Part shown: one piece after another, positions 1 through 34,814 of the stretch
Layout of the letters: the number at the start of each line of letters is the position of its first letter
Numbering within the stretch: position 1 is the first letter of the stretch
Translations under genes and position numbers: made by a program
Notes under the pieces: model-generated
What the model was told of the DNA's origin: nothing
The model's database searches: none
What the model saw: only the letters and a program-made list of their open reading frames with translations
NCBI GenBank assembly: GCA_023254445.1
Contig: JALRLN010000003.1
Location: forward strand, 1 to 34,814
DNA length: 34,814 nucleotides
Direction: 5' to 3'
DNA from: Candidatus Poseidoniaceae archaeon
GTDB lineage: Archaea; Thermoplasmatota; Poseidoniia; Poseidoniales; Poseidoniaceae

Positions 1-1293
1 ATGACGGGATTGACCAAAGCGGACGTGCGTGGGAAGAACGGTTTCGCACGTCCGTTTGGTGTTCCAGTGGATTGGCTGATTGCGGGGGTCATCGCCACCT
101 TGGGTGGTGACGTGCTCCTCGCTGTGGTCTGGCTGTGCCTCTTCTCGCCCATCGCCGTTTCCAGCGCTCCCACCTCCAACATGCCTGCAGCCGCGCTTGG
201 CGTGACCCTTGCGCTCGTTTCTGCGTGGACCGAACTCGTCCCGCTGTATGTCGCAGGCCTCATGCTTGTTCCGTTCCTCGCGCCGTGGTTGATGATGGAC
301 GACGATGCTTCGACGGAGGTGGACATCCACGCCACCCTCAAGCGCGCACCGCTGTGGGCCGGGGCCGGAATCGCGGCACTGATGCTTGTGTTGACGTTCA
401 CCATCCTGCTGGGTTCCATTGATCAGATTCATTTCGCCGCACACGAAGTCTACGGGTCGGTCTTGCTTGCCTCAACCTCTGGAGCACTGCTCCTGTACAG
501 CCTCAGACGTGAAAGCACAACGGTGCGGTTGACGATGCTGACCGGTCTGATGTTGGTCAGCGCAGTGGGGGCCCTGCTCGCACCGGGGCTCTGGGGGGGC
601 GATGCGTTGGAGGGCCTCAGCAACGTGGTGCTCCGCGGTCACATTGCGTGGCTCGTTGCCCCCACGGCCCTTGTGGCGGTGCCTCACGTGGTGAGCGAGG
701 TTGTGCGCTCCGCACGACGGCGTTCCACGACGCCGTGGTGGCGTCGCGTGCCGGTGCAGGCCCACGTGGTTCACGCAGGGTTGTTGCTGCTGATTGTGGG
801 CCACGTCATGACAACGACCTTGGTGGACCGAGGCGACCCTGCCCATCGGATCACGATGCTCAAGGACGAACCGATCGAGGTGGACGGGTGGACCTACACC
901 TTCAGGGACGTGCGCTTGGTTCCTGGTGAGGACTTGGCCGTTGGCGATGGGGCGGTGCACGTGGTCATTGACGTGTACGATGGCACCGAATGGCGTGGGG
1001 CAGCAGAACCCGGAATGACACGGTTTGATGCGTCTGGATTCCCGCGTTCCGAAGTGGACGTTGTCCGTGGTGCAACGGGTGACGTCGTTCTCATCTTCGA
1101 TTTCACCCAGGCCGGGGACCTCATGCAGACGGTGGCGTTGGAGGGCGAAGACGCCGTTGATGCGGTTCGCGTCACGGTCTACCGCTTGCCTCAGTCGCAT
1201 GCTGTCTGGGTTGGGTGGGGGTTGATGCTGCTCGGCATGACGGGCCTTTCCCTTTCGAGCCGGGGGAAAGAGAAGCACCTTCCCGCCGCTTGA
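1..1293 (+). CDS. Polytopic membrane protein. The C-terminal part resembles the C-terminal region of CcmF/NrfE-type cytochrome c heme lyase (tentative). The frame is open from base 1, so the true 5' end may lie upstream.
   Basis: ORF track 1..1293 with GC-rich third codon positions and many hydrophobic helices. A His-containing helix (AHVVHAGLLLLIVGHVM) is followed by a soluble segment (TMLKDEPIEVDGWTYTFRDVRL...HVVIDVYDG...PGMTRFDASGFPRSEVDV) and a final helix (VRVTVYRLPQSHAVWVGWGLMLLG). This order matches my memory of CcmF C-termini. No HMM was run. Confidence 0.6.
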   Translation: MTGLTKADVRGKNGFARPFGVPVDWLIAGVIATLGGDVLLAVVWLCLFSPIAVSSAPTSNMPAAALGVTLALVSAWTELVPLYVAGLMLVPFLAPWLMMDDDASTEVDIHATLKRAPLWAGAGIAALMLVLTFTILLGSIDQIHFAAHEVYGSVLLASTSGALLLYSLRRESTTVRLTMLTGLMLVSAVGALLAPGLWGGDALEGLSNVVLRGHIAWLVAPTALVAVPHVVSEVVRSARRRSTTPWWRRVPVQAHVVHAGLLLLIVGHVMTTTLVDRGDPAHRITMLKDEPIEVDGWTYTFRDVRLVPGEDLAVGDGAVHVVIDVYDGTEWRGAAEPGMTRFDASGFPRSEVDVVRGATGDVVLIFDFTQAGDLMQTVALEGEDAVDAVRVTVYRLPQSHAVWVGWGLMLLGMTGLSLSSRGKEKHLPAA

Positions 1294-1341
1294 CTTATGA
1301 GGGGTGCTCCGGTGGCTCGGCGCACCTGAGGAGTGAGAACC

Positions 1342-2205
1342 ATGGAGGAAGGAGCCATTGTCCACGTGGATTACGACCTGTTTGATGGAGCCAGCGGGGA
1401 CCTCATCGAGACGACCCGTGAGGCCACGGCGAAGGAGCACGAGGCGCACCAAGAGGGCCGAGAATACAGCCCCATGGTGTGCGTCGTTGGCGCGGGGAAC
1501 TTGATCCCGGGATTCGAAACCGCACTCCTCGAAGCCAAGGCCGAGACCGACATCGACATCACCATCCCTGCCGAAGAAGCCTACGGCGAGAAGGACCCGG
1601 CTCAGATGGAGACCATCTCCAGGGACAAGTTGCTGCGCTCGGTGCGCGACCCGAATCAGCTCTACATCGGCGCTCCGGTGAACATCGGGGGCCGTCAGGG
1701 CTACCTTTCGTACGTGGCTGCTGGTCGATGCCGCATCGATTACAACCACCCGATGGCAGGAAAGGACCTTCGTTACTCCTTCCGCATTGTCAAGGTCGTC
1801 GAGGGCCGTGAAGCGACCGTCGAAGCGTTGCTTCAATCCAACACCGGGCACAGCGATTTTGGTGTCAGTTTCGAGGGCGACGACGTCTCGATCACCCTGC
1901 CACAATCGATGCTCTTCGACACGAACGCTGCGATGATGAAGTTCAGCCTTGTTCGTGTGTTGCGCGACGCGATGGACGACCTGGGTACCGTCACCTTCCT
2001 TGAGGTGCACGAAGCACGGGGCATCGGGCACGTGCACGATCATGACGACCATGACCACGAGCACGACCACGACCACGATGAGGACCTCGAATCGCTCTCG
2101 GTCGCCGACCTCAAGGAGCGCTGCAAGGCGGCTGGCCTTCCCGTTGGTGGGAAGAAGGCCGACCTCATCGAGCGTCTCCGTGGCGCGAGCGGCGAAGAAG
2201 AGTGA
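1342..2205 (+). CDS. FKBP-type peptidyl-prolyl cis-trans isomerase (archaeal SlyD-like, with insert-in-flap region) carrying a His/Asp-rich tract and a C-terminal SAP-like helix-extended-helix motif
   Basis: The N-terminus (VHVDYDLFDG...VVGAGNLIPGFETALLEAK...EEAYGEKDP...IDYNHPMAGKDLRYSFRIVKV) is typical of short archaeal/SlyD FKBPs. The tail is HVHDHDDHDHEHDHDHDED followed by LSVADLKERCKAAGLPVGGKKADLIERLRG. ATG 1342 is preceded by GAGGAGTGA. The ORF track starts 9 nt earlier at GTG 1333. Confidence 0.85.
   Translation: MEEGAIVHVDYDLFDGASGDLIETTREATAKEHEAHQEGREYSPMVCVVGAGNLIPGFETALLEAKAETDIDITIPAEEAYGEKDPAQMETISRDKLLRSVRDPNQLYIGAPVNIGGRQGYLSYVAAGRCRIDYNHPMAGKDLRYSFRIVKVVEGREATVEALLQSNTGHSDFGVSFEGDDVSITLPQSMLFDTNAAMMKFSLVRVLRDAMDDLGTVTFLEVHEARGIGHVHDHDDHDHEHDHDHDEDLESLSVADLKERCKAAGLPVGGKKADLIERLRGASGEEE
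2029..2085 (+). repeat. Imperfect CAY/GAY codon tract encoding a 19-residue His/Asp(Glu) run inside the FKBP gene
   Basis: Read directly: cac gtg cac gat cat gac gac cat gac cac gag cac gac cac gac cac gat gag gac. Confidence 0.85.
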
Positions 2206-2235
2206 TTCTCAGGCCAATCCTCTTGAGTTGCTCAC

Positions 2236-3690
2236 GTGAGCGACCACATGAGGCCCATGACGACGGACGACGCGTCGAACGTGGAGCCAACCGACCTTGT
2301 CCAGCAGAACGATGCCCTAGGCGTCAAGGACGGAGCACGGCTTGAAGCAAGGGAACCACCCTTCAGCCCCCTTGAACGCGTTGTGTTGTGGGGGCTGCTG
2401 GGAACCTTTGTCGTCGTCGGCCTTGCGTACGCCGTTGCCCCAGAAGCGGTGTGGGATGACCGGCTTGCTCCCGTTGTGTGGGACCCGATTGTTTTGGATG
2501 CCAGCGACGAAGCGGGTGATGCGGGCTACAACCGGTGGAACACCGCACTGTACACGGCTGGTCTCTTCGTGTCCGTGCTGGCCCTGCAGGCCTTGTTCAG
2601 GCATTGGAGGCTTCCGTCCGACGACCTGATGGTCCTGACGTTGGCCGTGTGGGTGTGCTTGGCACCGGTCCTGCGCGTCCTCGAGGACGCGCACATCTTT
2701 CCCCCTGGCAAAGACGTGCTCTTCATCTCGCCGATCATTCACCTTCACCTCGCGGCGTGGCTTGTCGCCGTGGGCCTCGCAGGGCATCGCCTCGATGTGA
2801 CGATGGCGAGGAGCACGCACCCGTCGACCACCGAGCGCCGCGTCAACCATGCCTTGCTGTTTGGTGTCCCCTTCGGATTGCTCGGATTTTGGAGTTGGGT
2901 GCTTCGTCCAGCCCATGACGGCGCGATCGCCATCGGTCCAACAGCCCCCGCTCTGTTTTCGCTCTTCGCGCTCGTGGCCGTGGTCCTCTGCTTGATGCGC
3001 ACCACAGGTGCACCAGCCATCACACGGGCGTTGTTGAGCTTCGGCGTTGGGGCGGTCCTTCTCTCCATGGGATACTACGTCGCCCTTGCTCAGCAACTGA
3101 GCGTCCTGTACGTCGACGATCCTCGCAACAGCATCGTTCTGTGGCCGCTGTTCGTGGTGGTTGGCCTCCCACTCTTGATCGCTGCCGTTCTGCACCGGTA
3201 TGGCGCACCGGCCCACAACCACCTCACGGCCACAGGCCACGTTCCCGGGGTGCTCCCCGAGGGCGTTCGATTGGAGGTGTGGGAAGCCGATCCTGATGCG
3301 GTTGCTTCCCACCCAGTGGAGCGGCTTTCGACGCGGGCGATGCTGGCTTCTCCGCTCGTGTTGCTCATGCTGATCGGGCAGTTGGCTGACGGCTTCGCCA
3401 CGTTCCTCGGCCTTGACGTGTTTGGCTATGCGGAGAAACACGTCGCGAGCCAAGGTGTCATCGAACTCGGCGCGAGGGTGAACGAAGCGCTTGGCATCGA
3501 CTTCGGTGTTGGTGCCTGGTTGTTCATGGTCGTCAAAGCCGTGCTTGTCACCCTCATTGTGGTCCTCTTCGCTCGAATGCGCGTCGAGCATCGTCAGCAG
3601 CATCTTCGTGTGTTGATTGTGCTGGCTGTGATGATCGTCGGTTTGGCCCCCGGGCTTCGTGACGTGGGGCGCCTCATCCTCGACGTGTGA
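2236..3690 (+). CDS. Polytopic membrane protein. The C-terminal third resembles the archaeal DUF63 membrane-protein family (tentative).
   Basis: ORF track 484 aa with at least 10 hydrophobic helices. The segment LIGQLADGFATFLGLDVFGYAEKHVAS recalls the D-x-x-(A/S)-T...G-Y-x-E-K-H signature I associate with DUF63. The start is uncertain (GTG 2236, or ATG 2248 or 2257). Confidence 0.6.
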   Translation: MSDHMRPMTTDDASNVEPTDLVQQNDALGVKDGARLEAREPPFSPLERVVLWGLLGTFVVVGLAYAVAPEAVWDDRLAPVVWDPIVLDASDEAGDAGYNRWNTALYTAGLFVSVLALQALFRHWRLPSDDLMVLTLAVWVCLAPVLRVLEDAHIFPPGKDVLFISPIIHLHLAAWLVAVGLAGHRLDVTMARSTHPSTTERRVNHALLFGVPFGLLGFWSWVLRPAHDGAIAIGPTAPALFSLFALVAVVLCLMRTTGAPAITRALLSFGVGAVLLSMGYYVALAQQLSVLYVDDPRNSIVLWPLFVVVGLPLLIAAVLHRYGAPAHNHLTATGHVPGVLPEGVRLEVWEADPDAVASHPVERLSTRAMLASPLVLLMLIGQLADGFATFLGLDVFGYAEKHVASQGVIELGARVNEALGIDFGVGAWLFMVVKAVLVTLIVVLFARMRVEHRQQHLRVLIVLAVMIVGLAPGLRDVGRLILDV

Positions 3691-3747
3691 GGGCCATCGT
3701 CGGATGCTTGAAGCGCGTTGTGGTTCTCGGCGGGGCAAGGGAGCGTC

Positions 3748-5358
3748 ATGGATCGATTGCAAACCCGCCACGTTCCCTCAAGCGAGGAAGCGAAGGCCCG
3801 GCGCGAGCACAACAGGTCCTTGGTCGAAACATTGCAGTCCAGGCTCAATGACGTCCGTCAGGGCGGAGGAGATCGGGCCGTCGAACGCCATCGTGCTCGA
3901 TCCAAGTTGCTCCCACGGGAACGCATTGAGCGAATCATCGACCCAGGAACCGCGTTCCTCGAACTCTCTGCACTCGCAGCCAACGACCTCTACGAAGGCG
4001 GGGCGCCGAGCGCGGGAATCGTCACAGGAATCGGCGTCGTGCACGGCCGAGAGTGCCTCTTTGTGGCCAACGATGCGACGGTGAAAGGGGGGTCCTACTA
4101 CCCGATGACGGTGAAGAAGCACATCCGGGCCCAAACCATCGCCCACGAGAACCGCTTGCCGTGCATTTACCTTGTTGACTCAGGCGGCGCCTTCCTGCCG
4201 ATGCAGGACGAGGTCTTCCCTGATGTCGGTCACTTCGGCCGAATTTTCCGAAACCAAGCGCGCATGTCGGCCGATGGAATCCCTCAGGTGTCTGCCGTGC
4301 TTGGCTCCTGTACGGCTGGAGGTGCGTACGTACCTGCGATGTCCGATGAGTCGATCATCGTGAAAGGCAACGGCACCATTTTTCTCGCTGGGCCACCGCT
4401 TGTCAAGGCGGCAACTGGAGAAGAGGTGAGTGCAGAAGACCTCGGTGGAGCCGACCTTCACACGTCCGTATCTGGTGTCGCTGACCACTTTGCTGAGGAC
4501 GAAGCAGAGGCGTTGCGCATGGTCCGCAACGTGGTGGAGAATTTTGGTCCGAGGTCCCTCGCGCCAATGAATGGGAAAGCCCCTGAAGCACCGTACCACG
4601 ACCCCGAAGAATTGCTGGGCATCGTGCCTGAGGACAACCGCACCCCTGTGGATGTGCGCGAGGTGATCGCGCGGATTGTCGATGGTTCCCGTTTTCACGA
4701 ATTCAAACCGCGGTACGGGACAACCTTGGTGTGTGGATTTGCTCACCTTCACGGGCAACCGATTGGGATCGTCGCGAACAACGGTATCCTGTTCTCTGAG
4801 TCCAGCCTCAAAGGCGCCCACTTCGTCCAGCTGTGCGGACAGCGCCAGGTGCCGCTCGTGTTCCTTCAGAACATCACCGGCTTCATGGTCGGTCGTGATT
4901 ACGAAGCCGGAGGCATCGCGAAGGACGGTGCGAAGTTGGTTACGGCTGTTTCTTGCGTTGACGTTCCGAAGTTCACGGTCATCATCGGCGGAAGCCATGG
5001 TGCAGGCAACTACGGCATGTGCGGGCGGGCGTACGACCCGCGGTTCTTGTTCATGTGGCCCAACGCACGCATCTCCGTCATGGGCGGTCCACAAGCAGCA
5101 GACGTGCTCACGACCATCAAGCAGGATCAGGTCTCAAGGGAAGGGGGGGAGCCCCTGAGTGCTGATGACCTTGAGGCCTTCCGCGCGCCCATCTTGGAGA
5201 AATACGAGCGGGAGGGCTCACCCTACTACTCCACGTCGAGGCTGTGGGACGATGGAGTGATCGACCCACGCGACACGAGGGACGTCCTTGCCCTGTGTTT
5301 GGCGGCATCGCGCAATGCACAGAAGCCGGACAAGGGGTACGGCATCTTCCGCATGTAG
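3748..5358 (+). CDS. Acyl-CoA carboxylase carboxyltransferase (beta) subunit, closest by eye to 3-methylcrotonyl-CoA carboxylase beta (MccB/LiuB); geranyl-CoA carboxylase beta is not excluded
   Basis: Long runs match the MCC-beta pattern: [129 protein letters not shown] 3748 is preceded by AGGGAG. The ORF track starts at GTG 3718. Confidence 0.9.
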
Positions 5359-5360
5359 GG

Positions 5361-5387
5361 CAATTGAAAAATCGAATTTCCAATTGA
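5361..5387. promoter_or_regulatory. 27-nt AT-rich motif, copy 1 (CAATTGAAAAATCGAATTTCCAATTGA). It fills the spacer between the carboxyltransferase stop and the hydratase start.
   Basis: Read directly. It matches 15119-15145 at 24 of 27 positions. Two CAATTG palindromes lie 20 nt apart. Confidence 0.5.
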
Positions 5388-5388
5388 G

Positions 5389-6255
5389 GTGTACGTTGTG
5401 AACGCTCCTGCATGCGACCACCTTCTCCTTCAGGTCGATGGACCCGTGCTGCGGGTCGGGTTGGCGCGTGAAGCGGTGTTCAACGCCCTCAACGTCCAGT
5501 TGATCACCGAATTGTGCGAAGTCCTTGAGTGGAGCGCAGCACGGAGTGCTGGCCGAACCGGGAGCTTGAGCGATGAAAACGGGGCCTGCTTTCGTCTCCT
5601 TGTGTTGCACGGCCTTGGGAAGCATTTCTGCGCTGGGGCAGACATCGGCATGATGCGGGACGCTGGTGCTCGAACCGTCGATGAGAACCGTGAAGACAGC
5701 GCCCGCTTGGACCGGTTGTTCCACGGATTGTGGTCGCACCCCTGTTACACGATTGCCGTGCTTCACGGCGTGGCCTTGGGTGGGGGCGCAGGCCTCATCG
5801 CGGCGTGCGATCATGTGGTGGCGGTTGAAGGCGCAAGGGTGGCCCTGTCCGAAGGTAAACTTGGAATTCTTCCCGCCGTCATTGGCCCCTACGTGTACAG
5901 AAGGGTGGGCTCTGCCGCGTTTCGCAGGTTGGCGATGCACGCCGGTAGGGTCGGCACCGCTGAAGCCCAACGCATTGGCCTTCTCGAGGACGTCCATCCC
6001 ACGGCGGACGATGCTTGGACCGCTGTTGACGCCATCGTTTCAGAGGTCTTGACCACGGGTCCGAGTGCGGTCACCACAGCCAAGGAGCTCACCCTGGGCT
6101 TTGACCGCTGGAGCGGGTCCGACGAAGACCTTCGGACGTGGACGCTGGACTTCACCAGCAGAATGCGCGGCTCCGACGAGGGACAAGAAGGACTCTCTGC
6201 GTTCCTTGAGAAGCGGCCTCAGCGTTGGCGACCGGATGCGGGAGGGACGTCCTGA
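5389..6255 (+). CDS. Enoyl-CoA hydratase/isomerase (crotonase) family protein. Context suggests methylglutaconyl-CoA hydratase.
   Basis: Crotonase oxyanion-hole motifs are present: LHGLGKHFCAGADIGMM and LHGVALGGGAGLIAACDHVVAVEGARVALSEGKLGILP. The gene is sandwiched between carboxylase subunits. The start is GTG 5389 or GTG 5398. Its stop TGA overlaps the next ATG by 1 nt. Confidence 0.85.
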   Translation: MYVVNAPACDHLLLQVDGPVLRVGLAREAVFNALNVQLITELCEVLEWSAARSAGRTGSLSDENGACFRLLVLHGLGKHFCAGADIGMMRDAGARTVDENREDSARLDRLFHGLWSHPCYTIAVLHGVALGGGAGLIAACDHVVAVEGARVALSEGKLGILPAVIGPYVYRRVGSAAFRRLAMHAGRVGTAEAQRIGLLEDVHPTADDAWTAVDAIVSEVLTTGPSAVTTAKELTLGFDRWSGSDEDLRTWTLDFTSRMRGSDEGQEGLSAFLEKRPQRWRPDAGGTS

Positions 6256-7757
6256 TGCGCTGCGTGCTCGTGGCCAACCGAGGCGAGATCGCCTGCAGGG
6301 TGCTTCGGGCGTGCACGGAAGCCGGATTGGACTCGGTGGCGATTTTCGCCGAAGACGAGGCCGGATCGTTGCATACCGAACTTGCCACACGGTCGGTTGG
6401 CCTCAGCGGCGAAGGTCCAAGCGCGTACCTGAACGTGGACGCCATCCTTGAAGCAGCCCGTTCGTCCGGGGCCGATGCGGTGCATCCCGGGTTCGGATTC
6501 CTCTCCGAACGGGCTGATTTCGCACGTGCGGTCGTGGCTGCGGGACTGGTGTGGATCGGTCCTTCTCCAGACGCTATCGAACGAATGGGCGACAAAATGA
6601 CCGCACGCATCACAATGCGGGAGGCAGGCGTCCCCGTCATTCCCGGCTGTGAAATTGAAACCGACGCCACAGGAGACGACGAACGCGATCTGTTGACCGT
6701 CCTTCAGGCGGTGGAGTCGGCTGCGGTCGAAGTTGGCTTCCCGCTTTTGTTGAAGGCAAGCGCAGGCGGCGGTGGCAAAGGGATGAGGGAAGTGTCTTCT
6801 CGTGAAGGCCTTGAGGAGGCCCTTCGTTCCGCTCGTCGAGAAGCGATGGCCGCCTTTGGCGATGGCCGTGTCTACCTTGAACGTCTTCTGCGCAACGCAC
6901 GGCACGTGGAGGTGCAGGTGCTTGCCGATGAACATGGACGGACCGTTCATCTTGGCGAGCGTGAATGTTCCATTCAGCGCCGGCATCAGAAGGTGTTCGA
7001 GGAAGCACCCTGTCCTGTGATGGACGAGGACTTGCGGGCGCGCATCGGCGCGGCAGCCGTGGCCGCAGCAGAGGCCGTGGCGTACGTCGGAGCCGGTACG
7101 GTTGAATTCCTTCTTGAAGCGGACGGTAGCTTCCATTTTCTTGAGATGAACACCCGAATTCAGGTCGAGCATCCAATCACTGAGGCGATCACCGGCGTGG
7201 ACATCGTCGCTGAACAACTGCGGATTGCCGCAGGTGAACGCATGCAGGTTGGCGACCTGCACCTGCAGGGCCATGCCATCGAAGTTCGCATCTACGCCGA
7301 AGACCCGTCCAACGGTTTCCTTCCCTCCATCGGCCCCCTCGCCGTGTTCCGTCCCCCAACGGGGCCCGGTGTTCGCTTTGATACCGGGGTGCGGGAAGGT
7401 GACAACGTGTCACCATCGTACGATCCGATGCTCGCCAAACTGGTCGTCCACGCACCCAATCGACCACAAGCCTTGGCGAGGATGCGACGGGCGCTGAACG
7501 ATTTCGTGGTCCTCGGGACCACGACCAACGTCAGTTTTCTTCGCGACCTTCTCGACCAAGAGGCGGTGGTGGGTGGGCACACCCACACGACGCTGATCGA
7601 CGAGGTGTATCCGTCTGGATGGACGGCTCCTCCCGTCGGCGAAGCGGCACGAGCGGTCGCGGCCTGTGCGGCGTCTGTCCCCCCACGGTCCGTCTCCGGT
7701 ACCTCCTCGAACGCCGAACCCTCTCCGTTCATCACCATCGGAAGGAGGCTTCCGTGA
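6255..7757 (+). CDS. accC: Biotin carboxylase subunit of acyl-CoA carboxylase (ATP-grasp)
   Basis: Canonical biotin carboxylase motifs are present: MRCVLVANRGEIACRVLRAC, HPGFGFLSE, LLLKASAGGGGKGMR, ERECSIQRRHQKVFEEAP, EMNTRIQVEHPITE. ATG 6255 has GGAGGG 8 nt upstream. The ORF track starts at 6225. Confidence 0.95.
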   Translation: MRCVLVANRGEIACRVLRACTEAGLDSVAIFAEDEAGSLHTELATRSVGLSGEGPSAYLNVDAILEAARSSGADAVHPGFGFLSERADFARAVVAAGLVWIGPSPDAIERMGDKMTARITMREAGVPVIPGCEIETDATGDDERDLLTVLQAVESAAVEVGFPLLLKASAGGGGKGMREVSSREGLEEALRSARREAMAAFGDGRVYLERLLRNARHVEVQVLADEHGRTVHLGERECSIQRRHQKVFEEAPCPVMDEDLRARIGAAAVAAAEAVAYVGAGTVEFLLEADGSFHFLEMNTRIQVEHPITEAITGVDIVAEQLRIAAGERMQVGDLHLQGHAIEVRIYAEDPSNGFLPSIGPLAVFRPPTGPGVRFDTGVREGDNVSPSYDPMLAKLVVHAPNRPQALARMRRALNDFVVLGTTTNVSFLRDLLDQEAVVGGHTHTTLIDEVYPSGWTAPPVGEAARAVAACAASVPPRSVSGTSSNAEPSPFITIGRRLP

Positions 7758-8224
7758 TGGTCGAGTTTCGGACCCCTGAAGGCACCGTTGAGGTGCACCC
7801 CGTTCCAGACGGCAGGTCATGGATCGTCGGTGACCACCGGTTGACGCGGCTCGATGACGTTCGCTGGTCCGTCGAGGGGGAAGGCCGTCCCGCTCGGATT
7901 GCCCATGCGATCCGCGTCGATGACGACGTGTGGCTGCACGTAGATGGACGCGTCCATCGCTTGAGCCTCGTTGAACCAGGAGCACGAAGCGGAGGAGCCG
8001 AGGGTGGCTGCACTGCACCAATGCCCGGGGCCGTTCTGGAGGTCTTGGTGAGCGTTGGTGATGAGGTTGAGGCCGGAACCCCGCTCGTCGTCATGGAGGC
8101 CATGAAGATGGAACATCGGGTGATGGCTCCGACGGACGGGACGGTTGTTGCGGTGCACGTTGAAGTTGGAGGCCGTGTCCTGCAAGGACAAACCTTGGTT
8201 GATGTTGAAACGGACGTCAGTTGA
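7757..8224 (+). CDS. Biotin carboxyl carrier protein (biotinyl/lipoyl domain) with an N-terminal beta-rich segment
   Basis: A biotinylation motif sits in a lipoyl-type domain: APMPGAVLEVLVSVGDEVEAGTPLVVMEAMKMEHRVMAPTDGTVVAVHVEVGGRVLQGQTLV. ATG 7757 overlaps the biotin carboxylase stop (gTGATGg), with GGAGG at 7744-7748. Confidence 0.9.
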   Translation: MVEFRTPEGTVEVHPVPDGRSWIVGDHRLTRLDDVRWSVEGEGRPARIAHAIRVDDDVWLHVDGRVHRLSLVEPGARSGGAEGGCTAPMPGAVLEVLVSVGDEVEAGTPLVVMEAMKMEHRVMAPTDGTVVAVHVEVGGRVLQGQTLVDVETDVS

Positions 8225-8272
8225 GGGCCCTCCATACGATGACGCTATGACCGCCTGCGTTTGGCGCAGTGC

Positions 8273-10828
8273 ATGGATGCACCCTCCATCGTCTTCGGCT
8301 TCCGGCCGACGGTGTTGGTTGGTCTCTTGCTGGCCACGTCCATCGCGGCCGTCTTTTGGCGAATCCTCGTTCCACGCCAACTCCAAGGCCTTCGTGTGGC
8401 CTTTCCAACCGGCACACGAAGGTACGAAGTGCATAGAGTCACCCAAAGCGTCGACGAAGCCCGCCGTTTGTTGGCCACGTCCGGGATGCGGCTCGGCGTG
8501 AGCGCCTACCTCATGGCGCTTGTCGGTGCATTGCTGCTGATTGTCGAGATCCTGCTGATGAACGGGGGCGTGCAGGAGGGCCTGTCCGCCGTCAACCTCG
8601 GACTGGCCATGCTCCTCATCGGTTTCACGTCGCTGACGTCCATCGGTGCCGCCCTTTCTGCCATGTTCCTGCCTTCAATCGGGCTTCAAAGGGCCAGCCT
8701 GCAGCACAACGACCCCAAACGACGACGGAGTTCCGTCCTGCTGTTCTTCGGTTGGATGTCGTTGACCGGCATGGCGTGGTGGGGGATGGCTGGCGTCGAA
8801 TCGTCATGGCGAACGAGCGTGACCCTGGTCGTGGCGCTGACACCACCTGTGTTGGCATACGGTCGAGTGCTTGGCTCATCGTGGCACGCCATGCGGTTCG
8901 AGCACGCTCGGATGGCTGTCGGGAAAACGTCCCCTTTCCGAGGGACGTCCCCCAAACCTCGGCAGCAAGCCTTCGCAATGATCGTCAACATCAACCTCAT
9001 CGCGATGCCGTTGGTCGCCCTGAACACCTTGGTGACCCTCGTCATGATGTTGGCCACACCTGATGTGTTCGTTCACTCGGAGGCCGTGGTTTCACTCCCA
9101 GAGTACACGGCGCAAGCCACGGTGATGGAAGAAGGCGGCTTCCTTGGATTTTGGATGATTGAGGGATTGTCGGGCATCGACGACGCTGCCATCCGGGCTC
9201 CACTTGTTGCCTGCGTTCTGCTGTTCCTTTTGCTCAACGTGGCCATCGTCGGGCTGCTGTTTGTGTACGAAGTCGCCCGCATCATGTTCCTCGACCTGGC
9301 GGAGGTCTCTGGGCGGGGCGGCATCCGCATCACGGACAGCCGGTTGCTGAGGGCGGAGCGGAGTCAGCAAGCAAAGGTCCTGAACTTCTGCTTCACGGGC
9401 TTTGCCGGTCAATCCATGCTCCTTGTGGCCTTGGCTGCCTTGACGTTTTGGGATTCCATCAACCTGCCTTCGGGTGCTGCATGCGGCGCGTGGGAACAGA
9501 CCGTCTGCCATGTGGTTGAGAAAGACGCAATGGAGTCCCTGACATGGATGCTGTCTGCTGGAGGGCAGGTTGCCTTCTTGGCGGTCTGGGCGCGTTCGTT
9601 TCGTGTCGGTCAGCACCTCCCGAGCATCGCGTTTGACGCAGCGGCAGGGGACGACCGGGAGCGTCTTGAATCCATGGAGGACATGATCTACCTCCGTCGA
9701 GGAGGATGGTTTTCGAGCCTGGCAAAGGACGAATGGAGCAGCACCCTCGAACGCTTTGAGGACGAATCGCACCAGTCCGTCAGCGCAGGATTGGAGGGGA
9801 TTGAGCTAAGCCGCCGAACGATGGCGAGGATGCAGGTGTTCGCCGCCCTTGGTCGATGGTCCGAGGCAGAAGAAGAAGCCATCTCGCTGATTGCCCTTTC
9901 CGCCCGTCGATCAGGCCACCATGCGAACGCCTTGCTCGCTGCCGCTTCCCTTGCGCAACGCGATTTCCCAGAAGCCCGGTCACGGTTGGCCACCCTCGCG
10001 GACGGCGACCTCACAACCAATCGACTCCGTTGGTTTTTGGCCGTGTGTCAGCCCCGCGCCACCTCGATTGACCCAGACATGCTTGCGTCCCTCATGGTGG
10101 ACCCCGTGACCCGCATGAACATCGAATTCTTGGAGCGCACAGCGGCCGGCATCGCAGAGGGTCCACGGCCAAAGCGTGACGGTGCCATGGCCCGGCGTTC
10201 CCTCCTTGGTGATGCCGCTCGCCTTCGACTTGAGGGGGCTTCGGACCGTGCGTTGAGCCTGATTGAAGACCACGTCGAGCGCTTCAACCTCTCACCAATG
10301 GAATGGCTCCATGGGCACGCGGTCCGGATCCTCCTCCACCTCGACGAGGGTCGAGTTGCCACTGCAGGCTCGCTTGCGCTGGCTTTGCCGCATGAGGCTT
10401 CCCGCCACCCGCATTACCGCGTCGCCCTCAACGCGTTGGCAGCGGTTGGGCAAGGAAGGCCTCCTGCAAGCGAACCAACTGGCATGACGTGGATCGACGA
10501 AGCCGTTGGCGATTGGATTCAAGCATGGCCGTCCCGTCACGAAGTGGCCGTCGGTCCTGTGTGGACGACCCGAAGCCTTCGTACCCACGCATGGGAGGCC
10601 AATCCATGGGTGCTTCACGACGCGCGGGGTCAAGCATCGACCATGCTGAGGCACATTGGACGCCCTGCGTCAAAGGTGCAATCGGAACTTTCTGGACGGG
10701 CACCGCCCAAAGGCCTGCACATGCACTTGTCTGGGGTGTTGGTGGACGTCGGTGGCTACCCGCTCGACCTTGGTTTGCCGGGACGTGTGGACCACGACGC
10801 CGTGCGGAAGGCTGGGTTGCTGGGCTGA
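8273..10828 (+). CDS. Large membrane protein of unknown family: roughly 9 TM helices in the N-terminal half and an alpha-helical, TPR-like soluble C-terminal half
   Basis: The ORF track frame begins at TTG 8261; the first ATG is 8273. Hydrophobic helices run through about aa 450. After that come helical repeats such as ARMQVFAALGRWSEAEEEAISLIALSARRSGHHANALLAAASLAQRDFPEARSRLATLA. I recognise no catalytic motif. Confidence 0.7.
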   Translation: MDAPSIVFGFRPTVLVGLLLATSIAAVFWRILVPRQLQGLRVAFPTGTRRYEVHRVTQSVDEARRLLATSGMRLGVSAYLMALVGALLLIVEILLMNGGVQEGLSAVNLGLAMLLIGFTSLTSIGAALSAMFLPSIGLQRASLQHNDPKRRRSSVLLFFGWMSLTGMAWWGMAGVESSWRTSVTLVVALTPPVLAYGRVLGSSWHAMRFEHARMAVGKTSPFRGTSPKPRQQAFAMIVNINLIAMPLVALNTLVTLVMMLATPDVFVHSEAVVSLPEYTAQATVMEEGGFLGFWMIEGLSGIDDAAIRAPLVACVLLFLLLNVAIVGLLFVYEVARIMFLDLAEVSGRGGIRITDSRLLRAERSQQAKVLNFCFTGFAGQSMLLVALAALTFWDSINLPSGAACGAWEQTVCHVVEKDAMESLTWMLSAGGQVAFLAVWARSFRVGQHLPSIAFDAAAGDDRERLESMEDMIYLRRGGWFSSLAKDEWSSTLERFEDESHQSVSAGLEGIELSRRTMARMQVFAALGRWSEAEEEAISLIALSARRSGHHANALLAAASLAQRDFPEARSRLATLADGDLTTNRLRWFLAVCQPRATSIDPDMLASLMVDPVTRMNIEFLERTAAGIAEGPRPKRDGAMARRSLLGDAARLRLEGASDRALSLIEDHVERFNLSPMEWLHGHAVRILLHLDEGRVATAGSLALALPHEASRHPHYRVALNALAAVGQGRPPASEPTGMTWIDEAVGDWIQAWPSRHEVAVGPVWTTRSLRTHAWEANPWVLHDARGQASTMLRHIGRPASKVQSELSGRAPPKGLHMHLSGVLVDVGGYPLDLGLPGRVDHDAVRKAGLLG

Positions 10829-12745
10829 TCAGCAACGACGGCGAAGGCGTTCCATCGCCGCATCGGCCTCGCTGAGCGCGCTCAGCGCCTGTTCGGTGGC
10901 CGCGGTCCGGATGGCCTGCTCCGCATCACCGAGATGGCGCTCAACGGCGAGGCGGTCTTCATCGCCCACACCGAGTCCTGCAGCGTGAGCACGTGGCCGC
11001 AAGGAGGCCCATTCTTCTCGAAGGAAGGCGTGCAGTTGGTCGGCTTCGCCAAGATCACGGTCAAGGGCCGCAAGGTCTGCGGTAAGGGCATCGAGACGAC
11101 GTCGTGCGAGGGTCCATTCCTTCGCTTCGGTCGCTTCTTCGACCGCCGTCAGCCGCTCAAGCCATGATGCTTGGTCCTCGAAGCCTTCGAGGCGCTGGAC
11201 GATGCTCGACTTTTGGCGCAAACCACGGCGAACCGCGTCCATCGCTTCACGTTCGACCGTGAGGCTTCGGCGCACGCCTTCGGCCAACCCGGCGGCTTGA
11301 CGCCCGTCGCCTTCAGCCAAGGCTGCGTCTGCTGCATCGAGGCGTTCTCGGTGAGGTTGGAGGTTCAGTCCATCGGCCGCTTCCAGAGCACGCCTGGCCT
11401 CGGAGAGCACACCCTGAGCGTCCTCCAAGGCTCCGGCTTCGGCGTCGAGTTGTGCGGGGATGGCTGAAGCGAGCACGTGGGCCTTTTCTGGGGCTTCCCG
11501 GAGCATGAAGCGTCGTGCCTCGTCAAGGGCTTCCTTGAGGGCAGCAACGTGGCTCCCCGAAGCGTTGCTGATGGCCATGGACGCCGTTTCAATGGCCGCT
11601 TCCGCTTTCGACCACCACGCGATGATGTCCAAGGCGCGGCGCTTGGCTTGACGAAACAAGGCTTCACCCTCGCGAAGCGAGCCGAGTTCGACTTCTCGCC
11701 GCGCCGCGTCAAAGAGGCTGCGTGGTTTTCGAGCGTTGGGTGCAACCGATGCTGCTTCGTCAACGGCGGCGAGGGCATCCGCCTCGATGGCCACCACGTC
11801 GTGCTCAAGGGAGATGGTTCGTTCGATGTCTTCCTCGGCGTCGTCCAACAACCGCATGCCGTGCTCAGGCTCGGTGTACCCTTCAGCCGCTGCTGTCCTG
11901 AGGAGGCTTGCTGCTTGGTCCACCCTGCGTCCGCTTGCTCGCAGTTCCAACAGGCGTCGTTCCAGCCCATCGAGGCGAAGGTGGAAGGCCTTGCGCAATC
12001 CGCGGTGCTCGTCTTCAATGAACCATGACCGAGCCGCCAGACCGCTTGCAAGGAGGGTGACGGAAGCACCAATCAGATCGTTTACGGAACCCGTATTTGT
12101 GCGAAGTCCGAACCACAACGACGCAGTGAGCACCGCTCCAAGACCAGTCAGGAGGGCCCGATACCGTGCTGCTTTGAAGCCCCGCCCGGTACCGTGGTGG
12201 GCCGTACGGAACACCATGCCGGCAAGGCAGACCAGCACAGCCATGGAGGCGATTCGCTCTGTTGCTGGCACGTCGACGTGCTGAAACGCCAGGAAAAGCA
12301 TCGGGGCCCAGGCAACGCTGGCGGCCGTGACCGCGCGCGCGGTGGCGTCTGCCTCATCGCTCGCGTGGTCGTGCACAAGGCTCCCGAAAATCAGGACGAG
12401 TGCAGGGACGCCGAGTGCGGCAAGCGGGGCGCCTTGCCCGTTGAGGACCGATTCGATGCCGGGCCATCCCAACCAAAAGGCGGCAGCAAGGGTGGCCAAC
12501 GTGACGATCATCGCCAACTGCCCGAGGTGAGATTCACGCCGTTGGCGCTCCGCATCAAGCGCGGCCTCAAGGTCAAACCATGCGTCCACGGGCGTGGCTT
12601 CGTGCCATACGGCATGAACCTTGGTCAACAGCGGACCGGAGGAGGGCGCCTCGGAATGTTCATGGGTGGACCCCATCGACAACAAGCGAGGGTCAACCAT
12701 GGTCGGTCTCATCACGATGGAGGACCTGAGCAACGAAGACGTCAT
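10829..12745 (-). CDS. Membrane protein of unknown family: about 6 TM helices at the N-terminus and about 400 aa of Ala/Glu/Arg/Leu-rich helical (coiled-coil-like) repeats at the C-terminus
   Basis: ORF track 638 aa with coding-like GC3. The start is ambiguous: in-frame ATGs lie at 12745, 12712, 12700 and 12676, and the first three would overlap the divergent pyrB start. The stop abuts the convergent gene at TGA|TCA. Confidence 0.7.
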   Translation of the reverse strand: MTSSLLRSSIVMRPTMVDPRLLSMGSTHEHSEAPSSGPLLTKVHAVWHEATPVDAWFDLEAALDAERQRRESHLGQLAMIVTLATLAAAFWLGWPGIESVLNGQGAPLAALGVPALVLIFGSLVHDHASDEADATARAVTAASVAWAPMLFLAFQHVDVPATERIASMAVLVCLAGMVFRTAHHGTGRGFKAARYRALLTGLGAVLTASLWFGLRTNTGSVNDLIGASVTLLASGLAARSWFIEDEHRGLRKAFHLRLDGLERRLLELRASGRRVDQAASLLRTAAAEGYTEPEHGMRLLDDAEEDIERTISLEHDVVAIEADALAAVDEAASVAPNARKPRSLFDAARREVELGSLREGEALFRQAKRRALDIIAWWSKAEAAIETASMAISNASGSHVAALKEALDEARRFMLREAPEKAHVLASAIPAQLDAEAGALEDAQGVLSEARRALEAADGLNLQPHRERLDAADAALAEGDGRQAAGLAEGVRRSLTVEREAMDAVRRGLRQKSSIVQRLEGFEDQASWLERLTAVEEATEAKEWTLARRRLDALTADLAALDRDLGEADQLHAFLREEWASLRPRAHAAGLGVGDEDRLAVERHLGDAEQAIRTAATEQALSALSEADAAMERLRRRC

Positions 12746-13631
12746 TGAGGTGCTCGACGCAGCCGAACGCCTGTTGCCCGTGGCCCGCGGTGAATCCTAC
12801 CTTCCGCTCTTGCAAGGTCGAATCTTGGGCAACTTGTTTTTCGAGCCGAGCACGAGGACAAGGATGTCGTTTGAAACCGCCATGAAGCGACTGGGGGGGG
12901 ACGTCGTCAACCTCGGTGACGTCAGCACGTCTTCGGTGGTGAAAGGCGAAACCCTGTTTGACACCGTTCAGATGGTCGACGGTTATACCGACATCATCGC
13001 TCTGAGGCACCCTCGCCAAGGCGCGGCCCGGTACGCGCAGGACGCCGCTCGTGTTCCCGTGTTGAATGGAGGCGACGGGGCTGGGCACCACCCCACGCAG
13101 ACCATGCTCGATTTGTTCACCATCCGCCAAGCGCACGGTCGGCTCGAGGGCCTCGATGTTGTGCTCGCGGGGGACCTTCGCTACGGCCGAACCGTGCATT
13201 CCCTCTCGCACGCTTTGGTTCGGTTTGGTTGCCGAGTCGTGCTCGCCAGTCCAGAACTGCTCAGGATGCCTTCCGAGATTGTCGAGGACCTTCGCGCGAG
13301 CGGAGGTGACGTGACGGAGACCACGGACCTGCACGCGAGCCTCGCCACCGCGGACGTCGTTTACATGACTCGGATTCAAAAAGAGCGGTTTGCGGACGAG
13401 GACGAGTACACCAAGGTGGCCGGCGCCTACAAGTTGCACGCCAGAGACCTTGCGGACGTGCGTTCAGACATGATCGTGATGCACCCGCTTCCACGCGTGG
13501 ACGAAATCCACCCAAGCGTGGACAGCACCCGACACGCGAAATACTTCGAACAGGCCTTCAACGGCGTGGTGACGAGGATGGCCTTGCTTTGCAGGTTGCT
13601 TGGTGTGGACGTTCCAGGAGGTGAGGCGTGA
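12699..13631 (+). CDS. pyrB: Aspartate carbamoyltransferase catalytic subunit
   Basis: ATCase motifs are present: LFFEPSTRTRMSFETAM, HPTQTMLDLFTI, MHPLPRVDEI. The length from ATG 12699 is 310 aa. The ORF track starts upstream at 12621. Confidence 0.95.
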   Translation: MVGLITMEDLSNEDVIEVLDAAERLLPVARGESYLPLLQGRILGNLFFEPSTRTRMSFETAMKRLGGDVVNLGDVSTSSVVKGETLFDTVQMVDGYTDIIALRHPRQGAARYAQDAARVPVLNGGDGAGHHPTQTMLDLFTIRQAHGRLEGLDVVLAGDLRYGRTVHSLSHALVRFGCRVVLASPELLRMPSEIVEDLRASGGDVTETTDLHASLATADVVYMTRIQKERFADEDEYTKVAGAYKLHARDLADVRSDMIVMHPLPRVDEIHPSVDSTRHAKYFEQAFNGVVTRMALLCRLLGVDVPGGEA

Positions 13632-14107
13632 TGTCGAACGAAAGCAGCATGCGTCGCGTGACAGCGATTCGAAACGGAACGGTGATCGATCACATCCCTG
13701 CAGGAGGGGCCTTGCGCGTGCTGGACCTGCTCGGCCTTCGTGACGGAGCGTCCGTGCCCGTTTCCCTCGTCATGAACGTGCCCTCCAAGAAATTAGGCTC
13801 GAAGGACATCATCAAGGTCGAAGACCGAGAATTGACCGGTGACGAACTCGCCCGTTTGGCCTTGGTGGCTGCATCGGCAAGCGTCGCCATCATTCGGGCG
13901 TACACCGTCGCGGAAAAGCGCGAGATCTCCCTTGGTGACGAGGTGGTGAATGTCGTTCGATGCACGTTCTCCAACTGCATCACGCAGCATCCTCGTGAGC
14001 CCCTGCCCCACCGGCTGCGCGTGGTGGACCGTGCGGAGGTGCACCTGCGATGCCATTATTGTGGCCGTCCTCAGGACCTCGATGCGTTGGTGAAGAACGT
14101 CATCTGA
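13631..14107 (+). CDS. pyrI: Aspartate carbamoyltransferase regulatory subunit
   Basis: The N-terminal domain reads VTAIRNGTVIDHIPAG. The C-terminal Zn domain has C-x4-C (CTFSNC) and C-x2-C (CHYCG). The gene lies directly after pyrB with a TGATG stop/start overlap and GGAGGTGA upstream. Confidence 0.93.
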   Translation: MSNESSMRRVTAIRNGTVIDHIPAGGALRVLDLLGLRDGASVPVSLVMNVPSKKLGSKDIIKVEDRELTGDELARLALVAASASVAIIRAYTVAEKREISLGDEVVNVVRCTFSNCITQHPREPLPHRLRVVDRAEVHLRCHYCGRPQDLDALVKNVI

Positions 14108-15062
14108 GCCCAAGGTGGCCTCGCATCTCGCACGCTTTGCACACGGGTCCTGACGAAGGCCCGTTGCAACGTTGGCACGCGTTGACGTGGTGTTCAGGCT
14201 CGCCAGATTCGGCGAGCGATCGAATCGCATCCAAGGTGCGCACCAAGCCATGTCGGGTGCCAGGGCGCTCCTCTTCGAGTTGAGCGACGGTTTCACGCAT
14301 CCTCCATCGTTGCGCTCCCTCAGCGTTCGGGCAGGTTTCATGGTGCATAGGGAGCCCACGATGCAAAGCGACAAGGTGCACCTCCTGTTCAGGAATCGGG
14401 CGAAGCGGGATGATGCGTGGAGCGAGCCCCTCTTCGACGCGGTGGGTGTGGGGCGCCATGCGCAGGCTGCGCTCCACTTCGCCAGCCACGAGGTTCATCA
14501 TCACCGTCTGAGCGACGTCGTCGAGGTTGTGGCCAAGGGCCACGACATCGGCACCGACGCGCTGAGCAAGTGCGTTGATGCCCTGCCGACGAAACACGCC
14601 ACAGTAGGCGCATGCCGTGGTGGGTGCGCCATCCTTCGTGCTTCGCCCCATGGCGTCCACCACGTCGTCCATGTCAAGGAACTCGAGATCCCTGAAGGCC
14701 ACGTGCTCAAAGCGCAGGCCGAGGTCTGCGCACAGTTGTCTCGCTGCTTCCATGGACGGCGGCCGGTACCCTTCAATGCCTTCATCGACACATCCCCCGA
14801 TCAACGTCACGTCGGGCCGCTGACCGAGCAGGTCGTGCAGCATGGAAAGCAGCACCGCAGAATCCTTACCTCCAGAGATCGCCACCAAAATCGTCGTATG
14901 GCGGCCATCGAGGTGGAGTTGTTGCCGGAGTTCTTTCCCGACCTTCTTTCGGACGGAGCGGTCGAGATGACGTCCGCAGTACCTGCGACCGGAATAGCGC
15001 TGATGGACGATGGCGGGCGCTGCGCAAGCGTCGCAACCCGGTACGTCGAAGGCACGCTCCAC
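14100..15062 (-). CDS. PP-loop ATP pyrophosphatase, TtuA / NcsA (Ncs6/Ctu1)-type tRNA 2-thiolation protein with N- and C-terminal zinc fingers
   Basis: The PP-loop is VAISGGKDS. The Cys triad candidates are GGCVDEG, CAYCG and HETCPN. The terminal CxxC pairs are CDAC...C and CQRC...CKAC. The start is GTG. The 3' end overlaps pyrI by 8 nt. Confidence 0.85.
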   Translation of the reverse strand: MERAFDVPGCDACAAPAIVHQRYSGRRYCGRHLDRSVRKKVGKELRQQLHLDGRHTTILVAISGGKDSAVLLSMLHDLLGQRPDVTLIGGCVDEGIEGYRPPSMEAARQLCADLGLRFEHVAFRDLEFLDMDDVVDAMGRSTKDGAPTTACAYCGVFRRQGINALAQRVGADVVALGHNLDDVAQTVMMNLVAGEVERSLRMAPHTHRVEEGLAPRIIPLRPIPEQEVHLVALHRGLPMHHETCPNAEGAQRWRMRETVAQLEEERPGTRHGLVRTLDAIRSLAESGEPEHHVNACQRCNGPSSGPVCKACEMRGHLGLR

Positions 15063-15109
15063 GCCCGCCCATCGGGCGCCCCCTGATGAGGTGTGCGACC
15101 AGGGACGCC

Positions 15110-15150
15110 AAAATTTTGCAATTGAAAAATTGAATTCTCAATTGAAATAC
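15110..15150. promoter_or_regulatory. AT-rich block in the divergent intergenic region. It contains the AAAATTTT palindrome and the 27-nt motif copy 2 (15119-15145, CAATTGAAAAATTGAATTCTCAATTGA). It is a candidate site for divergent promoters or an operator.
   Basis: Read directly. Together with 5361-5387 it is the only strongly AT-rich block I saw in the window. It lies about 50 nt from the thiolase start. Confidence 0.5.
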
Positions 15151-15323
15151 GAACCGCAGGAACTCCTGTCCCTATCTCCGTCGCGAACTCCCGCTCAGTC
15201 CTTCGGTTTCCAACGAGATCTGCTGAAGCATCCGTTCGGCTTCTGAATTGAACTCTCAAAACGTGCTCTTCCGCCGTTCCCACGGGAAAGGTCTTGAAGC
15301 CCGCCGTTGCGGGTGATGGCTCG

Positions 15324-15641
15324 ATGTCGACACGAGGCGCCGTGCTCAAGGCCTTCAAGCGCTGCAAAGGTGTTGACGAGGCCCTCCTCGTCGAACACGA
15401 TTCACCGCTCCCATCGCCGGACGACCAGATCGCACGTGCTGCGTTGGCCGTGGCGCAGGCGGCTGGCGTGGGGGCACTGGAGCATGTGCATCTCGCCGGT
15501 GATGCGGCGACGTCGATTTTCTTCGCGCCTCCTGGGCCGAGGGTGATGCTTCGCGGGGCCCCGGGCGGCCTCGGGGCATGGAGGTACACGCATGAACGCC
15601 ACCGTCCCATCCTCCAACACCTCGCGGAGGTGGATGCATGA
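15324..15641 (+). CDS. Small Roadblock/LC7 (MglB-like) domain protein (tentative)
   Basis: The 105-aa product has the Roadblock-like pattern: GVDEALLVEHDS...DQIARAALAVAQAAGVGALEHVHLAGDAATSIFFAP.GPRVMLRGAPGGLG. GC3 is coding-like. GGTGA lies upstream of ATG 15324 (the ORF track starts at TTG 15294). The stop overlaps the next gene as ATGA. Confidence 0.6.
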   Translation: MSTRGAVLKAFKRCKGVDEALLVEHDSPLPSPDDQIARAALAVAQAAGVGALEHVHLAGDAATSIFFAPPGPRVMLRGAPGGLGAWRYTHERHRPILQHLAEVDA

Positions 15642-18600
15642 GCGTGAGCTTGCCTCCCGGGGAGGCCGTCGACGTCGAACTTGACCTTGGAAGCCTCATG
15701 CCGTTTGAACACGGCTTTGTCACAACGTGGGTCGGCCGAAGGAAGACACCCTCCGGACACCGTCTGGTTCGTGGTCACAGGGTGATTGGTTGGCTCGCTG
15801 CCTCGGAAGCCGGGTTGATTGGGGGTGCAGAGGGCCAGGCGGCTTTGCTGAGCCTTGAGGCGGACGCCGAACACGTTCGGCATGTTGCGGAATCGTGGAC
15901 CCTCGGAGAACTTGCAGACGTGCTGATGCTGATGCCGAGCGTGGTGCTCCATGCAGTGGACCTCGAGGGACTGCCGTCCGGGCCGGGCCCAGCACGTCGC
16001 TTGCTGTCCCGCTCGGCTTCGGTCATCATGGCAGCGTTGAACGAGGATCCTGAAGTCCTTGGAGCCGTTTTGGTTGACCAAGGCCTGCTCGTCGACCATA
16101 CCGGGCACGTGCCTGGTGATACGGACGAACTCGCTGGCTTGGTGGCCGACACCATGCGCACCCGTCAAACGATTGCAGGAGGTCTTGGTCTTCCCGAGGA
16201 AGGGCACTGGACGCTCGCCACACCGCAGGGCTCCGTGCTCTTGGCTTCGGCTGCTGACCTTGCTCTTGGCGTGTGGACGGCATCAGGTTCGGACCACCGG
16301 CGCTTGCTTCAACGGATGGCCAACGCCGTCTCCGGCAGCGCGGGTGACGACGGGCAGGCAGGGCACCTGCCGGAAGGGTTCGTTCTTCGCGAAGGAAAGA
16401 GCGGACCTGATGCTGTCCTCTCGATGCTCCGCGTCGCTCGAGAAGAGCAAGTGTACGGCCACCTCAGCGTCGGGGCCGGTGAACGAACCACGGCGGTGGT
16501 GCTGCTCTCTGGCCGCCCAGTGGGCTTGGTTTCCTCAAGCGCCGCGACGTTGGAAGAAGCGGTGTACGACCTGACAGACCGTCGACGTGTGGCCAGATTG
16601 CACCAACTCCCACTCGACGCGGCGATTGGCGAAGGCACCGCCAACGTTCCAGGTTTCACGCTCGCCGCCTTCGGTGCCTCCATCGCCAGCAGCCGCTCAC
16701 GCACGGAAGACCGCAAAGACACCCTCATGGCTCGCTACGAGGACATCTTAGGGTTCGATGTCGGCCTTGAATCGCTTGGCCCGAAGGTTGCCCACCTCGG
16801 TGAAGCAGCCGAGGGCGTCGACCACCTGAGCACCGGCGACAGCCCGAGGCTGGTGATCGACGCGGGATACCGCCAACGGCTTGAAGACGCCGAGCACCGA
16901 ATGGACGGCCTTCAACAGGAAGCAGCAGCACTTCAGGCCCGACTCGAACAGGCCGAAAACGCACGGATGCGCGCAGAAGTGGCACTCCGCGAAGCCAAGG
17001 ACGCCACAGGGGAAGGCCAGGACCGACTTCGTGCGACAGGCGCAGACCTCGACCAAGCAAAGCTGGCCGTCGCGGAAGCCGAACGTCGCGCGGAAGCGGC
17101 CGAAGCACGCGCTGAACGTTTGGTCCGGCGCACGTCCGAACTCGAGCATCAACTCGAACGCCGAGCGGCAGAACTTGCCCGTACCGTGGCGGATTCAGGG
17201 AGCAGGGAGGCCCTTGCTTCGACCTTGGCAGGCATGGCTGAGGAAGAGGCTCGCGTCAAGGCGGAGCTGCAAACAAGCGCAGAGCGGTTGACAGAAGTCA
17301 AGCGACGGCTGGTGGAGGACGAGCGGCACCTTCGCCTCCTTGAAGAGCAGACGTCGGCTGCCCACGAGCGCCAAGCAAACGCGGTACGGGACCTTGCAGT
17401 AACCGAGGACGGCGTACGAGCAGGAAAGGCCGAACTTGCAGCGGTGGAGGCAGAAGTTCGCGCCGCCCGACGTCGGGCGGACGACGAACGCGAACGTCGA
17501 AGGGAGGACGAAGTTCGTCGTTCCCACCTTGAATCTGAAATCCGAGGGCTGTTGGAGGAACGCCGTACTGTGCTTCGCGAACTTGGAGACCTTGGTGTGC
17601 AGCGCGGGCAATCCGAGGCTCAGGTCGCTCACCTCGCCGATCAGGCCGACGCCTTGGCCACGGCTCATGAAGCGGCACTTGCCGACATCGAAGAAGCACG
17701 ACGTCTCCGTGCGAGGCTCACGGACGAGCCTCTTGCACAAGCCCTGCTGGAAGACGGAGCGTCCATGGCGGCGCTTGGTCCGGTGCTGGAACGCTTGGAA
17801 CATACACGAGCGCAAGGCTACTCGGTCGTCTTGTTGGACAAGGCCGTCGAACGCGCGTTGCAGGTCATTGGCACCGTGGTCGACCGTGCAGCCGAGACGC
17901 CGCGACACCTGCTTTCCAACGACGTGATGCTGCTGCTTGAACAGCAGGTCCCTGAAACGGCGGGGATCGTTCGAGGCCTGACTCGATGGTCCGTTCAGCA
18001 ACGACTGGAACACTCGCTGAAGCAGGCCGTCACGGACGTTGTGCTCGACTTGGAGCACCTGCTCGAAGACCAAGACCGTGCCATCACCATGCTCCGTCGC
18101 ACCAGAAACGTGCTCGAACAATTGGCCCGCTTGGGTGCGCCACAAGACGAGATCGATGCGCTCATGTCACGTTGCAGGTATCCAGAGGCGCTGCCGGACA
18201 TCGCTGCCGCAACGCAGCGGCTCATTCGCGTGGCCTTGGACGACATCCACCTCGAAGCCGATCAGCGCGACGCGGGTGCTTCGGTCGCCCTGGCCTTGAC
18301 CGCCGAAGCCCTCGAAGAATTGCTGAGCCAACTTGAGGCTGCGGGCCTTGTTGGCGGTCGGCCTGCAGGTCATCTTTGGGCCTTCATGGCAAGCGGGCTG
18401 CTCCCCTCTGAGGCCGGACACGCCCCATCAGCAGCACCCGAGGATGATGTTCTGCCCCTTGAGGAGGCTCCACCGGAGGAACCCGCACCTGAAGAGGCGG
18501 ATGCCACGGAGGCTCCCCATCCACCGGTCCCGGCGGCGTCGCGCTCCTTGCCACCGCTCGACGACGCCGAAGAACGGATGCGCCTTGAGGCTGAACTTGC

Positions 18601-18721
18601 TGCCTTGGACGCAGCACGGGCCCCCCACGGGCAAGGCCGTGAGCACGTCGAGGAGGGTTTGGATGCTGGCATGGCGGCCTTGGCAGCGCTCGAGGCACGC
18701 TTGGGTGATCTGGAACTTTGA
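15638..18721 (+). CDS. 1027-aa multi-domain coiled-coil protein. The N-terminal 330 aa contain a Roadblock/LC7-like module flanked by two DUF4388/PATAN-like segments (tentative). About 300 aa of coiled coil follow, then a helical domain, a Pro/Glu-rich linker and a terminal helix.
   Basis: The Roadblock-like part is aa 124-226 (nt 16007-16315): VIMAALNEDPEVLGAVLVDQGLLVDHTGHVPGDTDELAGLVADTMRTRQTIAGGLGLPEEGHWTLATPQGSVLLASAADLALGVWTAS. The heptad-like A/E/R/L-rich stretch is aa 408-700 (nt 16859-17737). The PEEAPPEEPAPEE linker is aa 928-975. GGAGGTGGA lies 4-5 nt before the ATG. Confidence 0.75.
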   Translation: MSVSLPPGEAVDVELDLGSLMPFEHGFVTTWVGRRKTPSGHRLVRGHRVIGWLAASEAGLIGGAEGQAALLSLEADAEHVRHVAESWTLGELADVLMLMPSVVLHAVDLEGLPSGPGPARRLLSRSASVIMAALNEDPEVLGAVLVDQGLLVDHTGHVPGDTDELAGLVADTMRTRQTIAGGLGLPEEGHWTLATPQGSVLLASAADLALGVWTASGSDHRRLLQRMANAVSGSAGDDGQAGHLPEGFVLREGKSGPDAVLSMLRVAREEQVYGHLSVGAGERTTAVVLLSGRPVGLVSSSAATLEEAVYDLTDRRRVARLHQLPLDAAIGEGTANVPGFTLAAFGASIASSRSRTEDRKDTLMARYEDILGFDVGLESLGPKVAHLGEAAEGVDHLSTGDSPRLVIDAGYRQRLEDAEHRMDGLQQEAAALQARLEQAENARMRAEVALREAKDATGEGQDRLRATGADLDQAKLAVAEAERRAEAAEARAERLVRRTSELEHQLERRAAELARTVADSGSREALASTLAGMAEEEARVKAELQTSAERLTEVKRRLVEDERHLRLLEEQTSAAHERQANAVRDLAVTEDGVRAGKAELAAVEAEVRAARRRADDERERRREDEVRRSHLESEIRGLLEERRTVLRELGDLGVQRGQSEAQVAHLADQADALATAHEAALADIEEARRLRARLTDEPLAQALLEDGASMAALGPVLERLEHTRAQGYSVVLLDKAVERALQVIGTVVDRAAETPRHLLSNDVMLLLEQQVPETAGIVRGLTRWSVQQRLEHSLKQAVTDVVLDLEHLLEDQDRAITMLRRTRNVLEQLARLGAPQDEIDALMSRCRYPEALPDIAAATQRLIRVALDDIHLEADQRDAGASVALALTAEALEELLSQLEAAGLVGGRPAGHLWAFMASGLLPSEAGHAPSAAPEDDVLPLEEAPPEEPAPEEADATEAPHPPVPAASRSLPPLDDAEERMRLEAELAALDAARAPHGQGREHVEEGLDAGMAALAALEARLGDLEL

Positions 18722-18730
18722 GGTGGCTGT

Positions 18731-18985
18731 GTGAGCGAGCGTTGGCCTTTGCCACCTCAGCGCGACCACTCCATCGTCGACCGGCCGTACCCGCTCTTTC
18801 TCGAGCGCGTGGTGCTTTTCTTGCTGCTCTGCGGGATCGTCGCGCTTGTGGTGGTGGGAGCGCGTGCGCTCCCTTGGTCGCCGTGGTTGACCGTCCCGCT
18901 GATGCTGCCGTTGGCCTTCGTTCTCTGGGTGTCGTTGGGGGAGCGGCTTGGGGGCCTGGTCCAGTTGGCGCACCTCGACCGATGA
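18731..18985 (+). CDS. Small (84 aa) two-TM membrane protein, third gene of the Roadblock/coiled-coil operon
   Basis: GTG 18731 lies 9 nt after the upstream stop, with GAGGTGG at 18720-18726. There are two clear hydrophobic helices: VVLFLLLCGIVALVVVG and LTVPLMLPLAFVLWVSL. Confidence 0.6.
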   Translation: MSERWPLPPQRDHSIVDRPYPLFLERVVLFLLLCGIVALVVVGARALPWSPWLTVPLMLPLAFVLWVSLGERLGGLVQLAHLDR

Positions 18986-20209
18986 TCACAGCCAAACGTT
19001 GTCCTTCGGGGTCTCGTCCTCCGAACCACCCACCAGGTTTCCAACGACGAGGGCACGGAGTTGGGCCAAACGTCCCCAGGGCACGAGGAGGCGTAGGGTC
19101 GCTGCGACGCCGAGGAACAACAAGGCGGAAATGACGACCCCATAGGTCAACCTGAGTTCAATGGAATCCGACACTTGGCTTGCCCACTGGCTCCCAGTGG
19201 TCGTGGTGACGATCTCCAGAAGCACCCCATGGAAGCCAAGGGCCACCATGGTGGCCAGCCCCGTGAGGGTCAGGTACAGCGCAGTGTGCCGGAGGTGGCT
19301 GTTCAGGACGTTGTCCATTTGGCGTACGTACTCTTCGTCCCGCTTGCAGGATTCTGGGAGCCGGTAGGCGTACTCGAGGTGACGAATCACGCCGAAGGCG
19401 GACTCTTGGAAGACCATCATCAGGACAGCGATGAGGATGAGCGAGAGTTGCTGCGAGGTGACGAGTTTGAAGCCAAGCAGGCCGACCTCTGGTGTTCCAA
19501 CTTGCGTGTCGAGCGTGGACAACCCGTCGCCGTACGCACCGAGTTGGTTCAGGACCACAGGGAAGGTGAGGATGGCGTGAAGTCCGAGGAAAAGAAGCGT
19601 GAAACCGATGGACCACACCACGGCCTGACGGGACAGCCCCCAAATTCCTCGCGTTCCCATGATGACGGGGAGGAGGTACACAAAGAGGACCAGCAAGGAC
19701 AGAATGAGCATCAACGGCCATTGGAGCAAGGCCAGTTCGCTTTGGTCGGGGAGGTCAAGACGGAACTCGATGATCATGCCTCCAACCCACGCCAGCATCA
19801 TGCGTCCGACCAGCAGCACGATGAGGGACACAATCACGCCAATCCGAATTCGTTGCTGGAGTTTCGGAGGCTGGAACGCGAGGAGCGCCATGCTTCCACC
19901 AAGGGATAAACCGAGCACCAGAGGGACGGTGAATCGCGCAAGTCCTTGCCGCCCAACACCCGTCAGCCAGTCCCCGAGGGGAAGATCGGAGCCCATGATG
20001 ACTTCCAGCGTGTCGAAGAGCATCGTGTGGTCGATGGAGCCGACCACGTAGGTGCCGATCACCTCGAGGTACATCCACACCAAGGCCACCGTAGCGATCA
20101 CCTGCAGGGCGAGGATCTGCCATTGCTTTCGGAGGTTCCTCAAGTGCAGCGTGTGGCGATGGCCGCCGCTGTGGGTGATGTCCGATTGAACGTCAACCTC
20201 GCCTGCCAT
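18986..20209 (-). CDS. Polytopic membrane protein (about 8-9 TM) of unknown family, last gene of the DUF4350-DUF58 operon
   Basis: ORF track 407 aa. ATG 20209 lies 1 nt after the DUF58 stop, with GAGGGGG upstream. Hydrophobic helices occur throughout. Confidence 0.7.
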   Translation of the reverse strand: MAGEVDVQSDITHSGGHRHTLHLRNLRKQWQILALQVIATVALVWMYLEVIGTYVVGSIDHTMLFDTLEVIMGSDLPLGDWLTGVGRQGLARFTVPLVLGLSLGGSMALLAFQPPKLQQRIRIGVIVSLIVLLVGRMMLAWVGGMIIEFRLDLPDQSELALLQWPLMLILSLLVLFVYLLPVIMGTRGIWGLSRQAVVWSIGFTLLFLGLHAILTFPVVLNQLGAYGDGLSTLDTQVGTPEVGLLGFKLVTSQQLSLILIAVLMMVFQESAFGVIRHLEYAYRLPESCKRDEEYVRQMDNVLNSHLRHTALYLTLTGLATMVALGFHGVLLEIVTTTTGSQWASQVSDSIELRLTYGVVISALLFLGVAATLRLLVPWGRLAQLRALVVGNLVGGSEDETPKDNVWL

Positions 20210-20210
20210 G

Positions 20211-21464
20211 TCAGTACCCCCTCACTTGCATCAGGGCCTGAGCGAGGTCCATGTCCGGCATCCAGTCGATGACCTGCGCTCCAGAACTGGCGAGGCTTGT
20301 CAACCTGTTTTGGCGCTCCATCCTCAGCACCTCGTACGAGAGCCGAGGGATGCGGCTCACCAACCGCTCAAAGTCGATGGAGGACGGTGTCAGGACGGTG
20401 ACGTCGTGACCACGTCCAACGAGGTCACGAACCGCTGCAGGCACCGTCCCATCGCCTTCGACGCTGGAGATGATGAACACCGGCGAGCCGCGGCTGAAGC
20501 GGCCGGACACCGAATTCGTGACGGCCTGGAGGGGCATTTCGCCGGTGTGGCTCACGCCAGCAAGCGTGCTGAGGATCTTGAAGTACTGCTTGTCACCGGT
20601 GTCCGGTGGCAGGTAGGACAAGCCGTCACCATACACAGCCAGGGCGACGGAATCCCTCCGTTGTAGGAAGTACGAGGCAAGGGAAGCAGCGGAAACGCAC
20701 CCCATCTCGAGCGGGTTCTTGAGGACGGTTCCGATCCGGGAAATCTCACGAGCATCGAGCAGGATGAAGACGTCAGTGACTGCATCCCGACACTTTTCGT
20801 TCACCATCAACTCGCCCGTTCGAGCATACGCCTTCCAGTTGATGCTCTTGAACGGGTCACCGGGGACGTATTCGCGAAGGGAGTAGAACTCAGACCCTTG
20901 GCCGGGGGTTCGGAGGGTTGTGGCACCCGTGTACATCTTGGGCGTTCGGCTGCGAAGGAAGGCTTCCTCAACGTCCTTGACCTGAGGGAAGACGATGATG
21001 TCGGAGTGGTGATCGATGCGCATTTCTTCGACGCCGAGGTTGAACGTGTTGCGGTGACGAAGGGAGACAGGTCCGATGGTGTAGTGCCCCCGAAGCGGGC
21101 ATCGAAGCACGTACCTGATGCGCGCAGACTCACCTGGGGCGAGGTCCAATCGCATCTGGTTCAAGCCGCTTCGGAGTTTCATCTCGTGAGGTACGTTGTC
21201 GAACACCTCGAGGGTTTGCGTCCGACGAAGGCTGCGGTTGATGACGAGAAGTTCGACGTACAGGTCGTCGCCTTTGTACAGGTTGTCGGCCGACAGGGTC
21301 CGCTGAACTTCGATGTCACCATGCCCCGTCATCCATGCGTTCACGGTGATGAACGCGATGAACGCGAATCCAAGGATCATCATTTGATGGTTGGAAATCA
21401 TCATGCCAATGAGCACCAAGGCGAGGCCTGCAACGATGGTGAAGGCCGCCTTCCTTGTCCACAT
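20211..21464 (-). CDS. DUF58 domain protein (vWA-like, usually MoxR-associated) with an N-terminal TM hairpin
   Basis: The signature is GQGSEFYSLREYVPGDPFKSINWKAYARTGELMVNE, followed by FILLDAR. Two TM helices sit at the N-terminus. GGAGGGG lies 6 nt upstream of the ATG. Confidence 0.9.
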   Translation of the reverse strand: MWTRKAAFTIVAGLALVLIGMMISNHQMMILGFAFIAFITVNAWMTGHGDIEVQRTLSADNLYKGDDLYVELLVINRSLRRTQTLEVFDNVPHEMKLRSGLNQMRLDLAPGESARIRYVLRCPLRGHYTIGPVSLRHRNTFNLGVEEMRIDHHSDIIVFPQVKDVEEAFLRSRTPKMYTGATTLRTPGQGSEFYSLREYVPGDPFKSINWKAYARTGELMVNEKCRDAVTDVFILLDAREISRIGTVLKNPLEMGCVSAASLASYFLQRRDSVALAVYGDGLSYLPPDTGDKQYFKILSTLAGVSHTGEMPLQAVTNSVSGRFSRGSPVFIISSVEGDGTVPAAVRDLVGRGHDVTVLTPSSIDFERLVSRIPRLSYEVLRMERQNRLTSLASSGAQVIDWMPDMDLAQALMQVRGY

Positions 21465-21476
21465 CCAGACCCCTCC

Positions 21477-23111
21477 TCAGGCGCGCCCCCACGCCTTGAT
21501 GCGCTTGACAAGCGCGACCGTTTCTTCGAGGCTGTACCTCCCGGGCTTCACGGCAAAGGAAGCCAAGGCTTCGTCACCGATGAGGGCGACCAATTCGTTG
21601 ACTTCCAGCGCATCAAATTCTTCTCGTGTCAGTCCGTTTTGGTTTCGAACCTTCGAGAGCAAGACCTGGCGAATTTTCTCGCTTTTCGTGTAGTAATCGT
21701 AGCGTTCGGCGTCGCCAAACCCGTAGTAGATGATGCTGAACACGTGCCGCCACGACTGAGGGTCCCGCTTGCGAAGGAGGACCATCTCAAACGCGAGGAA
21801 GAGACCAACGAACAGGACCGCCATCGCGAGGCCTTCTCCTGTGAAGTACACGAGCAGGAAGTAGATCGTGTTGTATCCTTCCGTGACCAGAACGTTCTGG
21901 GTGTGGCGGCTTTCGTCGAAGATCACCTGCGCGTTCGAAGAGGGGGCAGCCCCTTCCTGGTTCGGGTCATCAAGGGCTTCAGCGATGATGTCCAACATGA
22001 GGCGACGGTTGTCGTTTTCAGGGATCGAGCGCTCAACGTCAGACTCGGCCTTGGTTTCGTCGGGATAGGCTCCTTCGTTGAAGGACTCGTAATCGTAGAG
22101 GGCGTTGATGAGCATGCTGCCGTCGGCGAAGAAGAGGATGCGGCCACCGTCGTCGGGGTCGCAACTTCGGTCCACGCAGGCTTCGACGCTGAGGTTGAAT
22201 TGTCCCCAAAGGTCCGGCGTTTCGGCCGTCACTTCGTTGCCGACCCAAATTTCCCCATCCCCGTTCACGTCCACTGTTGCCTCGTTGCTCGTTGTGGCGA
22301 GCACGTGCACCTCACGCAAGGCGCCGCGCACGTCCGGCACAATCTCGATGCCCGTGGCCACGTTGAGCAGCACGCGGTAACTTGCGTTGAACTCCACAAC
22401 GCCGAGTTCGCCACTTGTTGGCGTCCAGTGTTGAATGCACAAGCCCGCTTCGTCCCGTGCCATGGTTTCGCCGTCGAGGAGTGCACACGGATGCGTCACG
22501 GTTTCCGCCTCGTCGCCCCAGCGGGGATGGGTGGCGACCGTCGTGAGGTCCAATTCCGTTCCATTCATGCCACAGGGGCTTGATTGCACGCACATCCAGA
22601 TGTAGTTGTAATCGAGTTCAGTTGCGTACAAGGTGTCGTACACCTGCCAACCGCCGTAGTTCAGTCCAAACGCGTCGGCGATGCCACCTGCATACCCGAA
22701 ATCCTCCATCACGATGACGGTGCCACCGTCTTCGACGAATTTCACAATGGCTTCGATTTCAGAGGGACTGTAGCCGTCCTCCGAAGCAAACCGAACCAAG
22801 CCATCGGGGTCAAACTGCGGCAGGGAGAGCGTGTCGCGCTCCATGCCTGCAATCACAAAGGTCGTGTTGCGCGGATCGTCGATGTCGGCAAGCAGGAGCG
22901 GGCTGCTGACAAGGGAGCGTGTTTCCACCCCCATCGCGTCAAGGTCCTCGCGGAAGGCAGAGAGGTCGTTCCAGTCGTCGTCGTAGGCAGACAACTGCTC
23001 AATGTTGGCGAGGTTGACGAAGTTCAGCAAGACCATCATCGCCACAACGCCCAGCACCGCCCAAAACGCGGTCTGGAGGGCGAGCCTCCGCATCTTCGTC
23101 GTCACCTGCAT
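21477..23111 (-). CDS. DUF4350-like membrane-anchored extracytoplasmic protein (GldG/GATase1-like fold) with a Cys-rich insertion and a C-terminal TM plus cytoplasmic tail
   Basis: An N-terminal TM is followed by AYDDDWNDLSAFREDLDAMGVE...FVIAGMERD...SEIEAIVKFVEDGGTVIVMEDFG and, late in the protein, VIFDESRH. This pattern matches my memory of DUF4350. AAGGTGAGG lies before the ATG. Confidence 0.7.
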   Translation of the reverse strand: MQVTTKMRRLALQTAFWAVLGVVAMMVLLNFVNLANIEQLSAYDDDWNDLSAFREDLDAMGVETRSLVSSPLLLADIDDPRNTTFVIAGMERDTLSLPQFDPDGLVRFASEDGYSPSEIEAIVKFVEDGGTVIVMEDFGYAGGIADAFGLNYGGWQVYDTLYATELDYNYIWMCVQSSPCGMNGTELDLTTVATHPRWGDEAETVTHPCALLDGETMARDEAGLCIQHWTPTSGELGVVEFNASYRVLLNVATGIEIVPDVRGALREVHVLATTSNEATVDVNGDGEIWVGNEVTAETPDLWGQFNLSVEACVDRSCDPDDGGRILFFADGSMLINALYDYESFNEGAYPDETKAESDVERSIPENDNRRLMLDIIAEALDDPNQEGAAPSSNAQVIFDESRHTQNVLVTEGYNTIYFLLVYFTGEGLAMAVLFVGLFLAFEMVLLRKRDPQSWRHVFSIIYYGFGDAERYDYYTKSEKIRQVLLSKVRNQNGLTREEFDALEVNELVALIGDEALASFAVKPGRYSLEETVALVKRIKAWGRA

Positions 23112-23199
23112 GGCCTCACCTTTGGAGCATCATTCAGACAACGACGCCTTCGCGCGCGTTTAGAAGGTTGCTCAGGAATGTGGCTTCGTGCATCACCCG

Positions 23200-23439
23200 T
23201 CATTGGTGAAGACGGACCACCGAGGCGATCTGTTGGACGACGTCGATGGGGATCTCGACGAGGCGATTGGTGGAAGGCCACGGGAGTTGCTCTGTGTTGA
23301 TGTTCTCCAACGGAGCGACGATGATGTGGCTCAGCGCCCCGGTGCCTTCAGCGATTCGTAAATCGACCACGTTTCCAAGGGCTTCGCCAGCGACGTCATG
23401 CACAGGGCGACCAATGATTTCCAGCGCGAAGCTCGCCAT
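23200..23439 (-). CDS. Small PRC-barrel domain protein
   Basis: The 79-aa product reads ALEIIGRPVHDVAGEALGNVVDLRIAEGTGALSHIIVAP, which fits the PRC-barrel pattern. The ATG lies 9 nt after the cdc48 stop, with GAGGGA between them. Confidence 0.8.
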   Translation of the reverse strand: MASFALEIIGRPVHDVAGEALGNVVDLRIAEGTGALSHIIVAPLENINTEQLPWPSTNRLVEIPIDVVQQIASVVRLHQ

Positions 23440-23448
23440 TGTCGTCCC

Positions 23449-25677
23449 TCAGGCTGATTCCATGCCGAAACCGAAGTCCTTTGCGTTTCGCTTGATGCCG
23501 CTCAGGCCGGACGTCAACGAGCGCTCCATTTTGTCGTAGTATTCCAACATCTCCGGGGTAACGGTGGGGCGCACGCGGCCGATGGCCTCTTCGAAGTGGC
23601 CTTTGTTGACCTTTTTCTTCCCTGCACGCATGGCAATGAGGGCGGCTTCCCTGCACACCGCCTCGATGTCTGCTCCAGTAAAATTGTCCAATTTTCCAAG
23701 GATGTCTTTCATCGAGAAGGTCGCCATTGGCATCCCCTCAGAATGGATGGCGAGGATCGCCTCACGAGAGGCGGCGTCGGGCGGTGGAACGTGCAGCACA
23801 CGCTCAAAACGACCGCTGCGCAACAGGGCTGGGTCGATCATTTCCGGTCGGTTTGTGGCAGCCACGATGATCACCCCGTCGAGCGATTCGACCCCGTCCA
23901 TGCTGGCCAGAAGTTGGTTCACGACGCGATTGGCAACGTCGGACCCTCCGCTCGAACTGTTGGAGGCACGCATGCTTGCGATGGACTCGAATTCATCGAG
24001 GAAGATGATGGAAGGCGCGGATTGCTTGGCCTTCTTGAACACCTCACGGATGGCCCGTTCGGATTCACCGACCCATTTCGAGATCAACTCTGGCCCCTTG
24101 ATGCTGATGAAGTTGGCCTGTGCTTCGTTTGCGATGGCCTTCGCCAAGAGGGTCTTTCCGGTTCCTGGTGCGCCAAAGAGCACGATGCCACGAGGTGGTT
24201 TGATTCCGAAATGCTCGAAGAGTTCCGGCTTTGTGAGCGGCCACTCGACGCTTTCCTTGAGGCGCTCTTTGACTTCCGTGAGGCCTCCAACTTCTTCCCA
24301 GCCGACTTCAGGCACCTCGACGTAGATTTCACGCAAGGCAGACGGTTCAACGTCGCGGATGGCTTCCCTGAAGTCGTTCATGTTGACTTCCATTTTTTCC
24401 AGCACCTCTGGTGGGATGGTTTCCGCATCGAGGTCAATTTCGGGCAGGTACCGACGCAAGGCCTTCATGGCCGATTCGCGAACGAGTGCGCCGAGGTCAG
24501 CGCCGACAAAGCCGTAGGTGTTGTCGATGATCCACGTCATGTCGAAATCGTCGGCAATCGGCATTTGCCGGGTATGAATCTCCATGATTTCGCAGCGTCC
24601 TTCCCGGTCTGGAACGCCAATTTCGATCTCCCGGTCGAAGCGGCCCGGCCGTCGCAACGCAGGATCGAGTGCGTCCTGACGGTTGGTGGCACCAATGACC
24701 ACGACGTTCTCTCGCCCCTGCATGCCGTCCATGAGGGTCAGCATCTGCGCGACAACCCGCCGCTCCACCTCGCCGGAGACGTCCTCTCGCTTCGGGCAAA
24801 TCGAATCGATTTCGTCGATGAAGACGATGGCTGGCGCGTTCTCAGCTGCTTCGTCGAAAATTTCTCGCAGTTGCTTCTCGGATTCGCCGTAGTACTTCGA
24901 GATGATTTCAGGTCCATTGATGGACTTGAAGTGGGCGTTGACCTCGGTGGCAACGGCCTTGGCGATCATCGTTTTGCCCGTCCCAGGCGGGCCGTGAAGC
25001 AGCACGCCCTTCGGTGGGTCAATGCCGAGCCGCCGGAACAATTCAGGGTGCTTGAGCGGCAGTTCAATCATTTCTCGGATCTTTTGCAACTGCTGGCCAA
25101 TGCCACCGATGTCTTCGTAGGTGATGCCCTCGGATTGACCGACTTCCTCGTCGTCGACCGCTTCGTCCTTCAACACGATTTCCGTGTCGTTCGTCACCCG
25201 GACGATTCCCTTCGGGTTGGTTTGGAGAACGGCAAACGGAAGGGTTTCGCTGAACAACGTCATTCCGGGGATGAAGATGCGGTCGCCCGCCATGACGGGC
25301 CGCTTGTGCAAGCCTCGGCGAGCGAATCCTTCGATGCCAGGGCCGAACTTCACCTTCTGCTTGTTCGGCATGACGGGAGAAAGCACGAGTTTCTTGCAGT
25401 CCTTTGGCTCGACTTTGGAGACCGTGACCCGGTCCCCGAGCGACACGCCGGCGTTTTTGCGGATGATGCCGTCCACGCGAATGATGTCGAGCCGTGCGTC
25501 CTCAGGACGGCTTCGCCAATAGATGGCCGCTGTGGACCTCGATTCGCCCTTGATTTCGACAATGTCGCCGGGCTTCAAGTCCAAGCCGTGGTCGCCGGAA
25601 ATTCGGGCACGGCCATGCCCCACGTCCGACGGGACCGCCTTCGATACGCGCAGGGAGACACCTTCCTCATCGCTCAT
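23449..25677 (-). CDS. cdc48: Cdc48/VCP/p97-type double-ring AAA+ ATPase
   Basis: The N-domain reads [18 protein letters not shown]...[12 protein letters not shown]1 has Walker A GPPGTGKT and Walker [10 protein letters not shown]2 has GAPGTGKT and [11 protein letters not shown] 25677 is preceded by GGAGGTGA. The 48-codon upstream extension in the ORF track looks non-coding. Confidence 0.95.
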
Positions 25678-25802
25678 GCTGGGTTCACCTCCGCGGCGTG
25701 GCCGCGAACATGGGAGTCTGCACCCGACCCCCTTTGAACCCCACCACAAGCCCGGCCGGTGAGGTGAGCAGGGTTGAAGGGTGGCCTGCCGCTCGGCGGA
25801 AC

Positions 25803-27431
25803 ATGACCCACGTGTTGGCAACGGGCTTGGACCTCCTTGAGCACACCAACGAAAGCGGATTGCCCGCTGTTCGCGGATGGAACATCATCAACGGCCACAT
25901 GACGGAGGCCAGCAGCGGTGAGCGCTTCGAGTCCCGGAATCCTGCGCGGTTGCACGACCTGTTGGGCACCTTCCCACGCTCAGGCAAGTCGGACGTGAAC
26001 GCGGCCCTCGACGCAGCCCATGCTGCGTTGCCCTCGTGGTCGGCCACCCCCGCCCCAACCCGTGGGCAGATCATTGGCAACATGGCCCGGATGCTCATCG
26101 ACCTCAAGGACGACCTTGTTCGTTTGGAGACGAGGGAGATTGGAAAGACGGTCAAAGAATCGGGTGGCGAGGTGCAAGAGGCCATCGACACCTGCTTGTT
26201 CTTCCAAGCCGAAGGCCGACGCCTGTATGGTCAAACCGTGCACAGCGAACTGCCCAACAAGGAATTGTCCACCTACCGAAGGCCCCTTGGCGTCTGTGCC
26301 ATCATCAACGCCTGCAACTTCCCTGCAGCCGTCCCGTTTTGGAAAATCATCCCGGCCCTCATCTGCGGCAACACCGTGGTGTGGAAGTCCCCTCAAGATG
26401 CCCCCCTGCTTTCGTTTGCGCTCGCGCGGATCATGCACCAAGCGGGCCTACCTGACGGCGTTGTCAACCTCGTGCACGGCACGGGCTCAGGCGCCGGGCA
26501 GCACCTGATCGACGCCGTCGACGAGGGCCGTGTCAACAAGGTCTCCTTCACTGGATCCACCGGGGTGGGCAAAATGATCGGTGAAGTCTGCGGACGCAAT
26601 TTGGTGCACTGTTCCCTGGAACTCGGCGGCAAGAACCCCCTCGTGGTCATGCCCAGCGCTGACCTCACCAACGCCGTGGAGGGGGCCTATTGGGCCGCCT
26701 TCGGCACCGCAGGGCAGCGGTGCACCAGTTTGGGCAACCTCATTGTCCATCAGGACGTGTACGACGAATTCGTCGAGCGCTTCATGGCCAAGGTCCGCTC
26801 GACGCGGATCGGCGATTCCTTGCGCCACGAAGGCGTGCTCTACGGGCCGATGCTGTCCGAAAAATACGGGGCAGATTTCCTCAAGGGACTTGAGATGTGC
26901 GAAGCAGACGGCGCGACGAAACTCTGGGGCGAAGGGCGAATCACCGTGGACAACGCACCGGAAGGCTTCCTCAGCGAGGCCGATGAAGGCGTCTTCATGT
27001 GGCCCCACGTCTATGCGGACGTCACGGAAGGCATGCAGTGCTTCATGGAGGAGATCTTCGGGCCCGTCGTGACCATCGTCAAAGCCGACGATTTCGACCA
27101 TGCCCTGCACTTGGCCAACGCCTCACCGTACGGCCTGTCCAGTGCGTGTTACACGAACGACCGCCTCGAGGCCTACCGCTTCAAGACGGGGATCAAAGCA
27201 GGGATGACCGGCATCAACAACTCAACGACCGGTGCCGAAGCCCACCTGCCCTTTGGCGGTGTCAAGCAGTCCGGAAACGGCACACGTGAGTCTGGCATGT
27301 GGGTCATCGAGGCCTATTCGTACTGGCACGCGGTGAACGACGAACTCAGCGGGCAGCTTCAGTTGGCGCAGATGGACGTGGAGGAAGTCCACGTGGCAGA
27401 GGCTGAAGTTGATTGGTCCAGCCTTGCTTGA
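25803..27431 (+). CDS. NAD(P)+-dependent aldehyde dehydrogenase family protein (substrate not assignable by eye)
   Basis: ALDH motifs are present: FTGSTGVGK, the catalytic Glu in SLELGGKNP, the catalytic Cys in FGTAGQRCTS, and EEIFGPV. The start is taken as ATG 25803. The ORF track begins at GTG 25698. Confidence 0.88.
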   Translation: MTHVLATGLDLLEHTNESGLPAVRGWNIINGHMTEASSGERFESRNPARLHDLLGTFPRSGKSDVNAALDAAHAALPSWSATPAPTRGQIIGNMARMLIDLKDDLVRLETREIGKTVKESGGEVQEAIDTCLFFQAEGRRLYGQTVHSELPNKELSTYRRPLGVCAIINACNFPAAVPFWKIIPALICGNTVVWKSPQDAPLLSFALARIMHQAGLPDGVVNLVHGTGSGAGQHLIDAVDEGRVNKVSFTGSTGVGKMIGEVCGRNLVHCSLELGGKNPLVVMPSADLTNAVEGAYWAAFGTAGQRCTSLGNLIVHQDVYDEFVERFMAKVRSTRIGDSLRHEGVLYGPMLSEKYGADFLKGLEMCEADGATKLWGEGRITVDNAPEGFLSEADEGVFMWPHVYADVTEGMQCFMEEIFGPVVTIVKADDFDHALHLANASPYGLSSACYTNDRLEAYRFKTGIKAGMTGINNSTTGAEAHLPFGGVKQSGNGTRESGMWVIEAYSYWHAVNDELSGQLQLAQMDVEEVHVAEAEVDWSSLA

Positions 27432-27505
27432 CCTGCGTGGCGTCGCCGCATCCCATAAAGACCCGCTGACCGAGCCCACATCACCCGGAGACGGGAGGTA
27501 TCCCC

Positions 27506-28309
27506 ATGGGACAAGGCGTCAGGCTTCCTGTCATCAACGGACTCGGCCGCACAGACCGTCGGGACGGTTGGCTCGGCCAACCCTTCGTCATGGCCATCGC
27601 GCTCGTCGCCCTGATGGTGTACACGGGTTGGCGGCTTCTCGTGATGGACGGCGACATCCATTACGACGACCACCGGGTGACATCCCCCATTTTCTCACCC
27701 GACGTGCTTCACCTCTCCGGCCTCACCGATTATCCGGGTTGGCTGAATTCGGCCATCCTGATCCTCTGGTTGCCCTTTGGATTCCGGGGTACGTGCTACT
27801 ACATGCGACGGGTCTACTACCGTTCCTTCTTCGCCAGCCCTGTGGCGTGCTGGGTCGACGAGCCTGACATCAACAAGAAGATCGGATACGCTGGAGAGCG
27901 ACGCCTCTTCATCTTCAACAACCTGCATCGGTATTTTCTGTACGCAGCCATCGCCATTTTGTTGTTCAAGTGGTGGGACGTCATCCATTCCCTGCACATC
28001 GGGCACGGGTTCATCCTTGATGTCGGCAGCATTGTCCTGGCCACAGAGTCGTTCCTGCTCACCATGTACGTGACGTCCTGTCACGCGTTCAGGCACCTTG
28101 TCGGAGGTGCCCTCGACCGCTGGAACGGTGGCCTCTCCAGCCTCCGCGGGCGACTGTTTGCCTTGGTGTCCTCCCCTCGTTTGAACCAGAGCCACGGATT
28201 CTGGTTCTGGACCAGCCTCGGATTCGTGTTCGTTGGTGATTTGTTCGTAATGGCGGTGGCGAACGGCACGATTCCTGAGGCCAGCATTGTGCTCATTGGG
28301 GGTGTGTGA
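27506..28309 (+). CDS. Membrane anchor / cytochrome b subunit of succinate dehydrogenase-fumarate reductase (single large anchor, about 5 TM)
   Basis: The 267-aa hydrophobic protein lies directly upstream of the flavoprotein gene (stop TGA immediately followed by ATG). Conserved-looking His residues sit in helices (NNLHRYF, IHSLHIGHG, SCHAFRHLVGG). GGGAGGT lies 6 nt before the ATG. Confidence 0.65.
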   Translation: MGQGVRLPVINGLGRTDRRDGWLGQPFVMAIALVALMVYTGWRLLVMDGDIHYDDHRVTSPIFSPDVLHLSGLTDYPGWLNSAILILWLPFGFRGTCYYMRRVYYRSFFASPVACWVDEPDINKKIGYAGERRLFIFNNLHRYFLYAAIAILLFKWWDVIHSLHIGHGFILDVGSIVLATESFLLTMYVTSCHAFRHLVGGALDRWNGGLSSLRGRLFALVSSPRLNQSHGFWFWTSLGFVFVGDLFVMAVANGTIPEASIVLIGGV

Positions 28310-30166
28310 ATGACCGAGGAGCACTACACGAAGCATGAATACGACGTGGTCATCATCGGCGCCGGTGGCGCCGGCCTCCGGGCCGCCATTGAAGCCGCGC
28401 GAGAAGGGGCCAGGACGGCCGTGATCACGAAATCCCTGCTTGGCAAGGCGCACACGGTCATGGCCGAGGGTGGATGCGCTGCCTCCTTGGGCAACGCCGA
28501 CGACCGGGACAGTTGGAAAGTCCATTTCCATGACACCATGAAGGGCAGCAAGTACCTCGCAGACTGGCGCATGGCTGAGATTCACGCCAAAGAGGCCCCA
28601 GACCGCGTTCGGGAACTCGAACAATGGGGTGCAGTGTTTGATCGCACCCCGACCCACGTCATCAACCAGCGGAACTTCGGGGGCCACACCTTCCCGAGGT
28701 TGGCCCACGTCGGGGACTCCACCGGGCTCGAAATCATCCGGACCCTCCAAGAACGCGGCATCCACGAAGGCATTGACATGTTCACCGAACATACGGTTCG
28801 GCACTTGCTGAAAGAAGGCGACCGGGTCACCGGATGCGTGGCCTACGGGCGCGTGAAGGGCGACTTCCACGCTTTTTCTGCGAAGTCCGTGGTGCTTGCA
28901 ACCGGAGGCATCACGCGGTGCTGGACGGTCTGTTCAGGATCGTGGGAGTATACGGGGGACGGGCACGCGCTCGCCCTCTGGGCCGGCGCGGAACTTCGCG
29001 ACATGGAATTCGTGCAGTTCCACCCCACCGGCATGGTTTGGCCGCCGAGCGTTCGCGGCATCCTCGTCACCGAGGGTGTGCGTGGCGAAGGTGGACGGCT
29101 GTACAACAGCGAAAAGCAGCGCTTCATGTTCGATTACGTCCCTGACATGTTCAGGGGCGACCACGCCGACACCATTCAGGAAGCAGACCAATGGGTGGCT
29201 GAAGTGGTGAGCGGTCGCAAAGCGACAGTCCGCAGGCCACCTGAATTGCTGACCCGCGACGTGGTCGCGAAGGCCATCAACGCCGAGGTCAAGGCTGGTC
29301 GTGGCTCGCCCCATGGAGGGGCCTTCTTGGACATCGCACACCGAGGCAAAGAGGCCATCCTCCACAAGTTACCATCGATGTACCACCAATTCAAGGAACT
29401 CGCTGGCGTGGACATCAGCGAGGAAATGATGGAGGTGGGTCCCACCGCCCACTACGTCATGGGCGGGGTCCGGGTGGACCCCCAAACCCAAGAGACCACC
29501 GTTCCAGGTTTGTTCGCCTGCGGCGAGGTTGCTTCGGGCTTGCACGGCGCCAACCGGCTGGGTGGCAATTCCTTGTCGGACCTCATCGTCTTCGGCAAGC
29601 GTGCTGGCGAGCACGCCGCCAAGCGCGCCAAGAACCTGGCGCCTCCTCCCATTGACAAGGATCAGGTGCAAGCCGCCATCGCCGACATGGTGGAACCGCT
29701 CAACCGCGGCGAAGGCGAAAATCCGGGCCGAATTTACGACGAAATGCGCGACATGATGCAAGCGAAGGTCGGGATCATCCGGACCAAGGCGGAACTTGAG
29801 GAGGCTATCGACGACCTCCGCGCGTTCAAGGCACGGGCGCAGGCATGCTTCCCCGGGACCGACCGACGGTACAACTCTGGATGGCACCAAGCGCTGGACC
29901 TGATCAACATGGCCGACGTGTCGATGGCCGCAACGCTTGCGGCCTTGACCCGTGAGGAAAGCCGCGGCGGCCACACGCGTGACGATTTCCCGACGCCGGA
30001 CGAGGGCCATTGGGGCCAGCACCTGAACATCATCTGGATGGAGGGCGGTGAAATCAAGATCAGGCAAGAGCGGCTCGAGCCGATTCGACAGGATCTGGTG
30101 GCGACCCTCGATGAGGTCAAGGCCATGATCAAGGCCAGGGCCGAAGAACAAGGAGGTGCTCGTTGA
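28310..30166 (+). CDS. sdhA: Succinate dehydrogenase / fumarate reductase flavoprotein subunit
   Basis: The FAD dinucleotide fold is YDVVIIGAGGAGLRAA. The covalent-FAD His context is SLLGKAHTVMAEGG. Further motifs are HPTG, HYVMGGV and the GANRLGGNSL signature. Confidence 0.95.
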   Translation: MTEEHYTKHEYDVVIIGAGGAGLRAAIEAAREGARTAVITKSLLGKAHTVMAEGGCAASLGNADDRDSWKVHFHDTMKGSKYLADWRMAEIHAKEAPDRVRELEQWGAVFDRTPTHVINQRNFGGHTFPRLAHVGDSTGLEIIRTLQERGIHEGIDMFTEHTVRHLLKEGDRVTGCVAYGRVKGDFHAFSAKSVVLATGGITRCWTVCSGSWEYTGDGHALALWAGAELRDMEFVQFHPTGMVWPPSVRGILVTEGVRGEGGRLYNSEKQRFMFDYVPDMFRGDHADTIQEADQWVAEVVSGRKATVRRPPELLTRDVVAKAINAEVKAGRGSPHGGAFLDIAHRGKEAILHKLPSMYHQFKELAGVDISEEMMEVGPTAHYVMGGVRVDPQTQETTVPGLFACGEVASGLHGANRLGGNSLSDLIVFGKRAGEHAAKRAKNLAPPPIDKDQVQAAIADMVEPLNRGEGENPGRIYDEMRDMMQAKVGIIRTKAELEEAIDDLRAFKARAQACFPGTDRRYNSGWHQALDLINMADVSMAATLAALTREESRGGHTRDDFPTPDEGHWGQHLNIIWMEGGEIKIRQERLEPIRQDLVATLDEVKAMIKARAEEQGGAR

Positions 30167-30933
30167 TGTCGCTCAAAGGCCGAAAGCAGGCGTTCCGCGT
30201 GACGCGAGGCGTTGGTGAAGCGGCTGAAATGGAGGAATACGAGATTGAGCTCGATGAGGGCATGGTCGTCCTCGATTGCGTCCATCGCATCCAACACGAG
30301 CAGCAACCCGACCTTGCCGTTCGCTGGAATTGCAAAGCCGGAAAGTGCGGTTCGTGCTCGGCAGAGATCAACGGTCGGCCGCGTTTGATGTGCATGACGC
30401 GGATGTCGGACGTTGTGGCGGAAACCCCTGCCGGAACGCCGATTGAAATTCGACCGATGAAGGCCTTCCCGCACGTGAAGGACCTGGTGACCGACGTGTC
30501 GTGGAATTACGAGGTGGCCCAACGCATCGCACCCATCAAGGGGCCGGAGGCACCGAACTGGGAATTCAATCAGGCCGAAGCGCACAGGGTCCAGCATTTC
30601 CGCGAGTGCATCGAATGCTTCCTGTGCGTGAACACCTGTCACGTCTTGCGAGACCACGAGCGCTTCGACGCGTTCGCTGGACCTCGGAACCTTGTCCGGC
30701 TGGCCCAATACGAGATGCACCCCCTTGACGAGGAGGACCGCTTGCCTGAAATCAAGCATGATTTTGGCGTGGAGTACTGCAACATCACCCGTTGTTGCAC
30801 CGAAGTGTGCCCTGCTGGTATCCGCATCACCGACGACGCCATCATCCCGCTCAAGGAACGCGTCGTGGACCGGTACTACGACCCACTGCAACGGATTTGG
30901 CGCGCCATCACTGGCCGGAAGGTCCGGATGTGA
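30166..30933 (+). CDS. sdhB: Succinate dehydrogenase / fumarate reductase iron-sulfur subunit
   Basis: The 2Fe-2S motif is CKAGKCGSCSAEINGRPRLMC. The 4Fe-4S motif is CIECFLCVNTC. The third cluster motif is CNITRCCTEVCP. ATG 30166 overlaps the sdhA stop (TGATG), with GGAGGTG 7 nt upstream. Confidence 0.93.
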   Translation: MSLKGRKQAFRVTRGVGEAAEMEEYEIELDEGMVVLDCVHRIQHEQQPDLAVRWNCKAGKCGSCSAEINGRPRLMCMTRMSDVVAETPAGTPIEIRPMKAFPHVKDLVTDVSWNYEVAQRIAPIKGPEAPNWEFNQAEAHRVQHFRECIECFLCVNTCHVLRDHERFDAFAGPRNLVRLAQYEMHPLDEEDRLPEIKHDFGVEYCNITRCCTEVCPAGIRITDDAIIPLKERVVDRYYDPLQRIWRAITGRKVRM

Positions 30934-30983
30934 GCGTCCCCGGAATCCGACACCGCTAAACCGCTTCGGACGAGTCCACAACC

Positions 30984-33900
30984 ATGCGCCAAGCGGCGGC
31001 CACCGTCGCCATCCTTGGCCTGCTCCTGTTGTCTCCCCTGCCGCTTCCCGGTCAGGCCTCGTACGACCACACAAATGGGGATGATGCACCTGGACTCAGG
31101 TCCTTGTTTGACGGCTTCGCTGCAAGCACGGGCGAGGACGTTTGGAACATGACGCCGTGGTCGGATGTCGCCGTTCCGGACGGCTTCGACCTCCTCTCCG
31201 TGCTCGATTACAGCGACGTCGGCGTCCTCATCAACAACAACTCGGAGGAAAGCCGTGCCATCGGTTGGGCGTTCGTGGCCGCCCGAAACATCAGCAGCGA
31301 CCGGATTTTCGTCTTCAACGGAAGCGACGTACCCACGTCGGAGACCATCAACAGGCAGGCGTTCGAGACGCATTTCGACGGTCCATTTCGGGCGATGCTG
31401 GCGAACAGGAGTTCCTCGACTGACCTCAACTTCCTTGTGACCACGAAGGGGATCCCGCTCCGCATCTCCGGGGGCAACGACAAGGCCAGTTTTGACCAAG
31501 AACTGGCGTTGATTGGTGGATCGTACAACGGGAGCATTGGTCAAAATTGGTGGACAACGCATGCATACGGACCGTTGGCAGGCCAACCGATGGAACGGTT
31601 CTCCCGAGCCGAGCATGGCTTTTTCCTCGTGACGCGTTTGACGGGGTACACCCTCGACACCGCCTTGGACTTGATCGAGCGTGCCAATGAGAGCCTGGGG
31701 TCCCGAGGAACCTACGTGCTGGATCTGGCAACGAACCGAAACGGGTCTGGCTACAAATTTTGGAACGACGACCTCTACGCGGCCAACACATCGTTGCGTG
31801 AAGCGCACAACGCCAGTGTCTTGTTTGACGAGACCTCCACCTTCATCACGAACGTCTCCGACGTGTTGGGGTACGCCTCGTGGGGCAGCAACGACGGGTC
31901 ATGGAGCCAGAACTTCCTCCCAGACTACGGTTTTGAAGCCGCGGATGCCTCGACGTCGAGCGGTCGACGGTCCTGGGAAGCAAGCGCCGCCACGCCCACA
32001 GCCAGCGAGGCGTTTGGATGGGTGGTGGACAACACCACCACGCGCGGTGGGCAAGCGTCGATGGCCTTGCAGATGGCGGCTGATTGCAACGCGAGTTCCG
32101 GTCGAAACGTCTCGGGCCTGCTGGGCGAATACTTCGACAATGCGGCAGGCGTGACCATACCGAACGGCGGCATGCCTGAGTTGATCGACCGCGCTTCATC
32201 GTACGCTCAGGTCGAGGCAAACCTCGACAACAGCGTGTCATACAACGCCTACGCAGGACTTGACGACCGGTTCAAGGTGAATTGGGGTGCTCGCTTCAGC
32301 GGTTTGATCGACGTTCCATGGTCGGGAAATTGGACGTTTTACCTTGACAGCGACGACGGCTCTGAACTGTGGGTGGACGGGGTATCCATCGTCCAAAACC
32401 ATGGCATGCACGGCATGCGTGAAACAAGCGGATGGGTCAACCTTAGCGAAGGTATGCACGACTTGAGGGTGGAATTTTACCAAGGAAATGGACCTCACGG
32501 ACTTCGAATGTCGTGGTCCACATCGAACCTCAGCAAATCCATTGTCCCATCGTCTGCCCTTTCTGTCGCATCGTCGTGGGTGCCATCGGTGGGCACCCTT
32601 GAGCACCACTGGTCCTTTGAAGACGGGAGTGGAAGTTCTGCCTCCGATGCGGTCGGTGGTGCGAACTTGACGTTGTACGGTATGAACGCCTCCAATTGGC
32701 GTTCGTGCGCGGACGGTGGCTGCCTGTGGTACGACGGAGAGGATGACTATGCCGAGGTGGACGTGTCCGACTGGGACGGGGACCTCACCGTGAGCCAATG
32801 GGTCTGGGCCAACACGAGCACCCTGCCTGATTACGCCTCGGTGTTTGCGGTGTCGAACAACGCAGGAGCCAACGCCTCCTTTCAGCACGCGGCGTTCAAC
32901 GGCGAATGGCGCCTTCATAACAACCAAACCCACACCTTTGGAGGCATCGAAGCCCAGCAGTGGATGCACCTTGTCACGGTCTACGACGGTGGTGAGGTCC
33001 GCCAGTACCTCGATGGGGTGCTGGTCAACACGCATCAGCAGCCCGCGGGGGCCATCAACGAGGTTGAACGCTATCGGCTTGGTGTCAACCGTGCGGGCAG
33101 CGTGCACTTTGAGGGGATGATCGATGAGGTCATGGTCTGGAGCAGCGCCCTCGACGCGTGGGAAATCACGGCCCTGCATCGAACGGTGTTGACCTCGTGC
33201 CAACCGTTGAGCACCGGTGGCACCGATGTGGCCCGGCTTGAGCAAACCTACGCGATTGGACCGGACGTGCGCGACCATGCGTGGCTTGGGATCGCGTACG
33301 GGATGAGCACCGACGAAGCGCACGGCGCGTTCAGCGTGATGTACGAAGGGCTTGATGCGTCGGGCCAGGTCCTCTCAACGAACACGTCGTCTCCCCGCAG
33401 TTTCACCTCGGCATGGGCAACCGGAGTCTACCGGTTTCGCCCTGATGCCAACGCCACGACCCTCCGGGTGACGGTTCTCATCGACGTGGGCAGCACGTCC
33501 ACGGACGGAGCGCTGCACATCGATGACGTGCTGCTGCGGGCGATTCGTCCATCGATGGGTTGGCTTCCGGGGGCGATTGCGGAGACAGCGGTGTCGACGG
33601 GTGGGCGAAGTTTCACATGGGGGACGTCCTACGGCCAATCGCTTGTCGCTGACCTGCTCGAGGATGGCGTATCTGGGGTCAAAGGCTACGTGTACGAGCC
33701 GTACTTGACGGCCGTCGGACGTCCATCGGTGCTGTTTGATGCGTACGCGTCAGGATACGGCTTCGCCGAGGCCAACGCCATGGCCAACCTGCAAATCGGT
33801 TGGATGGGGGTGGTCGTCGGTGACCCGAAGATGGCGCCCTACGCTGACCGGCTCCATGATGCGGTGGTGGTCGACGCGCGCGTAGCAGGAAACGTCACCG

Positions 33901-34814
33901 TTGGTCAACCCTTCAACGTCGACGTTCTGCTTGAAAATCGCGGGATGAGTTCGGCCGTAGGCACGCTTGAGGTCACAGAACTTGTCGGCTCGGACCTCCT
34001 GTTGCGTGCCCCGTCGAACCTGAGCGCAGGAAACGCCAGCGGGTCCCGTGCTGTTCAACAGCTCCCTTTGACCGTGAACAGGAGCGGCTGGGTTGACCTT
34101 CAAATCCGTCATGTCGCTGCGGAAGGTCATCCCGAGGCGGATGCGTCGGACAACATCGCGCTGCTCCGGTTTTGGGTCAACACGCCACCGGTCGTCGAGA
34201 GCGTTCGCTGCTTGACCGCTTCCGCCTACCGGGGGGACAGCGTGGTGTGCGAAGTTGAAGCCACCGACGATCTAGGTGTGATGGGGGTCGACCTCGCATG
34301 GTCCATCAGGAACGCCACAGGAGCCTCGACCCCTTGGGTGACGCTCCCGCTCGGAACGGGCGACGGCACCACGTGGTGGACCAGCCTTGTCCTTCCAACC
34401 AATGCCACCATCGCGCCGGTCGGAACCCTGCGCCTTCGAGCGACAGCAGTGGACAAGAGCAACGCATCCACTGAAGTGACGTCCGAAGACGTCCTGCAGG
34501 TGCTCGACGCACCCGGACGCTGGTTCGGCCCGCATGTCGCTGGCGTGGATCCCGCAGGTTGGACGGGGTCGACGGCCCTGTTGGGGACGCCACCAAAGGG
34601 CCTCTCGAGGAGCGAGTCCTCCTTGGTGCAGGCCTGCGTCGACGACGTTGACTACGACGAGGTTGTCGATGCACCGACGCTAGATGTGCGCACGAGGGCG
34701 GACGCTTCAGCCCCCTCGGTGACCATCCAATCGTTTCCCAACGTGACCAGCAGCGGAACGCTGCACTGCAGTTCATGGGAGGTGCGCATCCCGACCGGCT
34801 ATGCCTTGGACGAT
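30984..34814 (+). CDS. Giant secreted surface protein, 3'-truncated by the window edge (at least 1277 aa). The order is: signal peptide, TIGR03790-like domain split by an insertion of PA14, LamG/concanavalin-like and beta-sandwich modules, then CARDB/Ig-like repeats.
   Basis: This gene is not in the ORF track. I translated by hand from ATG 30984 to 34814 and met no stop in 1277 codons.
- Signal peptide: MRQAAATVAILGLLLLSPLPLPGQA.
- PA14-like module, aa 375-520: GLLGEYFDN...WGARFSGLIDVPWSGNWTFYLDSDDGSELWVDG...GMHDLRVEFYQGNGPHGLRMSW.
- LamG-like module, aa 538-735: HHWSFEDGSG...WMHLVTVYDGGEVRQYLDGVLV...FEGMIDEVMVWSSAL.
- TIGR03790-like halves: VLINNNSEESRAI...FLVTRLTGYTLDTALDLIERA, and much later GAIAETAVSTGG...VKGYVYEPYLTAVGRPSVLFDAYASGYGFAEANAMANLQIGWMGVVVGDPKMAPY.
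- About 30 N-x-S/T sequons by hand count. Confidence 0.85.
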   Translation, partial: MRQAAATVAILGLLLLSPLPLPGQASYDHTNGDDAPGLRSLFDGFAASTGEDVWNMTPWSDVAVPDGFDLLSVLDYSDVGVLINNNSEESRAIGWAFVAARNISSDRIFVFNGSDVPTSETINRQAFETHFDGPFRAMLANRSSSTDLNFLVTTKGIPLRISGGNDKASFDQELALIGGSYNGSIGQNWWTTHAYGPLAGQPMERFSRAEHGFFLVTRLTGYTLDTALDLIERANESLGSRGTYVLDLATNRNGSGYKFWNDDLYAANTSLREAHNASVLFDETSTFITNVSDVLGYASWGSNDGSWSQNFLPDYGFEAADASTSSGRRSWEASAATPTASEAFGWVVDNTTTRGGQASMALQMAADCNASSGRNVSGLLGEYFDNAAGVTIPNGGMPELIDRASSYAQVEANLDNSVSYNAYAGLDDRFKVNWGARFSGLIDVPWSGNWTFYLDSDDGSELWVDGVSIVQNHGMHGMRETSGWVNLSEGMHDLRVEFYQGNGPHGLRMSWSTSNLSKSIVPSSALSVASSWVPSVGTLEHHWSFEDGSGSSASDAVGGANLTLYGMNASNWRSCADGGCLWYDGEDDYAEVDVSDWDGDLTVSQWVWANTSTLPDYASVFAVSNNAGANASFQHAAFNGEWRLHNNQTHTFGGIEAQQWMHLVTVYDGGEVRQYLDGVLVNTHQQPAGAINEVERYRLGVNRAGSVHFEGMIDEVMVWSSALDAWEITALHRTVLTSCQPLSTGGTDVARLEQTYAIGPDVRDHAWLGIAYGMSTDEAHGAFSVMYEGLDASGQVLSTNTSSPRSFTSAWATGVYRFRPDANATTLRVTVLIDVGSTSTDGALHIDDVLLRAIRPSMGWLPGAIAETAVSTGGRSFTWGTSYGQSLVADLLEDGVSGVKGYVYEPYLTAVGRPSVLFDAYASGYGFAEANAMANLQIGWMGVVVGDPKMAPYADRLHDAVVVDARVAGNVTVGQPFNVDVLLENRGMSSAVGTLEVTELVGSDLLLRAPSNLSAGNASGSRAVQQLPLTVNRSGWVDLQIRHVAAEGHPEADASDNIALLRFWVNTPPVVESVRCLTASAYRGDSVVCEVEATDDLGVMGVDLAWSIRNATGASTPWVTLPLGTGDGTTWWTSLVLPTNATIAPVGTLRLRATAVDKSNASTEVTSEDVLQVLDAPGRWFGPHVAGVDPAGWTGSTALLGTPPKGLSRSESSLVQACVDDVDYDEVVDAPTLDVRTRADASAPSVTIQSFPNVTSSGTLHCSSWEVRIPTGYALDD

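Follow-up and report, generated by a model that had tools for sequence, protein, structure and literature searches.

A conserved three-gene operon of Poseidoniales archaea encodes Roadblock proteins and a two-helix membrane protein, possible parts of an NTPase-free scaffold

Organization and conservation of the operon

The window analyzed here, a whole stretch of 34,814 nucleotides from a Candidatus Poseidoniaceae archaeon (contig JALRLN010000003.1), contains three consecutive genes on the forward strand. Gene 1 (O1, 15324..15641, taken from the ORF list) encodes a 105-aa divergent Roadblock/LC7 protein, gene 2 (O2, 15638..18721, from the ORF list and homologs) a protein of 1027 aa, and gene 3 (O3, 18731..18985, from the ORF and hydropathy) an 84-aa two-helix membrane protein. 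The start of gene 2 overlaps the stop of gene 1 in the sequence ATGA (15638-15641) and is preceded by GGAGGTGG at 15626-15633, while 9 nt lie between the stop of gene 2 and the GTG start of gene 3 at 18731, with GAGGTGG at 18720-18726. The original prediction had placed the three ORFs, the overlap and the GAGGTGG-containing spacer at these same positions, and its proposal of a co-translated unit is supported by the overlap, the short spacer, the GAGGTG-type motifs and the order and spacing kept among relatives. The ATG of gene 1 at 15324 agrees with the starts of two called proteins (P0078 and P0089) and is preceded by GGTGA; an alternative TTG start at 15294 would give 115 aa.

The divergent intergenic region 5' of gene 1 carries paired CAATTG boxes (CAATTGAAAAATTGAATTCTCAATTG, 15119..15144, no strand assigned), a candidate promoter or operator element. 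The arrangement CAATTG-N12-18-CAATTG occurs twice in the window (the second time at 5361-5386), against 0.01 occurrences expected by chance, and similar paired boxes were observed 5' of gene 1 orthologs at loci L001, L003, L008, L009, L012, L020, L033 and L083.

Homologs of gene 2 are numerous: 77 are full length (1020-1073 aa, 40-99% identity), all of them labelled 'hypothetical' and without Pfam domains, and relatives are present in 304 GTDB species genomes. The gene order proposed from the window also recurs across relatives: of 87 Poseidoniales loci, 86 have a gene 1 homolog immediately 5' of the gene 2 homolog and about 80 have a gene 3 homolog (80-85 aa) immediately 3' of it, with intergenic distances nearly always of 12 nt or less. 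Because of these many homologs and the kept neighbours and spacing, the three ORFs are real genes and not artefacts of GC-rich DNA. The trio is retained where its flanks have gained insertions, namely an LVIVD gene (L001, L087) or a methyltransferase gene (L089). The wider neighbourhood (pyrB-pyrI-TtuA ... DUF58-DUF4350-PRC-CDC48) is colinear too in the Poseidoniales genomes examined, so synteny alone adds little beyond the tight coupling of the trio. The coupling of genes 2 and 3 is itself not absolute, since in one divergent lineage (L089, L090) a gene for a secreted, membrane-anchored FG-GAP repeat surface protein stands between them on the same strand. To date the operon is known from Poseidoniales (Marine Group II archaea) alone and, to our knowledge and by its database labels ('hypothetical protein', no Pfam), the trio is of no described kind.

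Roadblock domains in gene 1 and in the head of gene 2

The gene 1 product belongs, as a divergent member, to the Roadblock/LC7 family. Its own family comprises 96 members, 10 of 27 of which match PF03259 in Pfam (best E 2e-7), and the leading matches of the family profile in the PDB were Roadblock proteins, i.e., 7f8m (7e-5), 3leq, 9jue and 7ct3. Moreover, gene 1 aligns by hhalign with the Pfam-validated Roadblock protein P0243 (88.8%, P 2.5e-6). The Roadblock/LC7 assignment made originally therefore stands for the family, but the copy in the window has no Pfam match of its own and its fold is incomplete, alignments showing a beta1-beta2 hairpin about 10 residues shorter in gene 1 of the window's clade. 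With part of the fold lost, the window's gene 1 product could be a weakened partner.

Three compact modules make up the head of the gene 2 protein, with a Roadblock domain in the middle. The first, N1 (aa 9-98, 15662..15931), was modelled by AlphaFold2 as a beta-rich alpha/beta module of topology b-b-b-b-b-a-b-a (pLDDT ~87-95); it carries the conserved basic motif GRRKTPxGHRLVRG and gave no Pfam, PDB-sequence or DUF4388 match. The second, N2 (aa 127-231, 16016..16330), is by predicted fold (a-b-b-a-b-b-b-a) and profile a cryptic Roadblock/LC7 domain. When N2 was compared with the PDB by Foldseek, the best 50 matches were all Roadblock proteins (E ~1e-5, target TM-score ~0.7), including LAMTOR2/p14, MglB 6hjm and the Asgard Roadblocks 9jue and 7yh1. 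Against PDB sequences, the best matches of the gene 2 N-terminal profile were weak (E 0.015 to 1) and mostly Roadblock proteins, with 3leq, 7f8m, 7f8f and 7yh1 aligning to profile positions ~127-233 and LAMTOR5 to 138-173. In addition, an exhaustive profile search recovered P0243, which matches PF03259 at 9.6e-14, at gene 2 profile positions 125-220, and hhalign aligned it with N2 itself (97%, P 8.4e-11). No Pfam match was obtained in O2 or in 20 orthologs. The Roadblock pattern read originally at aa 124-226 is thus recovered, by Foldseek and hhalign, at aa 127-231. Gene 1 and N2 are colinear over 94-96 columns (hhalign, P 0.0075-0.0077) and have the leading PDB matches 3leq and 7f8m in common, which makes it possible that the two are paralogous.

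The third module, N3 (aa 248-323, 16379..16606), is an alpha/beta module of topology b-a-b-b-b-a-b (model pLDDT ~87-94) that opens with the P-loop look-alike LPEGFVLREGKSGPD. There, G247, F248, G253, G256 and D258 are invariant, and orthologs have Arg in place of Lys and Gly in place of Ser.

Coiled coil and C-terminal parts of gene 2, and the gene 3 protein

The head is followed by a long helical region of ~340 residues (aa 357-700, 16706..17737), with conserved Gly/Pro near aa 518 and at aa 650-657. AlphaFold2 models predict helices at aa 357-388 and aa 637-696, residues 410-650 include hardly any Pro or Gly, and heptad (3.5-residue) periodicity reaches 3-7 times background in several stretches. 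The all-helical C-terminal domain (aa 701-928, 17738..18421) is the best-conserved part of the protein, with a mean column identity of 0.83 (0.60-0.72 for the remaining folded parts, 0.46 for the linker); its AlphaFold2 model is all-alpha (pLDDT ~80-93), and neither Foldseek against the PDB (best E 0.49) nor Pfam gave a match. This domain is new and strongly conserved. It is followed by a flexible, acidic linker, disordered and rich in Pro/Ala/Glu (aa 929-975, 18422..18562, pLDDT <50; P 28%, A 21%, E 17%), the length of which differs among orthologs, and then, at the C-terminus (aa 976-1027, 18563..18718), by a conserved acidic helix or pair of helices, modelled over aa 976-1023 and bearing the motifs DDxEERxxLEAELAxLDA and ALxxLEARLxxL. 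Periodicity, AlphaFold2 models and composition agree with the coiled coil, helical domain and Pro/Glu linker of the original prediction. A terminal amphipathic helix had also been predicted: the helix is indeed modelled and conserved, but with a net charge of -8 it is unlike the usual membrane-binding amphipathic helices.

The gene 3 product has hydrophobic helices at about aa 26-46 and 52-72, and hydropathy and the family alignment both bear out its earlier description as a two-helix membrane protein. In 70 distinct sequences, the motif YP(L/M)xxER stands ahead of TM1 and ExxGRxxQ behind TM2, and the family HMM matches even in the most divergent lineage.

A possible Roadblock-based scaffold and its alternatives

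We tentatively propose, at not quite an even chance, that the trio forms an NTPase-free, membrane-associated scaffold built on Roadblock domains, the interactions among its products being our own reconstruction. Dimers are the working form of Roadblock domains, MglB2, LAMTOR2/3 and the C-terminal domains of RagA/C being examples, and for this reason the gene 1 protein would most likely pair with the embedded N2; Roadblock behaviour and gene order both suggest this, and a 1:1 ratio would be favoured by translational coupling. Going by the predicted structures, the coiled coil may dimerise the giant protein or extend it into a stalk, while its helical domain and/or acidic tail might bind the gene 3 protein at its cytoplasmic motifs and so hold the assembly at the membrane. 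This would make the Roadblock pair a membrane-proximal platform that either recruits a partner, such as a GTPase encoded elsewhere, or works without a GTPase.

A different explanation takes the trio as the regulatory half of a known kind of small-GTPase module, such as MglA/MglB or Rag/Ragulator. As GAP, GEF or docking platform, the Roadblock pair would then serve a Ras-like GTPase whose gene lies elsewhere in the Poseidoniales genome, and both coiled coil and membrane protein would serve for localisation only. MglA-like GTPases are the working partners of many prokaryotic Roadblock proteins, the proteins structurally closest to the embedded domain (MglB and LAMTOR2) are partners of GTPases, and one gene 1 ortholog is labelled by JGI 'predicted regulator of Ras-like GTPase activity'. 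However, prokaryotic mglB genes usually lie next to mglA, and the nearby GTPase gene raised as a possibility in the original prediction did not appear: no GTPase-like ORF lies within 6-10 kb in any of at least 87 related loci, and no GTPase Pfam family occurs among the called neighbours of the loci examined. Furthermore, Roadblock proteins that are independent of GTPases exist (dynein LC7, MglC). The three genes themselves have no Walker A motif, GFVLREGKS being the sole look-alike, as originally reported, and one Walker-like string in a neighbouring gene is not conserved. We consider the small-GTPase explanation unlikely, at roughly one chance in four.

The flanking genes could instead point to a surface- or envelope-linked system, in which the trio would act with its convergent neighbours or with exported proteins such as the FG-GAP protein, for instance in organising or signalling across the membrane. 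The stop of gene 3 directly abuts (0 nt) that of a convergent gene for a 407-aa multi-pass membrane protein; this gene, DUF58 and DUF4350 adjoin the trio in every locus examined, and the FG-GAP gene described above sits inside the operon in L089 and L090. Nevertheless, these neighbours lie on the opposite strand in a region that is colinear as a whole, so their adjacency may be inherited and not functional, and the FG-GAP insertion is limited to one lineage. An envelope role thus appears improbable to us.

We likewise give little credence to gene 2 being a PATAN/DUF4388-type signalling adaptor, kin to bacterial regulators of motility and development, which would follow the original assignment of such modules to aa 15-85 and 243-325. 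The topology of N3 and its colinear hhalign match to real Deinococcus DUF4388 domains (51-62 columns, aa 263-324) are in line with this idea, but the match is non-significant (P 0.03-0.07, probability 1-2%), and a profile of real DUF4388 domains gave nothing for N1. Pfam at E <= 10 returned nothing for the window's gene 2, 20 orthologs or the isolated flanking segments, whereas a DUF4388 sequence used as positive control scored 2.6e-36, and the exhaustive profile search recovered for the flanking segments no outside family and no DUF4388 proteins. The assignment was therefore not upheld.

Finally, gene 2 might encode an SMC/Rad50-like protein, whole or fragmentary, that organises or repairs chromosomes; the original prediction had itself named an SMC or Rad50 fragment as a possibility, and the lack of an ABC ATPase head refutes it. 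The coiled coil is of comparable length and aa 412-715 have weak NCBIfam matches to SMC/Rad50 models (E 9e-6 to 7e-3), yet these cover the coiled coil only and score 14-24 bits where the cut-offs are 567-1087. Neither a Walker A motif nor a hinge or zinc-hook match was found, the terminal domains are unrelated (a head of Roadblock and unassigned alpha/beta modules, and an all-helical C-terminal bundle without SMC match), and all relatives carry the protein at full length.

Comparison with known systems

The proposed Roadblock-based scaffold can be set beside several described systems. Streptomyces CvnB, from the cvnA-D operons, is like the trio a prokaryotic Roadblock protein encoded in an operon with a membrane component, and CvnB5 (3leq) is a leading PDB-sequence match of the gene 1 family and of N2 alike. 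Conservons also encode the sensor-kinase-like CvnA, a DUF742 protein and the GTPase CvnD, whereas the trio has no CvnA-like, DUF742 or CvnD-like gene. Asgard Roadblock proteins (7yh1, 9jue) are archaeal and match N2 structurally, but they are small and stand-alone, while the N2 family is Poseidoniales-specific, highly divergent (no Pfam match) and fused to a giant coiled-coil protein.

MglB and MglC of Myxococcus and Thermus have the Roadblock/LC7 fold in common with gene 1 and gene 2 aa 127-231 and are detectable homologs, with the MglB structures 6hjm, 3t1r and 1j3w among the leading Foldseek matches of N2 and, at E 0.65, MglC (7ct3) among the weaker PDB-sequence matches obtained with the gene 1 family profile. 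The trio differs from them in having no adjacent MglA-like GTPase gene (none within 6-10 kb), in embedding a Roadblock domain within a 1027-aa coiled-coil protein and in including a dedicated two-helix membrane protein.

There is also a likeness in logic to Ragulator/LAMTOR, in which the LAMTOR1 anchor and the LAMTOR2/3 and 4/5 Roadblock heterodimers likewise combine a membrane anchor with a paired Roadblock platform, and LAMTOR2/p14 is the best structural match of N2 (5y39, 5x6v, 2zl1). Its anchor, however, is a lipidated wrap-around protein and that of the trio a two-helix integral membrane protein; the trio moreover contains a long coiled coil as well as a new helical domain, and no Rag-like GTPase was found nearby. 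We regard the resemblance as architectural analogy, not orthology, and the trio would thus represent a Ragulator-like logic assembled from unrelated parts.

Organization and conservation of the three-gene operon

Three ORFs were found on the + strand at the positions originally predicted: gene 1 (O1) at 15324-15641, encoding 105 aa (or 115 aa from an alternative TTG at 15294), gene 2 (O2) at 15638-18721, encoding a giant protein of 1027 aa, and gene 3 (O3) at 18731-18985, encoding 84 aa from a GTG start. The stop codon of O1 and the start codon of O2 overlap at the junction GGAGGTGGATGCATGA, and 9 nt separate the O2 stop from the GTG start of O3 at the junction TGAGGTGGCTGTGTG. The G+C content of the trio resembles that of the surrounding DNA. 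At 63% G+C, long ORFs on the other strand are to be expected, and it is by their conservation that the + strand genes were recognized as real.

The 77 full-length homologs of O2 (1020-1073 aa, 40-99% identity) are all labelled 'hypothetical', none has a Pfam domain, and their named sources are Poseidoniales or 'Euryarchaeota' MAGs. With one genome considered per GTDB species, an O2 relative is encoded in 304 stretches; the best 80 of these derive from Poseidoniales/Poseidoniaceae MAGs, save for records with generic archaeal names and one with an odd label, and include CM001443.1, the original MG-II genome. A copy of the giant gene at 69% identity is also found in CAXRAI010000014.1 (locus L015), a record titled 'Salinimicrobium sp.' (a bacterium), which is probably an archaeal contig that was binned or labelled wrongly. 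Moreover, when a profile built from O2 aa 1-400 was searched exhaustively with HMMER against 1.84 billion representative proteins, it yielded no more than 73 at E ≤ 0.001, namely about a dozen full-length clusters (1020-1089 aa) plus fragments, and the O2 family is therefore narrow.

An O1-family gene lies directly upstream of O2 in 86 of 87 Poseidoniales loci, the exception being a truncated contig, and an ORF of 80-85 aa directly follows O2 in about 80. Across the 87 loci, the genes of the trio are mostly spaced by -4 to +12 nt and the internal starts are often preceded by GAGGTG-like motifs, a conservation of order and tight spacing that supports the co-translation proposed earlier. The wider neighbourhood is colinear too, with pyrB, pyrI and a TtuA-like gene (opposite strand) preceding the trio and, beyond it on the opposite strand, genes for a 407-aa membrane protein, DUF58, DUF4350, a PRC-barrel protein and CDC48; synteny alone is therefore weak evidence. 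A functional unit is supported because the coupling is tight and because the trio is kept intact where its flanks have changed, as in loci L001 and L087, where an LVIVD gene is inserted, and in L089, where a methyltransferase gene is.

Two near-identical 26-nt intergenic elements, each bearing a pair of CAATTG boxes (CAATTGAAAAATTGAATTCTCAATTG and CAATTGAAAAATCGAATTTCCAATTG), were observed at 15119-15144 and 5361-5386, as compared to 0.01 expected by chance in the window. Many loci likewise have paired CAATTG-like boxes ahead of their gene 1 ortholog, and the elements may represent a promoter or operator motif shared among Poseidoniales.

Predicted Roadblock domains in gene 1 and in the head of gene 2

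The O1 protein of the window has no match in Pfam (E ≤ 1) or NCBIfam, and a word-index search with it alone returned two near-identical proteins. The O1 family, comprising 96 members, was reached by aligning the positional orthologs from the loci. Ten of 27 representative members match PF03259 at E ≤ 1 (best E 2e-7), several orthologs bear a precomputed PF03259 match, and one member, sitting in the same trio, carries the JGI label Roadblock/LC7/MglB. When the family profile was compared with PDB sequences, the best matches were the Roadblock proteins 7f8m (7e-5), 3leq (CvnB5), 9jue and 7ct3 (MglC). In addition, hhalign aligned a 172-sequence O1 profile over 107 columns (88.8% probability, P 2.5e-6) with P0243, a Roadblock protein that itself matches PF03259 at E 9.6e-14. 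Given the family Pfam matches, the JGI label, the PDB-sequence hits and the alignment to P0243, O1 is, judged by its sequence profiles, a divergent Roadblock protein. The Roadblock/LC7 assignment originally made for it thus stands at the level of the family, but the window copy itself lacks a PF03259 match.

This lack is probably explained by a shortened hairpin. In the alignments, the window clade and a related clade of 103-134 aa are about 10 residues shorter at the beta1-beta2 hairpin (about aa 30-45), where other clades have DDRGRLLSSVG..., and the PF03259 matches fall among the members that retain the hairpin. O1 also diverges far more quickly than O2, with 33% identity where O2 has 67%.

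The head of O2 (aa 1-400) was modelled with AlphaFold2 from 39 sequences (pLDDT 84.8, pTM 0.75) as a row of three compact modules leading into a long helix: N1 (aa 9-98), N2 (aa 127-231) and N3 (aa 248-323). N2 has the topology alpha-beta-beta-alpha-beta-beta-beta-alpha, which is that of Roadblock domains, and N3 is built as beta-alpha-beta-beta-beta-alpha-beta. In a Foldseek search of this model against the PDB, the best 50 matches listed belong without exception to Roadblock proteins, among them LAMTOR2/p14, MglB and those of Asgard archaea; E is about 1e-5 and the probability 1.00, and target TM-scores lie at 0.6-0.84. The best matches of the head profile among PDB sequences (E 0.015-1) were mostly Roadblock proteins as well; 3leq, 7f8m, 7f8f and 7yh1 align at profile positions 127-233, and LAMTOR5 at 138-173. 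Furthermore, the exhaustive search of 1.84 billion proteins with this profile recovered P0243 (E 2.5e-4, profile positions 125-220), to which N2 aligned by hhalign with 97% probability (P 8.4e-11). The predicted fold, Foldseek and hhalign therefore agree in placing a Roadblock domain where the original prediction had seen one. Pfam itself is blind to it, as no Robl_LC7 match was obtained in O2 and 20 orthologs at E ≤ 10, so N2 is best described as a cryptic Roadblock domain. O1 and N2 are colinear over about 95 columns, weakly (P about 0.008), and no internal repeats were detected in the O2 head, where comparisons of N1 with N3 and of both with N2 revealed no kinship. A strongly conserved basic motif, GRRKTPxGHRLVRGxR, was observed within N1 at aa 33-48 (window 15734-15781), and could be a candidate ligand- or phosphate-binding site.

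The segments flanking N2 (aa 15-85 and 243-325) had been likened to DUF4388/PATAN-type modules, a claim that found no clear support at the sequence level. Pfam DUF4388 (PF14332) gave no match at E ≤ 10 in O2, in 20 orthologs or in the two isolated segments, beside which a consensus-like DUF4388 sequence, used as positive control, scored 2.6e-36. No DUF4388 proteins were recovered by the exhaustive search of 1.84 billion representative proteins, and the Pfam-validated consensus had no significant hhalign match to the O2 modules. Against a profile of real DUF4388 domains, four in number and taken from Deinococcus plasmids, N3 aligned colinearly but short of significance (aa 263-324, 51-62 columns) with P 0.03-0.07, and N1 over short stretches with P 0.07-0.32, as compared to P 0.13-0.46 for the controls. 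A sequence search of the PDB turned up no structure of a DUF4388 domain.

Stalk, C-terminal domain and membrane partner

The long coiled coil anticipated for O2 is borne out, and spans aa 357-700. Two AlphaFold2 models place long helices at aa 357-388 and 637-696, conserved Pro and Gly are nearly missing from aa 410-650 (with one exception at 518), and the Ala/Arg/Glu/Leu-rich region shows strong heptad periodicity in several stretches. The sole database signal there is a weak one to SMC/Rad50 arms in NCBIfam, which scores 14-24 bits where the cut-offs are 567-1087. A reading of O2 as an SMC or Rad50 protein was rejected, as this signal reflects the coiled coil alone and a Walker A motif is absent; in the models, the termini of O2 are a Roadblock-containing head and a helical domain, with no ABC-type ATPase head split by the coiled coil.

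The helical domain and the linker of the original prediction were also recovered. Residues 701-928 form an all-helical bundle in the model and are the most conserved part of O2 (mean column identity 0.83). With no Pfam match and no Foldseek match in the PDB (best E 0.49), this bundle is a new domain family. It is followed by a Pro/Ala/Glu-rich linker of variable length, predicted to be disordered (aa 929-975), and by a conserved predicted helix or helix pair (aa 976-1023). The terminal helix proposed earlier is thus present, but its net charge of -8 disfavours an amphipathic helix of the lipid-binding type and makes it a candidate for partner binding instead.

The O3 protein has the two hydrophobic segments of a two-helix membrane miniprotein, at about aa 26-46 and 52-72, and is conserved as such: in 70 distinct orthologs, YP(L/M)xxER is kept just before helix 1 and ExxGRxxQ just after helix 2, while the loop between the helices varies. 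Since two helices separate these motifs, both must face one compartment, presumably the cytoplasm, where O2 could dock on them.

In L089, and likewise in L090, which together are the most divergent lineage among the loci, a 448-aa FG-GAP repeat protein (13221-14567 in L089) is encoded between the O2 and O3 homologs. This protein carries a signal peptide as well as a membrane anchor at its C terminus, and its gene overlaps the end of the O2 homolog by 50 nt. The O3-like ORF of L089 (14578-14859) had been missed by the gene caller and was found with the O3 HMM at E 5e-8. This insertion hints at a link between the trio and the cell surface.

Neighbouring genes and the search for a GTPase

None of the three trio proteins has a Walker A motif, as had been claimed. 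The look-alike GFVLREGKS of O2 is part of an invariant motif, LPEGF(V/T)LR(E/D)G(K/R)(S/G)GPD, at aa 245-259 (window 16370-16414; G247, F248, G253, G256 and D258), and is not a Walker A motif because orthologs have Arg for Lys and Gly for Ser. Within the window, conserved Walker A motifs occur in CDC48 only.

The survey for a nearby MglA/Arf-like GTPase gave the same picture. In 87 loci, the 6-10 kb around O2 hold no ORF that combines the small-GTPase motifs G1, G3 and G4, and no GTPase Pfam family is listed among the called neighbours of the trio loci. In MglA/MglB-type modules, the gene of the cognate Ras-like GTPase normally lies beside the Roadblock gene, and at the 87 loci this adjacency is absent. 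In the main rival reading, the trio would serve a GTPase encoded elsewhere in the genome.

In another, less likely reading, the trio would be tied to envelope-related neighbours. Downstream, a convergent cluster on the - strand (18986-23111) encodes a 407-aa multi-pass membrane protein, DUF58 and DUF4350, followed by the PRC-barrel gene and CDC48. The membrane protein, for which Pfam gave no match, has a stop codon that abuts that of O3, with 0 nt between them; no MoxR-type ATPase gene was found beside the DUF58/DUF4350 cluster. Upstream, two ORFs of 855 aa (8261-10828, +) and 638 aa (10829-12745, -) are conserved, occupying the equivalent position in L003 and L005, and matched nothing in Pfam and PADLOC. 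The 855-aa protein contains membrane segments; a hidden NTPase in it was rejected, as its ARMAVGKT sequence is not conserved and is located in one of these segments. An anti-phage defence role was discarded, as neither the three trio proteins nor three neighbours gave a PADLOC match at E ≤ 0.01.

A candidate Roadblock platform in Poseidoniales

Roadblock domains act as dimers that build platforms, as in the MglB dimer (MglB2), MglB-MglC, LAMTOR2/3, LAMTOR4/5 and the C-terminal domains of RagA/C. Because they function in this way, the most economical mechanism for the trio would be one in which O1 pairs with N2 as a Roadblock heterodimer, which would sit on the coiled-coil scaffold of O2, itself held at the membrane by O3. 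It is possible, if rather doubtful, that the trio forms a GTPase-independent, membrane-tethered Roadblock-heterodimer and coiled-coil assembly, serving this lineage as a cytoskeletal, tethering or polarity device of its own; the C-terminal domain would then be a novel one, and the head would join Roadblock to two further modules. Should such an assembly indeed work without a GTPase, the known role of prokaryotic Roadblock dimers would be widened.

The Roadblock superfamily is well known, and, judged from database labels, what appears to be new is the combination of features: two Roadblock domains hidden from Pfam, one of them inside the coiled-coil giant O2, whose C-terminal domain is itself new; an operon that supplies its own two-helix membrane partner; the absence of an adjacent GTPase; and an occurrence in Poseidoniales alone, among which the trio is widespread. 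Few planktonic archaea of the surface ocean rival the Poseidoniales (Marine Group II) in abundance and, as these are uncultured, their cell biology is to our knowledge essentially unknown; the trio provides one definite candidate for a structural or regulatory machine associated with their membrane. Moreover, both Roadblock domains are missed by Pfam in most members, and routine annotation therefore undercounts archaeal Roadblock platforms, which bears on how far Roadblock/longin-type platforms have spread beyond Asgard archaea and eukaryotes. Among known systems, the proposed arrangement resembles Ragulator in its platform logic, while the components of the trio are unrelated to those of that complex.
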